Positions 1-64,000 of a stretch of DNA of 64,000 nt are shown piece after piece; position 1 is the stretch's first letter; each line of letters opens with the position of its first letter. The notes below the pieces were generated by a model. It made no database searches. It was not told the origin of the DNA and saw only the letters and a list, made by a program, of their open reading frames with translations. The position numbers and the translations under genes are program-made. Origin of the DNA: Vicinamibacteria bacterium (GTDB lineage Bacteria > Acidobacteriota > Vicinamibacteria > Marinacidobacterales > Marinacidobacteraceae); the NCBI GenBank assembly GCA_965199715.1, contig OZ241322.1, positions 1,792,001 through 1,856,000 on the forward strand, read 5' to 3'.

Positions 1-255
1 CTCGACAGCCTCGGCTGGGTGCAGTACCAGCGCGGGGCGATCGACGAGGCCGAGCCCAACCTGCTGCAGGCGGCGCGCTGCATGCCGCGGAACGCGGTCG
101 TGCTGGACCACCTCGGCGACCTGTACCGGGATCGGGGGGATTCCGAGTCGGCGGTCCGCTACTGGCGGCGGGCGCTCCAGCACGACGACGAGGACGAGCT
201 CGACGACGAAGCCGTGGCGGGGAAGATCCGGGAGGCGGAACCGGACTCCGAGTGA
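1..255 (+). CDS. TPR-repeat protein, C-terminal part (truncated by window start)
   Basis: Frame 1 reads LDSLGWVQYQRG..AEPNL..A..VVLDHLGDLY..G..A..YWRRAL, the TPR pattern of the protein usually found upstream of lolB/ispE. Confidence 0.8.
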   Translation, partial: LDSLGWVQYQRGAIDEAEPNLLQAARCMPRNAVVLDHLGDLYRDRGDSESAVRYWRRALQHDDEDELDDEAVAGKIREAEPDSE

Positions 256-992
256 TCCCGCGATCGCTCGCGCCGCCGGCGCTCGTTCTGGCCGCGCTCG
301 CGTCCGGCTGCGGACGCTCGGTTCCGCCGCCCGCGCCGCCCGTAACCGGGGAAGCGGCGGCCGGCCTCGTCGCCTCGGCGGCGACCCGCGCCGGGGGCAT
401 CCGCCGCTACCAGTCCGTCGTCGAAATGCGCGGCGAGGGTCGCGACGGCCGTTTCTCGGCCCGGATGCTCGTCGTCTTCGAGCGGCCGCCGGAGACATCC
501 GATCCCGCGGCCGTGGAACGGCTGCGGATGGAGCTCTTCGGCGCCGCCGGCGGCTCCCGGTGGACGCTCGTCGCGGCACCGGACGGCGTCCGGGCCGTCG
601 TTCCCCGGCGGCGCGCCTGGGCCGAGGACGTTTCGCTCGTCGCGTTCACCGGTCCCCTGCTCGGGGTCGAGGTGGGCGCCCGGGAGGTGGCCGCGATCCT
701 CGCCGGGACCGGCGCGCCGCTGCCGGGCGGCGGGAGCGGCCTCTTCTGGCGCGGCGAGCGGGTGGCGCGGGCGGCGACTCCCCAGTACGAGGTCCGTTAC
801 GCGGACGGCGACGCGTGGCCGCCCCGAGCGTTCGAGGTGCTCGCGCCGGAGCTGCGGGTCGCGATGGAGATCGACGAGCTGCGGGCGAACGCCGCGCTGC
901 ACCCGGATTCGTTCCGGCTGCGGATTCCGCCCGGATTCCGCCGCGTCCCGGTCGCGGACCTCGTCCGGGACGTCGGGCTCGAGGATCGCTGA
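252..992 (+). CDS. Putative lipoprotein, LolB/LolA-like by position and composition
   Basis: Signal peptide with lipobox LASGC; beta-strand-rich; lies between the TPR gene and ispE. Confidence 0.55.
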   Translation: MIPRSLAPPALVLAALASGCGRSVPPPAPPVTGEAAAGLVASAATRAGGIRRYQSVVEMRGEGRDGRFSARMLVVFERPPETSDPAAVERLRMELFGAAGGSRWTLVAAPDGVRAVVPRRRAWAEDVSLVAFTGPLLGVEVGAREVAAILAGTGAPLPGGGSGLFWRGERVARAATPQYEVRYADGDAWPPRAFEVLAPELRVAMEIDELRANAALHPDSFRLRIPPGFRRVPVADLVRDVGLEDR

Positions 993-997
993 CCGCC

Positions 998-1882
998 GTG
1001 TCCCGCCTTCGGATCGAGGTTCCGGCGAAGGTGAACCTCGGCCTGCGGGTGCTCGGTCGGCGCACCGACGGCTACCACCGCCTCCGCACGCTACTCGTCG
1101 GGATCGACCTGCGGGACTCCCTCACGTTCGAGCCCGGCGGCGACGGCGTCACGCTGGAATGCGACGACCCCACGCTTCCGGTGGACGACGGGAACCTCGT
1201 GCTCCGGGCGGCCGCGCTGCTCGGGCCCGGGCGGTCGGCGCGGATCCGGCTGGAGAAGCGGATTCCCGCCGGCCGCGGGCTTGGCGGGGGCAGCGCCGAC
1301 GCCGCGGGAACGCTCGTCGCGTTGAACCGGATCTGGAACCTCGGCCTGCGCGAGCGGGAGCTCGGGGCGCTCGCGGCCCGGATCGGCATGGACGTTCCCT
1401 ACTTCCTCGAAGGCGGCGCGGCGCTCGGCGTCGGGCGGGGCGAGGCGCTCTATCCGCTCGGCGCGGACCCCGAACTCCACCTCGCGCTCGTGCTTCCGTC
1501 GTTCGGAATCTCGACCCCGGACGCCTATCGGGGCCTCGTTGGTAAAGTTCCCGCCCCGTCGGACCCGGAGCCCTCCGGCGACGTCGTCGTCTCCGGTCTT
1601 GGGCGCGTGCGCCTCGCCAACGACCTCGAGCGTTCGGAGGCGCTGGCCCGCTGCCCGAACCCCCATGCGGTACCGCACATCAGGAGCGCGCTCGCCTCGG
1701 CCGGGGCTCTCGCGTCCGCGATGTCGGGAAGCGGGTCCGCGGTGTTCGGGGTGTTCGCCGACCGGGAGGCCGCCCGCCGGGGGGCCGCGGAATTGACCGG
1801 GCGGGGGATGCGGGCGCTGCCGGTCCGGACGTTGTCGCGCCGGGAGCACCTGGCGGGGCTCGCGGGGACCCTGGTTCCGTGA
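998..1882 (+). CDS. ispE: 4-diphosphocytidyl-2-C-methyl-D-erythritol kinase
   Basis: PAKVNLGL, GYH, KRIPAGRGLGGGSADAA (GHMP motif), MSGSGS; GTG at 998 (in-frame CTG at 989). Confidence 0.95.
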   Translation: MSRLRIEVPAKVNLGLRVLGRRTDGYHRLRTLLVGIDLRDSLTFEPGGDGVTLECDDPTLPVDDGNLVLRAAALLGPGRSARIRLEKRIPAGRGLGGGSADAAGTLVALNRIWNLGLRERELGALAARIGMDVPYFLEGGAALGVGRGEALYPLGADPELHLALVLPSFGISTPDAYRGLVGKVPAPSDPEPSGDVVVSGLGRVRLANDLERSEALARCPNPHAVPHIRSALASAGALASAMSGSGSAVFGVFADREAARRGAAELTGRGMRALPVRTLSRREHLAGLAGTLVP

Positions 1883-1894
1883 GGGTCCCGCAGA

Positions 1895-1966
1895 TGGGGC
1901 GTGGCCGAGTGGTTAGGCGCCGGGTTTTGGTTCCGGTTCACGAGGGTTCGAGTCCTTCCGCCCCAG
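1895..1966 (+). tRNA. tRNA-Gln(TTG), CCA not encoded
   Basis: Acceptor stem TGGGGCG/CGCCCCA; anticodon arm CCGGG-TTTTGGT-TCCGG; T loop TTCGAGT; usual position between ispE and prs. Confidence 0.93.
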
Positions 1967-1979
1967 CCCCCGCGAGGCG

Positions 1980-2960
1980 ATGACCGCCGCAAGCGAGAGC
2001 CGCTTCCCCTACCGGGGGCCGCTCATGGTCTTCGGGGGCAGCTCGAACCCGGAGCTCGCCGCCGAGATCGTGCGCCACCTCGGCATCACGGCCGGAAAGA
2101 TCGCGCTCGGGCGGTTCCGAGACGGCGAGGCGCGTATCCAGATCCACGACAACGTGCGCGGCGGCGACGTGTTCGTGGTCCAGTCCACCCAACCGCCGGT
2201 CGCCGAAAACCTGATGGAGCTCCTGCTCATCGTGGACGCGCTGAAGCGGGCGTCGGCGGCGCGCATCACCGCGGTGATTCCCTACTACGGCTACGCCCGG
2301 CAGGACCGCAAGGACCGGCCCCGGGTGCCGATCTCCGCGAAGCTCGTGGCCGATCTGCTGACCGTCGCGGGCGTGGACCGGGTGATCGCGCTCGACCTCC
2401 ACGCCGGCCAGCTTCAGGGGTACTTCAACATCCCGGTGGACCACCTGTTCGCGGCTCCGGTCATGCTTGAGCGGATCGAGGCGCTCGGCCTGCGGAACCC
2501 CATCGTGGTCTCGCCGGACGCCGGCGGGGTCGAACGGGCGCGGGCGTTCGCCAAGCACCTCGGAGTGGGCATCGCGGTCATGGACAAGCGGCGCGGGGCC
2601 GAGGGCGAGGTCGAGACCATGCACGTGGTCGGAGACGTCCGGGACCGGGCGGGGGTCCTCGTGGACGACATCGTGGACTCGGGCGGGACGCTGCTGCGCG
2701 CGGTGGACGCGCTGCTCGAGGCCGGGGCCACGCGGGTGATCGCGGCGTGCACCCACGGGGTGCTCTCGGGGAACGCGGTGGAGCGGCTCGAGGGGAGCAA
2801 GCTGGAGCGCCTGATCGTGGGCGACACGATCCGCATCCCCATGGAGCAGCGGCAGGCGAGCGCCCGTCTCGAAGTCCTCTCGGTGGCCGCGCTGCTGGCG
2901 CGGGCCATCGAGAGCGTGCACGGCCAAACGTCGGTGAGCCGCCTCTTCGTCATCGCCTGA
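1980..2960 (+). CDS. prs: Ribose-phosphate pyrophosphokinase
   Basis: FRDGE, PYYGYARQDRK, DLHAGQLQG, VSPDAGG, LVDDIVDSGGT. Confidence 0.97.
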   Translation: MTAASESRFPYRGPLMVFGGSSNPELAAEIVRHLGITAGKIALGRFRDGEARIQIHDNVRGGDVFVVQSTQPPVAENLMELLLIVDALKRASAARITAVIPYYGYARQDRKDRPRVPISAKLVADLLTVAGVDRVIALDLHAGQLQGYFNIPVDHLFAAPVMLERIEALGLRNPIVVSPDAGGVERARAFAKHLGVGIAVMDKRRGAEGEVETMHVVGDVRDRAGVLVDDIVDSGGTLLRAVDALLEAGATRVIAACTHGVLSGNAVERLEGSKLERLIVGDTIRIPMEQRQASARLEVLSVAALLARAIESVHGQTSVSRLFVIA

Positions 2961-2966
2961 TAGAAT
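2958..2966 (+). promoter_or_regulatory. Putative extended -10 promoter (TGaTAGAAT) for rplY, overlapping the prs stop codon
   Basis: TGn-TAGAAT is an AT-rich patch in GC-rich DNA, followed by an about 105 nt leader. Confidence 0.55.
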
Positions 2967-3077
2967 CCCACGTTCGCCGCGCGAAGGTCGGCGCTCGGAG
3001 CTGAATTCCGGGAGGACCGGCCCATTCGTCCGACGCCCGCGCCGGCGCTTCCCTTCGCACCTCAGAGGCTTCTGTCC

Positions 3078-3695
3078 ATGGCATCCGTATCCGTTCCGGC
3101 TTGGCCCCGCGACGCCGCGGGGAAGGGAAACAGCCGCCGCCTTCGCCGGGCGGGCAAGATCCCCGCGGTCGTGTACGGCGGTCTCGCCGGCGCCCGCTCG
3201 CTCGCCATGTCCCCCGGCGACGTCCGCGACATCGTGCGCTCCGAGCGCGGGGTCAACACGATCTTCACCCTCGCGATCGAAGGTGAGTCCGCCGCCGAGC
3301 AGGTGATGATCCACGACTTCCAGCTCCACCCGTTGGACCACTCGGTGCTGCACGCAGACCTGATGCGGGTGGATCCCGACCGCGCGAGCGAGTGGACGGT
3401 GCCGGTGCACCTGAAGGGCGAGTCTCCCGGCGTGAAACGGGGCGGGCACCTCGACTTCATCACCCGCGCCATCCGGGTCACCGCGCGCCCCCACGACATC
3501 CCCGCCGAGCTCGCCGTGGACGTCTCCTCGCTCGACTTCGGCGACACCGTTCGGGCGGGCGAGATCCCGATGCCCGAGGGCTCCGTCCTCGCGTCGGACC
3601 CGGGGGTGGTCGTGCTCCACGTCAAGGCCCCCAGGGTGGCGGACCAGGAGACCGAAGAGGAAACTGAAGAAGCCGCCGAGGAGGAGGGGAGCTGA
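3078..3695 (+). CDS. rplY: 50S ribosomal protein bL25 (Ctc-type)
   Basis: GKGNSRRLRRAGKIPAVVYG, HADL, VPVHLKGESPGVKRGG, acidic tail. Confidence 0.95.
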   Translation: MASVSVPAWPRDAAGKGNSRRLRRAGKIPAVVYGGLAGARSLAMSPGDVRDIVRSERGVNTIFTLAIEGESAAEQVMIHDFQLHPLDHSVLHADLMRVDPDRASEWTVPVHLKGESPGVKRGGHLDFITRAIRVTARPHDIPAELAVDVSSLDFGDTVRAGEIPMPEGSVLASDPGVVVLHVKAPRVADQETEEETEEAAEEEGS

Positions 3696-4330
3696 ACCGC
3701 TCCGCCTTCGGGCCCGAACCGCCCGCCGCAGCGCCCGGCCCCGAGGTCGCCGCCCACGCGTCCATCCGGCTGGTGGTCGGGCTCGGCAACCCCGGTTCCC
3801 GCTACGACCGCACCCGGCACAACATCGGGTTCGACGCGGTGGCCGAGGTTCTCGAGAACCGGACGGTCACCCGCCGCCACTTCGAGGGCGGCGACCTCGT
3901 CGAGACCGAGATCGGCGGTCGCCCGGTCCTGTTCCTGTGTCCCGGCGGGTACATGAACCGCAGCGGCGGTCCGGTGCTGCGCGCGCTGCAGTCGCATCGG
4001 CTGCCGCCGCAGGCCGCGCTCGTGATCTGCGACGACTACGCATTGCCGCTCGGAGCCGTGCGCTCCCGGCGCCGCGGCAGCGACGGCGGCCACAACGGCC
4101 TCGCATCCGTCTTCGGCGCGCTTCGGACCACCGACGTGCCCCGGATGCGGCTCGGCGTCGGCGCGCCGCCCCCCGGCGGCGACCCCGCCGACTACGTCCT
4201 CGCCCCCTTCGAGCCGGAGGAGGCCGAACTCCGCCGGGACCTGCTGGTCCGGGCGGCCGCCGCCGTCGTGGCCGCGATCGGGGAAGGCCTCGACGTCGCC
4301 ATGAACCGGTACAACCGAACGTCCGCATGA
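3692..4330 (+). CDS. pth: Peptidyl-tRNA hydrolase (start uncertain: CTG 3692, CTG 3770 or GTG 3773)
   Basis: LVVGLGNPG, TRHNIGF, YMNRSG, GSDGGHNGL, YVL. Confidence 0.93.
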   Translation: MNRSAFGPEPPAAAPGPEVAAHASIRLVVGLGNPGSRYDRTRHNIGFDAVAEVLENRTVTRRHFEGGDLVETEIGGRPVLFLCPGGYMNRSGGPVLRALQSHRLPPQAALVICDDYALPLGAVRSRRRGSDGGHNGLASVFGALRTTDVPRMRLGVGAPPPGGDPADYVLAPFEPEEAELRRDLLVRAAAAVVAAIGEGLDVAMNRYNRTSA

Positions 4331-4358
4331 GCGAACGCCGATCAGGAGACGGCGCCCG

Positions 4359-4775
4359 ATGAGAGCCTACGAATTCATGTTCATCCTCGACCCCACGCTG
4401 GATGACGCCGCGTCGCTTGCGGTCGTCGAGCGGGTGGAAGGGATCATCCAGGCCCGGGGCGGCGAGGTCGTCAGCCTCAAGCCCTGGGAGCGCCGGCGCC
4501 TCGCCTACGCCATCGACGGGCATCAGGAGGGGCTGTACATGCTGTGCTACTTCGACGCGCAGCCGGACGTGATCGACGCGATCGAGTCGCGCGTCCGCCT
4601 CGCCGAGGGAGTCATCCGGTTCCTGATCCTGCGGATCGACGAGGAGACGAGGGAGCGCGACCAGGCGGCGGACCTGAAGCGGCGCGAGGAGCGCGCCCAG
4701 GCGGCGGCCGAGGCCGCAGCCGCTGCGGAAGCGGAGGCCGGGAACGAAGCCCCGAAGGAGACTGAGGCGTCATGA
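4359..4775 (+). CDS. rpsF: 30S ribosomal protein bS6
   Basis: [30 protein letters not shown]. Confidence 0.95.
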
Positions 4776-5014
4776 GCGAACCCACGAAGACCCCGAGGCG
4801 TCGCCCGCGCGGCTCCCGCCGCACGCGCGTGAATCCGATCCTGAACGGCGTGGACCGGGTGGACTGGAAGGACGTGGACTTCCTTCGCGAGTTCATCGGC
4901 GACCGCGGGAAGATCTCCTCCCGCCGCGTCTCCCGCGCCAGCGCCCGGACCCAGCGTCAGATCCGGATCGCGATCAAGCGCGCGCGCCAGATGGCGCTGC
5001 TGCCGTACTCCTGA
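4772..5014 (+). CDS. rpsR: 30S ribosomal protein bS18 (form without Zn-binding cysteines)
   Basis: VDWKD..L..FI..RGKI..RR..QR....AIKRAR.MALLPY. Confidence 0.95.
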
Positions 5015-5025
5015 GGAGCGTTCCC

Positions 5026-5556
5026 ATGCGCCTGCTGCTGAAGAAGCCGGTCGAATCGCTGGGCGAGCCCGGCGACGAGGTCACCGTGAAGCCCGGATAC
5101 GCGCGCAACTTCCTGTTGCCCCGCGGATTCGCGACCTTCATCACCGAGCGGACCCGCCGCGAGGCGGAGGAGGCCCGCAAGACGTGGGCGATCCAGCGCG
5201 TCCAGGATCTCGACGCCGCCAAGGCGCTGCGGGATTCGATGGCTGACCTCAGCCTCCGCTTCGAGCGGCGGGTGAAGACCGGCACCGAGGAGCTCTACGG
5301 CTCGGTCTCGGTGCAGGATGTCGCGAAGGAGCTGCGCAGCGCCGGCTTCGACATCGCGCGGAACCGGGTCATCATGGGCCGGCCCATCAAGACCCTCGGA
5401 GCGACCGAGGTTCGGATCCGCCTCCACCATGAAGTGGAGGTCGCGCTTCCCGTCGAGGTGATCGCATCCGCCGCCTCGTCTCTCGGCGTCTTCGAGCCGG
5501 CGGTTCCGCCGCCTGCGCCCGCCGACGCCGGAGAGGAAGCCTTCCCGACCGATTGA
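5026..5556 (+). CDS. rplI: 50S ribosomal protein bL9
   Basis: LGEPGDEVTVKPGYARNFLLP, LYGSVS, PIKTLG, RLH. Confidence 0.96.
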   Translation: MRLLLKKPVESLGEPGDEVTVKPGYARNFLLPRGFATFITERTRREAEEARKTWAIQRVQDLDAAKALRDSMADLSLRFERRVKTGTEELYGSVSVQDVAKELRSAGFDIARNRVIMGRPIKTLGATEVRIRLHHEVEVALPVEVIASAASSLGVFEPAVPPPAPADAGEEAFPTD

Positions 5557-6977
5557 CCCCTGCCGAGGGGGGCGCGGCGCCGGCGCCCGAGGTGGAGCGC
5601 GCGGTGCTCGCCGCGGTCCTGGTGGATCCGCTTCAGTTGGATTCGGTGCTCCAGCACGTCGCGGAGAGCGGAGTCGATTTCCTGGACGAGCGCCACAAGC
5701 GCGTCTTCCAGGCGATTTGCGGCCTCGACCGCGACGGCGAGGGGAAATCCATCGACCTCGTCACCGTAGCCGACCGGCTCCAGCAGACCGGAAACCTCGA
5801 GGCGATCGGCGGAAGCCAGTTCCTCCTCGACCTCACCGCCGGGGTCAGCGTCTCGACGAACGCCGAGGGCTACGCGAGGGCCGTCCGCCAGCACTCGCAA
5901 CGGCGGAAGCTGGCCGGTTTCGCGGCGAAGGTGTCCGAGGCGGCGAAGAAGGCGCCGCCCGCCGAGACGCTCGAGATGGCGGAAAAGGAGCTCTTCTCGA
6001 TCGCCGAGGGCGCGCACGACGCTCCCCCGGTCCTCATCGAATCGGAAGTCGCGCGGCTCTCGGACGAGGCGGACCGGGAGCGGAAGGCCGCCGGGGTCAG
6101 CACCGGATTCCGCGAGCTCGACGACCTGACCGTCAGGCTCAAGAAATCGGACCTGATCCTCGTCGGCGGCCGGCCGGGCGAGGGCAAGACCAGCCTCGGG
6201 TTGAACATCGCGCTGAACGCCGCTCTCGACGGCCACACCGTGCTCATCTTCAGCCTCGAGATGCCGCTCCGGCAGATCGTGGTGCGCCTGCTCTTCTCCG
6301 AGGCGGAAGTGGACACGAAACACCTCCAGAAGAGCGGACGCCTGGGGGGTGAGCAGATTCGCAAGGTGCGGGCGGCCGCCAAACGCATCCGGAAGGCGCC
6401 GGTGTTCGTGGACGACTCGAACGTGACTCCGGTGGAGCTGCGCTCGAAGGCCCGCCAACTGAGTCGCGAGCGCAACGGGCTCGACCTCATCGTCGTGGAC
6501 TATCTCCAGCTCATGAGCGGCGCCGAGCCGGGCAGGGGTCGGTTCGAGAGCCGCACGCTCGAGATCGCCGCCATCAGCCGGGGGCTGAAGCTGCTGGCGC
6601 GCGAGCTGGACTGCCCGATCCTCGCGCTGTCCCAACTGAACCGCGCCAAGGAGCAGGGCAGCGAGTTCGCCCCGCCGCGTCTGTCGCATCTGAGGGAATC
6701 GGGAGCGCTGGAGCAGGACGCCGACATCGTGCTGCTGCTGCACCGGCCCCGCCAGAAAAAGGCCGCGTCCGACGAGGCCGAGGACGAGGACCGCCGGGAC
6801 GCGCGGCAGATCCGGCAGGTGATCGTGGCCAAGAACCGGAACGGACGCACGGGCACTGCGGAACTCGCATGGATGGCCGAGTACACCCGCTTCGCCTCGC
6901 GGGATCCCTCGGTCGAGGATCGCCCGTTCGCGGACTACGAAGAGTTCACGGCGCCCGACGACGCGACGGACTTCTGA
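5553..6977 (+). CDS. dnaB: Replicative DNA helicase
   Basis: STGFRELD, GGRPGEGKT, FSLEM, VDYLQL, LSQLNR, LRESGALEQDAD, KNRNG. Confidence 0.96.
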   Translation: MTPAEGGAAPAPEVERAVLAAVLVDPLQLDSVLQHVAESGVDFLDERHKRVFQAICGLDRDGEGKSIDLVTVADRLQQTGNLEAIGGSQFLLDLTAGVSVSTNAEGYARAVRQHSQRRKLAGFAAKVSEAAKKAPPAETLEMAEKELFSIAEGAHDAPPVLIESEVARLSDEADRERKAAGVSTGFRELDDLTVRLKKSDLILVGGRPGEGKTSLGLNIALNAALDGHTVLIFSLEMPLRQIVVRLLFSEAEVDTKHLQKSGRLGGEQIRKVRAAAKRIRKAPVFVDDSNVTPVELRSKARQLSRERNGLDLIVVDYLQLMSGAEPGRGRFESRTLEIAAISRGLKLLARELDCPILALSQLNRAKEQGSEFAPPRLSHLRESGALEQDADIVLLLHRPRQKKAASDEAEDEDRRDARQIRQVIVAKNRNGRTGTAELAWMAEYTRFASRDPSVEDRPFADYEEFTAPDDATDF

Positions 6978-6979
6978 GC

Positions 6980-8359
6980 TTGGCCAGGAGGGCTCGGTCC
7001 CGGTACGTCTGCCAGGAGTGCGGCCAGGAGCACGCCCGCTGGGCGGGATACTGCTCCGCGTGCGGCGTTCGGGAGCCTCTCGTGGAAGAGACCGCCGCCC
7101 CGACCGACGCGAAGGGCGGCTGGCGCGCGCTCCGCGACGTCCAGGGCGCTTCGGCCCCGGCGCCGTGGGACGACGTGGCCACCGTGGAGCAACCCCGCCG
7201 GGCGAGCGGCGTTCCCGAACTGGACCGGGTGCTGGGCGGGGGGATCGTGCCCGGATCCGCGGTGCTGGTGTCGGGGGAGCCGGGGGCGGGGAAGAGCACG
7301 CTCCTGCTCCAGCTCGCCGCGGCCGCGGCGAGGAACGGCGACTCCGTGCTCTACGTGAGCGGCGAGGAGTCCGAGCACCAGTTGAAGCTCCGGGGGGAAC
7401 GGCTCGGGATGCGCCCCCGGTCGCTGCTGCTGTTCTCCGAGACGAACATGGCCGCGATCCTCGAGGCGCTTCGCTCGGTCTCGCCCACGCTGGTCGTCCT
7501 CGACTCGATCCAGTGCGTCTTCCAGCCGGAGATCACGAGCGCTCCGGGGACGGTCACCCAGGTCCGCGAGTCGGCGGCGGCGCTCGTGCTCTACGCCAAG
7601 ACCCACGCGGTCCCCGTCTTCCTCGTCGGGCACGTGAACAAGGAGGGCGCCCTCGCCGGCCCCCGCACGCTCGAGCACCTGGTCGATACGGTGGCGCACT
7701 TCGAGGGCGACCGGCGGCAGTCGCACCGGCTGCTTCGGTCCATCAAGAACCGGTTCGGAGCGGCCGGGGAGCTTGGAGTCTTCGACATGACCGACCGCGG
7801 CCTCGTTCCGGTCGAGAATCCGTCGCGTCTCTTCCTTCCCGAGGATGAGACCGCCCATCCCGGCTCGGCGGTGGTGTGCACGATGGAGGGGACCCGCCCC
7901 TTGCTGGCCGAGATTCAGGCGCTCCTCGCCGACAGCCCGCTCGCGTACCCGCGGCGGGTCACCGTGGGGTTCGATTCGGGCCGGCTCGCGGTGCTCCTCG
8001 CGGTGCTCGAGAACACGATCTCGACCGGAGGCGGCCTCGCCCGGCTGGACGTGTACGTCTCGGTGACCGGCGGGCTCGCGGTCAGCGAGCCGGCGGCGGA
8101 CCTCGGCCTGCTCGCGGCGATCGTCTCGCGGCGGCAGGGGGTGGCGCTCCCGCCGCGCACGGTGCTTCTCGGGGAAGTGGGGCTCTCCGGCGAGGTCCGT
8201 CCGGTGCACCAGCCGGGGTCGCGCCTGCGCGAGGCGCGTCGGCTCGGATTCGAGGCGGCGATGCTGAACGTCTCGAACCTGCGGTCCACGGAAGTTCCGA
8301 AGGGCATGGACATCTCGCCGGTGAACGGGCTGGCCGAGACGCTGGACCGGATCCAATGA
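6980..8359 (+). CDS. radA: DNA repair protein RadA/Sms
   Basis: CxxC..CxxC zinc finger, GEPGAGKST, KNRFG, Lon-like C-terminus; TTG at 6980. Confidence 0.96.
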   Translation: MARRARSRYVCQECGQEHARWAGYCSACGVREPLVEETAAPTDAKGGWRALRDVQGASAPAPWDDVATVEQPRRASGVPELDRVLGGGIVPGSAVLVSGEPGAGKSTLLLQLAAAAARNGDSVLYVSGEESEHQLKLRGERLGMRPRSLLLFSETNMAAILEALRSVSPTLVVLDSIQCVFQPEITSAPGTVTQVRESAAALVLYAKTHAVPVFLVGHVNKEGALAGPRTLEHLVDTVAHFEGDRRQSHRLLRSIKNRFGAAGELGVFDMTDRGLVPVENPSRLFLPEDETAHPGSAVVCTMEGTRPLLAEIQALLADSPLAYPRRVTVGFDSGRLAVLLAVLENTISTGGGLARLDVYVSVTGGLAVSEPAADLGLLAAIVSRRQGVALPPRTVLLGEVGLSGEVRPVHQPGSRLREARRLGFEAAMLNVSNLRSTEVPKGMDISPVNGLAETLDRIQ

Positions 8360-9525
8360 GCCTTCGAGTCGGCGCAGTCGTCGTCGCGGCCGGCGCGGGA
8401 ACCCGGTTCGGGGCCGAGACCCCGAAGCAATTCCTGACGCTCGCCGGCGCGCCCGTGGCCGCGCACTCGGTGCGCGCCTTCCAATCCCTTGCGGAGGTGC
8501 GCGAGATCGTCGCGGTCCTGCCGGCGGACGGATTCGACTGCTGGAAGGGGGTGGCGGCGCCGTTCCTCGAGGGCGCCCGGCTCGTTCCGGGCGGCGCCAC
8601 CCGCCAGGAGTCGGTGGGCCTCGGGGTCGCGGCGCTCGACGGGCCGTTCGACCTGATCGCGGTGCATGACGCCGCCCGGCCCGGAGCGGACCCCGACCTC
8701 ATCCGGCGCGTCTTCGCCGCGGCCGCCGAGAGCGGCGCGGCGCTCCCCGCGCTGCGCCCTCCGGACACGCTGTGGAGCGCCGACGGCGACGAGGCGCACG
8801 CGGTCGTGGACCGGGACCGGGTGCGCGCCGCGCAGACGCCGCAGTGCTTCGTTCCCGAGGTGCTTTCGGAGGCGATGGACCGGGCGCGGCGCGACGGGTT
8901 CTCCGGCAGCGACGAGGCGACCCTCGTCCGCCGCGCCGGGCGCCCGGTCCGTCTCGTCGAGGGCAGCGCGCGGAACCTGAAGGTGACGCGGCCCGAGGAT
9001 CTGGACATGATCCGCAGAGTGTTCGCGGGGAAGGAACGTCCGTCGCGCGTCGGCTCCGGCTGGGACGTGCATCGCTTCGCCGACGCCGCCGGCCCGCGCC
9101 CGCTCATGCTTGGCGGCGCGGCCTTCCCCGGGGAGCCGCCGCTCGTCGGGCATTCGGACGGGGACGCGCTGCTGCATGCGGTCACCGACGCGATCTTGGG
9201 GGCCGTGGCGGCGGGCGACATCGGCGGCCTGTTTCCGTCGTCGGACGAGGCGCTGCGGGGCGCCGCGAGCGAACGCTTCGTCCGCCGCGCGCTCGAAGTC
9301 GCCCTCGAAGCCGGCTACCGGCCGGGGCAGGCGGACCTGACCGTGATCGCGAACCGGCCGCGCCTCGCGCCCCGCGCGGCGGAGATTCGGGAGCGCATCG
9401 CAGCGCTTCTCGGCATTCCGCTGGACGCGGTCGGCCTGAAGGCCACCACGACCGACGGCTTGGGGTTCGCCGGCCGCGGCGAGGGCCTCGCCGCGCAGGC
9501 GCTCGTCCGGATGGATCCCGCGTGA
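8356..9525 (+). CDS. ispDF: Bifunctional IspD/IspF
   Basis: AAGAGTRFG..PKQF, HDAARP, AQTPQ, NLKVT, then GWDVHRF, GHSDGDALLHA, GDIG, KATT. Confidence 0.93.
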   Translation: MSLRVGAVVVAAGAGTRFGAETPKQFLTLAGAPVAAHSVRAFQSLAEVREIVAVLPADGFDCWKGVAAPFLEGARLVPGGATRQESVGLGVAALDGPFDLIAVHDAARPGADPDLIRRVFAAAAESGAALPALRPPDTLWSADGDEAHAVVDRDRVRAAQTPQCFVPEVLSEAMDRARRDGFSGSDEATLVRRAGRPVRLVEGSARNLKVTRPEDLDMIRRVFAGKERPSRVGSGWDVHRFADAAGPRPLMLGGAAFPGEPPLVGHSDGDALLHAVTDAILGAVAAGDIGGLFPSSDEALRGAASERFVRRALEVALEAGYRPGQADLTVIANRPRLAPRAAEIRERIAALLGIPLDAVGLKATTTDGLGFAGRGEGLAAQALVRMDPA

Positions 9526-10301
9526 CCGACGCGGAGACGAGCTGGGTCTTCGGGCCGGCGCGGGTCGAGGAAATCCTGCAGGGCAGTTCGAGCCAGGTCC
9601 GCCGCCTGCTCGTCCGGACCGGGCGGCTGGAGCGGCGCCACGAGGTCCTGCTGAAGATCGCCCGCGCCCGCGGCGTCCCGGTGGCGCGGGTTCCGAACGA
9701 GCGGCTGGGGCGGCTCGCGGGCGCGGTCCGGCACCAGGGCGCGGGTTGCGAGGTCTCGCCGATCCGCTGGCGGACGCTGCGCGACGTGCTGGATCTCGAC
9801 CCCGCCCCCACGCTGCTTCTGGTGCTGGACCGCATCGAGGATCCGCGGAACTTCGGCGCGCTGGTGCGCGTGGCCGACGGAGCGGGCGTGGACGCCGTGC
9901 TCGCGCCGCGCCGGGGGGCCGCGCCTCCGTCCCCGGCGGCGATCTCCGCGTCGGCCGGCGCGATCGCCCGGATGCGGCTCGCCCGCGCCCCGGGGACCGC
10001 GATGGCGCTTCGGGCCTTCCGCGCCGCCGGGATCTGGACCGTGGGGCTGACCCCCAAGGCCGCCACCCCGTGGCACGCCTTCGACTGGACCCAGCGGGCG
10101 GCGCTCGTGGTCGGTTCCGAGGGGCGGGGGCAGCGCCCGGGGGTGACCGCCGAGTGCGATACGCTGCTCTCGCTGCCGCAGTTGGGCGCTGCGCGTTCGC
10201 TGAACGTGTCCGTCGCCGCCGGGATCGTCCTCTACGAGGCTCTTCGCCAGCGCTCGGCGGTTTCCGGATCGCACTTGACAGCGAAAGCCCCGTTGGCTTA
10301 A
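9522..10301 (+). CDS. rlmB: 23S rRNA 2'-O-methyltransferase (SPOUT/TrmH family)
   Basis: HQG, LDRIEDPRNFGALVR, GSEGRG, SLNVSVAAG. Confidence 0.9.
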   Translation: MTDAETSWVFGPARVEEILQGSSSQVRRLLVRTGRLERRHEVLLKIARARGVPVARVPNERLGRLAGAVRHQGAGCEVSPIRWRTLRDVLDLDPAPTLLLVLDRIEDPRNFGALVRVADGAGVDAVLAPRRGAAPPSPAAISASAGAIARMRLARAPGTAMALRAFRAAGIWTVGLTPKAATPWHAFDWTQRAALVVGSEGRGQRPGVTAECDTLLSLPQLGAARSLNVSVAAGIVLYEALRQRSAVSGSHLTAKAPLA

Positions 10302-10304
10302 GAT
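10275..10304 (+). promoter_or_regulatory. Sigma70 promoter for the tRNA/tuf cluster
   Basis: TTGACA (10275-10280), 18 nt spacer, TAAGAT (10299-10304), 20 nt before tRNA-Thr. Confidence 0.75.
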
Positions 10305-10324
10305 CACGCGTTCGCCGGTGGCAT

Positions 10325-10398
10325 GCTGGCGTAGCTCAGGCAGGCAGAGCAACTGATTTGTAATCAGTCGGTCAAGGGTTCGAATCCCTTCGCCAGCT
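10325..10398 (+). tRNA. tRNA-Thr(TGT)
   Basis: GCTGGCG/CGCCAGC; ACTGA-TTTGTAA-TCAGT; TTCGAAT. Confidence 0.95.
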
Positions 10399-10470
10399 CC
10401 GATCGGTTGCGGTCGGTTCTGGTTGCGAGGAGCTGCTTCTGACTGTGGGCGAAGGGCGGGGCCCGGCAGG

Positions 10471-10556
10471 GGAGCGGTAGCGAAGCGGCCAAACGCATCA
10501 GGCTGTAAACCTGACGGCTCATGCCTTCGGAGGTTCGAATCCTCCCCGCTCCACCA
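10471..10556 (+). tRNA. tRNA-Tyr(GTA)
   Basis: GGAGCGG/CCGCTCC; TCAGG-CTGTAAA-CCTGA; long variable arm; CCA encoded. Confidence 0.96.
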
Positions 10557-10683
10557 GCCGAAACCGCTTCCCTCCAACAGCCAGCCGCATCCCGAGCACA
10601 CTTCCCGCGCCGCCCGAAAGTCCCCAGAAAGCTCCCGAACAGCCATGACGCCGAATCCTCAGCCCGCTCCGAAGCCGCCGGCT

Positions 10684-10759
10684 GCGGGAGTAGCTCAATT
10701 GGTAGAGCATCAGCCTTCCAAGCTGGTGGTTGCGGGTTCAAGTCCCGTCTCCCGCTCCA
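10684..10759 (+). tRNA. tRNA-Gly(TCC)
   Basis: GCGGGAG/CTCCCGC; anticodon loop CTTCCAA; CCA encoded. Confidence 0.96.
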
Positions 10760-10789
10760 GTCTTCGCGTCCGGCCCCGCCGGGACGCGC

Positions 10790-10864
<75 letters not shown>

Positions 10865-10925
10865 CCCTGCTTCCCCTCCCCACCCGTGGGGAACCGATTT
10901 CCTGATTCGCAAGGAGAGATCCCAA

Positions 10926-12113
10926 TTGGCGAAAGAGAAGTTTGAGCGCACCAAGCCCCACGTGAACGTGGGGACCATTGGTCACGTGGATCACGGCAAG
11001 ACAACCCTTACCGCGGCCATCACCAAGGTCCTCGCCGCCCAGGTCGGCGGTTCGTTCCGCAGTTTCGACTCGATTGACAACGCTCCGGAAGAGCGCGAGC
11101 GCGGAATCACCATCGCCACGGCCCACGTCGAGTACGAGACCGGCGCCCGTCACTACGCGCACGTGGACTGCCCGGGTCACGCCGACTACATCAAGAACAT
11201 GATCACCGGCGCGGCGCAGATGGACGGCGCGGTGCTCCTGATCTCTGCGCCCGACGGTCCCCAGGCGCAGACCCGCGAGCACATCCTGCTGGCGCGGCAG
11301 GTGGGCGTTCCCCGCATCGTCGTCTTCCTCAACAAGGTGGACATGCTGGACGACGAGGAGCTCCTCGAGCTCGTCGAACTGGAGGTCCGGGAGCTGCTCT
11401 CCGAGTACGACTTCCCCGGCGACGACATTCCGGTCATCCGCGGAAGCGCGCTGGCGGCGCTGCAGTCCGACGGCGGCGAGGCGTGGGAGCCCATCAAGGA
11501 GCTCGCGGCGGCGCTCGACGAGTACGTGCCGATCCCGAAGCGGGCGATCGAGAAGGACTACCTCATGCCGATCGAGGACGTGTTCTCGATCTCCGGGCGC
11601 GGCACCGTGGTGACCGGCCGGATCGAGCGCGGGGTCGTGAAGGTGGGCGACGAGATCGAGGTCGTCGGGATCCGCGAGACGCGCAAGCGCATCGTGACCG
11701 GGGTCGAGATGTTCAAGAAGCTGCTCGACCGCGGCGAGGCCGGCGACAACGTCGGCGTGCTGCTGCGCGGCACCGACCGGCGCGAGGTGGAGCGCGGCAT
11801 GGTGCTCGCCAAGCCGGCGTCCATCACGCCCCACACCAAGTTCCGCGCCGAGGTGTACGTGCTCTCGGGCAAGGAAGGCGGGCGCGAGAAGCCGTTCCGC
11901 AGCGGCTACCGCCCGCAGTTCTATTTCCGCACGACCGACGTGACCGGCACCGCGACGCTCCAGGGCGACCAGGAGATCGCGATCCCCGGCGACAACGTGC
12001 AGCTCGAGGTGGACCTGATCACCCCCATCGCCATGGACCGGGGCCTGCGCTTCGCCATCCGCGAGGGCGGCCGGACCGTGGCCTCCGGGATGATCAGCGA
12101 GGTGGTCGCGTAA
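10926..12113 (+). CDS. tuf: Elongation factor Tu
   Basis: [32 protein letters not shown]. Confidence 0.98.
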
Positions 12114-12182
12114 CCGCGAACGGATCGAGGCGACGCGTGAATCAGGACCGGACCGCCCGGTGGGGAAGCGAGGGTTGCGCCC

Positions 12183-12347
12183 ATGGCTCGTGACAAGAAA
12201 CGAGTGATCGTCGCGCTCGCGTGCACCGCCTGCAAGCGCCGCACGTACTCCACGACCAAGAACAAGTCCACGCATCCGGAGCGCATGGAGCTCAGCAAGT
12301 ACTGCCGCTTCTGCCGGGGGCACCACCCGCACCGGGAGTCCAAGTGA
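12183..12347 (+). CDS. rpmG: 50S ribosomal protein bL33 (Zn-binding form; absent from ORF track)
   Basis: Manual translation [54 protein letters not shown]. Confidence 0.95.
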
Positions 12348-12383
12348 ACCTCGTGCGCGGCGCGTTCGTACCTGCGGGCGGGA

Positions 12384-12459
12384 AGGCCAGTAGCTCAATC
12401 GGCAGAGCACCGGTCTCCAAAACCGGGGGTTGGGGGTTCGATCCCCTCCTGGCCTGCCA
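12384..12459 (+). tRNA. tRNA-Trp(CCA)
   Basis: AGGCCAG/CTGGCCT; CCGGT-CTCCAAA-ACCGG; CCA encoded; precedes secE. Confidence 0.96.
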
Positions 12460-12495
12460 CCCGCCGGCGCGCCGGCGCGGGACCGGAGGGGCGCG

Positions 12496-12711
12496 ATGGC
12501 GAGCCTGAGCGAGCGCGTCGCGGGTGTCCGGGAATTCCTCGGCGAGGTGCGCGGCGAGATGGAGAAGGTGACGTGGCCCACCCGCGTCGAGGTGCGGGGC
12601 ACGACCATCATCGTGCTCATCACCGTCTTCTTCTTCGGCTTCTACCTCTACGGCCTCGACGTGGTGATGTCCTACATCTCCGCGTTCGTGACCGACCTGA
12701 TCAGCGGGTGA
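12496..12711 (+). CDS. secE: Preprotein translocase subunit SecE
   Basis: FL.EV..EM.KVTWP motif and one TM helix. Confidence 0.93.
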   Translation: MASLSERVAGVREFLGEVRGEMEKVTWPTRVEVRGTTIIVLITVFFFGFYLYGLDVVMSYISAFVTDLISG

Positions 12712-12716
12712 GCGTC

Positions 12717-13244
12717 ATGGCGCATGAGTGGTTCATCGTCTCGACCCATTCCAAGTTCGAGGAGAACGTCAAGGAGACGCTTCGCCACCGGGCCAAGGCC
12801 TACGGTCTCGAGCGCAAGATCGGCGAGATCCTCATCCCCACCGAGAAGGTCGTGGAGATGAAGGGCGGGCGCCGGGTGGTCCAGACCCGTCAGGTGTACC
12901 CCGGCTACGTCCTCGTGAACATGGAGCTGAATCCGGAAACCTGGCAGGTCGTCAAGAACACCGACAAGGTCATGGGCTTCGTGCCTCCGCACCGGCCGCA
13001 GCCGATGCCGGAGGAGGACGTGGAGCGCATCCGGGAGCAGATGCAGGACGCGGGTCATTCCCCCAAGGTCCGGCACTCCTTCCAGCCGGGCGATTCGGTG
13101 CGGATCATCGACGGCCCCTTCAACGGGTTCCAGGGAATCGTGGACGAAGTCCAGCCCGAACGCAGCACGCTGAAGGTCATGGTGACCATCTTCGGACGCT
13201 CGACTCCGGTCGAACTCGAGTTTCTTCAGGTCGAGAAGACCTGA
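12717..13244 (+). CDS. nusG: Transcription elongation factor NusG
   Basis: [19 protein letters not shown] motif [21 protein letters not shown]. Confidence 0.96.
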
Positions 13245-13256
13245 CGGCGGAGCGCA

Positions 13257-13691
13257 ATGGCCAAGAAGACGAAACCGATTCTCGCCGAGGTGAAGCTCCA
13301 GCTCGCCGGCGGCCAGGCGACTCCGTCCCCGCCGGTCGGCCCCGCGCTCGGCCAGCACGGCGTGGCGATCATGGACTTCTGCAAGGCGTTCAACGCGAAG
13401 ACGCAGAACGACCCGGGAATGATCCTGCCGTGCGTCGTCACGGTGTACAAGGACCGCTCGTTCACCTTCATAATCAAGACGCCGCCCGCCGCGGTGCTGC
13501 TGAAGAAGTTCGCCCAGGTCGCCAAGGGCTCCGGCGAGCCCAACCGGATGCGGGTGGGCCAGGTGACGGCGGCGCAGGTCGAGGAGATCGCCCGCATCAA
13601 GATGCCCGACCTGAACGCGGTGGACATCGAGGCCGCCCGTCGCATCGTCGAGGGAACCGCCCGCAGCATGGGCATCGAAGTCGAGGCGTAA
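13257..13691 (+). CDS. rplK: 50S ribosomal protein uL11
   Basis: [29 protein letters not shown]. Confidence 0.97.
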
Positions 13692-13701
13692 GGGGAACGC
13701 A

Positions 13702-14400
13702 ATGGCCAAAGCGGGAAGCAAGTACGTGGCGGCGAAGGGCGAGCTGCACGAGTCCAGCCCCCAGAGCCTCGAGGAGGCGTTCGGCGCGATCCGGAAGGTC
13801 TCGTGGGTGAAGTTCGACGAGACCGCCGAGATCGCCATGCGGCTCGGCGTGGATCCGCGGCACGCGGACCAGATGGTCCGCGGCGCCGTCGTGCTGCCCC
13901 ACGGTCTCGGCATCGCGCGGCGGGTGATGGTCATTGCGTCCGGCGAGAAGGTGCGCGAGGCGGAGGAGGCGGGCGCGGAGCTCGCCGGCGGCGAGGACCT
14001 GGTCAAGCGCGTCCAGGAGGGCTTTCTCGACTTCGAGGCCGTGGTGGCCACACCCGACATGATGCGGCTGGTGGGCCGGCTCGGGCGCATCCTCGGTCCG
14101 AGGGGCCTCATGCCCAACCCGAAGTCGGGAACCGTGACCTTCGACGTGGCGAACGTGGTGCGTGAGATCAAGGCCGGAAAAGTCAACTTCCGGGTGGACA
14201 AGACCTCGAACCTGCACGCCCCGGTCGGCAAGTTGTCGTTCTCCGACGAGCGGCTCGCCGAGAACACCCGCGCCTTCGTCGCGGCGGTGCTGCGGGCGCG
14301 CCCGGCTGCCGCGAAGGGCCGTTACATCCGCAATGTCGCGATCAGTTCGTCGATGGGCCCCGGGCTTCGGCTGGCCCCCGCCATGGTGGGAGCGAAGTAG
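13702..14400 (+). CDS. rplA: 50S ribosomal protein uL1
   Basis: KFDET, LGVDPRHADQMVRG, LGPRGLMPNPK. Confidence 0.97.
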   Translation: MAKAGSKYVAAKGELHESSPQSLEEAFGAIRKVSWVKFDETAEIAMRLGVDPRHADQMVRGAVVLPHGLGIARRVMVIASGEKVREAEEAGAELAGGEDLVKRVQEGFLDFEAVVATPDMMRLVGRLGRILGPRGLMPNPKSGTVTFDVANVVREIKAGKVNFRVDKTSNLHAPVGKLSFSDERLAENTRAFVAAVLRARPAAAKGRYIRNVAISSSMGPGLRLAPAMVGAK

Positions 14401-14402
14401 GC

Positions 14403-14936
14403 ATGCAGCGTCAGGAAAAACAGATCGCCGCGGCGCAGCTCGCGCGCGAGCTGCGCGAGGGGAGCGCGGTGTTCACGTTCGACTACCGCGGCCTGACCGT
14501 CGATGAGGTGAACGACGTGCGCCGGCGCGTGCGCGAGTCCGGAGGGGTCTATCGGGTGGTGAAGAACTCCACCGCTCGCTGGGCGCTCAAGGACGTCGGC
14601 ATCTCCGGGCTGGACGAGCACCTCTCCGGGATGACCGGCTTCGCGTGGAGCCCCGAGGATCCGATTTCCCTCGCCAAGGCGCTCCACGAGAGCGCGAAGG
14701 AGTACGAGGCGTTCCGCTTCAAGGCGGGCGTCGTCAGCGACGCGCCGATCGGTCCGGACGAATTCGAGCGGTTCGCCGCGCTGCCGGGACAGGACGCGCT
14801 GCGCGCCATGGTCGTCGGCACGATCGCGGTCCCGCTCCGCAACTTGATGAACGTCCTGGAGGGCGTTCCCCGAAAGCTCGTCCTCGTGCTGAAGGCGGCC
14901 GAACAGCAAAGGGCCGCAGGAGGAGAAGACGCCTGA
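14403..14936 (+). CDS. rplJ: 50S ribosomal protein uL10
   Basis: DYRGLTV, VVKN, position between rplA and rplL. Confidence 0.93.
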   Translation: MQRQEKQIAAAQLARELREGSAVFTFDYRGLTVDEVNDVRRRVRESGGVYRVVKNSTARWALKDVGISGLDEHLSGMTGFAWSPEDPISLAKALHESAKEYEAFRFKAGVVSDAPIGPDEFERFAALPGQDALRAMVVGTIAVPLRNLMNVLEGVPRKLVLVLKAAEQQRAAGGEDA

Positions 14937-15018
14937 GTCCCGGCGCGTCCCGCGCCGTCGGCTCGTCTCTCCGAAGTTTCCCTTTCCAAGAACCCCCAAG
15001 TAAGGAGTCTCCGTCCCA

Positions 15019-15399
15019 ATGTCCATCACGCATCAGGATGTGGTTGAGCACATCAAGGGCCTGACGGTGCTTGAGCTCTCCGAGCTGGTCAAGACCCTCG
15101 AGCAGGAACTCGGCGTCAGCGCCGCGGCGGCGACGCCGGTCGCGGCCGCCGGCGGCGACGCCGGAGGCGCGGCCCCCGCCGAGGAACAGACCGAGTTCGA
15201 CGTGATTCTGGTCGAGACCGGCCCCAAGCGGGTTCAGGTCATCAAGGCCGTCCGCGAGGTCACGAGCCTCGGCCTGCGCGAGGCCAAGGGTCTCGTCGAA
15301 GAGGCGCCGAAGCCGGTGAAGGAGGCGATTTCGATGGAAGAGGCCAAGGAAATCGCCGCCAAGTTCGAGGAGGTGGGGGCCAAGGTCGAGATCAAGTAG
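15019..15399 (+). CDS. rplL: 50S ribosomal protein bL12
   Basis: [36 protein letters not shown]. Confidence 0.97.
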
Positions 15400-15458
15400 G
15401 CCGCAGTACCCACTTGGCTGCGTTCCATTCCCGATCCGACGAGGTCTCCCCATCTTCC

Positions 15459-15500
15459 GGCGCCCGCGCGTCCGCCAACCGGCGGAGCGCGGCGCGCCTT
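15459..15500 (+). terminator. Strong hairpin between rplL and rpoB (possible attenuator or processing site)
   Basis: GGCGC-CCGCGC-g-TCCGCC/AACC/GGCGGA-GCGCGG-c-GCGCC; only TT follows, so the U-tract is weak. Confidence 0.4.
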
Positions 15501-15560
15501 GTCACCCGAAGCGCTTCCGCGCCGGTTCTCCGGCGCGGCGCCCCTCGGCGGTAGCTCCCC

Positions 15561-19772
<4,212 letters not shown>

Positions 19773-19785
19773 AGGAGTCCGAAAC

Positions 19786-22700
19786 ATGATCAACCAGTCC
19801 ATGAGTCGCGACAACCCCGGCGTCTTCCCGGAGCTCGAGGAGAAGGAGGCGTTCAGCTCCGATTTCGACGCGATCAAGATCTCGATCGCCTCTCCGGAAC
19901 GGATCCGGGGCTGGTCGCACGGCGAGGTGACCAAGGCGGAGACGATCAACTACCGCACCCAGAAACCCGAGCGCGGCGGCCTGTTCTGCTCGCAGATCTT
20001 CGGGCCGATCACCGACTGGGAGTGCCTGTGCGGCAAGTACAAGCGCATGAAGCACCGGGGCGTGATCTGCGACAAGTGCGGCGTCGAGGTCACGCAGGCG
20101 TCGGTGCGGCGGAGCCGGCTCGGGCACATCGAGCTGGCCTGCCCGGTGTCCCACGTCTGGTTCTTCAAGGTGCCGCCCAGCCGGATCGGGCAGGTGCTGG
20201 ACCTGACCCCCCGCGAGCTGGAGCGGGTGCTCTATTACGAGTCGTTCATCACGCTCGAACCGGGCGACGTGGACCTCGCGACGCTCCAGGAGGCGGACCA
20301 CGTCTTCCTGCGCGAGGAAGTCGAGCTGCTCCAGTCACTGTTCGCGTTCAAGGTCGTCGCCGGCGAGGACGAGACGTTTTCGCTTGGCGCGATCCGGGTG
20401 GGGACGCTGCGGGTGGGACAGGTGGTCACCGAGGAGCAGGACCGGCTGCTGAAGAAGCTGTTCGGCCGCACCGACCACGAGTATCGGGAGAAGCGCCGCC
20501 GTCCGGGCAGGACGCACCGGGTCGGGATGGGCGCCGGAGCGGTGAAGGAGCTGCTGCGCGCCGCGAACCTCGAGACGCTCGCAAGGGAGCTGCGGGTCGC
20601 GATGCGCGAGGAGCGCTCGATCCAGAAGCGCGCCAAGGCGGCGAAGCGGCTCAAGGTCGTGGACGCCTTCCGCCGCTCGGGGAACCTGCCCGAGTGGATG
20701 ATCATGGACGTGATCCCGGTGCTGCCGCCGGATCTGCGCCCGCTCGTCCAGCTTGACGGCGGACGCTACGCGACGAGCGATCTGAACGAGCTCTACCGCA
20801 AGGTCATCAACCGGAACAACCGGCTGAAGCGCCTGCTGGAGCTGCGGGCGCCCGACGTGATCGTGCGCAACGAGCAGCGGATGCTGCAAGAAGCCGTGGA
20901 CGCGCTCTTCGACAACGGGCGGCGCGGCCGCGTCATCAAGGGTGCGAACAGCCGGCCGCTGAAGTCGCTGTCGGACACGCTCAAGGGCAAGCAGGGGCGG
21001 TTCCGCCAGAACCTGCTCGGCAAGCGGGTGGACTACTCGGGCCGGTCGGTGATCGTGGTCGGGCCGGAGCTGAAGCTGCACCAGTGCGGTCTGCCCAAGA
21101 AAATGGCGCTGGAGCTGTTCAAGCCGTTCCTGTTCAACCGGCTGGAGCACGAGGGCCTCGCGGCCACGATCAAGCAGGCGCGCGAGCTGGTGGAGGAGCA
21201 GCGCCCCGAGGTCTGGGATTACCTCGAGGAGATCATCCGCGACCACTCGGTGCTGCTGAACCGGGCGCCGACGCTGCATCGGCTCGGCATCCAGGCGTTC
21301 GAGCCGGTGCTGGTGGAGGGGAAGGCGATCCGGATCCACCCGCTGGTGTGCAGCGCGTTCAACGCGGACTTCGACGGCGACCAGATGGCGGTGCACGTGC
21401 CGCTGTCGCCGGAGGCGCAGGTGGAGGCGTCGCTGCTGATGCGGTCGTCGAGGAACATCCTCTCGCCGGCGCACGGCGGGCCGCTCGCGGTGCCGACCCA
21501 GGACATGGTGCTCGGCACGTACTACCTGACGAAGCCGCAGGTGGCGCCGCCGGAGGAGATGAAGGCCTTCGGTTCGATGGACGAGGTGCTGTTCGCGTGG
21601 GAGAGCGGGTCGGTGGAGTCGCTGGCCCCGATCGCGCTGCGCTACACTGGCGAGGTCCTCGACACCCACGACCGGCAGGACGTGAACCGGATCGAGCCGC
21701 GCAAGGTGGAGGGCGAGCGCATCCACACGACGGTGGGGCGGGTGATTCTCAACTCGCGGCTGCCTTCGGACATGCCGTTCGTGAACGGGGTGCTGAAGAA
21801 GCGCGGCATCCAGAACCTGGTGCGGTACATCTACTTGCGGTTCGGGCTGGAGAAGACCGGCGAGATTCTCGACGAGTTCAAGGACGTCGGGTTCGAGTAC
21901 GCGACGCGCAGCGGCACGTCGATCGGCCTTGGGGACCTCGTGGTTCCGAGCCACAAGGCGACGCTCGTGGACGCGGCGAAGGAAGAGGTCGGCCGGGTGG
22001 ACGAGCAGTACCGCGAGGGGGCGATCACCGAGGGCGAGCGCTACAACAAGGTCATCGACGTGTGGTCGAACGCCACGAACGGGGTGGCCGAGGACATGCT
22101 GCGGACGATGGAGGAGCGCGAGCAGGAGACCGGGCGGTTCAACCCGGTGTTCATGATGGTGGACTCGGGAGCGCGGGGAAGCGAGAAGCAGATCCGCCAG
22201 CTCGCGGGGATGCGCGGGCTGATGGCCAAGACCACCGGGGAGATCATCGAGACGCCGATCACGAGCAACTTCCGCGAGGGGCTGAGCGTCATCCAGTACT
22301 TCATCTCCACGAACGGGGCCCGCAAGGGCCTCGCGGACACGGCGCTGCGGACGGCGGACGCGGGGTACCTCACCCGGCGGCTCGCGGACGTGGCGCAGGA
22401 CGTGATCGTGACCGAGAAGGACTGCAACACGCTGCGGGGGATCTACGCGGAGCCGATCGTCGAGGCGGGCGAGGTCATCGAGCCGCTCGGGGACCGGCTG
22501 GTGGGGCGGGTCAGCCTCGAGCCGGTGAAGGACTTCCGCGGCGACGTGATCGTGGACGCGGGCGAGGAGATCTCGGAGGACACGGCGAGCGTGATCGAGG
22601 CGTCGGGAGTGACGCGGGTGAAGATCCGGTCGGTGCTCACCTGCGAGACGGCGCGGGGCGTGTGCGCGATGTGCTACGGGCGCAACCTCGCGACGGGGCG

Positions 22701-24126
22701 GCTCGTGGATCTGGGCGAGGCGGTGGGGATCATCGCCGCCCAGTCCATCGGCGAGCCGGGCACGCAGCTCACGATGCGCACGTTCCACATCGGCGGCACG
22801 GCGAGCGTGTTCGAGAACTCGGCGGTCGAGGCGCGCCACGCCGGAACGCTCGGGTTCTCGTCCGACCTCCGCACGGTGACGGACCGCCACGGGAACCTCG
22901 TGGTCATCAACCGGGCCGGCGCGGTGGAGATCCGCGGCGAGGACAGCCGGCCGGTGGAGAACCACCCGGTCGTGTACGGCGCCCGGATCAAGGCGGGCTC
23001 CGGCGACAAGGTCGAGGCCGGCCAGACGATCGTCGAGTGGGATCCGTACAGCTTCTCGATCCTGAGCGAGCAGGGCGGGACGGTCCGGTTCGCGGACATC
23101 ATCCCGGACATCACCATGGTCCAGGAGGTGGACAGCGTCACCTTCCGCTCGCAGGCGGTCATCATCGAGTCGCAGGACGACTCGCGGGAGCCGCGGATCG
23201 GGATCATCGACCCCGCGACCGGCGAGGAGCAGCGCAGCTACCTGATGCCGTCACGGGCGCACCTCGAGGTGAGCGAGGGCGACGTGGTCCGGCCGGGCGA
23301 CGTGCTGGCCAAGATCCCGCGGGAGACGACCAAGACCAAGGACATCACCGGCGGCCTGCCGCGGGTGGTGGAGCTGTTCGAGGCGCGTCCGCCGCGGTCC
23401 CCGGCGCTCATCAGCGAGATCGACGGGCGGCTCGAGTACGGCGACCTGCGCAAGGGCAAGCGGGTGATCCGGGTGACGTCGTCGGTCACGGACGACGTGC
23501 GCGAGTACGAGGTGCCGCGCGGAGTGCACATCAGCGTCCGCGAGGGCGAGGACGTGCGCGCCGGCGATCCGCTCATGGACGGGCCGCGCAACCCGCACGA
23601 CATCCTCCGAGTGCTCGGCGAGGGCGAGCTGCAGCGGTACCTGGTGCATGAGGTCCAGGAGGTGTACCGCCTCCAGGGCGTGGTGATCGACGACAAGCAC
23701 ATCGAGGTCATCATCAGCCGGATGATGCGCTGGGTGAGGGTCACGGACGTCGGGGACACGGACCTGATCGTGGACTCGGTGATCGAGCGCCACGAGTTCC
23801 GTCAGGCGAACTGGAAGGCGGGGCAGGAGGGAGGCAGCCCGGCGGAGGGCGAGCCGATGCTCCTCGGGCTGACCAAGGCGTCGCTCGCGACCGACAGCTT
23901 CATCTCCGGGGCGTCGTTCCAGGAGACCACGAAGGTGCTCACCGACGCCGCGCTGAACGGCAAGGTCGATCACCTCCGGGGGCTCAAGGAGAACGTCATC
24001 ATGGGCCGGCTGATCCCGGCGGGATCGGGCCTGACGCAGCACCGCCGGTTCGTCCTCCCCGAGGAGGTCGAGGCGCAGCGCCGGATGCACCGCGAGACGA
24101 TCCACGACCCGGAGGCGGTCCCCTAG
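19786..24126 (+). CDS. rpoC: RNA polymerase beta' subunit
   Basis: Zn finger [33 protein letters not shown]. Confidence 0.99.
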
Positions 24127-25301
24127 GCGCGCACCTCCCGCAGCGCCCGGAAGAACGCCTCGTGGTCGGGCGACCGGCCGACCGAGATCCGCAGGAACGT
24201 CGGCAGGCCCCAGCCGCCGCCGTCCTGGACGTAGATCCCGCGCCGGAACAGCGCCCACGCGGTCGGCAGCGCTTCCTCCCCGAGGTCGGTCATCAGGAAG
24301 GGCGCCCGGTGCGGCCACGACGGGAATCCCATCGCCGAGAGGCCGGAGCGCAGCTCGGCGAGTCCGTCGTCCACGGCTCGGACGTAGGCGGCCACGTGCT
24401 CCCGGTCGTCGAGCGCCGGCCCGCAGGCGACCGCCGCCGCCGAGTTGAGGCCGAAGTCGCCCCACCAGACGCTGGCGGCCTTCTCGAACATGGGGCCTGA
24501 CCCCACGACGTACCCGAGCCGGAGCCCGGCCATCCCGTACGCCTTCGAGAACGTGCGCGCCACGATCACCGGGCCGTCGGCGAGCGCCAGCGGGATCGCG
24601 TCCTCGCCGTCGGGCAGGAACTCCGCGTAGGCCTCGTCCACGATCAGGATCCCGTCGTCGGGGACTCCGTGGGCGAGCGCCGCGATCTCGTCGCGCGAGA
24701 CCGGCGCGCCGGTGGGGTTGTTGGGGTTCGCCAGATAGACGATGCGCGTGTCGGGCCGGATCGCGGCCCCCATCGCGCCCATGTCCAGCCGCCCCTCCGG
24801 ACCCATCGGCACCCGGATCACGTCGGCCCCGATGGACTCTGCGACCCCGCCGCACCAGCCGTAGGTGATTTCGGGAAGGACGAGGCTGGTCGTCGCCGGC
24901 TTCAGGAGCCCCCACGGCAGGAACTGGAGGAACTCGGTGGAGCCGCAGCCGGGAAGCACGTGCACGCGAGTCGTCCCGTGGTGGTCGGCGATCCGGTCGC
25001 GGATCGCTTCGGGGTAGTTGTACTGGTGTGCGCCGCCGAGGCCGTCCGCCGCGATCGCGGCGAGCGCCTTCGGCGAGGGGCCGAGCGGGTTCTCGTTGAA
25101 CCCGATCCGGATCGCGTCGTCGGCGAAGCCGCCTTCGGGCCAGACCGGCAGCGGCCCCGGCCCGTCCTGCGCGCTCGCGGTCCGGGACAGCGCCCGGGTC
25201 GCGGCGGCCGCCGCCACGGCGGCGAGGAAGGCGCGCCGGCTCGGGGCGAGGCCGGCGGGGTAGCACTCGAATCCGAGCGGGCGGGAGAAGGGGGAGAGCA
25301 T
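24123..25301 (-). CDS. HisC-family PLP aminotransferase with Tat signal peptide
   Basis: SRRAFL plus hydrophobic stretch and ASA site; [31 protein letters not shown]. Confidence 0.85.
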
Positions 25302-25311
25302 GGAGGCGTCC

Positions 25312-27681
25312 TCAGAAGCTCCAGCGCCACCCCGACAGCAGCGCGAGTTGCGGCCCGAGCGTTTCCCGGTGTCCGGCCCAGTGACTCCACACGGCTCCGA
25401 TGCGGAGCTCGCCGGGTCCGGCGGCCCGGTTCCACTGCGCGGTCAGGTCGATCTGCCGATGCGCCGGCGCGAGGTCGGCGCGCAGCGACTCGGAGAGCAC
25501 TTCGCCCTGTCGGGTGCGGGCGGAGGGCACGGCGAGCGACGCCGCGCCGCGCTCGACCCGGAGCGGCTGCGAGAGCGAGAACTGGAGCGAGCTGCGCTCG
25601 TCGAGGCCGGTTCCGAGATGGAGCGCGAACGCGCTCGTCGCGAGCGAGGAGATGTCGCGGATGATCCCGCCGTGGATTTCGGGGGCGGCGAGCCCCACTT
25701 CCCCGCTGCCGCCGAGGCGCCAGCGACCGAGCGACACGCCGCCGTCGAAGCCCACGAAGCCGGTCGTCGCGGACAGGCTCCCGAACGCGCCGTGGCCCAT
25801 GCTGCCGAGCAGCGTCTCCCGCTCCTCGATCCAGCCGGCGCGAAGCCCGAACGGAACGCTCCCCGGCCGCCAGGCGACGGCGGCTCCCGAGGCGGGCATC
25901 CCGACGCGCCAGGTTCCGGTCGTGAACGCGCTGGCCGAGAGTCCGGAAGGCGAGGACGCGCTCAGCATGACCGCGCCCTCGGCGAGCGCGAGGTGGCCGC
26001 TGCCGGTCGCCGTGGGCATCCGCAGGACGTCCGCCTCCATCGGGGCGGCGACGCCGGGATCGCGCTCGCCGAAGCTCGTGAACGCCGATCGGGAACCGGG
26101 CCCGAGGAAGCTGCGGAGCCGGGCGGCCATCGACGGACCGTCGGTCGTCACCGCGAATCCGCCGAGCCCGTGCCAGAACGGCGCGCCGAGCCCGTCGATG
26201 GACATGACCTCCTGGCCGTCGAGCGCCTGCTGGATGCCGTCGCCGAACGCCGCCCCGAGGCGCAGGCCGGTCGATTGCAGCGCGGCGCCTCCCATCACGG
26301 CGGCCCCGCCGGTCGCGATCGGGACGCTGAGCACGCCCACCGGGGAGGTGGCGGCTCCGAGGTCCATCCGGCCCTGGCCGTAGATCTCGCGCTCGGCGTA
26401 GATGCCGGTGCGGTCGGCGGTGACGAAGAGCCGGCTCACCAGCTCCTCGTTGGAGAGCTGGTTCCGGAAGAGCTGCTTCATGACCGCGAGCCCGCCGGAG
26501 ACCATCGGCGCGGCGAACGACGTGCCGCTGCCTTGGCCGATCCCCCGGAACCCGATCTCGTCCTCGTTCGGGCCGAAGTACGCGAAGAGGAGGTCCTGCC
26601 CGGGCGCGGCGATGCAATGGTCGGCGGCGATCCCGCAGCGGTTGGAGAAGCTCGCGATCGCGCCGCCGTCCGGGCTGAGCGCCACGACCGCGATGGAGTG
26701 CCCCTGCAGCTCCTCGATCCGCGCCAGCAGGCCGGGCAGGATGCCGACCGAGACCGCCTCGATCCGTCCGTCCACGCAGTTCGGAACCCCGAACCCGCAC
26801 CGGTCGCCGTTCGCGTTGCCCGCGGCCCACACGAGGATGACCCTGTCGGCGCTCCCCTCCTGCGCGAGCGTCGCGATCGTCTGCGCGAAGTTCTCGCGGA
26901 GGAGCGCCTCGTCGTACTCGCCGATCAGGCCGTCGTATCCGAAGCTCAGGTTCAGGATGTCCAGCTCGCCGCCGGTGTTCCTCCAGTCGAAGACGGTCTG
27001 GAAGAGCTCGGCGAACTGCGCGTCCGCACTGGCCAGCCCTTCGGCCGTGATCGGGTCGTACACGTTGTCGGGGTTGCCGAGCGGGATCGCCCACACCGCG
27101 AGATCCGCCCCCCACGCGACCCCGATCGGCGCGTTGGGATTGCCGGTGCGCCCGCCGGCGGCGATGCTCGCGACCGCCGTTCCGTGCGAGCTGTCGTCGC
27201 CGGTCTCCGCTTCGGCTCCGTACAGGAATGTCTCGTGGATGGTCTTGCCCGCGAAGATCGGGTGCTCGGCGTCGATCCCGGAATCGATCACGCCGATGGT
27301 GACGCCCTCGCCCGGCGCGACGTCGGGCCCCTCGAGCAGGTTCACGTGGGCGTACGCGAGGTGGGCGTTGATCGATTCGAGGCCCCATTGCGCCTCGAAG
27401 CCGGGATCGGCGGCGTATTCCGGAGCGAGCGCCGCGGCCCGGTCGTTGAACTCGGGAGCGGGAACGCACTCGCCGGTGTACGTGGTGACGCACACGTCAG
27501 CCGGCGCGTCGGGCGGATCGCGCGGCGGGGGCGGCGGATCCGGCTCGGGCTCGGGCGCCGGAGCCGGAGCCGGCTCGGGAACGGGCGCCTGCGGAGCGGG
27601 CGCGTTGGCCACGGATCGCGACCCGCAGCCCCCGAGCGCGACGACGAGCAGAGCGCTGACGCCGATGTCGAGCCTTGTCAT
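25312..27681 (-). CDS. S8 subtilisin-like serine peptidase, lipoprotein, with probable C-terminal beta-barrel
   Basis: Lipobox LGGC; Pro-rich linker; triad GVIDSG, SHGTAVA, GTSFAAP; AAGN; alternating beta-strand C-terminus ending WRWSF. Confidence 0.88.
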   Translation of the reverse strand: MTRLDIGVSALLVVALGGCGSRSVANAPAPQAPVPEPAPAPAPEPEPDPPPPPRDPPDAPADVCVTTYTGECVPAPEFNDRAAALAPEYAADPGFEAQWGLESINAHLAYAHVNLLEGPDVAPGEGVTIGVIDSGIDAEHPIFAGKTIHETFLYGAEAETGDDSSHGTAVASIAAGGRTGNPNAPIGVAWGADLAVWAIPLGNPDNVYDPITAEGLASADAQFAELFQTVFDWRNTGGELDILNLSFGYDGLIGEYDEALLRENFAQTIATLAQEGSADRVILVWAAGNANGDRCGFGVPNCVDGRIEAVSVGILPGLLARIEELQGHSIAVVALSPDGGAIASFSNRCGIAADHCIAAPGQDLLFAYFGPNEDEIGFRGIGQGSGTSFAAPMVSGGLAVMKQLFRNQLSNEELVSRLFVTADRTGIYAEREIYGQGRMDLGAATSPVGVLSVPIATGGAAVMGGAALQSTGLRLGAAFGDGIQQALDGQEVMSIDGLGAPFWHGLGGFAVTTDGPSMAARLRSFLGPGSRSAFTSFGERDPGVAAPMEADVLRMPTATGSGHLALAEGAVMLSASSPSGLSASAFTTGTWRVGMPASGAAVAWRPGSVPFGLRAGWIEERETLLGSMGHGAFGSLSATTGFVGFDGGVSLGRWRLGGSGEVGLAAPEIHGGIIRDISSLATSAFALHLGTGLDERSSLQFSLSQPLRVERGAASLAVPSARTRQGEVLSESLRADLAPAHRQIDLTAQWNRAAGPGELRIGAVWSHWAGHRETLGPQLALLSGWRWSF

Positions 27682-27786
27682 GGGAACACGATACCGCCTC
27701 TCGGGAAGGCGCGGTTTGGTCGGGGTGGCGGGCGGATCCGCGTCGGTATAGTCCCGGCGGCGCACGGCCGCCACGAGGAAGGGTTC

Positions 27787-29775
27787 ATGAAGGACGTCTC
27801 CACGATTCTCGCGCTCATCGACAGCGGCGCCATCGCCCTTCCTGAGTTCCAGCGGGGCTTTGTTTGGAATCGGGCGCAGGTCCGTGCGCTGTTCCATTCC
27901 CTATACCGGCGGTATCCGGTAGGTGGGCTCCTGGTCTGGACGACCAGGACCGAAGCGGCGTCCCATCGGGGCGACGGCCCCGTAGCGCAAGGCAACGTGG
28001 ACCTGCTTCTGGACGGCCAGCAGCGGATGACGACGCTCTACGGAGTGATCCGCGGGCGTCCTCCGAAGTTCTTCGACGGTGACCGGAATGCCTTCACCGG
28101 ACTCCGCTTTCATCTGGAGGACGAGATCTTCGCGTTCTACCAGCCCGCCAAGATGAAGGACGACCCGCTCTGGATCGACGTCAGCGACCTGATGAGGAAG
28201 GGGGTCGGCCGCGCCCAGGAAGCTGTTCCGAACCTGCCGGAACCGATGCGTTACATGGGGCGTCTCCTGAAGCTCCTCGACATCGCCAACGTGAAGCTGC
28301 ACATGGAGTATGTGGCCGGCGAGGAAAAGACCCTCGACGTCGTCGTGGACATCTTCAACCGCGTGAACAGCGGCGGCACGAAGCTGTCCAAGGGGGACCT
28401 CGCGCTCGCGAGAATCTGCGCCGATTGGCCCGAGGGACGAACTTCGATGAAATCCGAGCTCTCCCGATGGCGGGAGCACGGCTTCGATTTCACGCTCGAC
28501 TGGCTCTTGCGTTCCGTCAATACGATGCTGACCGGCGAGGCGAAGTTCAACTACTTGGAGGGCAAGACAGCGGCCGATGTACAGCGAGGACTCAAGCAGG
28601 CGACGACGCACATAGACACTTCACTGAACATGATCGCCGGACGTCTCGGATTGGATCACGATCGCGTGCTGTTCGGGCGATTCGCCATTCCCGTCATCGC
28701 CCGGCTCCTCGACCGCAAACCGGATCTCGGTGCGCGAGACAGGGATCGGCTGCTGTACTGGTTCGCCCAGGCAGGCATGTGGGGCCGGTTCTCGGGTTCC
28801 ACCGAGACGGCGATCGACCGGTGCCTGGCGGCGCTTGAGGGGCCGGTCGGTGGCGTGGACGGTCTGTTGGAGGAGTTGTGGGATTGGAGCGGGAACCGCC
28901 GCATCGAGCCGGGAGATTTCGCCGGCTGGAGTCTCGGGGCGCGTTTCTATCCGATCCTCTACATGCTGACCAGAATGGGCGATGCGCGCGACTGGGGCGA
29001 TGGACTCCCGGTGAAGGCGCATGCGCTCGGCAAGATGAGCCAGATCGAGATGCACCACATCTTCCCGAAGGCCAAGTTGTACGCGGCGCGTCGTCACGGC
29101 CACGACCGCGATTACGGCAGGGCGGAAGTGAACGCATTGGCCAACTTCTGCTTCCAAACCAAGGTCACGAACATCTGCATCAGCGACCGGCTGCCCGAGG
29201 AGTACTTCCCGAAGGTCGAGGCCAAGAATCCGGGCGCGCTGGCCTCGCAGTGGATCCCCGAGGATCCCGAGCTCTGGAAGGTCAAGAACTACCTGGACTT
29301 CCTTGAGGCACGCAGGAGACTGCTGGCTGAGGAAGCCAACCGCCGATTCGCCGACTTGCTCCATGAGGAACTGCCGTCCGTGGGCGACACGGTCTCTGAA
29401 CCTACGGAGGAGACGATGCCCGTGATCGTCCGTCCGGCCGTGCCCGGCGGGATCGAGAGCGACGCCGAGGAGGCAGAGATTCGGTCCCTCAACGAATGGG
29501 TTGTCGGATGGGATCTTCCGCGCGGCTCCGTCGGATTCGAGCTGGCGGACGAAACGACGGGCGAACCGCGCGCCGTTCTCGATCTGGCGTGGCCGGAGGG
29601 ACTCCAGTCGGGCCTGAGCGCACCGGTCGCAGTGCTGTTGAACGAGCCGCCCGAGGTGCTGTCCATTGCGAGCGCGTCGGGCTACCGGTGCTTCACCAGC
29701 GTCACGGCGTTCCAGGGCTACGTGAACGCGGAGATCCTGGAGCTGGAGACGGGGATCGGTGTTCGGTCCGCCTGA
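27787..29775 (+). CDS. GmrSD-like restriction endonuclease (DUF262 plus HNH-like DUF1524) with extra C-terminal domain
   Basis: LPEFQRGFVW, LLLDGQQR, IFNRVNSGG, EMHHIFP..LANF; SD GAGG and TATAGT upstream. Confidence 0.85.
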   Translation: MKDVSTILALIDSGAIALPEFQRGFVWNRAQVRALFHSLYRRYPVGGLLVWTTRTEAASHRGDGPVAQGNVDLLLDGQQRMTTLYGVIRGRPPKFFDGDRNAFTGLRFHLEDEIFAFYQPAKMKDDPLWIDVSDLMRKGVGRAQEAVPNLPEPMRYMGRLLKLLDIANVKLHMEYVAGEEKTLDVVVDIFNRVNSGGTKLSKGDLALARICADWPEGRTSMKSELSRWREHGFDFTLDWLLRSVNTMLTGEAKFNYLEGKTAADVQRGLKQATTHIDTSLNMIAGRLGLDHDRVLFGRFAIPVIARLLDRKPDLGARDRDRLLYWFAQAGMWGRFSGSTETAIDRCLAALEGPVGGVDGLLEELWDWSGNRRIEPGDFAGWSLGARFYPILYMLTRMGDARDWGDGLPVKAHALGKMSQIEMHHIFPKAKLYAARRHGHDRDYGRAEVNALANFCFQTKVTNICISDRLPEEYFPKVEAKNPGALASQWIPEDPELWKVKNYLDFLEARRRLLAEEANRRFADLLHEELPSVGDTVSEPTEETMPVIVRPAVPGGIESDAEEAEIRSLNEWVVGWDLPRGSVGFELADETTGEPRAVLDLAWPEGLQSGLSAPVAVLLNEPPEVLSIASASGYRCFTSVTAFQGYVNAEILELETGIGVRSA

Positions 29776-29784
29776 AGCGCCCCC

Positions 29785-30295
29785 CTGCGGCGGCAGACGG
29801 CGTACGTCGAGACCTATGTCGTCAGCTGCCTCACGGCTCGCCCATCCCGGGACACGCTCGTAGCGGCGCACCAGGACGTCACCCGGCGGTGGTGGCGCCG
29901 CACCCGCGGCCGGTTCGATCTCAATGCGTCGGCGCCCGTCGTCCAAGAGGCCCAGTGCCGGCGACGCAGCGGCCGCGCAGTTGCGTATCGATTCGCTCCG
30001 GGGTCTTCCGATCCTGCGAGTGACGCGAGCGACGGACGAACTGGCCGATGCGCTTGTGGCGCAGGGCGCCGTTCCGCCCAGCGCTCCTGAGGATGCGCTA
30101 CACATCGCGATCGCGGTGATTCACCGAATCAACCTGCTCGTCACGTGGAATTGTCGCCACATGGCCCACGCCGAGAGACGCGCCCAAATTGACGGAGTGC
30201 GCCGGCGCGCCGGGTTCAAGCCCGCAGTAATCCGCACCCCATACGATCTGCTCGAGGTGGCCGATGATGAAGCATTCCTCCAACGAAATCCTTGA
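29785..30295 (+). pseudogene. PIN-domain (VapC-like) protein, frameshifted at about 29951
   Basis: AYVETYVVSCLTARPSRD..AAHQ..TRRWW..VVQEA in one frame; SAGD..EDALHIAIA..LVTWNCRH..IRTP in the next; one extra C in GGCCCAGT. Confidence 0.75.
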
Positions 30296-30467
30296 GGAAA
30301 TCTGGGCGGTTCGCGATGCGCACGCCAAGAAGTTCAACTACGACCTGACCGCTATCGGCCGCGATGTTAGGTCCATCGAGGAGCGGTTGGGGCCGGAGTG
30401 GCGTCGCGTGTCCGCTCCCCAGCGGCCCGGGGCGACCCCGAGCCACTCCGGCAAGACCAAACCCTGA
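30264..30467 (+). CDS. Small protein, probable partner or antitoxin of the PIN protein
   Basis: EILEEIWAVRDAHAKKFNYDLTAI motif; SD GAGG; overlaps the PIN gene end. Confidence 0.6.
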   Translation: MMKHSSNEILEEIWAVRDAHAKKFNYDLTAIGRDVRSIEERLGPEWRRVSAPQRPGATPSHSGKTKP

Positions 30468-30470
30468 CGC

Positions 30471-31535
30471 TCAGCCCACGTTGAAGCGGATCAGCAGGAC
30501 GTCCCCATCCTGCACCGGGTAGTCGCGGCCCTCCAGCCGTAGTGCGCCGGCCTTGCGGCAGGCGTCCCACGAGCCGAGCGCGACCAGCCGGTCGTAGGCG
30601 ACCGCCTCCGCCCGGATGAAGCCGCGCTCCATGTCGCTGTGGATCGTTCCGGCGGCTTCCTGGGCGCGCGTGTCGCGGCGGATGAGCCATGCGCGGGATT
30701 CGGTGTCGCCCGCCGTGTAGAAGGTCGCCCGGTCCATGAGCTCGAAGATCGCCCGCACGACGCGCTCCGGGGCGCCGGCCTCGACCCCCAGCTCGCTGCG
30801 GAACTCGCCGGCCTCCGCCTCGTCCAGTTCGGCGATCTCGCACTCCATGCGCCCGGAGACCGCCGCGACCGAGGTCTCCGGAAGCGCCGCGTAGTCCTCG
30901 AGCGTCGCGCCGAGCTCGTCGTTGAGCGCGGCGGACTCCTCGCCGGCGTTCACGAGGAGAAGCTGCGGCTTGGCGGTGAGGAGGCCGAACCCGTTCAGCC
31001 GTTTCCGATCCTCCGCCGACAGGGCCGTGCGCAGCGGGCGGTCGTCCTCGAGCGCCGCCTTCGCCCGCTCCAGCGCCTCGCGTTCGCCGGGGGCCGCGCC
31101 GGGCCGCCCGCGGGCGCGCTCCTTCTTCAGCTTGTCGAGCCGCTTCTCCACGATCCCGAGGTCGGCCAGAAGCAGCTCCAGTTCGAGGTTCCGGGCGTCC
31201 CGCGCCGGATCCACGGTCTCGAAGGGCGCGGGCACGGCGGCGTCCTCGAACGCCCGCGCCACGTGAACCACGACGTCCACGTCCCGGATCGCGCCCAGGT
31301 TCTCGGCGACCCCTCGCGTTCCCGGACGCAGCGCCGGCAGCAGCACGATCTCGATCGTGGCCGGGGTGGTCTTCCGCGACTCATGGAGCCGGGTCAGCGT
31401 CGCGAGCCGCTCGTCGGGGACCGCGAGGACGCCGCGCTGCGCGGCCGCGGCGTACCCGGCGCGGGCGACGCGGGTCAGCAACTCGAAGACCGTCTTCTTC
31501 CCGGCCGACCGAAATCCGACGAGTCCGGCGCGCAC
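30471..31535 (-). CDS. ychF: YchF/OLA1-family ATPase with degenerate P-loop motifs
   Basis: VPDERL, HVARAF, LLTAKP, FYTAG, AAGTIHSDMERGFIRAE, RLEGRDY.VQDGD; GTG at 31535. Confidence 0.88.
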   Translation of the reverse strand: MRAGLVGFRSAGKKTVFELLTRVARAGYAAAAQRGVLAVPDERLATLTRLHESRKTTPATIEIVLLPALRPGTRGVAENLGAIRDVDVVVHVARAFEDAAVPAPFETVDPARDARNLELELLLADLGIVEKRLDKLKKERARGRPGAAPGEREALERAKAALEDDRPLRTALSAEDRKRLNGFGLLTAKPQLLLVNAGEESAALNDELGATLEDYAALPETSVAAVSGRMECEIAELDEAEAGEFRSELGVEAGAPERVVRAIFELMDRATFYTAGDTESRAWLIRRDTRAQEAAGTIHSDMERGFIRAEAVAYDRLVALGSWDACRKAGALRLEGRDYPVQDGDVLLIRFNVG

Positions 31536-31562
31536 GGCGGCGAATGCTAGCGCCGCGCGCGC

Positions 31563-31608
31563 GTGGGGTTGGGGGTGGAAAAAAATGGACTCAGGTGGTA
31601 CAAATTGG
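31563..31608 (+). promoter_or_regulatory. MraZ-binding repeats (dcw box)
   Basis: GTGG/ATGG/GTGG/TTGG at 31575, 31585, 31595, 31605 (exact 10 bp period) upstream of mraZ. Confidence 0.7.
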
Positions 31609-31685
31609 CTGCCCGCAGTGTGTCCGCCGTCCGTCAGGGAGGCGGTTTGCCCTTTCCCGCGGGTTCCGTCACTCCCGATCCTCCC

Positions 31686-32126
31686 ATGTTTCGCGGCAAC
31701 CACGCGGCCACCGTCGATTCCAAGGGGAGGCTCAAGCTCCCGACGGCGTTCCTCGCTCCGCTGCTGGCCCAGTACGGTCCCGAGGTCTTCGTGACCAGCG
31801 TCGGCGGGGACAGCGTCGAGCTGTACCCGCTCCCGGTCTGGCGCCAAAAGGAGGAGCGGCTCGACGAGCGCTCGGACCTCGACGAGGCGAAGGGCCGCTT
31901 CCTGTTCATCGCGAACGCCTTCGGCCAGCAGGGGGAGCTCGACCGGCAGGGTCGCATCGTGCTGTCCCCGAAACTTCGGGATCGGGCCGGAACCGTGGGC
32001 CGCGTGGACGTCATCGGGAAGGGCGGCTACCTCGAGGCGTGGGACCAGGAGCGCCTCGCGGCCAAGCTGGCGAACGACCCGTTCACCAGCGAGGACCGCA
32101 AGCGGCTCGCCGAGGCCGGGATCTGA
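31686..32126 (+). CDS. mraZ: Division/cell wall cluster repressor MraZ
   Basis: MFRG...VDSKGRLKLP, LDRQGRI, LEAW. Confidence 0.95.
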   Translation: MFRGNHAATVDSKGRLKLPTAFLAPLLAQYGPEVFVTSVGGDSVELYPLPVWRQKEERLDERSDLDEAKGRFLFIANAFGQQGELDRQGRIVLSPKLRDRAGTVGRVDVIGKGGYLEAWDQERLAAKLANDPFTSEDRKRLAEAGI

Positions 32127-33088
32127 TGATCGTCGCCGCGACGATTCCGATGGGGGCGCTTCTGCCCGGGACGCCCCTGCTGCGCACGGCGGAGGCCGTC
32201 CCGGACGTCCACGTCCCGGTGCTCGTCGAGGAGATCGTGCGTCTCCTCGCGCCCGTTCGCGGGGGCCGCTATCTGGATGGGACGTTCGGTCGCGGCGGCC
32301 ACAGCGAGGCCCTGCTGCGTGCGGCGCCCGGATGCCGGGTGCTCGCGCTCGACCGGGATCCGGCCGCGGCCGGCCCAGCGGCGGAACTCGCGGCGCGGGA
32401 GCCGGGGTTCCAGTTCCGCAACGCCGATTTCCGGAACCTGGAGACGGCGCTCGGCCAGGAGGGTTGGGATCGGGTGGATGGGGTGCTGCTGGACCTGGGG
32501 GTCTCCAGCCCGCAGCTCGAATCCGCCGGGAGGGGCTTTTCGCTGCGCCGGCCGGGGCCGCTGGACATGCGCTTCGACCCGACGCGGGGCGAGTCCGCCG
32601 CGGAAATGCTGGACCGCATGGACGCGCCCGAGATCGCCGACCTCCTCTACCGCTACGGCGAGCGGCGCTCCCGGGCCATCGCCCGCCGGATCGTCGCGCG
32701 GCGCCCGCTCTCCACCACCGGCGACCTGCGCGCCGCGGTGATCGCCGCGACCGGGCCGGGGCGGGGGCGCCTCGATCCGGCCACCCGCACCTTCCTCGCC
32801 GTGCGGGCGGCGGTGAATCGCGAGGAGGACGCGCTCGAGGCGGCGCTCGAGTCCGGCCCCGCCCGGCTCGCCGTCGGGGGGGCGATGGCCGTCGTCGCGT
32901 GGCATTCGGAGGAGGACCGCCCGGTCAAGCAGTGCTTCCGGCGCCTCGCCCGCACCGGCGCGTTCGAGCTTGCGACGCCCCGCCCCGAGTGGCCGTCCGA
33001 CGCGGAGATCCGGCGGAACCGCCGCGCCCGCAGCGCCCGGCTGCGCGTCTTGCGCCGGGTCGCATCGGACGAAGGAGCGGCGGCGTGA
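32126..33088 (+). CDS. rsmH: 16S rRNA m4C1402 methyltransferase
   Basis: HVPVL, DGTFGRGGHS, DLGVSSPQL, PLDMR, NRRARSARLR. Confidence 0.96.
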   Translation: MIVAATIPMGALLPGTPLLRTAEAVPDVHVPVLVEEIVRLLAPVRGGRYLDGTFGRGGHSEALLRAAPGCRVLALDRDPAAAGPAAELAAREPGFQFRNADFRNLETALGQEGWDRVDGVLLDLGVSSPQLESAGRGFSLRRPGPLDMRFDPTRGESAAEMLDRMDAPEIADLLYRYGERRSRAIARRIVARRPLSTTGDLRAAVIAATGPGRGRLDPATRTFLAVRAAVNREEDALEAALESGPARLAVGGAMAVVAWHSEEDRPVKQCFRRLARTGAFELATPRPEWPSDAEIRRNRRARSARLRVLRRVASDEGAAA

Positions 33089-33429
33089 TCTCCAGCCGCT
33101 TCGGAATCGGCTACGGCCCCTCCAACGAGTGGCTGCGCCGCCGCTCCGACCCGGAGCGCTACCGGGCGCTGTTCCGCGTCGCGGGGATCGGGGCTGTCGC
33201 GCTCGGCGTCCTGCTCATCGCCTACTGGCCCCGGCAGGAGGCGGTCCGGCTCGGCTATCGGACCGAGGCGCTGCGGATCGAGCGCGATCGGCTGGAGCGC
33301 GACATCCAGAGCGTGCGGTTGCGGCTCGACGAGCTCGGCGATCCGCAGCGCGTCCAGCGCCTGGCCCGCGAGCAGTTCGAGCTCGGGCTCCCGACGACGG
33401 TGGCGACGCTCGGCGGAGCGGGGCGATGA
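33085..33429 (+). CDS. ftsL: Cell division protein FtsL
   Basis: One TM helix plus coiled coil, between rsmH and ftsI. Confidence 0.7.
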   Translation: MISSRFGIGYGPSNEWLRRRSDPERYRALFRVAGIGAVALGVLLIAYWPRQEAVRLGYRTEALRIERDRLERDIQSVRLRLDELGDPQRVQRLAREQFELGLPTTVATLGGAGR

Positions 33430-35351
33430 AGCGAACGAAGCCCGCCGCGCCGCCGCCGAGCCTGTTCAGCCAGCCGGCTCCGGCTCCGCCGCCGGAGCCG
33501 CCCCCGTCCGCGCCGGCCGGCCGGATGCGGTTCCGGATCCTGTTGGGGATGGGATGCTTCGCGCTGTGGGCCGCGGTCGTGGTCGGGCGGCTCTTCGACG
33601 TGCAGGTCGTGCGGCACGACGAGATGGCCGGCCGCGCGGTCCGGCAGCGGGAGGCCCGGCTGACGATCCCGCCGCGGCGCGGCGAAGTGCTCGACCGTAG
33701 CGGCCATCCGCTCGCCATGACCATCATGCGGGACTCGCTCTACGCGGTTCCCGGCCGGTATGAGCCGGAGGAGATCCGCGCCGCGGCGCGGGAGCTCGGG
33801 AAGTGCCTCGGCGTTCCCTCCAGCCGGATCGCCCGGATGCTCCGTCGCGACTCGCGTTTCTCGTGGCTCAAGCGCCGAGCCACTCCGCCCGAGTCGGAGT
33901 GCGCCCAGGCCAGCGCCTGGCCGGTCGGTGTCATCGAGGAGTACGGGCGCGCCTGGCCAAGCGGGGCGCTCGCCGCGCACGTCCTCGGCTTCGTGGGAAC
34001 CGAGAACACGGGCCTCGCCGGGATCGAGAGCGCGTGGGACGACGCGCTTCGGGGCGAGCCGGGGATGCTTCTTCTCGCGACCGACGGCCGCCGCACGAGC
34101 CACGCGAGCCGGGTCGGCACGCCGTCCCGCCCCGGACGCGACCTCCAGTTGACCCTCGACCTGCGGCTGCAGTCGATCCTCGAGGAGGAGCTGGCGCGGG
34201 GTCTCGAGGAGATCGACGCCACGCACGGCGCGGTGATCCTCGTGGAGACGCGCACCGGCGACGTTCTCGGGATGGCCAGCGCGCCCGCCTTCCATCCGGC
34301 GCGCTACCAGGGAGTCCCGGCCGCCGACCGCGCCAACCGGGCGGTCGCGCACGTGTACGAGCCCGGCTCGGTCTTCAAGATGGTCACCATCGCCGCCGCC
34401 CTCAACGAGGGGGTCGCCCACGAGTCCGAGGTCTTCGACACCAACAACGGCCGGTGGCCCATCGGCCGCCGCCTGATCCGCGACTGGAAGCCGCTCGGAA
34501 CCCTCACGCTCGAGGACGTGTTCGCCCAGTCGTCGAACATCGGCACGCTCCAGGTCGCCGAGCGCGTGGGGTCGGAAGCGCTGAGCGACTACATCCGGGC
34601 CTTCGGGTTCGGCGCGCGCACCGGCCTCGGCCTCGGGGGCGAGGGTCGGGGGCTCCTCCCCGGCTCTGCCCCGTGGCGGCAGATCCGGCTGGCCACGGTC
34701 TCCTTCGGCCAGGGCATCGCGGTGACTGCGGCGCAGATGGCCCAGGCCGCCAACGTGTTCGCCGGCGACGGAATGCTGCGCCCGCTGCGTCTCGTCCAGT
34801 CGGTCGGCGGCGTTCCGTTGGCCCCGGGGCCCGAGCGGCGGGTCCTCGACGAGGCGACCGCGGGACGGATGCGAAGCCTCATGGAGCGGGTCGTGGACGA
34901 GGGAACCGGATCCGCCGCGTCGGTAGCGGGTTTCCGCATCGCGGGCAAGACCGGAACGGCGCAGCGTGCGGTTCCCGGCGGCTACTCGGATGTGGACTAC
35001 ATCTCGACCTTCGCCGGGTTCGCCCCCGCCGACGAGCCGCTGTTCACCGCCGTGGTGATGCTGGAGGCCCAGAAGCCGCGCCACAGCGGGGCCTTCGCCG
35101 CCCGAGTGTTCGGGAGGATCGCCGCGCGGGCGCTGTGGCGGCGCCGCCGGACCGGCGAGGAGTCGGAACGGGTCGTCCGCTCGCCCTTCCACCGCGATCC
35201 GGCTCGTCTCGCGCGGGTCGCCGCGGGCGGGCCCGACCCCTCGCTTCGGGGCCGACTCGCCCGCTCGATCGCCGGGGACGATGGGGTTCGCACCGCGGCC
35301 GCGGAGGAAGGCCTTCTGACCCTCGTCGGGGACAGGCGCCCCGAGCCGTGA
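33426..35351 (+). CDS. ftsI: Class B PBP, septal transpeptidase
   Basis: RRGEVLDR, YEPGSVFK (SxxK), SSN, GKTGT. Confidence 0.93.
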   Translation: MKRTKPAAPPPSLFSQPAPAPPPEPPPSAPAGRMRFRILLGMGCFALWAAVVVGRLFDVQVVRHDEMAGRAVRQREARLTIPPRRGEVLDRSGHPLAMTIMRDSLYAVPGRYEPEEIRAAARELGKCLGVPSSRIARMLRRDSRFSWLKRRATPPESECAQASAWPVGVIEEYGRAWPSGALAAHVLGFVGTENTGLAGIESAWDDALRGEPGMLLLATDGRRTSHASRVGTPSRPGRDLQLTLDLRLQSILEEELARGLEEIDATHGAVILVETRTGDVLGMASAPAFHPARYQGVPAADRANRAVAHVYEPGSVFKMVTIAAALNEGVAHESEVFDTNNGRWPIGRRLIRDWKPLGTLTLEDVFAQSSNIGTLQVAERVGSEALSDYIRAFGFGARTGLGLGGEGRGLLPGSAPWRQIRLATVSFGQGIAVTAAQMAQAANVFAGDGMLRPLRLVQSVGGVPLAPGPERRVLDEATAGRMRSLMERVVDEGTGSAASVAGFRIAGKTGTAQRAVPGGYSDVDYISTFAGFAPADEPLFTAVVMLEAQKPRHSGAFAARVFGRIAARALWRRRRTGEESERVVRSPFHRDPARLARVAAGGPDPSLRGRLARSIAGDDGVRTAAAEEGLLTLVGDRRPEP

Positions 35352-36883
35352 CCCCGTCCGTCGCGCACCCGCCGCGCCGGCTGGGCGTTCTTGTCTCCGG
35401 GGAGTGGCCCGAGGTCTCCCCGGGGGGCGAGGACACGATGATCGGCGGGATCGCCAGCGACTCGCGCGACGTCCGTCCGGGGGATCTGTTCGTCGCAATC
35501 CGGGGCGGAAGCCACGACGGCCACGAGTTCGTGCCCGCCGCGCTTGAGGCCGGGGCCGCCGCGATCCTCGTGGAGCGGGTGCCCGAGGACGTCGCCGTCC
35601 CGTGGGCCCGGGTGCGGGACACGCGCTGGTCGCTCGGCTCGGTCGCGGCGGTGTTTTACGGGGATCCCTCCGGGGCGATGACCCTCGCCGGGGTCACTGG
35701 GACCAACGGCAAGACCACGACCTGCTGGCTCTTGGACGAAGCGTTCTTCCGCCTCGCCGGGGCGAGCCTGCTCGCCGGGACGCTCGGATCGCGCCTTCGC
35801 TCCGGCGAGCGCCGGACCCGCGGCGAGGCCGGGCTCACCACCGGATCGCCGGTCGAGCTGCAGGCGTTTCTCGCCGAGGGCCGCCGCCGGGGCTGCGCCT
35901 TCGGGGTCGTCGAGTGCTCGTCGCACGGACTCCATCAGGGGCGCCTCCAGGGGACCTTCTTCCGCGCCGCGGTGTTCACCAACCTGACCCCGGAGCACCT
36001 CGACTACCACGGCGACCTCGACGCGTACTACCGGGCCAAGCGCCTGCTCTTCAGCGAGCATCTGCGCGGCGGGGGGATCGCCGTCATCGGGATCGACGAC
36101 CCGCACGGAGCCCGCCTCGCGGAAGACGTGGCGGAGCGCCGCCCCGACGTGATCCTCGCGACGTTCGGGTTCGACCCCGCCGCGACCGTCCGGATCCTCG
36201 AGAATCGGTCCGCCGGCGACGCGCAAACCGTTCGCCTCGGGACGCCGGCGGGCGAGCAGATCCTCGAGACGGCCATGCCCGGCGCGTTCGCCGCGAGGAA
36301 TCTCGCGGGCGCGTGGGCCGCGCTCTTCAACCTCGACTTCGCGCCCGAGGAAGTGACCGCCGCGCTCTCGGGCGCGCCGGCGCCGCCGGGACGGATGGAG
36401 CCGGTGCGGCTGGAGGAGCAGGCCGACGCGCCGCTCGTCCTCGTCGATTTCGCTCATTCGCCCGACGCGCTCGAGCAGGCGTTGCGGGCCGCTCGCGACC
36501 TGGCCGGCGCCGGCCGCCTGTGGACGGTGTTCGGCTGCGGTGGCGAGCGGGATCCGGGCAAGCGCGCCCCGATGGGCCGCCTCGCCGCCTCGCTGGCCGA
36601 CCGGGTGGTCCTGACCGCCGACAACTCCCGCAGCGAGGATCCGGAGCGGATCGTGGCCGCAGTCCGCGAAGGCGCCGAGGCCGAGCGCCCCGGTTCGGTG
36701 ACCGCCTGCGAGCTCGAGCGCCGGGACGCGATCCGGTACGCGGTCCGCGAGGCCGCCCCCGAGGACGTGGTGCTCGTCGCCGGGCGCGGCGCCGAGACCC
36801 ACCAGCACACGGCGCGCGGTCGCCTCCCCTGCGACGACCGCGACCTCGTGAGGGACGCGCTGCGCGAGGAGGCCCGCCGGTGA
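35348..36883 (+). CDS. murE: UDP-MurNAc-tripeptide synthetase
   Basis: DSR, GVTGTNGKTT, ECSSH, FTNLTPEHLDYH, VDFAH, FGCGG.RD. Confidence 0.94.
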   Translation: MTPSVAHPPRRLGVLVSGEWPEVSPGGEDTMIGGIASDSRDVRPGDLFVAIRGGSHDGHEFVPAALEAGAAAILVERVPEDVAVPWARVRDTRWSLGSVAAVFYGDPSGAMTLAGVTGTNGKTTTCWLLDEAFFRLAGASLLAGTLGSRLRSGERRTRGEAGLTTGSPVELQAFLAEGRRRGCAFGVVECSSHGLHQGRLQGTFFRAAVFTNLTPEHLDYHGDLDAYYRAKRLLFSEHLRGGGIAVIGIDDPHGARLAEDVAERRPDVILATFGFDPAATVRILENRSAGDAQTVRLGTPAGEQILETAMPGAFAARNLAGAWAALFNLDFAPEEVTAALSGAPAPPGRMEPVRLEEQADAPLVLVDFAHSPDALEQALRAARDLAGAGRLWTVFGCGGERDPGKRAPMGRLAASLADRVVLTADNSRSEDPERIVAAVREGAEAERPGSVTACELERRDAIRYAVREAAPEDVVLVAGRGAETHQHTARGRLPCDDRDLVRDALREEARR

Positions 36884-38253
36884 CGTTCTCCGCTGGACCC
36901 GCCGCCGCGGCCATGGGCGGCGTCCTCGAAGGACCCGACGCGCCCTGCGACGGCGGGTCCATCGACAGCCGGATGATCCGCGCGGGCCAGCTCTTCTTCG
37001 CGATCCGCGGCGCCCGCGACGGCCACGACTACGTGGAGGCGGCGCTTCGGGCCGGAGCCGCCGGGGCGGTCGTCGAGCGCGAGGTCGCAGTCGCGCCCGG
37101 GCTGGATCAGTTCTTGATCCGGGCGCCCGACTCCACCGCGGCGCTCGGCGCGCTCGCCCGCAGTCTCCGGCTGGACGCCGCCGTGGAAGTCGCCGCCATC
37201 ACCGGCAGCGTGGGCAAGACGACCACCCGTACGGTCGCCGCCCGCGCGCTCGGATCCCGCAGCCGGGTGTTCGAGAGTCCGGCCAACTGGAACAACCACC
37301 TCGGCGTCCCGCTCTCGATCCTCGCCGCCGGGGACGAGGAGACGTGGGTCATGGAGCTCGCGATGTCGGCGCCCGGCGAGATCCGGGGCCTGACCCGCAT
37401 CGCAGTTCCCGACTGCGGGCTCGTGACGGCGGTGAGTCCGGTGCACCTCGACGGCCTCGGCAGCATCGAGGCGGTCGCCGACGCCAAGGGAGAGCTCTTC
37501 GAATCGCTGCCGGCGGAGTCCACTGCCGTGGTCCGCGCCGACGATCCGCGGGTCCTCGCCCAGGCGGACCGGTTCGCCGGGCACCGGATCACCTTCGGCT
37601 TCCAGGAGGACGTGGACGTCCGCGGCCGGGGCTACGAACGCACGGCGGACGGGCTGCAGTTCGAGGCCCGCGCCTTCGGCGGACCGTGGACGACCGTCCG
37701 CTGCGGCCTCACCGGGGCCCACAACGCCGGAAACGTCCTCGCCGGGCTCGCCGTCGCGGTCGCTATGGGCGCCCCGCTGAGCAAGGCCGTCGCCGCGGTC
37801 GCCACGCTCGGTCCGCTCCCCGGACGCGGCGCACGGGCGACGCTCGCCGGCGGCGCGGTCGCGGTCGATGAGACCTACAACTCGAGTCCGGCGGCGCTCA
37901 TGGCGGCGATCGAAGACCTCGCCGCGACTCCCGCCTCCCGCCGCATCCTCGTGGCGGGCGACATGCGGGAACTGGGGAGCGAGAGCGAGGGCTTCCACGC
38001 CCGGTGCGGCCGGCATGCCGCCGAGGCCGGCCTCGACCGGGTGGTCGGCGTGGGGTCGCTGGGGCGCCGGCTCGCCGAGGCCGCCGGGAGCGCCGGAGTC
38101 CCGATGTGCGCGTTCGACTCGCCGGACGACGCGGCGGACGCGCTGCGCGGGGAACTGCGCGAGGGAGACGTGGCGCTCTTCAAGGCGTCGAGAGCCATGG
38201 GGCTGGAGCGGATCCTCCGCCAGCTCGAAGCGGCCCCGAAGGCGGAAGCCTGA
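36880..38253 (+). CDS. murF: UDP-MurNAc-pentapeptide synthetase
   Basis: ITGSVGKTT, NNHLGVP, DETYNSSP, GDMRELG, KASR. Confidence 0.94.
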   Translation: MTFSAGPAAAAMGGVLEGPDAPCDGGSIDSRMIRAGQLFFAIRGARDGHDYVEAALRAGAAGAVVEREVAVAPGLDQFLIRAPDSTAALGALARSLRLDAAVEVAAITGSVGKTTTRTVAARALGSRSRVFESPANWNNHLGVPLSILAAGDEETWVMELAMSAPGEIRGLTRIAVPDCGLVTAVSPVHLDGLGSIEAVADAKGELFESLPAESTAVVRADDPRVLAQADRFAGHRITFGFQEDVDVRGRGYERTADGLQFEARAFGGPWTTVRCGLTGAHNAGNVLAGLAVAVAMGAPLSKAVAAVATLGPLPGRGARATLAGGAVAVDETYNSSPAALMAAIEDLAATPASRRILVAGDMRELGSESEGFHARCGRHAAEAGLDRVVGVGSLGRRLAEAAGSAGVPMCAFDSPDDAADALRGELREGDVALFKASRAMGLERILRQLEAAPKAEA

Positions 38254-39332
38254 TGCTCGCGGACCTCCTCTACTCGTTCTCCGACCAGATCGGCGCGTTC
38301 AACGTCTTCCGCTACGTCACGGTGCGCACGGCCGGCGCCACGGTGACCGCGCTCACGCTTTCGCTCGGCCTCGGGCCGTGGCTCATCCGCCGGCTGCAGC
38401 GTCTCCAGATCGGCGAGCGCATCCGACCGGACGGCCCCAGCAGCCATCTCGCCAAGGCGGGCACCCCCACGATGGGAGGCGTGCTAGTCGTCGCGTCCAT
38501 CCTGGCGGGGACGATCCTCTGGGCGGACCTCGGGAACGCCCTGATCCAGGCGGCGATCTTCGCGACCTTCGGATACGCCGCGCTCGGCTTCTTCGACGAC
38601 TACCAGAAGCTCTCCGGCCGGGGCGGGCTGCGGGTCCTGCCCAAGCTGGGAGCGCAGATCGGCGTCGGCGCGCTGACCGGACTCTTCCTGCTGTGGCGCG
38701 CGTCGGCGGACGAGTTCACCACGCAGGTCGCGTTCCCGTTCTACAAGACCTTCCAGCCCGAGCTGGGATGGCTTCTGGTGCCGGCGGCCGCGCTCGTGCT
38801 GGTCGCGTCGTCGAACGCGGTGAACCTCACCGACGGGCTCGACGGCCTCGCGTCGGGCTGCGTCGTGGTCGCGGCGGCGGCGTTCGCGCTGCTCACCTAC
38901 GTGTCGGGGCACGCGGAGTTCTCCGACTACCTCGACATCGTGCACGTCCCCGGGGTCTCCGAAGTGACCGTGTTCGGCGCCGCGGTGGTGGGGGCCGCGC
39001 TCGGCTTCCTGTGGTTCAACGCCCATCCGGCGCAGGTGTTCATGGGGGACGTGGGTTCGCTCGCACTGGGCGCCGCGGTCGGGATCCAGGCGGTGCTCAT
39101 CCGCCAGGAAGTGCTGCTCGTCCTGGTCGGCGGGGTCTTCGTGGTCGAGGCGGCGTCGGTGCTGCTGCAGGTCGCGAGCTTCAAGCTGACCGGGCGGCGG
39201 CTCTTCCGCATGGCCCCGATCCACCACCACTTCGAGCTGCGGGGCTGGAAGGAAACCCAGATCAGCGTCCGTTTCTGGATTCTCGCCGCGCTGTGCGCGC
39301 TCGCGACGCTCACCACGCTCAAGCTGCGATGA
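38253..39332 (+). CDS. mraY: Phospho-MurNAc-pentapeptide transferase
   Basis: KAGTPTMGG, NAVNLTDGLDGL, FMGD, MAPIHHHFE. Confidence 0.97.
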   Translation: MLADLLYSFSDQIGAFNVFRYVTVRTAGATVTALTLSLGLGPWLIRRLQRLQIGERIRPDGPSSHLAKAGTPTMGGVLVVASILAGTILWADLGNALIQAAIFATFGYAALGFFDDYQKLSGRGGLRVLPKLGAQIGVGALTGLFLLWRASADEFTTQVAFPFYKTFQPELGWLLVPAAALVLVASSNAVNLTDGLDGLASGCVVVAAAAFALLTYVSGHAEFSDYLDIVHVPGVSEVTVFGAAVVGAALGFLWFNAHPAQVFMGDVGSLALGAAVGIQAVLIRQEVLLVLVGGVFVVEAASVLLQVASFKLTGRRLFRMAPIHHHFELRGWKETQISVRFWILAALCALATLTTLKLR

Positions 39333-39335
39333 GCG

Positions 39336-40715
39336 ATGACCTCCGATTGGCTGCCCGGTCCCCGGATTCTGGTTCTGGGAGCCGGCGCGAGCGGAACCGA
39401 GGCGGCGCGCTTCCTCCGGGCGGCGGGGCGCGAGGTGACGGTGGCGGACGACCTCCCCGAGTCGAAGCTCCCGAACGCGCCGAGGCTACGGGAATGGAGA
39501 GTCTCGGTCCGCCCGAGCGACGTCGGGCTTCTGGCGGATACGGACCTTGTCGTGGCGAGCCCGGGGGTGCCTCCCTCGGCTCCGCTCGTCGATGCGGCGC
39601 GGCGACGGGGGGTTCCGCTGTGGGGGGAGCTGGAGCTCGGCTACCGGGCGCTCGGCGAGCCGGCGGACCGGATCCTCGCGGTCACCGGGACGAAGGGGAA
39701 GTCCAGCACCGTCACCATGCTGGCGGCGGCGCTGCGGAACGCCGGGATGGACGCCCGCGCCGCCGGCAACCTTGGGACGCCGCTCACCGCGCTCGCCGGG
39801 ACGCTACCGGATGCGGCGCGCGTGGTGGTCGAGGCCTCGAGTTTCCAGCTCGCCGCGACCGAGCGCTTCCGCGCCGGGATCGCGGTGATGCTCGCGGTCA
39901 CCGAGGATCACCTCGACTGGCACCCGAACGTCGAGCACTACCGCGGATCCAAGGCGCGCCTTCTCGAGACGCAGGCCCCGGGGGACTGGGCCGTGTACGA
40001 CGGAGCGGATCCGGTGGCTGAATCCATCGCCCGGGCCGCCGCCGCCCGGACGGGCGCGTCGCTGCTCCCGTTCGGAGGGACTCCCGGAAGCGGCGATCCC
40101 GAAGTGGTTCTCGCCGACCGGCGGATCCGGTGGCGCGACGTCTCCGGGGAGCAAGTGCTGGCTGATCTGTCCGGCCTCGGACTTGCGGGCCCGCACCAGG
40201 GACGGAACCTCGCTGCGGCGGCCGCCGCCGCGACGCTCGCCGGCGCGGCCCGCTCCGCGATCGAGGCGGCCGCGGCCGGATTCGGCGGGCTGCCGCACGC
40301 GCTCGAGGAGCTTCCGCCGGTCGGCGGCGTGCGCTTCGTGAACGACTCGCGGGCCACCAACGTGGACGCGACCCGCGCGGCGCTGCGCGCGCTGCGCCTG
40401 TCCGGCGACCCCCGCGTCCACTTGATCCTCGGCGGGATCCTGAAGGGCGGCCGGTTCGCCGAGCTCGCGCCCGATCTCGGCGCGGTGGCCGTCGTCCACG
40501 CGATCGGCAGCGCGCGACCGCGCATCCTCCGGGAGCTCCCAGCGCGTCCGGCCGCTTCGCTCGACGAGGCGGTGGAGACCGCGTTCGCCGAGGCCGCGCC
40601 CGGCGACGTGGTGCTCCTCTCGCCCGGCTGCTCCAGCTTCGACGACTTCCGCGACTACCGGCACCGGGGCGAGCGGTTCCGCGCTCTCGCCGCGCGGGCG
40701 GGAGGCGGCCGGTGA
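39336..40715 (+). CDS. murD: UDP-MurNAc-L-Ala:D-Glu ligase
   Basis: SPGVP, VTGTKGKSST, EASSFQL, DHLDWH, NDSRATN, LLSPGCSSFD. Confidence 0.94.
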   Translation: MTSDWLPGPRILVLGAGASGTEAARFLRAAGREVTVADDLPESKLPNAPRLREWRVSVRPSDVGLLADTDLVVASPGVPPSAPLVDAARRRGVPLWGELELGYRALGEPADRILAVTGTKGKSSTVTMLAAALRNAGMDARAAGNLGTPLTALAGTLPDAARVVVEASSFQLAATERFRAGIAVMLAVTEDHLDWHPNVEHYRGSKARLLETQAPGDWAVYDGADPVAESIARAAAARTGASLLPFGGTPGSGDPEVVLADRRIRWRDVSGEQVLADLSGLGLAGPHQGRNLAAAAAAATLAGAARSAIEAAAAGFGGLPHALEELPPVGGVRFVNDSRATNVDATRAALRALRLSGDPRVHLILGGILKGGRFAELAPDLGAVAVVHAIGSARPRILRELPARPAASLDEAVETAFAEAAPGDVVLLSPGCSSFDDFRDYRHRGERFRALAARAGGGR

Positions 40716-41797
40716 AAACGCGCTCGGTGGCGCCCGACCCGCTGTTCTTCACGCTCACGGTGGGCCTCGCGCTCTTCGGGCTGGCCATGCTCTCGAGCGC
40801 CTCGGCGTTCGTCGCCGAGGCCGGGGGACGCGCCCCGACGTGGTTCGTCACGCGCCAGATCGTCTGGGCGGTCGCCGGCTTCGGGGTGATGGCCGCCTTG
40901 GCCCAGTTGGACTACCGCCGCCTCGACCGCCATTGGGTGATGATGGCGGCTCTCGCCGTCTCGGTCGCCGCGCTCGGCGCCGCGCTGCTGTCCGCGCCGC
41001 TGAACAACACGTGGCGCTGGATCCGCATCGGCGGCGTCGGCGTCCAGCCCTCGGAGTTCGTCAAGGTGGCGCTGGTGGTGATCCTCGCCCAGCAACTGGC
41101 GACCCGCGCCCCGGACCGCATCCGCGCGCTCGTGGTCCCGCTCGGCACCACCGGCCTTCTTGGAGGGATGGTGTTCTTGCAGCGCGACCTCGGCACGGCC
41201 ACGCTGCTCGTGCTGATCGGCGCGGCGATGCTCACCGTCGGCGGCGCCCGCATCCTCCATCTCACCGGGCTCGGCGGAATCTTCGCGGGCCTGTTCGCGC
41301 TGGGGGTGCTCGCCGACGGGTATCGGATGCGGCGGGTCCTGACCTTCATGGATCCGTTCCGCGATCCGCTCGGGGACGGGTTTCAGTTGACCCAGTCGCT
41401 GATCGCGCTGGGCGCGGGCGGGTTCACCGGAGTCGGCTTCGCCGGGAGCGAGCAGAAGCTGCTGTACCTCCCGGTGCCGCACGCCGACTTCATCTTCTCG
41501 GTGATCGGCGAGGAGCTCGGCTTCCTCGGCGCGGTCGCGGTCGTCCTGGCGTTCGGCGGGTGGGCCGTGCGCGGGCTCATCATCTCGATGCGCACCCCCG
41601 ACGCCTTCGGGAAGCTGCTGGGCGTGGGCGCGGTTCTCGCGGTGGGCTTCCAGGCGTTCCTCCACATCAGCGTCACGACCGGCCTCGTTCCGACAACCGG
41701 ACTCCCGCTTCCCTTCGTGTCCGCCGGCGGTTCGGCGCTCGTGAGTTCGCTCGCGGCGTCCGGCCTCGTGCTCTCCCTCTCGCGGGTGCACTCGTGA
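40712..41797 (+). CDS. ftsW: SEDS peptidoglycan polymerase FtsW
   Basis: RWI, QPSEF.K, DLG, DFIFSVIGEELG, GLPLPFVS.GGS. Confidence 0.95.
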   Translation: MKTRSVAPDPLFFTLTVGLALFGLAMLSSASAFVAEAGGRAPTWFVTRQIVWAVAGFGVMAALAQLDYRRLDRHWVMMAALAVSVAALGAALLSAPLNNTWRWIRIGGVGVQPSEFVKVALVVILAQQLATRAPDRIRALVVPLGTTGLLGGMVFLQRDLGTATLLVLIGAAMLTVGGARILHLTGLGGIFAGLFALGVLADGYRMRRVLTFMDPFRDPLGDGFQLTQSLIALGAGGFTGVGFAGSEQKLLYLPVPHADFIFSVIGEELGFLGAVAVVLAFGGWAVRGLIISMRTPDAFGKLLGVGAVLAVGFQAFLHISVTTGLVPTTGLPLPFVSAGGSALVSSLAASGLVLSLSRVHS

Positions 41798-42867
41798 CCG
41801 CTGCGCGCCGGTTCCTGTTCGCCGCGTCCGGGACGGGAGGCCACGTCTTCCCCGGGCTCGCGGTGGCCCGGGCCGCGTCGGAGAACGCGCGGATTCGCTT
41901 CGTGGGCGCGTCGCGGGGGATGGAGTCACGGCTCGTGCCCCCCGAGGGGTTCGATCTCACGCTGGTCGAGGTCCCGCCGCTGCGGGGAGGTTCGCCCGCG
42001 ACCCTGCTCCGCACCATGCCGCGGCTCGTCGCCGGCCTCCTGAAGATGTTCCGGCTCATCCGCAATTTCCGCCCCCACGCGATCTTCGGAACCGGCGGCG
42101 CGGTCTCCGGGGTGGCCGTGCTCGCCGGGCGGCTTGCCGGCGTGCCCTCGCTGGTGCTGGAGCCGAACGCCGAGCCCGGGCTCGCGACCCGCTGGAGCGC
42201 CCGGTTCACGACCGAGATCGCGATCGCGTGGGAAGACTCGCGGAAGCACTTCCCGCGCTCGGCGACGTTCGTCTCGGGGATTCCGGTGCGCGCCGAGTTC
42301 CTCGACGTGCCGGACCCGCCAGGGAAGGACGACGAGGTGGGCGTGCTCGTCACCGGCGGCAGTCAAGGGGCGGCGCGCTTGAACCGCCTCGTCCTCGAGG
42401 CGCTGCCGCTCCTCGCCGAGGCGCCGGTCCGGCTCCGCATCACCCACCAGACCGGACCCGCCGACGAGGACCGGGTGCGGTCGGCCTACGCCGAGCGGGG
42501 CGTTCCGGTGCGGGTCGCGCCCTTCCTCGACGACATGGCGGCCGAGCTCGCCGCCGCGGATCTCGTCGTGGGCCGCGCGGGCGCGATCACCTGCGCCGAG
42601 CTCGCCGCCGCCGGCCGCCCGGCGATCCTCGTTCCCGCGCCGGTCGCCGGGGCGCACCAGCACGGCAACGCGGCGACGCTCGAATCCGCGGGCGCGGCGC
42701 TCTCCCTCGCCGAATCGGCGTCCGGCGCCAGTTTCGCCCGCGCGCTGCTGGGCCTCGCCTCCGACGGCGAACGCCGCCGCCGGATGGGCGCCGCCGCACG
42801 CGGGCTCGCGCGGCCTTCTCCGGCGCGGACCCTCGTCCGTCGCCTTGACGCGCTGGCGGCCGCATGA
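41794..42867 (+). CDS. murG: Lipid II GlcNAc transferase
   Basis: SGTGGHVFP, GGSQGA, RAGA, HQ..NA. Confidence 0.95.
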   Translation: MTAARRFLFAASGTGGHVFPGLAVARAASENARIRFVGASRGMESRLVPPEGFDLTLVEVPPLRGGSPATLLRTMPRLVAGLLKMFRLIRNFRPHAIFGTGGAVSGVAVLAGRLAGVPSLVLEPNAEPGLATRWSARFTTEIAIAWEDSRKHFPRSATFVSGIPVRAEFLDVPDPPGKDDEVGVLVTGGSQGAARLNRLVLEALPLLAEAPVRLRITHQTGPADEDRVRSAYAERGVPVRVAPFLDDMAAELAAADLVVGRAGAITCAELAAAGRPAILVPAPVAGAHQHGNAATLESAGAALSLAESASGASFARALLGLASDGERRRRMGAAARGLARPSPARTLVRRLDALAAA

Positions 42868-44291
42868 CGGAGGACTCCGTGATCGCCGGCGCCGGGCGCG
42901 AAGCGCGGGGGCTGCTGTTCTCGCAGCGGACCCGGGTGCACTTCGTCGGGATCGGCGGCGTGGGCATGAGCGGGATCGCCGAAGTCCTCCTGAGCCTCGG
43001 CTACCGGGTCACCGGGTCCGACCTTCGGTTCGGGCCGACCGCGCACCGGCTCGCCGACCTCGGCGCGATCGTGTTCGAGGGCCACGATCGCAAGCACGTG
43101 GAACAGGCCGACGTGGTCGTCACGTCCTCGGCCATCGGCGCGGGGAACCCCGAGGTCTCGGCGGCCGCCGAGCTCCTGCTCCCGATCATCCCCCGCGCCG
43201 AGATGCTTGCGGAGCTGATGCGGATGAAATTCGCCATCGCGGTGGCGGGCTCCCACGGCAAGACGACGACCACGTCGATGACCGCGGCGCTCCTCGAGCA
43301 CGCCGGACTGGATCCCACGGTCGTGATCGGCGGCCGGGTCGCCCGGCTCGGCGGCGGCGTGCGCCTCGGCGAGTCGGACATCCTCGTGGCCGAGGCGGAC
43401 GAGTCGGACCGCACCTTCCTGCGGCTGCTGCCCGTCGTCGCCGCGATCACCGGGATCGACCGCGAGCACCTCGACGCCTACGCGGACATGGACGACTTGC
43501 GGGAGTCGTTCCTCGCATTCGCCAACAAGGTCCCGTTCTACGGCTGCGTCGTGCTCTCCGCCGACGACGAGGACCTGAGGACCCTGATCCCGCGGGTGCA
43601 GCGGCGCTTCGTGACCTACGGGCTCTCGCCGGACGCGGACATCTCCGCCGGCGAGATCGTCTCGGACGCGGACGGCGCCCGCTTCCAGTTGCGGATCCGG
43701 GGCGGGGCCGCCGGGCCGGTCTCGCTGTGCCGCCCCGGCCTCGTCGCGGTGCGCAACGCGCTCGCCGCGGCGGCCATCGGACTCCAGCTCGGGATTCCGG
43801 CGCGGTCGGTGCGGCGCGGCCTCGAGGCGTTCACCGGAGTCGATCGGCGCTTCGAGCTGCGCGCCCACGTGAACGGGATCCGGATCGTGGACGACTACGC
43901 GCACCATCCCAACGAGATCCGGGCCACGCTCGAGGCCGCGCGGGAGGCCTACGGCGCGCGCATCCTCGCCGTGTTCGAGCCGCACCGGTACAGCCGGGTC
44001 CGGGATCTGGCCGACGACTTCGCCGGAGCCTTCGGCGACGCGGACGCGGTGGTCGTGACCGAGGTGCACGCCGCGGGCGAATCCCCGATCCCCGGCGTCA
44101 GCGGCGCGGCGCTCGCGGAATCCATCCGCAAGGCCGGCCACCCCGACGCGCGGCACTTCCGGACCCACGGGGAGATCGCGGAGCACCTCGCGTCGCGCGC
44201 GCGTTCCGGCGACGTGGTGCTCACGCTCGGGGCCGGGAACGTCACCCGGCTCCCCGACCTCCTCAAGGAGAAGCTCGGTGCCCCGGCGTAG
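42864..44291 (+). CDS. murC: UDP-MurNAc-L-alanine ligase
   Basis: HFVGIGGVGMSG, GSHGKTTT, EADESD, DDYAHHP. Confidence 0.97.
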   Translation: MTEDSVIAGAGREARGLLFSQRTRVHFVGIGGVGMSGIAEVLLSLGYRVTGSDLRFGPTAHRLADLGAIVFEGHDRKHVEQADVVVTSSAIGAGNPEVSAAAELLLPIIPRAEMLAELMRMKFAIAVAGSHGKTTTTSMTAALLEHAGLDPTVVIGGRVARLGGGVRLGESDILVAEADESDRTFLRLLPVVAAITGIDREHLDAYADMDDLRESFLAFANKVPFYGCVVLSADDEDLRTLIPRVQRRFVTYGLSPDADISAGEIVSDADGARFQLRIRGGAAGPVSLCRPGLVAVRNALAAAAIGLQLGIPARSVRRGLEAFTGVDRRFELRAHVNGIRIVDDYAHHPNEIRATLEAAREAYGARILAVFEPHRYSRVRDLADDFAGAFGDADAVVVTEVHAAGESPIPGVSGAALAESIRKAGHPDARHFRTHGEIAEHLASRARSGDVVLTLGAGNVTRLPDLLKEKLGAPA

Positions 44292-45078
44292 GCGCGCGCA
44301 CCTGCTCCGCCCGCCGGCGCGCGGCCCGGTCGCCGGAACGGCGCTGGTCGTGGCCGCCAGCTTGCCGATCGTGTTCGCCGCCGCCCTCGTCTCGACCCGC
44401 GTCCTGGCCGGGACGGGATCGCCGCGGCTCGACGTCGCCGGGGCGGGCCACGTCGCCCGGTTCGCGGCGGAGACCGGCCTGTTCCGGGACCCGACCCCCG
44501 CAGTGGGGGAGATCGTGAAGCGGCTCGGGTCCACCGGGTTCACCGAGGAGCTGCGGGCGCGCCGGCCGCTGTTCGGGCCCGCCGAGATCGTCGCGGTCGA
44601 GAAGTCCGCGGTCGCGTTGCTCCCCGCCTCGCCGCCGCTCGCGATGGCCGCCGACGGCACGCTTCTCGGTCCGGCGTCCGTGGAGGATGCGGCCCGCTCC
44701 GGCGTTCTCGATTTCCCGGTCGTCCAATGCGGCGAGCCGCTCGCCCCCGGATTTCCCGCCTGCCTCGAGCTCGCGGGGAGCCTCGCCGCGACCCTGCTGG
44801 AGCGTCCCGATCTGGACCGGTTCGTCTCGGAACTGGACGGAACCGGGGGCGGCCTCCGGATCGTCGTCACGCTGCGGCCCTGGCCGGTGCGGGTCGTGCT
44901 CACTTCGGAGCGCTTCCACGACGGCCTCGCCGCCGCCGTCACCCATCTTCCCGATCTGCTGTCGCGCTGGCCCGACCTCGCCGAAGTGGACGCGCGCATC
45001 GACGATCGGCTGCTGTTGCGGTTGCTGCCGGAACCGCCCGAACCCGCGTTCCCGACCGGAGGAGAAATCGCCTCGTGA
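44278..45078 (+). CDS. ftsQ: Divergent FtsQ-like protein
   Basis: One N-terminal TM helix; position between murC and ftsA; C-terminal EVDARIDDRL resembles the FtsQ D-x-R motif. Confidence 0.55.
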   Translation: MPRRRRAHLLRPPARGPVAGTALVVAASLPIVFAAALVSTRVLAGTGSPRLDVAGAGHVARFAAETGLFRDPTPAVGEIVKRLGSTGFTEELRARRPLFGPAEIVAVEKSAVALLPASPPLAMAADGTLLGPASVEDAARSGVLDFPVVQCGEPLAPGFPACLELAGSLAATLLERPDLDRFVSELDGTGGGLRIVVTLRPWPVRVVLTSERFHDGLAAAVTHLPDLLSRWPDLAEVDARIDDRLLLRLLPEPPEPAFPTGGEIAS

Positions 45079-46334
45079 CGCTCAACAACTGGCACTGTGG
45101 TCTCGACATCGGAAGCACGAGCGTGCGCGCCGTCCTCGCCCGATCCCCCGAGGGGGAGCCGAAGGACTCGGCCCGGCTCGAGGTGCTCGCCGTGGGACAG
45201 GCCGACGCCGAGGGCGTCCACAAGGGCGAGGTCGTCCAGCCGGAGGTCGCGACCGCCTCGGTGCGCCGCGCGATCGAGGAACTGGAGCAGGCCGCCGGAA
45301 CCGAGATCGGCGAGGCGTGGGTCAGCGTCAGCACCCGGAACCGCCGCAGCATCAACTCCTCCGGCGAGATCCAGGTGCCCTCGGGCCTCATCACCCGCCG
45401 CGACGTGAAGCGCGCCGTCCGGAGCGCCGTTCCCCAGCCCGGGCAGCGCGCCTGGCTGCGGCCGCCCTTCGAGATCCTCCACGCCCTGCCGCAGGAGTTC
45501 TGGGTGGACGATCTCGACCCCACCCAGGATCCGACCGATTGGAACGGCCACCGGGTCCAGTCCTTCGTACATCTCGTCTCCTGTCCTCGGGAGTCGCTGC
45601 GGCGGATCGAGAAGGCGGTGAATCTGGCGGGCGTGCAGGTGCGCGGCATGCTCATCTCCACCTTCGCCACCGCCGCGGGGGTATTCGGTCCCGACGACGA
45701 CGAGGACGAATTCCTCCTGATCGACATCGGGGCGGAGAACACCGGCCTCGCCTTGTACCGCAACGGCGCCGTGTGGTGGTCCGGAGTCATGCCCACCGGC
45801 GGCCGCCAGTACAGCCGCGACGTGGCGCTCGGCTTCCAGGCGCCGATCGCCTCCGCCGAGGACGCCAAGCGCCAGTTCGGACATGCGCTCTTCGGCGCGA
45901 TCCCCGAGGGGGACACGCTCGAGCTCTCGGTCGCCGGCGCCCGCCAGCCGGTCGTCGTCGGGCGGCGGCGGCTCGCCCAGGTCCTTCAGGCGCGGGCCGA
46001 GCAGGACATGACCATTCTTCGCGACAGGCTCCAGAAGTGGCTGGAGCACATGCCGCCGCGCATCGTGCTCTCCGGCGGCGGCGCCAATCTGGGCGCCCTG
46101 GACGAGGTCGTCCGGCTCGTCTTCGGCGCCGCCGTGGAGCGCCGCGGTCCGCGCAATCTGACCGGATTGGTGGATCGCGTGGCCCACCCCGAGTTCGCCG
46201 GCGCGTTCGGCCTGTGCCGCCACGCCGCGAAGCAGCCCCGTCCGGCGCGGGCGAGCGGAGGAGTGGTTCCCCGTCTCGCCCGCGCCGTGGGCCACGAATT
46301 CCGCCGACTCACCCGCTGGAGGAAGCGAGCGTGA
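45075..46334 (+). CDS. ftsA: Cell division protein FtsA
   Basis: GLDIGST, LIDIG, AE..KR..G, LSGGGANL. Confidence 0.93.
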   Translation: MTLNNWHCGLDIGSTSVRAVLARSPEGEPKDSARLEVLAVGQADAEGVHKGEVVQPEVATASVRRAIEELEQAAGTEIGEAWVSVSTRNRRSINSSGEIQVPSGLITRRDVKRAVRSAVPQPGQRAWLRPPFEILHALPQEFWVDDLDPTQDPTDWNGHRVQSFVHLVSCPRESLRRIEKAVNLAGVQVRGMLISTFATAAGVFGPDDDEDEFLLIDIGAENTGLALYRNGAVWWSGVMPTGGRQYSRDVALGFQAPIASAEDAKRQFGHALFGAIPEGDTLELSVAGARQPVVVGRRRLAQVLQARAEQDMTILRDRLQKWLEHMPPRIVLSGGGANLGALDEVVRLVFGAAVERRGPRNLTGLVDRVAHPEFAGAFGLCRHAAKQPRPARASGGVVPRLARAVGHEFRRLTRWRKRA

Positions 46335-46409
46335 GCCCTCGTTCCCCCACCTCTTTCGGTCGGTCGCAGACTCGTCCCCGGCCGCGCCCCACGCCCCCAG
46401 GAGACCGCC

Positions 46410-47657
46410 ATGATCCGTTTCGCCGATGAGCCCACGCCGGGCGCCCCCGAAACCGTCGAACCCCCGCCCGAGGCCGCTCCGAGGCGACCTGCGCCCAACC
46501 GGGGCCCCGTCAAGGCGGTCATCAAGGTGATCGGCGTGGGCGGCGGCGGCGGCAACTCGGTCAACCGGATGATCGAGGCCGGAGTCAGCGGCGTGGAGTT
46601 CCTCGTCGCGAACACCGACGCGCAGGCGCTGGAGCTCTCCCAGGCCCCGGTCAAGCTGCAGATCGGCGTCGAGACGACCGGCGGCCTCGGCTGCGGCGGC
46701 GATCCCGAGGTCGGGCGGCAGTCCGCCCGGGAGGACATGGACAAGCTGCTGGACGCGCTCGAGGGCGCGGACATGGTGTTCGTGACGCTCGGGGCCGGCG
46801 GCGGAACCGGCACCGGCGCGGGTCCGGTCGTGGCCTGCGCGGCGCGGGAACTCGGGGCGCTGTGCGTCGCCGTCGTGACTCGGCCGCTCACGCTCGAGGG
46901 CCGCCGCCGCATCGAGGCCGCCGACGAGGGGCTGCGCGAGCTCCGCGAGTACGTGGACACGCTCATCTGCGTCCCGAACGACCGGGTGAGCGAGGTGTAC
47001 GGAGATCTGCGCGTGCTCGAGGCCTTCCGCGCCGCGGACGACGTGCTGCGTCAGGCGGTGCAGGGAATCTCCGACCCCATCCAGACCGCCGGGCTCATCA
47101 ACATCGACTTCGCCGACGTGCGCTCGGCGCTCAAGGCGCGCGGCGACGCGGTCATGGGAATCGGCGTGGCGTCGGGCGAGGATCGGGTGAGGAAGGCGAC
47201 CGAGGCGGCCATTTCCTCGCCGCTTCTGGAGGACACCTCCATCCAGGGCGCGAGCAGCATCCTCATCAACGTGTCCGGCGGCGAGTCGATGTCGCTCACC
47301 GAGATGACCAAGGCCATGGAGATCGTGCGCGACGCGGTGGAGTCGGAGAACGCGTCCGACCAGGCGTCCGACAACATCCTGCTCGGGGTCTCCGTGGACT
47401 CGGAACTTGACGAGGGCGACGACGGCGGCCGGATCAAGGTCACGGTGGTGGCCACCGGTTTCCCCGACCGCAGCCGCGCCGCGGCCACGCCCCAGAAGAT
47501 CGGTGTCTGGGGGACGCCGCCGACCACCGCTCAGGACGAGTCGCCGCGACGGCGGGAAGCGCCTCCCGCGGAGGAGCCCGCCGCTCGGATCGAGGAAGCG
47601 GACGACGGTTGGGGCGACCTCGCCACGCCGCCGCTCCTGCGCAAGACCCGCTTCTGA
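46410..47657 (+). CDS. ftsZ: Cell division protein FtsZ
   Basis: GVGGGGGN, NTDAQAL, GGGTGTG, INIDFADV, C-terminal peptide. Confidence 0.98.
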   Translation: MIRFADEPTPGAPETVEPPPEAAPRRPAPNRGPVKAVIKVIGVGGGGGNSVNRMIEAGVSGVEFLVANTDAQALELSQAPVKLQIGVETTGGLGCGGDPEVGRQSAREDMDKLLDALEGADMVFVTLGAGGGTGTGAGPVVACAARELGALCVAVVTRPLTLEGRRRIEAADEGLRELREYVDTLICVPNDRVSEVYGDLRVLEAFRAADDVLRQAVQGISDPIQTAGLINIDFADVRSALKARGDAVMGIGVASGEDRVRKATEAAISSPLLEDTSIQGASSILINVSGGESMSLTEMTKAMEIVRDAVESENASDQASDNILLGVSVDSELDEGDDGGRIKVTVVATGFPDRSRAAATPQKIGVWGTPPTTAQDESPRRREAPPAEEPAARIEEADDGWGDLATPPLLRKTRF

Positions 47658-47665
47658 GCCGGCCC

Positions 47666-48460
47666 TTGAGTCGGCGCCTGACTCGGCCCGACGCACCGCC
47701 GGGATTCTCGTTCCGGCGCCTCGCGGGCGGGCTCGAGGTCCTCGCCGCGTCCGCGCTGCGCGCGCCGCACGCCTTCACGCTCGCTGGCGGGTTCGGACGC
47801 CGGGACCGCGCCGAGAGCGACCTCCGGACGCTTCGGGAGGGACTCGGCGTTGCGGTGGTGCGCCATTTTCGTCAGGTGCATGGCGTCTCGGTGCGCGTCC
47901 TTCCCGGCGGGGGCGACGCGCCGGCGGACGGCGCGGTGCTCGCCGAGCCGGGAGAAGCGGTCGCGGTGAAGACGGCGGACTGCGTCCCGATCCTGATCCA
48001 CGCTCCGGCGTCCGGCTTCGTGGCGGTCGCCCACGCCGGGTGGCGGGGAACCGTCGCCGGGGTCGCCGGCGCCGCGGTCCGGACGCTCGCCGCCGCTTCG
48101 GGCGAGGCTCCCGCCGCAATGGTCGCCGCGACCGGCCCGGCGATCGGCCCGTGCTGCTTCGAGGTCGGGCCCGAGGTTCCGGACGCCTTCCGGAGGGCGG
48201 GCCGCCCCGTCCCCGAAGCCGGGCGCAACGAACGGAGCGGACGGCCCCATCTGGATCTTCCCGGGGCCAACCGGGCCCAGCTCGAGGAAACGGGGCTCGA
48301 CGGGGCGAACGTGCGGGTCGCGACGCTGTGCACCCGCTGCGGGCCCGGCTTCCATTCCTACCGGCGCGACGGCGCCGGCTGCGGGCGGAACTGGTCGGTG
48401 ATCGCGAACCCGGGGCCGGCTCAGGCCACGAGCCGCGCCGCGCGGTCCGCCTGGTCCTGA
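47666..48460 (+). CDS. pgeF: Peptidoglycan editing factor/purine nucleoside phosphorylase (YfiH family)
   Basis: QVHG, TADCVP, HAGWRG, GPAIGPCCFEVG, FHSYRR; start TTG 47666 or CTG 47654. Confidence 0.9.
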   Translation: MSRRLTRPDAPPGFSFRRLAGGLEVLAASALRAPHAFTLAGGFGRRDRAESDLRTLREGLGVAVVRHFRQVHGVSVRVLPGGGDAPADGAVLAEPGEAVAVKTADCVPILIHAPASGFVAVAHAGWRGTVAGVAGAAVRTLAAASGEAPAAMVAATGPAIGPCCFEVGPEVPDAFRRAGRPVPEAGRNERSGRPHLDLPGANRAQLEETGLDGANVRVATLCTRCGPGFHSYRRDGAGCGRNWSVIANPGPAQATSRAARSAWS

Positions 48461-50085
48461 AGCAGGCTGTCCTTCATCCCGTTGTCGAGGAAGCTCCACG
48501 GGAGCAGTTCGTCCCGGCCGCGCTCCCGCCCGATATAGAAGTCGAGGTCGAGCCCCGCGCCCGATGTCGCCGCCTTGAGCCGCCGGCCCTCGGCGAGCGC
48601 GAGCAGGACCGGCGCGAGCCGCCGGTCGCCCGCGGCGAGGAGCGCCTGCAGCCGCTCCATGCGGGGCGACTTGCAGTGCGCCTCGACCCCGGGGATCCGC
48701 CCAAGCTCGCGCTGGAGAAACCGCATGCGCCGCTGCAGGATCGGGAGCGGGGCCATCGGGCGCCACTGGAACGGGGTGCCCGGCTTCGGGACGAATGGGT
48801 TCACGCTGGCGATCGCCCGCCCGCCCCGCCCGCGCTCGGCGATCAGATCGCGGATGCTGCGGACCAGCGGGACGATCCCCGCCACGTCCTCCTCGGTCTC
48901 GCCGGGCAGCCCCACCATGAGGTAGAGCTTCAGGTGCACCGTGCCCGAATCGAGCAGGATCCCCACCTTCTCGAGAATCTCGTGGTTGCGGACGCGCTTG
49001 TGGATCGCGATCCGAAGCCGGTCGGTGCCCACTTCGGGAGCGATGGCGAGGGTCCGCTCGCCGCTCTCGGCGAGCGGACGCACGAACTCGTCCCGGATGT
49101 CCTCGAAGCGGACCGAGGAGACGCTGATTCGGAATCCGTAGTCGCGCAGCGCGGCCACGAGCGGGCCGATCTCCCGGTGGGCGCCCACCGCGGTCGAGAC
49201 CAGCCCGATCCGGTCGGTGTGGGGCCGCGCCGCCCGCGCCAGCGCGAGCAGCCGCTCCAGCTCGAACGACCGCTTGGGAAGGTAGTTGTATCCGGCCCAG
49301 CAGAACCGGCACAGCGTCGGGCAGCCTCGGGAGACCTCCACGAGGAACTTGTCCGACATCTCGGTGTCCTTCGTGAGAATGAAGGTTGCCGGAGGGGGGA
49401 AGCGGGCGTCCTTGCCCATCTTGGCCCGCACCACCGTCGGCGCGTCGCGGGCGGTCCGCCGGCGCACCCGCCCGGCGTCGTCATACTCGACCTCGTGCGT
49501 CGCCGGAACGTAGAAGCCGGGCTCCCGGGCGAGTCCGGCGAGCCGCTCCCGCCGGCCGCTCCGGCCCAAATGATCCGTCAGCGTCGGAAGGAGCGCCTCG
49601 GCCTCGCCGATCGCGAACACGTCCACGAACTCCGCCAGCGGCTCCGGGTTCAGGAACGTGATCGGACCCCCGGCGACGACCAGCGGATCCCGGTCGGACC
49701 GGTCGCGGGCGAGGGGCGGGATTCCGGCGAGCTGGAGCATGCGCACGAGGTTGACGGCGTCGGGCTCGAAGGTGATCGAGAACGCCACCGCGTCGGCGCT
49801 GCGGACCGGGGCGCCGGTCTCGAGCGTCCGCAGCGGCAGTCCGGTGCGCCGGTATTCGGCGAGCTCCACCCGGTCCGGGAGGAAGAACCGCTCGCTCACG
49901 ACGTCCGGCAGGCTCGACCAGAACCGATGCACCGCCTGGAAGCCCACGTTGGACATCCCGAGCGCGTACCGGTTTGGATAGCCGACCGCGATCCGGAGGC
50001 CGCCGGTCAGCGGCGGACCGCCGCCGTCGATCACGGTTTCGCCGGAAAGGCGCCGGTGGGCGCGCCGGGCGAGGAGCCGACTCAT
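48421..50085 (-). CDS. Uncharacterised radical SAM protein
   Basis: YPNRYALGMSN.G, GGP..NPEP, RGCPTLCRFC (CxxxCxxC), KLYLMVGLPGE, FVPKP.TPFQW. Confidence 0.85.
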   Translation of the reverse strand: MSRLLARRAHRRLSGETVIDGGGPPLTGGLRIAVGYPNRYALGMSNVGFQAVHRFWSSLPDVVSERFFLPDRVELAEYRRTGLPLRTLETGAPVRSADAVAFSITFEPDAVNLVRMLQLAGIPPLARDRSDRDPLVVAGGPITFLNPEPLAEFVDVFAIGEAEALLPTLTDHLGRSGRRERLAGLAREPGFYVPATHEVEYDDAGRVRRRTARDAPTVVRAKMGKDARFPPPATFILTKDTEMSDKFLVEVSRGCPTLCRFCWAGYNYLPKRSFELERLLALARAARPHTDRIGLVSTAVGAHREIGPLVAALRDYGFRISVSSVRFEDIRDEFVRPLAESGERTLAIAPEVGTDRLRIAIHKRVRNHEILEKVGILLDSGTVHLKLYLMVGLPGETEEDVAGIVPLVRSIRDLIAERGRGGRAIASVNPFVPKPGTPFQWRPMAPLPILQRRMRFLQRELGRIPGVEAHCKSPRMERLQALLAAGDRRLAPVLLALAEGRRLKAATSGAGLDLDFYIGRERGRDELLPWSFLDNGMKDSLLQDQADRAARLVA

Positions 50086-50792
50086 TCGGGGGCTTCGAAG
50101 TAGAGGATGCGCCCGCACGACTCGCAGTTGAGGACCGTCTGGCCGACGCGCACCTCCTCGTACATCTGCGGGCGCAGCGCGACGTTGCAGGCGACGCAGC
50201 GGCTCTCGCGCACCCGGGCCACGGCGAGCCCGTGCCGCGCCCGGCGGATGCGCTCGTACTGGGCCATAAGCGCGTCGGGAACCCCGGCCCCGGCGCGTGT
50301 GCGCTCCTCGATCAGCCGCCGGCGCTCCTGCTTCCGCTCCTCGGCTTCCTTGCGCAGGCGGTCCTTCCGGGCCTCCAGGCGGGTCTCCGCCTCCCCGAAC
50401 TCCTTCTTCGCCTCGACGAGCGCCGCGTCGAGCTCGTCCCCCTCGTCCATGAGGTTGATGATGCGCTCCTCGACGTCGCCGATCTTGTCCTTGCCGGCGT
50501 CGATCTGCTTCAGAAGGCCGGTGTACTCGAGGTTCGAGCTGGCGGTGAGCAACTGCCCCTGGAATTTCTGCACATGACTCTCGGCGTCCTGCAGCTCGCC
50601 CTCCGCCCGGCGGCGCGCGCGCCCGTTCTCATCGACCGCGTCCGTCGCCGCCTTCCGCCGGGCGCGGGCCGCGTCGATCTCGGCGTCCACGGCGGCGAGC
50701 TCCGCCGGGGTGCTCGCGAGGCGCTCGTCCACCCCGCGAACCGCCATGTCCAGAAGCTGCACCTCCTTGAGAGCGCGCAGCTCGGACAGCAT
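50082..50792 (-). CDS. Coiled-coil protein with C4 zinc ribbon (DUF164/zf-RING_7-like)
   Basis: Long coiled coil then CVAC..CESCGRIL; usual neighbour of dnaG-rpoD. Confidence 0.85.
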   Translation of the reverse strand: MLSELRALKEVQLLDMAVRGVDERLASTPAELAAVDAEIDAARARRKAATDAVDENGRARRRAEGELQDAESHVQKFQGQLLTASSNLEYTGLLKQIDAGKDKIGDVEERIINLMDEGDELDAALVEAKKEFGEAETRLEARKDRLRKEAEERKQERRRLIEERTRAGAGVPDALMAQYERIRRARHGLAVARVRESRCVACNVALRPQMYEEVRVGQTVLNCESCGRILYFEAPE

Positions 50793-50821
50793 CGTTCAGC
50801 TTCGGGCGAATTTGCCCGGTG

Positions 50822-50894
50822 TGGGCCCACCAGGATTTGAACCTGGGACCAACCGGTTATGAGCCGGCCGCTCTGACCGCTGAGCTATGGGCCC
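50822..50894 (-). tRNA. tRNA with CAT anticodon, probably tRNA-Ile2 (lysidine)
   Basis: GGGCCCA/TGGGCCC; GCCGG-CTCATAA-CCGGT; paired G1-C72 so not initiator; typical location after rpoD. Confidence 0.88.
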
Positions 50895-50917
50895 CCGGTT
50901 CCGGAAAGCGGGCACGG

Positions 50918-52660
<1,743 letters not shown>

Positions 52661-52756
52661 CCTCTACCCGTGATCCTCACTGGAGCTTCGACGGCTGACG
52701 CGCCCGGCGCGACGCGGCGATTCGGCGTGGCGGCTGCGCGAGAAAGGCAAACCGAA

Positions 52757-52766
52757 ATTATTAGCA
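52757..52766 (-). promoter_or_regulatory. Putative -10 region upstream of rpoD
   Basis: TGCTAATAAT on the minus strand in the dnaG-rpoD spacer. Confidence 0.45.
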
Positions 52767-52778
52767 CGGCGCGACGGT

Positions 52779-54563
52779 TCACGGGTCCTTCCGCCGGCGC
52801 AGCCGGTCGAGCCGCCGGTTCAGCGCTTGCGCCCGGACGAGGTCGGCGCCCGCCTCGCGACGCGCCCGCTCGACGCTCTCGATGAGCAGGGCGCGCAGGC
52901 AGTCGGCGGGCCGCTGCTGGCTGGTGTTGAGCGGCACCGTCTCGCTCCGGACCGCCCGGAGCAGCCGCTCCTCCCCGGGGCTGCGCGCTTCCGGGTCGCC
53001 CAGCAGGTCGGTCGCGGTTCCCGCGCCGGCGTCGGCCGCCCGCTTCATCGCGATCAGGATTCCGCTCGAGGCGAACCCCTCGAGGTCCCGGGCGTCGGTC
53101 CGGCGCAGCAGCGCGGCCACTTCGCCCGGACGCTCGGAGGTCCAGCGGACGAAGTCGCGTTCCCCCACGGTGAGGGCCGGTCGGCGGCGCGCTGGCGTGG
53201 GCGCCGGCGCTTCTTCCTCGACCGGCTCGAGCCCCTCCCACGGGTTCTCGTCGGGGCCGCCCCCGGGGCCCGGCGGGGACGGTTTCGCCGGGGCCGGCCG
53301 CCGGGCGAGGATGCGGGCCATCTCCTCCTTCGCGGCGCCGGCGGAGAAGCCGGTCGCGCGCGCCGCCTCCTCGAGCCACGCCTCGCGTTCGAGGGCGGAG
53401 GGCCAGAAGGCGAGGATCTCGAGCACCTCGCGGAAGCGGCCGGCCCGGTCGAGCCCCTCGCCCCCCTCGGGGCGGGCCGTCAGGAAGCGGACGAAGTCCG
53501 GAGCCTCGGCGATCGCCCGGCGGAACGCGGCGGCGCCCCGGGCGCGGACGAAGTCGTCGGGATCGAGGCCGTCGCCGAGCGAGACGACGCGCACCCGCAG
53601 CTCGCGGGCGAGCAGGATCCTCAGGCTCTTGACGGCGGCTTTCTGGCCGCTCGCGTCGGCGTCGAAACAGACGACGACCTCCCGGGCGCACGCCTTCAGG
53701 AGCGCCGCCTGCTCGTCGGTGAAGGCGGTGCCGCAGACCGCGACGGCCTGCGGGATCCCGGCCCGCCACGCCGCCACGCAGTCGAAGTACCCCTCGAGGA
53801 GCACCGCCGAGCGCTCGGCCCGCATGGCGCGCCGGGCGCGGTGCATCCCGTAGAGGACCGACTTCTTGTGGTAGATCGGGCTGTCGGGGCTGTTGACGTA
53901 CTTGGGCTCGCCGCCGTCGAGGCTCCGCCCGGCGAAGCCGACCACGAGCCCCGAGGAGTCGTGGATCGGGATCATCAGCCGGTTTCGGAAGAACGGGTAG
54001 TACTGCCCGTTCGACTCCCGGGACTCGGCCACGAGCCCCGCCTCGAGGAGCGCCTCGAGCGGCGAGCCGCGCGCCCGCAGCGTCGCGGCGAGCCCCGAGC
54101 GGGGGGCGAACCCGAATCCGTACTCGCCGAAGTCCCCGGCGGCGATCCCGCGCTTGTCGAGGTAGTCGCGGGCCCGCTTCCCGCCGGGCGCCCGCAGCGC
54201 GCCGCCGTAGTAGTCCGAAGCGGCCCGGATCGCCTTCCGGACCGCCTCGCGGCGGGCCTCCGCCTGCGGGTTCCGCTGCGGGATCGGAATCCCGGCGCGG
54301 CGGGCGAGCCCGTGGAGCGCCTCGACGAACGGGACGCCCTCCAGCTCCTGCAGAAACTGGAACGCGTCCCCGCCGGCGCCGCAGCCGAAGCAGTGGTAGC
54401 GCTGGCGGTCCTCGTCCACCTGGAACGACGGCGTCTTCTCCCGGTGGAACGGGCACAGCCCCTTGTGCACCCCGCCGCGCCCGCTTCGCAGGCCCACGCG
54501 CTCGCCGACGATCTCGACGATGTTGGTCGCCCGGCGGACCTGCTCCCGGAAGCCTGAGTCCAT
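52779..54563 (-). CDS. dnaG: DNA primase
   Basis: CPFH.EKTPSF..CFGC, FRNRLMIPI, PKYVNSP, EGYFD, FDAD..G, DPD. Confidence 0.97.
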   Translation of the reverse strand: MDSGFREQVRRATNIVEIVGERVGLRSGRGGVHKGLCPFHREKTPSFQVDEDRQRYHCFGCGAGGDAFQFLQELEGVPFVEALHGLARRAGIPIPQRNPQAEARREAVRKAIRAASDYYGGALRAPGGKRARDYLDKRGIAAGDFGEYGFGFAPRSGLAATLRARGSPLEALLEAGLVAESRESNGQYYPFFRNRLMIPIHDSSGLVVGFAGRSLDGGEPKYVNSPDSPIYHKKSVLYGMHRARRAMRAERSAVLLEGYFDCVAAWRAGIPQAVAVCGTAFTDEQAALLKACAREVVVCFDADASGQKAAVKSLRILLARELRVRVVSLGDGLDPDDFVRARGAAAFRRAIAEAPDFVRFLTARPEGGEGLDRAGRFREVLEILAFWPSALEREAWLEEAARATGFSAGAAKEEMARILARRPAPAKPSPPGPGGGPDENPWEGLEPVEEEAPAPTPARRRPALTVGERDFVRWTSERPGEVAALLRRTDARDLEGFASSGILIAMKRAADAGAGTATDLLGDPEARSPGEERLLRAVRSETVPLNTSQQRPADCLRALLIESVERARREAGADLVRAQALNRRLDRLRRRKDP

Positions 54564-54589
54564 CCGGCCAGCATAATCCGCTCCCTTCC

Positions 54590-55384
54590 ATGACCGATCA
54601 GCTTCTCCTCGCGCTGCTGCGCCGGGTCGCCCGCGGCGAACTCGCCCCGGACGAGGCGGCGCGCCGGCTCGCGATTCCTCCCGAGAAGCTGCTCGGCGGC
54701 GACGGCGTCCCGTTCGCCCGGCTGGACCACGACCGGGAGCGCCGCCGCGGGTTTCCCGAGGTGGTCCTCGGGACCGGGAAGACTGCGGAGCAGGTCGTTG
54801 CGATCACCCGGGCGCTGTCCCGGCGCGCGTCGCGGACGCTCGTGACCCGGGTCGAGCCGGAGGTCGCTCAGGCCGTCTGCCGCGAGGTCCCGGGCGCGCG
54901 GCGCCGTCCCGAAGCCCGCGCCGTGGTGGTCGAGGGCGAGCCCGCGCCGCCGCTGCACGCGACCGTCGGGGTGGTGGCCGCCGGCACCTCGGACGTCCCG
55001 GTGGCGGAGGAGGCCGCCCTCACCGCCGAACTCTTCGGCGCCTCGGTCGAGCGCATCTTCGACGTGGGCGTGGCGGGAATCCACCGGCTGCTGGCGGAGG
55101 CGCCCGGGTTCGCCCGCTTCCACGCGCTCGTCGCCGTCGCCGGGATGGAGGCGGCGCTCGCGCCGGTCGTCGCCGGGCTGGCGCCGTGCCCGGTGTACGC
55201 GGTGCCGACCTCGGTCGGCTACGGCGCGTCGTGGGGAGGGCTCGCGGCCCTGCTCGCCCTATTGAACAGTTGCGCTCCCGGCGTCACCGTCGTCAACATC
55301 GACAACGGCTTCGGCGCCGGGTACGCGGCGGCGCTCGGAATCGCTCACTTCCGGCAGCTCGAGGGCGAGCGAGCGGATCGCTGA
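54590..55384 (+). CDS. larB: Nickel-pincer cofactor biosynthesis protein LarB (PurE-like)
   Basis: ARLD..R..R.GFPEV, AGTSD.PVAEEA, DVGVAGIHRL, AVPTSVGYG, VVNIDNGFGA. Confidence 0.9.
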   Translation: MTDQLLLALLRRVARGELAPDEAARRLAIPPEKLLGGDGVPFARLDHDRERRRGFPEVVLGTGKTAEQVVAITRALSRRASRTLVTRVEPEVAQAVCREVPGARRRPEARAVVVEGEPAPPLHATVGVVAAGTSDVPVAEEAALTAELFGASVERIFDVGVAGIHRLLAEAPGFARFHALVAVAGMEAALAPVVAGLAPCPVYAVPTSVGYGASWGGLAALLALLNSCAPGVTVVNIDNGFGAGYAAALGIAHFRQLEGERADR

Positions 55385-56065
55385 AACCGCGGCGGGGGCC
55401 AGTCCCTCGCCGTCGTGCTTCACGTAGAAGTGGAGCGCCTCCACCTGGCCCGCGACGCGGGCGAGCGCGGCGGCGACGGCCCGCTCCTCGCTCTCGCACC
55501 ACGGCGGGTCGCGCCGCAGCCGGACGTAGGCGAAGGGCGCGGTCACCGGAACGGTCCATCCGGCCTCGATTTCGGCGACCCCGGCGACCATCGCGACCCC
55601 GGCCTCCCGGAACCGGGCCTCGACCGGGGCCGCGTTCCACGATTCGTGCCGGAACTCGAACGCGAACTGCCCCCCGGCCGGCAGGTCGGCGAGGAACCGG
55701 TCCAGCAGCTCGTCGTCGCGCCGCAGCCAGGGAGGGCACTGGAAGAGGACCGGACCGAGCCGCTCCCCGAGCGGGGCGAGCCCCTCGAGGAAGGACCGCG
55801 TCGCGTCGGCCGCGTCCCGAAGGCGGGCGCGATGGGTGATGCTCTGGTGCGCCTTGACAGCGAACCGAAAGCCGGGCGGAACCGCTTCGGCCCACGCGCG
55901 GACGACGGCCTCCTTCGGAAAGAGCCGGAACGTGTGGTTGATCTCGACCGCGTTGAAGACGCCTCCGTAGCAGGCGAGGAAGTCCGCGGGCCGCGTTCCC
56001 TTCGGATAGAAACGCCCCACCCACTCCCGGAATCCGTAGCCGGAAGTCCCGGCGTACAGGATCAA
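55259..56065 (-). CDS. DUF72 (YecE-like) protein
   Basis: GTSGY...W...FYP, VEINHTF, F.VKA, LFQCPP, FEFRHESW, YVRL; TTG at 56065. Confidence 0.88.
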   Translation of the reverse strand: MILYAGTSGYGFREWVGRFYPKGTRPADFLACYGGVFNAVEINHTFRLFPKEAVVRAWAEAVPPGFRFAVKAHQSITHRARLRDAADATRSFLEGLAPLGERLGPVLFQCPPWLRRDDELLDRFLADLPAGGQFAFEFRHESWNAAPVEARFREAGVAMVAGVAEIEAGWTVPVTAPFAYVRLRRDPPWCESEERAVAAALARVAGQVEALHFYVKHDGEGLAPAAVSAIRSLALELPEVSDSERRRVPGAEAVVDVDDGDAGSATVQ

Positions 56066-56508
56066 CTGTCGCCGAAGAGGTTGTGGAAGGCGGCGCGCGC
56101 GTCCCGGGCCGTGTCCATTTGCCGGCCGGTGGTGTCGAGCATCTCCAGCGGGCGGAAGTGGAGGCACTCGTTCCCGGCCCACTTGTTGATGATCCGGCGC
56201 GGGATGTCCGCGCGGCACTCGAAGCGCTGCTTCGGGTCGAAGTGGGCGCAGTGCCGGCAGGAGCGGAGCGGGTTTCCGCATCGCTCGCAGGTGGAGCCGA
56301 CCACGATCGAGACTTCGCTCGTGGGCCATTGGTGGCCGCAGCGCCCGCAGCGGGTCACCACCGTGGCGCGCCGGTCGCCGGCGAGTCGCAGCGTGCGGAC
56401 CTGCTCCCGGTTCCCGAGGTCAGCGAGCCGCTCGTCCAGCTCGCGGCGGATACGCCGCTCCCTGTCGCTGTCGCGGTCGGCGCGTCGTTCGCGCTTTCGG
56501 TACTTCAA
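56062..56508 (-). CDS. Cys-rich hypothetical protein (multiple CxxC); start TTG 56508 or GTG 56613
   Basis: CGRC, CERC, CRHC..FD...RFEC...NEC; ends ARAAFHNLF; stop overlaps the DUF72 start (TTGA). Confidence 0.65.
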   Translation of the reverse strand: MKYRKRERRADRDSDRERRIRRELDERLADLGNREQVRTLRLAGDRRATVVTRCGRCGHQWPTSEVSIVVGSTCERCGNPLRSCRHCAHFDPKQRFECRADIPRRIINKWAGNECLHFRPLEMLDTTGRQMDTARDARAAFHNLFGDS

Positions 56509-56606
56509 GGAGGCTGGGCTCCGAACGAACGACCCCCCGGACCCCGGATCGTCTCCAGCGGCCCCGGTCCGGCCGACGGCGTCAGCCAGCGGGGCGTTCC
56601 GCAAAG

Positions 56607-57434
56607 TTAGCACGAACCGGCGGACGGAGGCTGGCAACCGGGGCAGTGGAACGTGGCCCGCCCCCCGAGCGCGGTGCGGCGGATGGCGCGGCGGCGGCAG
56701 CGCGGGCACGGTTCGTCCGCGTGTCCGTACAGCCGGAACCGGTTCCGGGCCGACTCCCGGCCGGCGCGCCCCTCGCTCACGTAGCGCACGCCGGTCTCCC
56801 GCGCCTGGTCGATCGTGCGCCGGAGGGTGGCGCGGATGGACCGGTGGAGCCGCCGGACCTCGCCGGGGCCGAGCGACGAGGCCGGGCGCGCCGGATGGAT
56901 CCGCGCCTCGAAGAGCGACTCGGTAGCCTGGATGTTCCCGATCCCGGCGATCCTGTCCTGGTCCATCAGGAAGGGCTTCACCGGCCGAACGCTCGCCTGG
57001 AGCATCGAGGCGAGGGCGCGCCCGGTGAACGCGGGGCCGAGCGGCTCCGGCCCCATTCGGGCGAGGCGCGCCGCGTCGGCGGGGCGCATCAGGCGCAGGA
57101 ATCCGAAACGGCGCGGGTCGAGGAAGCGGACCGGATCGCCGCCGACGAAGAGCGAGGCCCGGGTCGCCGGAGGAGCCGCCGCCGCCCGGATCCACTTGCC
57201 GGTCATCCCGAGGTGGTTCAGCAGCGTCGCCCCCGAGTCGAGCTCGATGCGCAGGAACTTGCCCCGGCGCGTCACGCGCGCGACCTCGACCGACTCGGCC
57301 GCGTCCCGGACTTCCGCTTCCGGCTGGCCCTGGCGGGTGCGGGCCTCGGGGATCCGGATCGTCCGGAGCCGGCGTCCCGCAAGCCATTCGGCGAGCCGCT
57401 CGCGGGTCCATTCGGCTTCGGGGAGTTCGGGCAC
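56607..57434 (-). CDS. mutM: Formamidopyrimidine-DNA glycosylase
   Basis: MPELPE, RRGK, HLGMTG, DPRRFG, AGIGN, C-terminal CPRC..CPGCQ. Confidence 0.93.
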   Translation of the reverse strand: MPELPEAEWTRERLAEWLAGRRLRTIRIPEARTRQGQPEAEVRDAAESVEVARVTRRGKFLRIELDSGATLLNHLGMTGKWIRAAAAPPATRASLFVGGDPVRFLDPRRFGFLRLMRPADAARLARMGPEPLGPAFTGRALASMLQASVRPVKPFLMDQDRIAGIGNIQATESLFEARIHPARPASSLGPGEVRRLHRSIRATLRRTIDQARETGVRYVSEGRAGRESARNRFRLYGHADEPCPRCRRRAIRRTALGGRATFHCPGCQPPSAGSC

Positions 57435-57487
57435 GCAGTGTTGGTAGAGTGTCAGGTTGGAGGCCCGGCGTTTTCCGGGATTGGCTC

Positions 57488-58639
57488 ATGCGCGACTCCT
57501 CGACCACCCGCCGGGAAGCTCTGCGGATTCTTTCCGCCCTCGCCGCGGCGACGGCGCTGCCCCGCAGCGGGCTCGCCGGCGGCGTCATGCAGGACGAGAA
57601 GGTGATTCCGTTCACCGACGTGCCGGAGGAATTCGAGACGATGCGCGGGGAATACCCGTTCCGCATCGACCTCCGCGAGCTTCGGAGCTTCATCACCCCG
57701 AACGAGGACTTCTTCTCGGTCGCCCACTACGACCGGCCCATGCTCGACGCCGCCGACTGGTCGCTCCAGGTCGGCGGGCTCGTCGAGCGCCCGGCGTCCT
57801 ACACGCTGGACGAGCTGCGGGCCATGCCGCGCGAGGAGCGCATGGTCACCTTCGAGTGCTCGGGGAACCAGGGGATCCGGCACCACGGCATGGTCGGGAA
57901 CGCGGTCTGGGCGGGAACTCCGCTGCGGCCGTTGCTCGAGGCGGCGGGACCGCACGTGACCGTTCTGGAGACGGTGTTCTGGGCGGCGGACTCGGGGACC
58001 GAGACGATCCGCAACAACGAGTACCCGCAGAACTTCGCCCGGGCCATGTCGCTCACCGACGCGATGGAGTCGGGCGCGATCCTCGCCTGGGAAATGAACG
58101 GCGAGCCGCTCCCGGCGAAGAACGGCTTCCCGCTGCGGCTGATCGTGCCCGGGTGGTACGGGATCGGACACGTGAAGTGGCTGACCCGGATCCAGCTCGC
58201 CGACCGGCGGCTGATGAACCGGTTCATGGGCCGCGACTACGTGACCATCATCGGCGAGGAAATGGACGGCGAGACCGTCTGGTTCGAGCGGTCGGTGACC
58301 ACCCAGCGGATCAAGTCCGTCATCGCGCGGGTGACCGAGACCGCGTCGGGCGGCGCGCGGATCTTCGGCGCGGCGTGGAACGACGGGACCCCCATTCGCG
58401 AAGTCCAGGTCCAGATCGACGGCGGCGAGTGGATGCGCGCCGATCTCGAACGGACCGGAAACCCGTACGCGTGGACCTTCTGGAGCCTCGAGACCGGAGC
58501 GCTCGGCGCGGGCGAGCACACGCTCGTGTCGAACGCGGTGGACGAGCTGGGCCGCGAGCAACCCGCGGACCTGAGCCTCAAGAAGACCTACTGGGAGGAC
58601 AACGCCCGGTTCGCCCGCACGGTCATGGCGGGCGGCTGA
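57488..58639 (+). CDS. Sulfite oxidase-family molybdoenzyme with Tat signal
   Basis: TRREALR signal; ITPNEDFF, ECSGN (Moco Cys), GNAVW.G, NGEPL...GFPLRLIVPGWYG...VKWL, Ig-like dimerisation domain. Confidence 0.88.
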   Translation: MRDSSTTRREALRILSALAAATALPRSGLAGGVMQDEKVIPFTDVPEEFETMRGEYPFRIDLRELRSFITPNEDFFSVAHYDRPMLDAADWSLQVGGLVERPASYTLDELRAMPREERMVTFECSGNQGIRHHGMVGNAVWAGTPLRPLLEAAGPHVTVLETVFWAADSGTETIRNNEYPQNFARAMSLTDAMESGAILAWEMNGEPLPAKNGFPLRLIVPGWYGIGHVKWLTRIQLADRRLMNRFMGRDYVTIIGEEMDGETVWFERSVTTQRIKSVIARVTETASGGARIFGAAWNDGTPIREVQVQIDGGEWMRADLERTGNPYAWTFWSLETGALGAGEHTLVSNAVDELGREQPADLSLKKTYWEDNARFARTVMAGG

Positions 58640-58647
58640 CCGCCGCG

Positions 58648-59813
58648 ATGCGTCGGCGACGCTTTCTGGGTTCGCTCGCCGGGTTGGCCGTGGCGCCGGG
58701 CTATCGCGGCGTCTCCGCCGCCCAGCGCGCGGGCGCGCGGATCGGCGTTCTCGGCGGCGGGATCCTCGGCTGCTCGATCGCGCTGCACCTCGCCCGGCGC
58801 GGCGCGAACGTGACCGTCTTCGAGCGCGAAGGGCCGGCGGCGGGCGCGACCGGGAACTCGTTCGCGTGGATGAACGCCAGCTTCTCGAAGCGCCCCCGCG
58901 CCTACCACGAGCTCAATTGGCGCGGGATGCAGGGCTGGCGGCGGCTCGAGGACGGCGTGGAGGCCTCCGGGTCACCTGGGGCGGGAGCCTCGAGTACCGC
59001 GTGGACGCCGATCGCGCCGGCGCGCTGGACGAGCAGCTCACCCGGGCGCAGCGCTGGGGGTATCCGATTCACCGGGTGGACGAGGAGCGTCTGCGCGAGC
59101 TGGAGCCGGGCGTGACCCCCGAGGCCCCGGTTCTGTGCGCGGCGTGGGCTTCCGCCGAGGGCTCGATCGAGCCGCGCTCGACCACGAGGGCGCTATGGGC
59201 GGCGGCGGAGGCCGCCGGCGCGACGTTCCGCATCGCCGAGGTCGCCTCGCTGGACGTCCGCTCCGGATCGCTGCGCGGCGTGCGCACCGGGGACGGCGAC
59301 CACGAGCTGGACACGCTGGTGATGGCCGCGGGAGTCCAGGCCCCGGATCTCCTGCGTCCCGCCGGCGTCCCGCTGCCGCTGGTCGAGTCTCCCGGCATCC
59401 TCGCCCACTCGAAGCCGGCGGCTCCGGCCGTCAACCGGATCGTGCTGGCTCCGCGCATCCACCTGAAGCAGACCGCCGGGGGCAAGGTGGTCGCCGGAGT
59501 CGGATTCGCCGGCGCGGGCTCCACCGACGCCTCGCGGACGGTCGGCGAATCCATCCTCGAGGAGACCGCGAAGGTCGTTCCGGCGGTCGCCGGGCTCGAG
59601 GTCGAGGAAGTGACCCTCGGCTACCGGGTGCTGCCCGAGGACGGTCATCCGGTCGTCGGATTCCACCCGGCGGCGCCGGGGATCTACGTCGCCTCGATGC
59701 ACAGCGGCGTCACGCTCGCGCCGGTGATCGGCCGGTTCGCCGCCGCGGAGATCCTCGACGACGTGGAGGTCTTGCTCCTGGCGGACTTCCGGCCGAACCG
59801 CTTCTCGGCGTGA
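58648..59813 (+). CDS. Tat-signal FAD-dependent oxidoreductase (DAO/glycine oxidase family), apparent frameshift at about 58962
   Basis: MRRRRFL signal, GGGILG, GATGNSFAW in the first frame; LRVTWGG..GYRVLPEDG..HSGVTLAP in the second; one extra G in GTGGAGGC would join them. Confidence 0.8.
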
Positions 59814-59827
59814 CCGTTCTCAGCCTG

Positions 59828-59940
59828 ACCGCCGGTCCCGAAGATTCGGGCCGCCGCTTTTGGGGATGGGTGGGTCTCTTGCGACGGCCCCCGACCTTGG
59901 CCGGACCCCGGATGTAAGGAGGTGAACTTTCCGGAGCACC
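59828..59940 (-). ncRNA. Candidate small RNA with anti-Shine-Dalgarno loop
   Basis: Extended -10 TGaTAAGTT (59953-59945); hairpin GCUCCGGA/UCCGGGGU with loop AAGUUCACCUCCUUACA; further GCAA-loop and CCCGAA/UUCGGG hairpins. Confidence 0.45.
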
Positions 59941-59965
59941 GGTGAACTTATCACAGGAACCAAGC

Positions 59966-60907
59966 TCAGGAACTTTGCAAAGTTCTTGAGGCCCGAAACA
60001 CCACGTCGAGGTCCCGCCGGGCGCGCTCGAAGCCGGAGCGCGGCGCGCGCAAAGGGTCGGCGAGAAGCCGCCGGAAGTCGCGCGCCATGGCTTCGAAGCC
60101 CATGAAGTCGCGGAATCCGGGGAGGCGGAATCGAATCCGCCGGCCGGCGCGCAGCCTCAGGTACAAGCCGTTGCTCTCGAAGACGATGCTCCCCCGCTCG
60201 CCGACCACCCGCGAATGCTGGAGGACGCCGCCGGGGAGCGAGCGCCGGTCCCAGGCGTACTCGACCAGCGCGGTCGCCCCCGAGGGATAGCGCAGTTCCA
60301 CTCGGGAATGGCGCTCCGGCCGGTCCTCGCCGGGGAACTCCGCTTCCACCTCGTCGGGCCGTTCCGCGAGGATTGCGCCCAGCAGCGCGACGAAGTGGAT
60401 CCCGCCCTCCAGCAGCGCCCCGTGGGCGGCGCGCCAGCCCGACGCCCGCTGGAGCGAGAGCTTGCGCAGCTCGACCCGCCGCACCGGCCCGATTTCGGGG
60501 AGCAGGCTCAGGAGCAGCCGCAGCGAGGGCTTGTAGAGGTAGTTCTCGGCGACCATCAGCGACCCCGCCGGGCGCGATTCGAGCGCCGCGCCGATCGCCC
60601 CGACCTCCTCCGGCGCGACGGCCATCGGCTTTTCCACGAGGACGACCTTCCCGGCCTCGAGCGCCCGGGTCGCCGCCTCGGCGTGCGCTTCCGCCGGGGT
60701 CGCGAGCACCACGCCGCGGATTTCGGGACGCGCCAGCACGTCGTCGAGGTCGTCCGCCGCGCTTCCCCCGAACCGCGCCGCGAGCGTCTCGGCGGAGGCG
60801 CGCCTCCGGCTTGCGAAGGTGAGGTCGCACTGGTCCCGCAGCAGCCGGGCGTGCACCCGCCCGATCGCGCCGGCGCCGACGATCGCGACCTGCGGTCGTC
60901 CGCTCAC
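59966..60907 (-). CDS. Gfo/Idh/MocA family oxidoreductase
   Basis: VAIVGAGAIG, ATP...H, GKVVLVEKP, GALLEGGIH; GTG at 60907 overlaps the GMC stop. Confidence 0.88.
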   Translation of the reverse strand: MSGRPQVAIVGAGAIGRVHARLLRDQCDLTFASRRRASAETLAARFGGSAADDLDDVLARPEIRGVVLATPAEAHAEAATRALEAGKVVLVEKPMAVAPEEVGAIGAALESRPAGSLMVAENYLYKPSLRLLLSLLPEIGPVRRVELRKLSLQRASGWRAAHGALLEGGIHFVALLGAILAERPDEVEAEFPGEDRPERHSRVELRYPSGATALVEYAWDRRSLPGGVLQHSRVVGERGSIVFESNGLYLRLRAGRRIRFRLPGFRDFMGFEAMARDFRRLLADPLRAPRSGFERARRDLDVVFRASRTLQSS

Positions 60908-62355
60908 TTGGCGATGGCCGCGCCCGCCCGAAGCGCGAGCGCGGCGATGGTCAGGCTCGGGTTCACGCCCCCCGATGCGGGAAGGAGGCTGCCGTCGGTC
61001 ACGTGGAGGTTGCGGACGCCGCGGAGACGCCCCTCGGGATCCGCCGGCCCGTCCGCTTCGCTCGCCGCCATCCGGACCGTGCCCACCGCGTGCGAGAAGC
61101 TGCGGATGCGCCAAGTGTGGGTGAAGAGCCCGCCGGCGCGTTTCAGGATGCGGCGGGCGCGGCGCGTCAGGTGGGCGAGGCGCTCCCGGTCCGCCGCCCG
61201 GTAGTCGTGGTCGATGAGCGCTTGACCGTCGTCCCCGATCCGGACCCGGTTCTCCGGGTTCGGTTCGTCCTCGGCCACGCACAGCAGGTTCTGGAGCCGC
61301 TTCACGACCGCGCTCCGCAGGATCAGCCGCGGGAGTCCCCCGGCGGCGTGCCGCACGACCGCGGGGGCCGGCGTGTAGATGTCCTGGATGACTCCGGTGG
61401 CGCGTCCGTCGAGCGCGCGCCGGTCCTCGTAGAAATCGGTGAAGCAGACCTGCTTGTGGAAGTGCTGCTCCGGGTTCGTCTCGAACGGGAAGAGCGCCGC
61501 CACCACCGCGTTGCAATGGCGCATCAGGAACCGGCCGACGAGATCCCCGCCGAGGCCCGAACGCAGCAGCACCCCCGGGCTCCCGAGCGCGCCGGCGGCG
61601 AGAACGAAGTGCGCGGCCTCGAAGCGAAGCGGCTCGCCGGTCCGCCGGTCGGCGGCGTCCACCGCCGCGACCCGGTCCTTGTCCATGACGAGGCGACGGA
61701 CCCGCGTCCCCGGACGCACGGTCGCGCCGAGCGCGGCCGCCCGGCGCAGGATCCGTTCGGCGTCTCCCTTCGCCCGGACCCGGCAGGGGAAGCCGTCGCA
61801 GGTGTTGCAGCGCACGCAGCGGTCGGGGTCGAGCGAAAAGTTGATTGCGAGCGGCAGCGGGAACGGCCGCAGCCCGAGATCCGCGCCGGCCCTCGCGATC
61901 CGTTCCGCCGGCGGGTTCCACGCAAGGCGCGGGAAGGGGAACGCGCCGCTGCGGTCCGGCTCGGCCGGATCGGAGCCGGCGTCGCCGTGGACGAGGAGCT
62001 CCTCCTCGGCGCGGGCGTACCACGGCTCCAGTTCGGAGTAGGGGAACGGCCAGTGGCGGAAGTCCGCCTCCCGCAACCGGAGCGAGGCCGCGCCGTAGAA
62101 GACGGACATCCCGCCGGCGACGACGCTCTGGTGGACCTCCCGGCGCTTGCGGTCGCCCAATTGGCGGACCAGCAGCGGCGTTTCGCCGCGGTACCGCTGG
62201 TCCACGAGGATGGCCCGCGGATCCCAGTCGGTCTCGTCGCGGCGCGCCCAGTCGCCCCGCTCGAGGACGGTGACCTTCGCCCCGGCGCGCGCAAGCTGGA
62301 GCGCGGCGAGGGCGCCGCCGAGACCGGAGCCGATGACGACCGCGTCCGGCAACAC
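60904..62355 (-). CDS. GMC family FAD oxidoreductase
   Basis: VIGSGLGG..LERG, GGMSVFYG, CVRCNTCDGFPC, HAVGTVRM, VTDGS, VNPSLTIAA. Confidence 0.9.
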   Translation of the reverse strand: MLPDAVVIGSGLGGALAALQLARAGAKVTVLERGDWARRDETDWDPRAILVDQRYRGETPLLVRQLGDRKRREVHQSVVAGGMSVFYGAASLRLREADFRHWPFPYSELEPWYARAEEELLVHGDAGSDPAEPDRSGAFPFPRLAWNPPAERIARAGADLGLRPFPLPLAINFSLDPDRCVRCNTCDGFPCRVRAKGDAERILRRAAALGATVRPGTRVRRLVMDKDRVAAVDAADRRTGEPLRFEAAHFVLAAGALGSPGVLLRSGLGGDLVGRFLMRHCNAVVAALFPFETNPEQHFHKQVCFTDFYEDRRALDGRATGVIQDIYTPAPAVVRHAAGGLPRLILRSAVVKRLQNLLCVAEDEPNPENRVRIGDDGQALIDHDYRAADRERLAHLTRRARRILKRAGGLFTHTWRIRSFSHAVGTVRMAASEADGPADPEGRLRGVRNLHVTDGSLLPASGGVNPSLTIAALALRAGAAIAK

Positions 62356-62359
62356 CGGG

Positions 62360-63166
62360 TCACGCCGCCCCGAGCCGGCCGGTCCCCTCCAGAATCGCGA
62401 GCGCGGCGACGAGCGCGATGATCCCGAGCGCGGCGTAGTGGAGCTCCTCCCGCCGGCGAGTCTCGACCCGGGGCAGGTCCGGCCGGAACTTCCCGGACAT
62501 GTTTCGCTGGATGAACGTCTTGTAGTACTCCACGACGAAGCGCTCGAGCCCGCCGTTCATGTAGATGAGGAGCCCGAGCGGCACGGACGCCCCCATCGGC
62601 GCGAGCAGCCAGAACAGCGGGGCGCACACGGCGAGCACCACGCCGGAACGCTGGAACCGGAGGATCTTGAACCCCTCGAACGGGGCGTCCTTCCACGCTC
62701 CGCCGCCGGCGACGAGGAGCCCGGTGAGGTACGCGACGACCAGATAGCCGAGGAAGCCCTGGACCGGGACGTCGATCATCAGCACGAGGAACACGAGCGA
62801 GACCAGCGCGACTCCCGCGCCCCGCCGGACCGCCTCGCTATGGACCGGGCGCCCGAGGAGCGTGATCCGCGACGGCACGAAGTACTTGGCCTGCGCCTCG
62901 CTTCGGAAGAAGCCCTTCCAGAGTTCGGCGAGGAACCGCTCGAGCCCCATGATGAGGAAGAAGATCTCGACGAAGCCGAACCCGGCGGTCCGTTCGCGCA
63001 ACGCCGGAACGGCGAATGCGACCCCGGCGAGGCCGAACGAGAACCAGACGCTCCTCGGGAACGTGCGGGGCTTGCAGCCCTCCCAGGGCGAGTCCTTGAA
63101 CGCGCCCCACAGCGACGTGTACAGGCCGGATACGGCCGCCGTCGCGGCGAGGGCCAGGGCGCCCAA
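62360..63166 (-). CDS. Integral membrane protein with a two-fold internal repeat, function unknown
   Basis: Several hydrophobic helices; repeated GA(F/W)KD(S/A)P(W/F)EG.K...F.RS and GLERF..E.(W/Y)K.F. Confidence 0.75.
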   Translation of the reverse strand: MGALALAATAAVSGLYTSLWGAFKDSPWEGCKPRTFPRSVWFSFGLAGVAFAVPALRERTAGFGFVEIFFLIMGLERFLAELWKGFFRSEAQAKYFVPSRITLLGRPVHSEAVRRGAGVALVSLVFLVLMIDVPVQGFLGYLVVAYLTGLLVAGGGAWKDAPFEGFKILRFQRSGVVLAVCAPLFWLLAPMGASVPLGLLIYMNGGLERFVVEYYKTFIQRNMSGKFRPDLPRVETRRREELHYAALGIIALVAALAILEGTGRLGAA

Positions 63167-63169
63167 GGT

Positions 63170-64000
63170 CTACCGGTAGATGTCGAACTGCCGCGTGTAC
63201 TTGACGGTGAGGCTGCGGTTCTGCGGTCCGATGAGCGTGTCGCCGAGTCCTTCGGTGTCGTTGTACACGACGAACAGTCCGGTGCCCGCGGTGTTCAGCC
63301 AGTTGAACCGGACGTTCGACGACCAGACGTCGGCGTCGTCGTTGTACTGGAAGAGCGCCTGCAGGTAGATCAGCGGCGTGAAGTTGTACGCGACCCGGAA
63401 CCGGCCCAGGTTGGCGACGAACGAACCCTCGGCGAGGTCGATGTCGTTGTAGAGCCACGACGCCGAGGTGATGAGCTGCGTGCCCCAGCGGAAGTTGATC
63501 GTGTTGTCGATCGTGCGCTGGTTTCCGGAAAGGAAGCCGCCGTAGTCGAGCCCGCCGGAGTAGGAGAACGCGTCGGCTCGGTTCGTGTTCCATCGCCAGC
63601 CGAGTTGCCAGTGCTCGTAGGTGCCCGTGGGAACCACGATGCCCTCGCGGATCTCGAACGGCTCCCGGAGTCCCTCGGTGACCCGGTTGATCGCCGGGCT
63701 GAGGTACCAGCCGTTCTCGAAATCGAAGTGGCTGTCCACGTGGAGCCGGGCGGTCTCGAGGAAGCCGTCGAGCGTCTTGAAGCCGGAGTAGGTGATGTGG
63801 GGACGCAGCTCCCGGAAGATCGGCGCCCAGTCGGGCCGGTGGTACGAGAAGTAGCCCCAGTCGGTCCCCCGGTAGGCGGTGCGGCGCAGGAACCCGGCCT
63901 CCGGGTTGAAGTTGTCGGCGACCTCGGTGACGCCGTACCAGAGGCGGAGCCGGTTCGAGAAGTACTCGCCCCGGCCGCGCACGGCGTACTGGCCGCCGTC
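63170..64000 (-). CDS. Outer-membrane beta-barrel protein, C-terminal part (DUF5916-like), truncated by window end
   Basis: FNPEAGFLRR, alternating aromatic strands, NVRFNW...GTGLFVVYND, VKYTRQFD. Confidence 0.7.
   Translation of the reverse strand, partial: DGGQYAVRGRGEYFSNRLRLWYGVTEVADNFNPEAGFLRRTAYRGTDWGYFSYHRPDWAPIFRELRPHITYSGFKTLDGFLETARLHVDSHFDFENGWYLSPAINRVTEGLREPFEIREGIVVPTGTYEHWQLGWRWNTNRADAFSYSGGLDYGGFLSGNQRTIDNTINFRWGTQLITSASWLYNDIDLAEGSFVANLGRFRVAYNFTPLIYLQALFQYNDDADVWSSNVRFNWLNTAGTGLFVVYNDTEGLGDTLIGPQNRSLTVKYTRQFDIYR

What the first reader, a model, noticed from the sequence alone, without database searches (positions are those of the whole stretch)
59828..59953. Candidate small RNA displaying the 16S rRNA anti-Shine-Dalgarno tail in a hairpin loop
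Seen: the gap between two convergent oxidoreductase genes is AT-richer and contains TAAGGAGGTGA (59915-59925) with no well-spaced start codon after it. On the minus strand an extended -10 (TG-A-TAAGTT, 59953-59945) puts a start near 59940-59937, at the base of a stem GCUCCGGA (59937-59930)/UCCGGGGU (59912-59905). Its two G-U pairs exist only on the minus strand. The 17-nt loop AAGUUCACCUCCUUACA contains UCACCUCCUUA, matching the canonical 16S 3' end. A GCAA-tetraloop hairpin and a CCCGAA/UUCGGG hairpin follow. Known: loop-exposed anti-SD motifs occur in alphaproteobacterial CCUCCUCCC cuckoo RNAs and betaproteobacterial toxic sRNAs. Inference: an approximately 110 nt trans-acting RNA that binds ribosome-binding sites or acts as an antitoxin, possibly an undescribed family.
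Basis: partly seen in the sequence, partly recalled or inferred. Interest (0 to 1): 0.8.

Follow-up and report, generated by a model that had tools for sequence, protein, structure and literature searches.

The report
New small RNA in sponge Acidobacteria
The gap holds a real, previously undescribed small RNA gene, found once in every genome of one family of marine sponge-associated Acidobacteria, that shows cytosine-rich loops (one copying the end of 16S rRNA) and probably silences genes by covering their ribosome-binding sites.

Summary
Window 59837-59938 (minus strand) is a conserved, structured, about 100-nt RNA gene. A model built from it finds exactly one copy in 28 of 28 genomes of the window's family (marine or sponge Vicinamibacteria MAGs) and none in 27 of 27 genomes of the two sister families. 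Three abutting hairpins are backed by covariation: 98.3% of cells paired, and 0 of 500 shuffles reach the score. Wobble pairs fix the minus strand, 98.3% against 84.3%. TGnTAnnnT sits at a fixed distance upstream in 27 of 28 genomes. No Rfam family matches.

The anti-SD loop (UCACCUCCUU, identical to the organism's own 16S tail) is present in 23 of 28. One genus has CCCCC there instead, although its 16S tail is unchanged.

Best reading (about 0.5): an Hfq-independent trans-acting sRNA of the sX13, 6C and CuKoo kind. Transcription, 3' end and targets are not shown.

In passing: this whole family lacks SRP RNA, Ffh and FtsY, the exact mirror of the RNA's distribution.

The parts
59945..59953 (-). 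Extended -10 promoter element TGATAAGTT (TGnTAnnnT)
   Evidence: Read. TGnTAnnnT is found at the same distance upstream of the first stem in 27 of 28 family genomes; the exception reads TAGTATATT. The flanking bases vary. No -35 match: the consensus scan finds no two-hexamer promoter in this region.
59837..59938 (-). Conserved RNA core (about 102 nt) as matched by model R1. The 5' end is inferred at 59937-59938. The true 3' end is unknown.
   Evidence: R1 match at G000:C1:1851837-1851938 (-), 94.3 bits, E 9.6e-15. The blastn core 59845-59938 is conserved at 75-93% identity in 24 of 24 other family genomes.
59930..59937 (-). P1, 5' strand (GCUCCGGA)
   Evidence: 8 pairs. 4 of them show changes on both sides, and 98.7% of cells are paired.
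59913..59929 (-). Loop 1, AAGUUCACCUCCUUACA. UCACCUCCUU (59925-59916) is identical to the own 16S 3' tail.
   Evidence: CACCUCC occurs in 24 of 28 genomes and the 10-mer in 23 of 28.
59905..59912 (-). P1, 3' strand (UCCGGGGU)
59891..59904 (-). P2 hairpin (CCGGC-CAAG-GUCGG). It abuts P1 and P3 with no linker.
   Evidence: 5 pairs. One pair appears as GC, GU, AU and UA.
59881..59890 (-). P3, 5' strand (GGGCCGUCGC)
   Evidence: 10 pairs, 100% paired. One pair is U-A in 17 distinct sequences and C-G in 3. One U-G wobble is invariant.
59858..59880 (-). Loop 3, AAGAGACCCACCCAUCCCCAAAA (C-rich, the most conserved unpaired part)
   Evidence: GACCCACCC[AC][UA]CCCC is present in 28 of 28 genomes. The columns are invariant in the alignment.
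59848..59857 (-). P3, 3' strand (GCGGCGGCCC)
59837..59847 (-). 3' tail, GAAUCUUCGGG. GAA is invariant and a G-run usually follows.
   Evidence: No canonical terminator is found here. Some other genomes have a U-run or a hairpin with a U-run further on.

Best explanation
A family-specific, independently transcribed small RNA of roughly 100-135 nt. It starts about 59937-59938 on the minus strand, driven by an extended -10 promoter. It folds into three directly abutting hairpins.

Two large apical loops expose C-rich single strands. Loop 1 carries the 16S-tail sequence UCACCUCCUU. Loop 3 carries GACCCACCCAUCCCC. The most likely mechanism is antisense pairing of these loops with G-rich stretches of mRNAs (Shine-Dalgarno and neighbouring GGGG or GGGUGGG runs). 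This would block ribosome binding, without Hfq, as shown for sX13, 6C and the CuKoo/NfeR1 RNAs.

Shown here: conservation, copy number, fold, strand, a promoter-like element and the loop motifs.
Inferred: transcription, the exact ends, trans action, and the targets.
For: 1. One copy in 28 of 28 genomes of the family and 0 of 27 in the sister families, by covariance model. In a class-wide sample of 151 genomes only the family scores: 27 of 27 family genomes, against 4 of 124 other genomes, all at E 0.25-0.77.
2. Fold: 23 pairs, 98.3% of 458 cells paired, and 6 pairs changed on both sides. The covariation score is 0.198 against 0.129 in shuffles, and 0 of 500 shuffles reach it. Slid partners give 31-48% paired. 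RNAalifold finds the same three stems on its own.
3. Strand: 67 G-U cells, with 98.3% paired on the minus strand against 84.3% on the plus strand.
4. Promoter: TGnTAnnnT in 27 of 28 genomes, always 5-7 nt before the first stem.
5. Not coding: the alignment has indels of 1, 2 and 7 nt.
6. Loop motifs: the loop-3 C-run is in 28 of 28 genomes and CACCUCC in 24 of 28.
7. No Hfq domain is found in the genome, as in the chaperone-independent 6C case (abstract).
[quoted passage not shown] NfeR1 uses anti-SD motifs in three hairpins (passages).
Against: - No target was found. Sites complementary to the loops are no more frequent in the own genome than for reversed or shuffled loops: loop 1 gives 70 hits against 85, 18, 12, 3, 7 and 28; loop 3 gives 96 against 68, 35, 17, 48, 355 and 28.
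- None of the top sites lies convincingly at a translation start.
- An 18-nt loop-3 complement with up to 3 mismatches is about as frequent as its backward control across the 28 genomes.
- Gene calls were crude, so this is weak negative evidence.
- No canonical -35 and no canonical terminator in the window.
- The helices abut with no single-stranded linker, which is unusual for classical base-pairing sRNAs (inference).
- The P3 stem sequence barely varies: 9 of 10 pairs never change. That could mean the sequence itself is read, for instance by a protein.
- One genus lacks CCUCC in loop 1.
- Transcription is not demonstrated.
Confidence: 0.5

Rival explanations
1. Protein decoy that mimics the 16S 3' tail. 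Loop 1 presents UCACCUCCUU so that a factor which normally reads the end of 16S rRNA is bound or titrated. Candidates, from general knowledge, are the Era KH domain, a 3'-end maturation RNase, a small-subunit protein, or an endoribonuclease toxin that cuts the anti-SD.
For: - 10-nt identity with the own 16S tail, extending 5' of the CCUCC core into UCA.
- The 19-nt loop is nearly invariant in five genera, which is more than an SD-pairing seed needs.
- The architecture is compact, with no linkers, and the P3 sequence is invariant.
- A paper title and abstract in the listing (PMC12274833) show that toxins which remove the anti-SD exist.
Against: - One genus (3 of 28 genomes) has lost the CCUCC sequence in the loop although its 16S tail is identical.
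- One genome has UUUACCUCC and one has CCUCCAC.
- The invariant part of the RNA is loop 3, which resembles nothing in 16S.
- There is no toxin or ribosome-biogenesis gene next to it.
- No binding test is possible with these tools.
Confidence: 0.15
2. A structured RNA with a translation or membrane-targeting role that arose with the loss of the signal recognition particle in this family. It would not be an ordinary mRNA regulator.
For: - The distributions are exact mirrors. R1 is in 28 of 28 family genomes and 0 of 27 sister-family genomes. SRP RNA RF00169 is in 0 of 28 and 27 of 27. Real SRP54-type GTPase hits are in 0 of 28 and 27 of 27.
- One loop copies the part of 16S that contacts mRNA.
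Against: - Both traits may each have arisen once on the same branch, so the correlation is effectively n = 1.
- The RNA has none of the SRP RNA domain IV motifs and no Rfam SRP score.
- It does not lie where the sister families keep their SRP RNA. None of the 6 sister-family SRP RNA loci examined has a DAO or GFO homologue nearby.
- The syntenic spot after the DAO orthologue is empty in the 8 loci examined from one sister family.
- It evolves faster than 16S: 63-91% identity against 94-99%.
Confidence: 0.1
3. It is not a free-standing sRNA. It would be either the structured 5' part of a longer antisense transcript that runs into the convergent DAO gene, or a piece processed from the 3' UTR of the upstream GFO-family mRNA.
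For: - The DAO gene is the convergent downstream neighbour within 1.5 kb in 24 of 28 genomes.
- The upstream gene's 3' end is alignable in most of the 27 loci compared. G005 was left out because its contig ends there.
- No canonical terminator lies in the window.
- Contigs from RNA libraries span the whole 59300-60156 and 59313-60292 stretches, but that does not show transcription.
Against: - The distance to the DAO stop varies from about 24 nt to several hundred nt, and 4 of 28 loci have no DAO within 1.5 kb.
- Two genomes have a clear hairpin with a U-run between the RNA and the next gene (G022, G015).
- The conserved -10 element argues for its own start.
- Synteny within one shallow family (16S 94-99% identical) may simply be inherited.
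Confidence: 0.1
4. A plus-strand element: a strong Shine-Dalgarno site for a small ORF, or a leader or riboswitch.
For: TAAGGAGGTGA is a near-perfect SD on the + strand.
Against: - There is no well-spaced start codon here. In the commonest genus an ATG lies 16 nt after GGAGG, and it is not conserved (G010 lacks it).
- The next gene downstream on the + strand is on the other strand.
- The wobble pairs become A-C mismatches on the + strand: 84.3% paired against 98.3%.
- The conserved -10 reads only on the minus strand.
Confidence: 0.03
5. A repeat (REP/MITE), an rRNA fragment, or chance.
For: A short piece is identical to 16S.
Against: - Single copy in the own genome and one significant hit (E 0.01 or better) in every family genome.
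- No rRNA or other Rfam model scores, even at E up to 10.
- Covariation supports the fold.
Confidence: 0.02

Closest known systems
sX13 of Xanthomonas (abstract read)
   Same: Three stable stems with C-rich apical loops. It acts on G-rich motifs at ribosome-binding sites, Hfq is dispensable, and it occurs in a high-GC genome.
   Different: No sequence or model similarity: no Rfam family scores on the RNA. Here only two of the three loops are large and C-rich. Loop 1 copies 10 nt of the 16S tail rather than a plain CCCC motif. The phylum is different (Acidobacteriota). Function is untested.
6C RNA of Actinobacteria, RF01066 (abstract read)
   Same: C-rich hairpin loops as pairing sites in a high-GC organism, with chaperone-independent G-C pairing.
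   Different: The 6C model does not match this locus. Its best hits in the genome are 18.8 bits, elsewhere, against a gathering score of 47. This RNA has three hairpins and much larger loops (17 and 23 nt).
CuKoo / alpha-r14 family: NfeR1, CcsR1 RF02791 (passages read)
   Same: Anti-Shine-Dalgarno sequence displayed in hairpin loops of a three-hairpin sRNA, used to occlude ribosome-binding sites.
   Different: The defining CCUCCUCCC motif is absent, and it is not repeated in each hairpin. There is no model match on the RNA; one E = 1.1 CcsR1 hit lies 1.3 kb away in L007. CuKoo RNAs are alphaproteobacterial. Here the match extends into the UCA 5' of CCUCC, as in 16S.
Bacterial small SRP (4.5S) RNA, RF00169
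   Same: Similar size, one copy per genome, and present exactly where canonical SRP RNA is missing.
   Different: No GNRA-capped helix 8 with the symmetric and asymmetric loops seen in the sister families' SRP RNAs. No model score. Ffh and FtsY are also missing. The genomic position is different.

Membership tests
CuKoo / CcsR / alpha-r14 sRNAs | CCUCCUCCC motif in the loops of each hairpin | tested here: not met
   Loop 1 has CACCUCCUU and loop 3 has CCCACCCAUCCCC. CCUCCUCCC occurs nowhere in the RNA.
CuKoo / CcsR / alpha-r14 sRNAs | Match to the Rfam covariance model (such as RF02791) | tested here: not met
   No hit on the RNA at E up to 10 in the window, or at E up to 5 in four other genera.
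6C RNA (RF01066) | Match to the Rfam model: two hairpins whose loops hold runs of at least 6 C (the loop definition is recalled) | tested here: not met
   The whole-genome search gives only two 18.8-bit hits elsewhere, against a gathering score of 47. C-rich loops are present, but the architecture differs.
sX13-like C-rich-loop sRNAs | Three stems with apical loops that carry a CCCC (4C) motif | tested here: inconclusive
   Three stems are present. CCCC is in loop 3 in 28 of 28 genomes. Loop 1 has CCUCC (CCCCC in one genus). Loop 2 is 3-6 nt and not C-rich. No Rfam model hit.
sX13-like C-rich-loop sRNAs | Represses mRNAs with G-rich motifs at the RBS | not testable with these tools
   Crude scans found no enrichment and no clear site. 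Reporter assays are needed.
Bacterial SRP RNA (RF00169 / RF01854) | Domain IV hairpin with a GNRA tetraloop and conserved internal loops; model match | tested here: not met
   No model hit. The sister families' SRP RNAs carry ...GUCAGGCCCGGAAGGGAGCAGC..., which is absent here.
Type III-like RNA antitoxin / toxic sRNA | Adjacent toxin gene or tandem repeats; growth effect | tested here: not met
   The neighbours are DAO and GFO/IDH/MocA oxidoreductases. Single copy and no tandem array. A growth effect cannot be tested here.
REP / MITE repeat or rRNA fragment | Many copies per genome, or a match to rRNA models | tested here: not met
   One copy in the genome and one significant hit (E 0.01 or better) per genome in 28 of 28. 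No rRNA model hit at E up to 10.

The most novel reading that the evidence does not exclude
The RNA is not a routine mRNA regulator. It is a lineage-specific ribonucleic component of translation or co-translational membrane targeting. It would have arisen in a bacterial family that has discarded the whole SRP system (4.5S RNA, Ffh, FtsY) while keeping SecY and YidC, and it would use its 16S-tail mimic and C-rich loop to engage ribosomes or ribosome-binding sites.
Probability: 0.08. Interest if true: 0.9.

Novelty: new variant of a known kind. Interest (0 to 1): 0.5.

Why it matters
It would be the first candidate regulatory RNA described for Vicinamibacteria and for sponge-associated Acidobacteria, none of which are in culture. 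Searches of the held paper library found nothing on such an RNA or on 'Marinacidobacterium', and Rfam 15 has no match.

If the mechanism is right, it is another independent invention of C-rich or anti-SD loop sRNAs in an Hfq-less, high-GC lineage. That strengthens the idea that G-C loop pairing is a general solution there.

The covariance model gives a simple marker for this family. The side finding, an entire family without SRP RNA, Ffh and FtsY, bears on how essential co-translational targeting is in bacteria. It also explains why closed genomes of this family score only 87-95% 'complete' (inference).

Tried and rejected
1. Expression. The look-up of sequencing runs listed 7 runs from 2 studies, 2 of them on record as RNA. 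All are kept as contigs. Read laying showed one RNA-library contig per run across 59300-60156 (X3) and 59313-60292 (X4). Contigs give no strand, ends or level, and the tool itself says 'not shown transcribed'. So this is no evidence either way. The DNA runs laid only short unrelated pieces.

2. Single-sequence thermodynamics is uninformative.

3. Targets.
- Exact complements of 10 nt or more gave 20 loop-1 and 37 loop-3 places in the own genome, mostly inside coding sequence.
- The one 13-nt loop-3 match before an ATG (C1:1950642) lies in a wrong-frame ORF extension upstream of an MnmA-like gene. Rejected.
- An RNAduplex scan timed out.
- An ungapped scoring scan showed no excess over reversed or shuffled loops. 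It left four weak candidates at ORF starts, none convincing. One of them (C1:1458765) turned out to be the antisense of a C-rich spacer between two genes.
- The family-wide 18-mer pattern with up to 3 mismatches was about as frequent as its backward control.

4. SRP RNA identity was considered because of the mirror distribution. It was rejected on motifs, model score, position and the absence of Ffh.

5. Pseudoknot between the loop-3 CCCC and the 3' GGGG. Rejected by reasoning: a 3-nt linker cannot span a 10-bp helix, and the G-run is not conserved in the window's genus.

6. 'Housekeeping-level' conservation. Rejected: the RNA is 63-91% identical between genera whose 16S is 94-99% identical.

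7. Wider homologues.
- The metagenome pattern scan gave 17 stretches, and 0 of 17 match R1 at E 0.01 or better.
- Eight loci after the DAO orthologue in one sister family gave only noise with filters off (best E 0.14).

8. The consensus promoter and terminator scan found nothing in 59700-60100.

Supplementary files of papers were not opened.

10. Unpublished genome. Counts for the sister family f2 include the unpublished genome G033. It is flagged and is also listed. The 8-of-8 and 0-of-8 figures for f2 rest partly on it.

Full report
**What is in the window.**
- The gap 59814-59965 separates a DAO-family oxidoreductase ORF (58866-59813, +) from a GFO/IDH/MocA-family ORF that ends at 59966 (-).
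- GC drops from about 0.73 to 0.63 in the gap.
- TAAGGAGGTGA is at 59915-59925.
- Alone, the sequence folds no better than shuffles (z -0.06 and +0.95).
- No Rfam family matches, either at gathering score in the whole window (only seven tRNAs) or at E up to 10 in 59700-60100 (one noise hit in the DAO gene).

**Conservation.**
- The stretch is single-copy in the 2.66-Mb genome.
- blastn finds query positions 32 to about 125 (window 59845-59938) at 75-93% identity, once per genome, in 24 of 24 other genomes of the same family. None of 16 genomes of the two sister families gives anything better than E = 0.04.
- The flanks of this core are not alignable between genera.
- A pattern scan of 185,579 species representatives gave 27 stretches. 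All are MAGs titled Acidobacteria, Vicinamibacteria, Vicinamibacteraceae or 'Candidatus Marinacidobacterium', and several carry sponge- or coral-type bin names.
- The runs that hold the window's DNA are labelled sponge metagenome.

**Fold and strand.**
- RNAalifold on 25 sequences gives three hairpins.
- With a fifth P2 pair added, 23 pairs are formed in 98.3% of 458 cells (20 distinct sequences).
- Six pairs change on both sides. The covariation score is reached by 0 of 500 shuffles. Sliding the partners by 1-3 columns drops pairing to 31-48%.
- P1 carries most of the covariation (4 of 8 pairs). P3 has one double change, seen in 3 sequences of one genus, and 9 of its 10 pairs never vary. So P3 rests mainly on its length and on an invariant U-G wobble.
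- Sixty-seven cells are G-U. Read on the other strand, only 84.3% of cells would pair.
- The helices abut without linkers.
- Indels of 1, 2 and 7 nt exclude a conserved reading frame.

**Promoter and ends.**
- TGnTAnnnT, the extended -10 consensus, is present in 27 of 28 genomes, with its last T 5-7 nt before the [U/C]GC that opens P1. The exception has TAG for TGG.
- The bases around it vary.
- No -35 is recognisable, and the two-hexamer scan finds nothing. This fits an extended -10 promoter, but it is a gap in the evidence.
- The 3' end is open. After P3 comes an invariant GAA, then usually a G-run, then in several genomes 2-6 U.
- Two genomes have a classical hairpin with a U-run about 15-50 nt further on (G022, G015). 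The window has none.

**Distribution.**
- Model R1 hits once in 28 of 28 family genomes (78-122 bits) and in 0 of 27 genomes of the sister families.
- In a sample of 151 genomes of the class, only the family scores. Elsewhere there are four hits, at E 0.25-0.77.
- JGI metagenomes gave 17 pattern matches, and none fits the model.
- One sister family has clear DAO orthologues (48-51% identity in 16 of 19 genomes). In the eight loci examined there is no such RNA after them.
- Within the family the order GFO-family gene, RNA, convergent DAO gene is kept. DAO lies within 1.5 kb in 24 of 28 genomes, and the upstream gene's 3' end is alignable in most of the 27 loci compared.
- The family is shallow (16S 94-99% identical), and the RNA diverges faster (63-91%). 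Synteny may therefore just be inherited.

**The loops.**
- The organism's 16S ends GGAUCACCUCCUUUCU, so loop 1 shares UCACCUCCUU with it.
- CACCUCC is present in 24 of 28 genomes and the 10-mer in 23 of 28.
- The three genomes of one genus instead have GGGUGGAUUGAUCACACCCCCUAAC (or a close variant). In these an inner stem (GGGUG/CACCC) covers part of the C-run. Yet their 16S tails are identical to the others. So the loop does not track 16S, and anti-SD identity is not obligatory.
- Loop 3, GACCCACCC(A/C)(U/A)CCCC, is in 28 of 28 genomes.
- The common denominator is therefore exposed C-runs.

**Mechanism.**
- Published analogues are the best guide. sX13 has three stems and C-rich loops, acts on G-rich RBS motifs, and does not need Hfq (abstract).
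- 6C uses C-rich loops and is chaperone-independent in high-GC bacteria (abstract).
- NfeR1/CuKoo carries anti-SD motifs in three hairpins (passages).
- The genome has no Hfq domain.
- I therefore favour RBS or G-rich-site occlusion by loop pairing, at about 0.5.
- I could not find targets, and the negative scans are described under Tried and rejected. With seeds of 6-8 G-C pairs and crude gene calls, those scans have little power.
- Rivals are: a protein decoy mimicking the 16S tail; a role tied to the loss of SRP; and a leader of an antisense transcript or a 3'-UTR product. They are weighed in their own sections.

**Comparison and novelty.**
- The RNA fails every membership test by model or motif for CuKoo/CcsR, 6C and SRP RNA.
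- It works most like sX13 or 6C, but it is an unrelated family in another phylum, with a 10-nt copy of the 16S tail and a 23-nt C-rich loop.
- I rate it a new variant of a known kind.

**Side finding.**
While checking whether the RNA could be a known housekeeping RNA, I found that the family lacks the SRP system.
- Small SRP RNA is in 0 of 28 family genomes against 27 of 27 in the sister families. No large SRP RNA is found in the own genome.
- An nhmmer profile of the sister families' SRP RNAs gives a best E of 6.3.
- The SRP54 GTPase domain gives at least two matches in every one of 27 sister-family genomes, with a best E of 1e-67 or lower in 26 of them (2e-29 in the fragmented G053). The family gives only P-loop-length matches (E about 2e-4 to 1e-3, profile positions 3 to about 50) in 9 of its 28 genomes.
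- The M domain does not pass its cut-off.
- Ffh and FtsY ORFs of the sister families find nothing in the own genome by tblastn (E up to 0.01) or phmmer (best E 0.042). Their neighbours find orthologues of 47-70% identity.
- SecY and YidC are present.
- Nine of the family genomes are listed as single contigs.
- I found no paper on this.
- The mirror-image distribution with the RNA is striking, but it is effectively one branch.

Noticed in passing
Whole genome G000 and all 28 genomes of its family (not in the window): The whole signal recognition particle pathway seems to be missing. SRP RNA is in 0 of 28 genomes, against 27 of 27 in the sister families. There is no real SRP54-type GTPase, so neither Ffh nor FtsY, in 28 of 28. 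tblastn and phmmer with sister-family Ffh and FtsY find nothing in G000. SecY and YidC are present. No paper was found on this.
   Followed up: partly
window 59921-59929 and 59941-59949: A 9-nt direct repeat, GGTGAACTT, 20 nt apart (on the minus strand AAGTTCACC). One copy is in loop 1 and the other overlaps the -10 element. It is seen only in this genome's version of the promoter.
   Followed up: no
window 58866-59813 and 59966-62023: The DAO ORF matches the Pfam DAO profile only from position 73 of 353, and relatives align only from residue 36, so its N-terminal FAD-binding part or true start is unclear. The 685-aa ORF on the other side carries GFO/IDH/MocA domains only in residues 379-614, so its first half may be another gene or an over-extended ORF.
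   Followed up: no
window 1895-1966, 10325-10861, 12384-12456, 50822-50894: Seven tRNA genes, four of them clustered at 10325-10861.
   Followed up: no
genomes of genus g2, e.g. G019:C23:105, G023:C42:36, G010:C1:1204565: An 18-mer, GTGAGGGTGGGTGGGGTT, recurs many times per genome, often at contig ends. This suggests a G-rich dispersed repeat in that genus. It is partly complementary to loop 3, but overall pattern counts do not exceed the backward control.
   Followed up: no
G000 whole genome: No Hfq domain and no 6S RNA by the Rfam model were detected.
   Followed up: no
G000:C1:1458745-1458775: A C-rich tract, CCCCCACCCCACCCCC, lies directly before an AAGGAGA Shine-Dalgarno site and the ATG of a gene with a Tat-like N-terminus (MDEKTRRDFLRAAGF...). 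It resembles loop 3 in sequence but lies in an mRNA leader.
   Followed up: no
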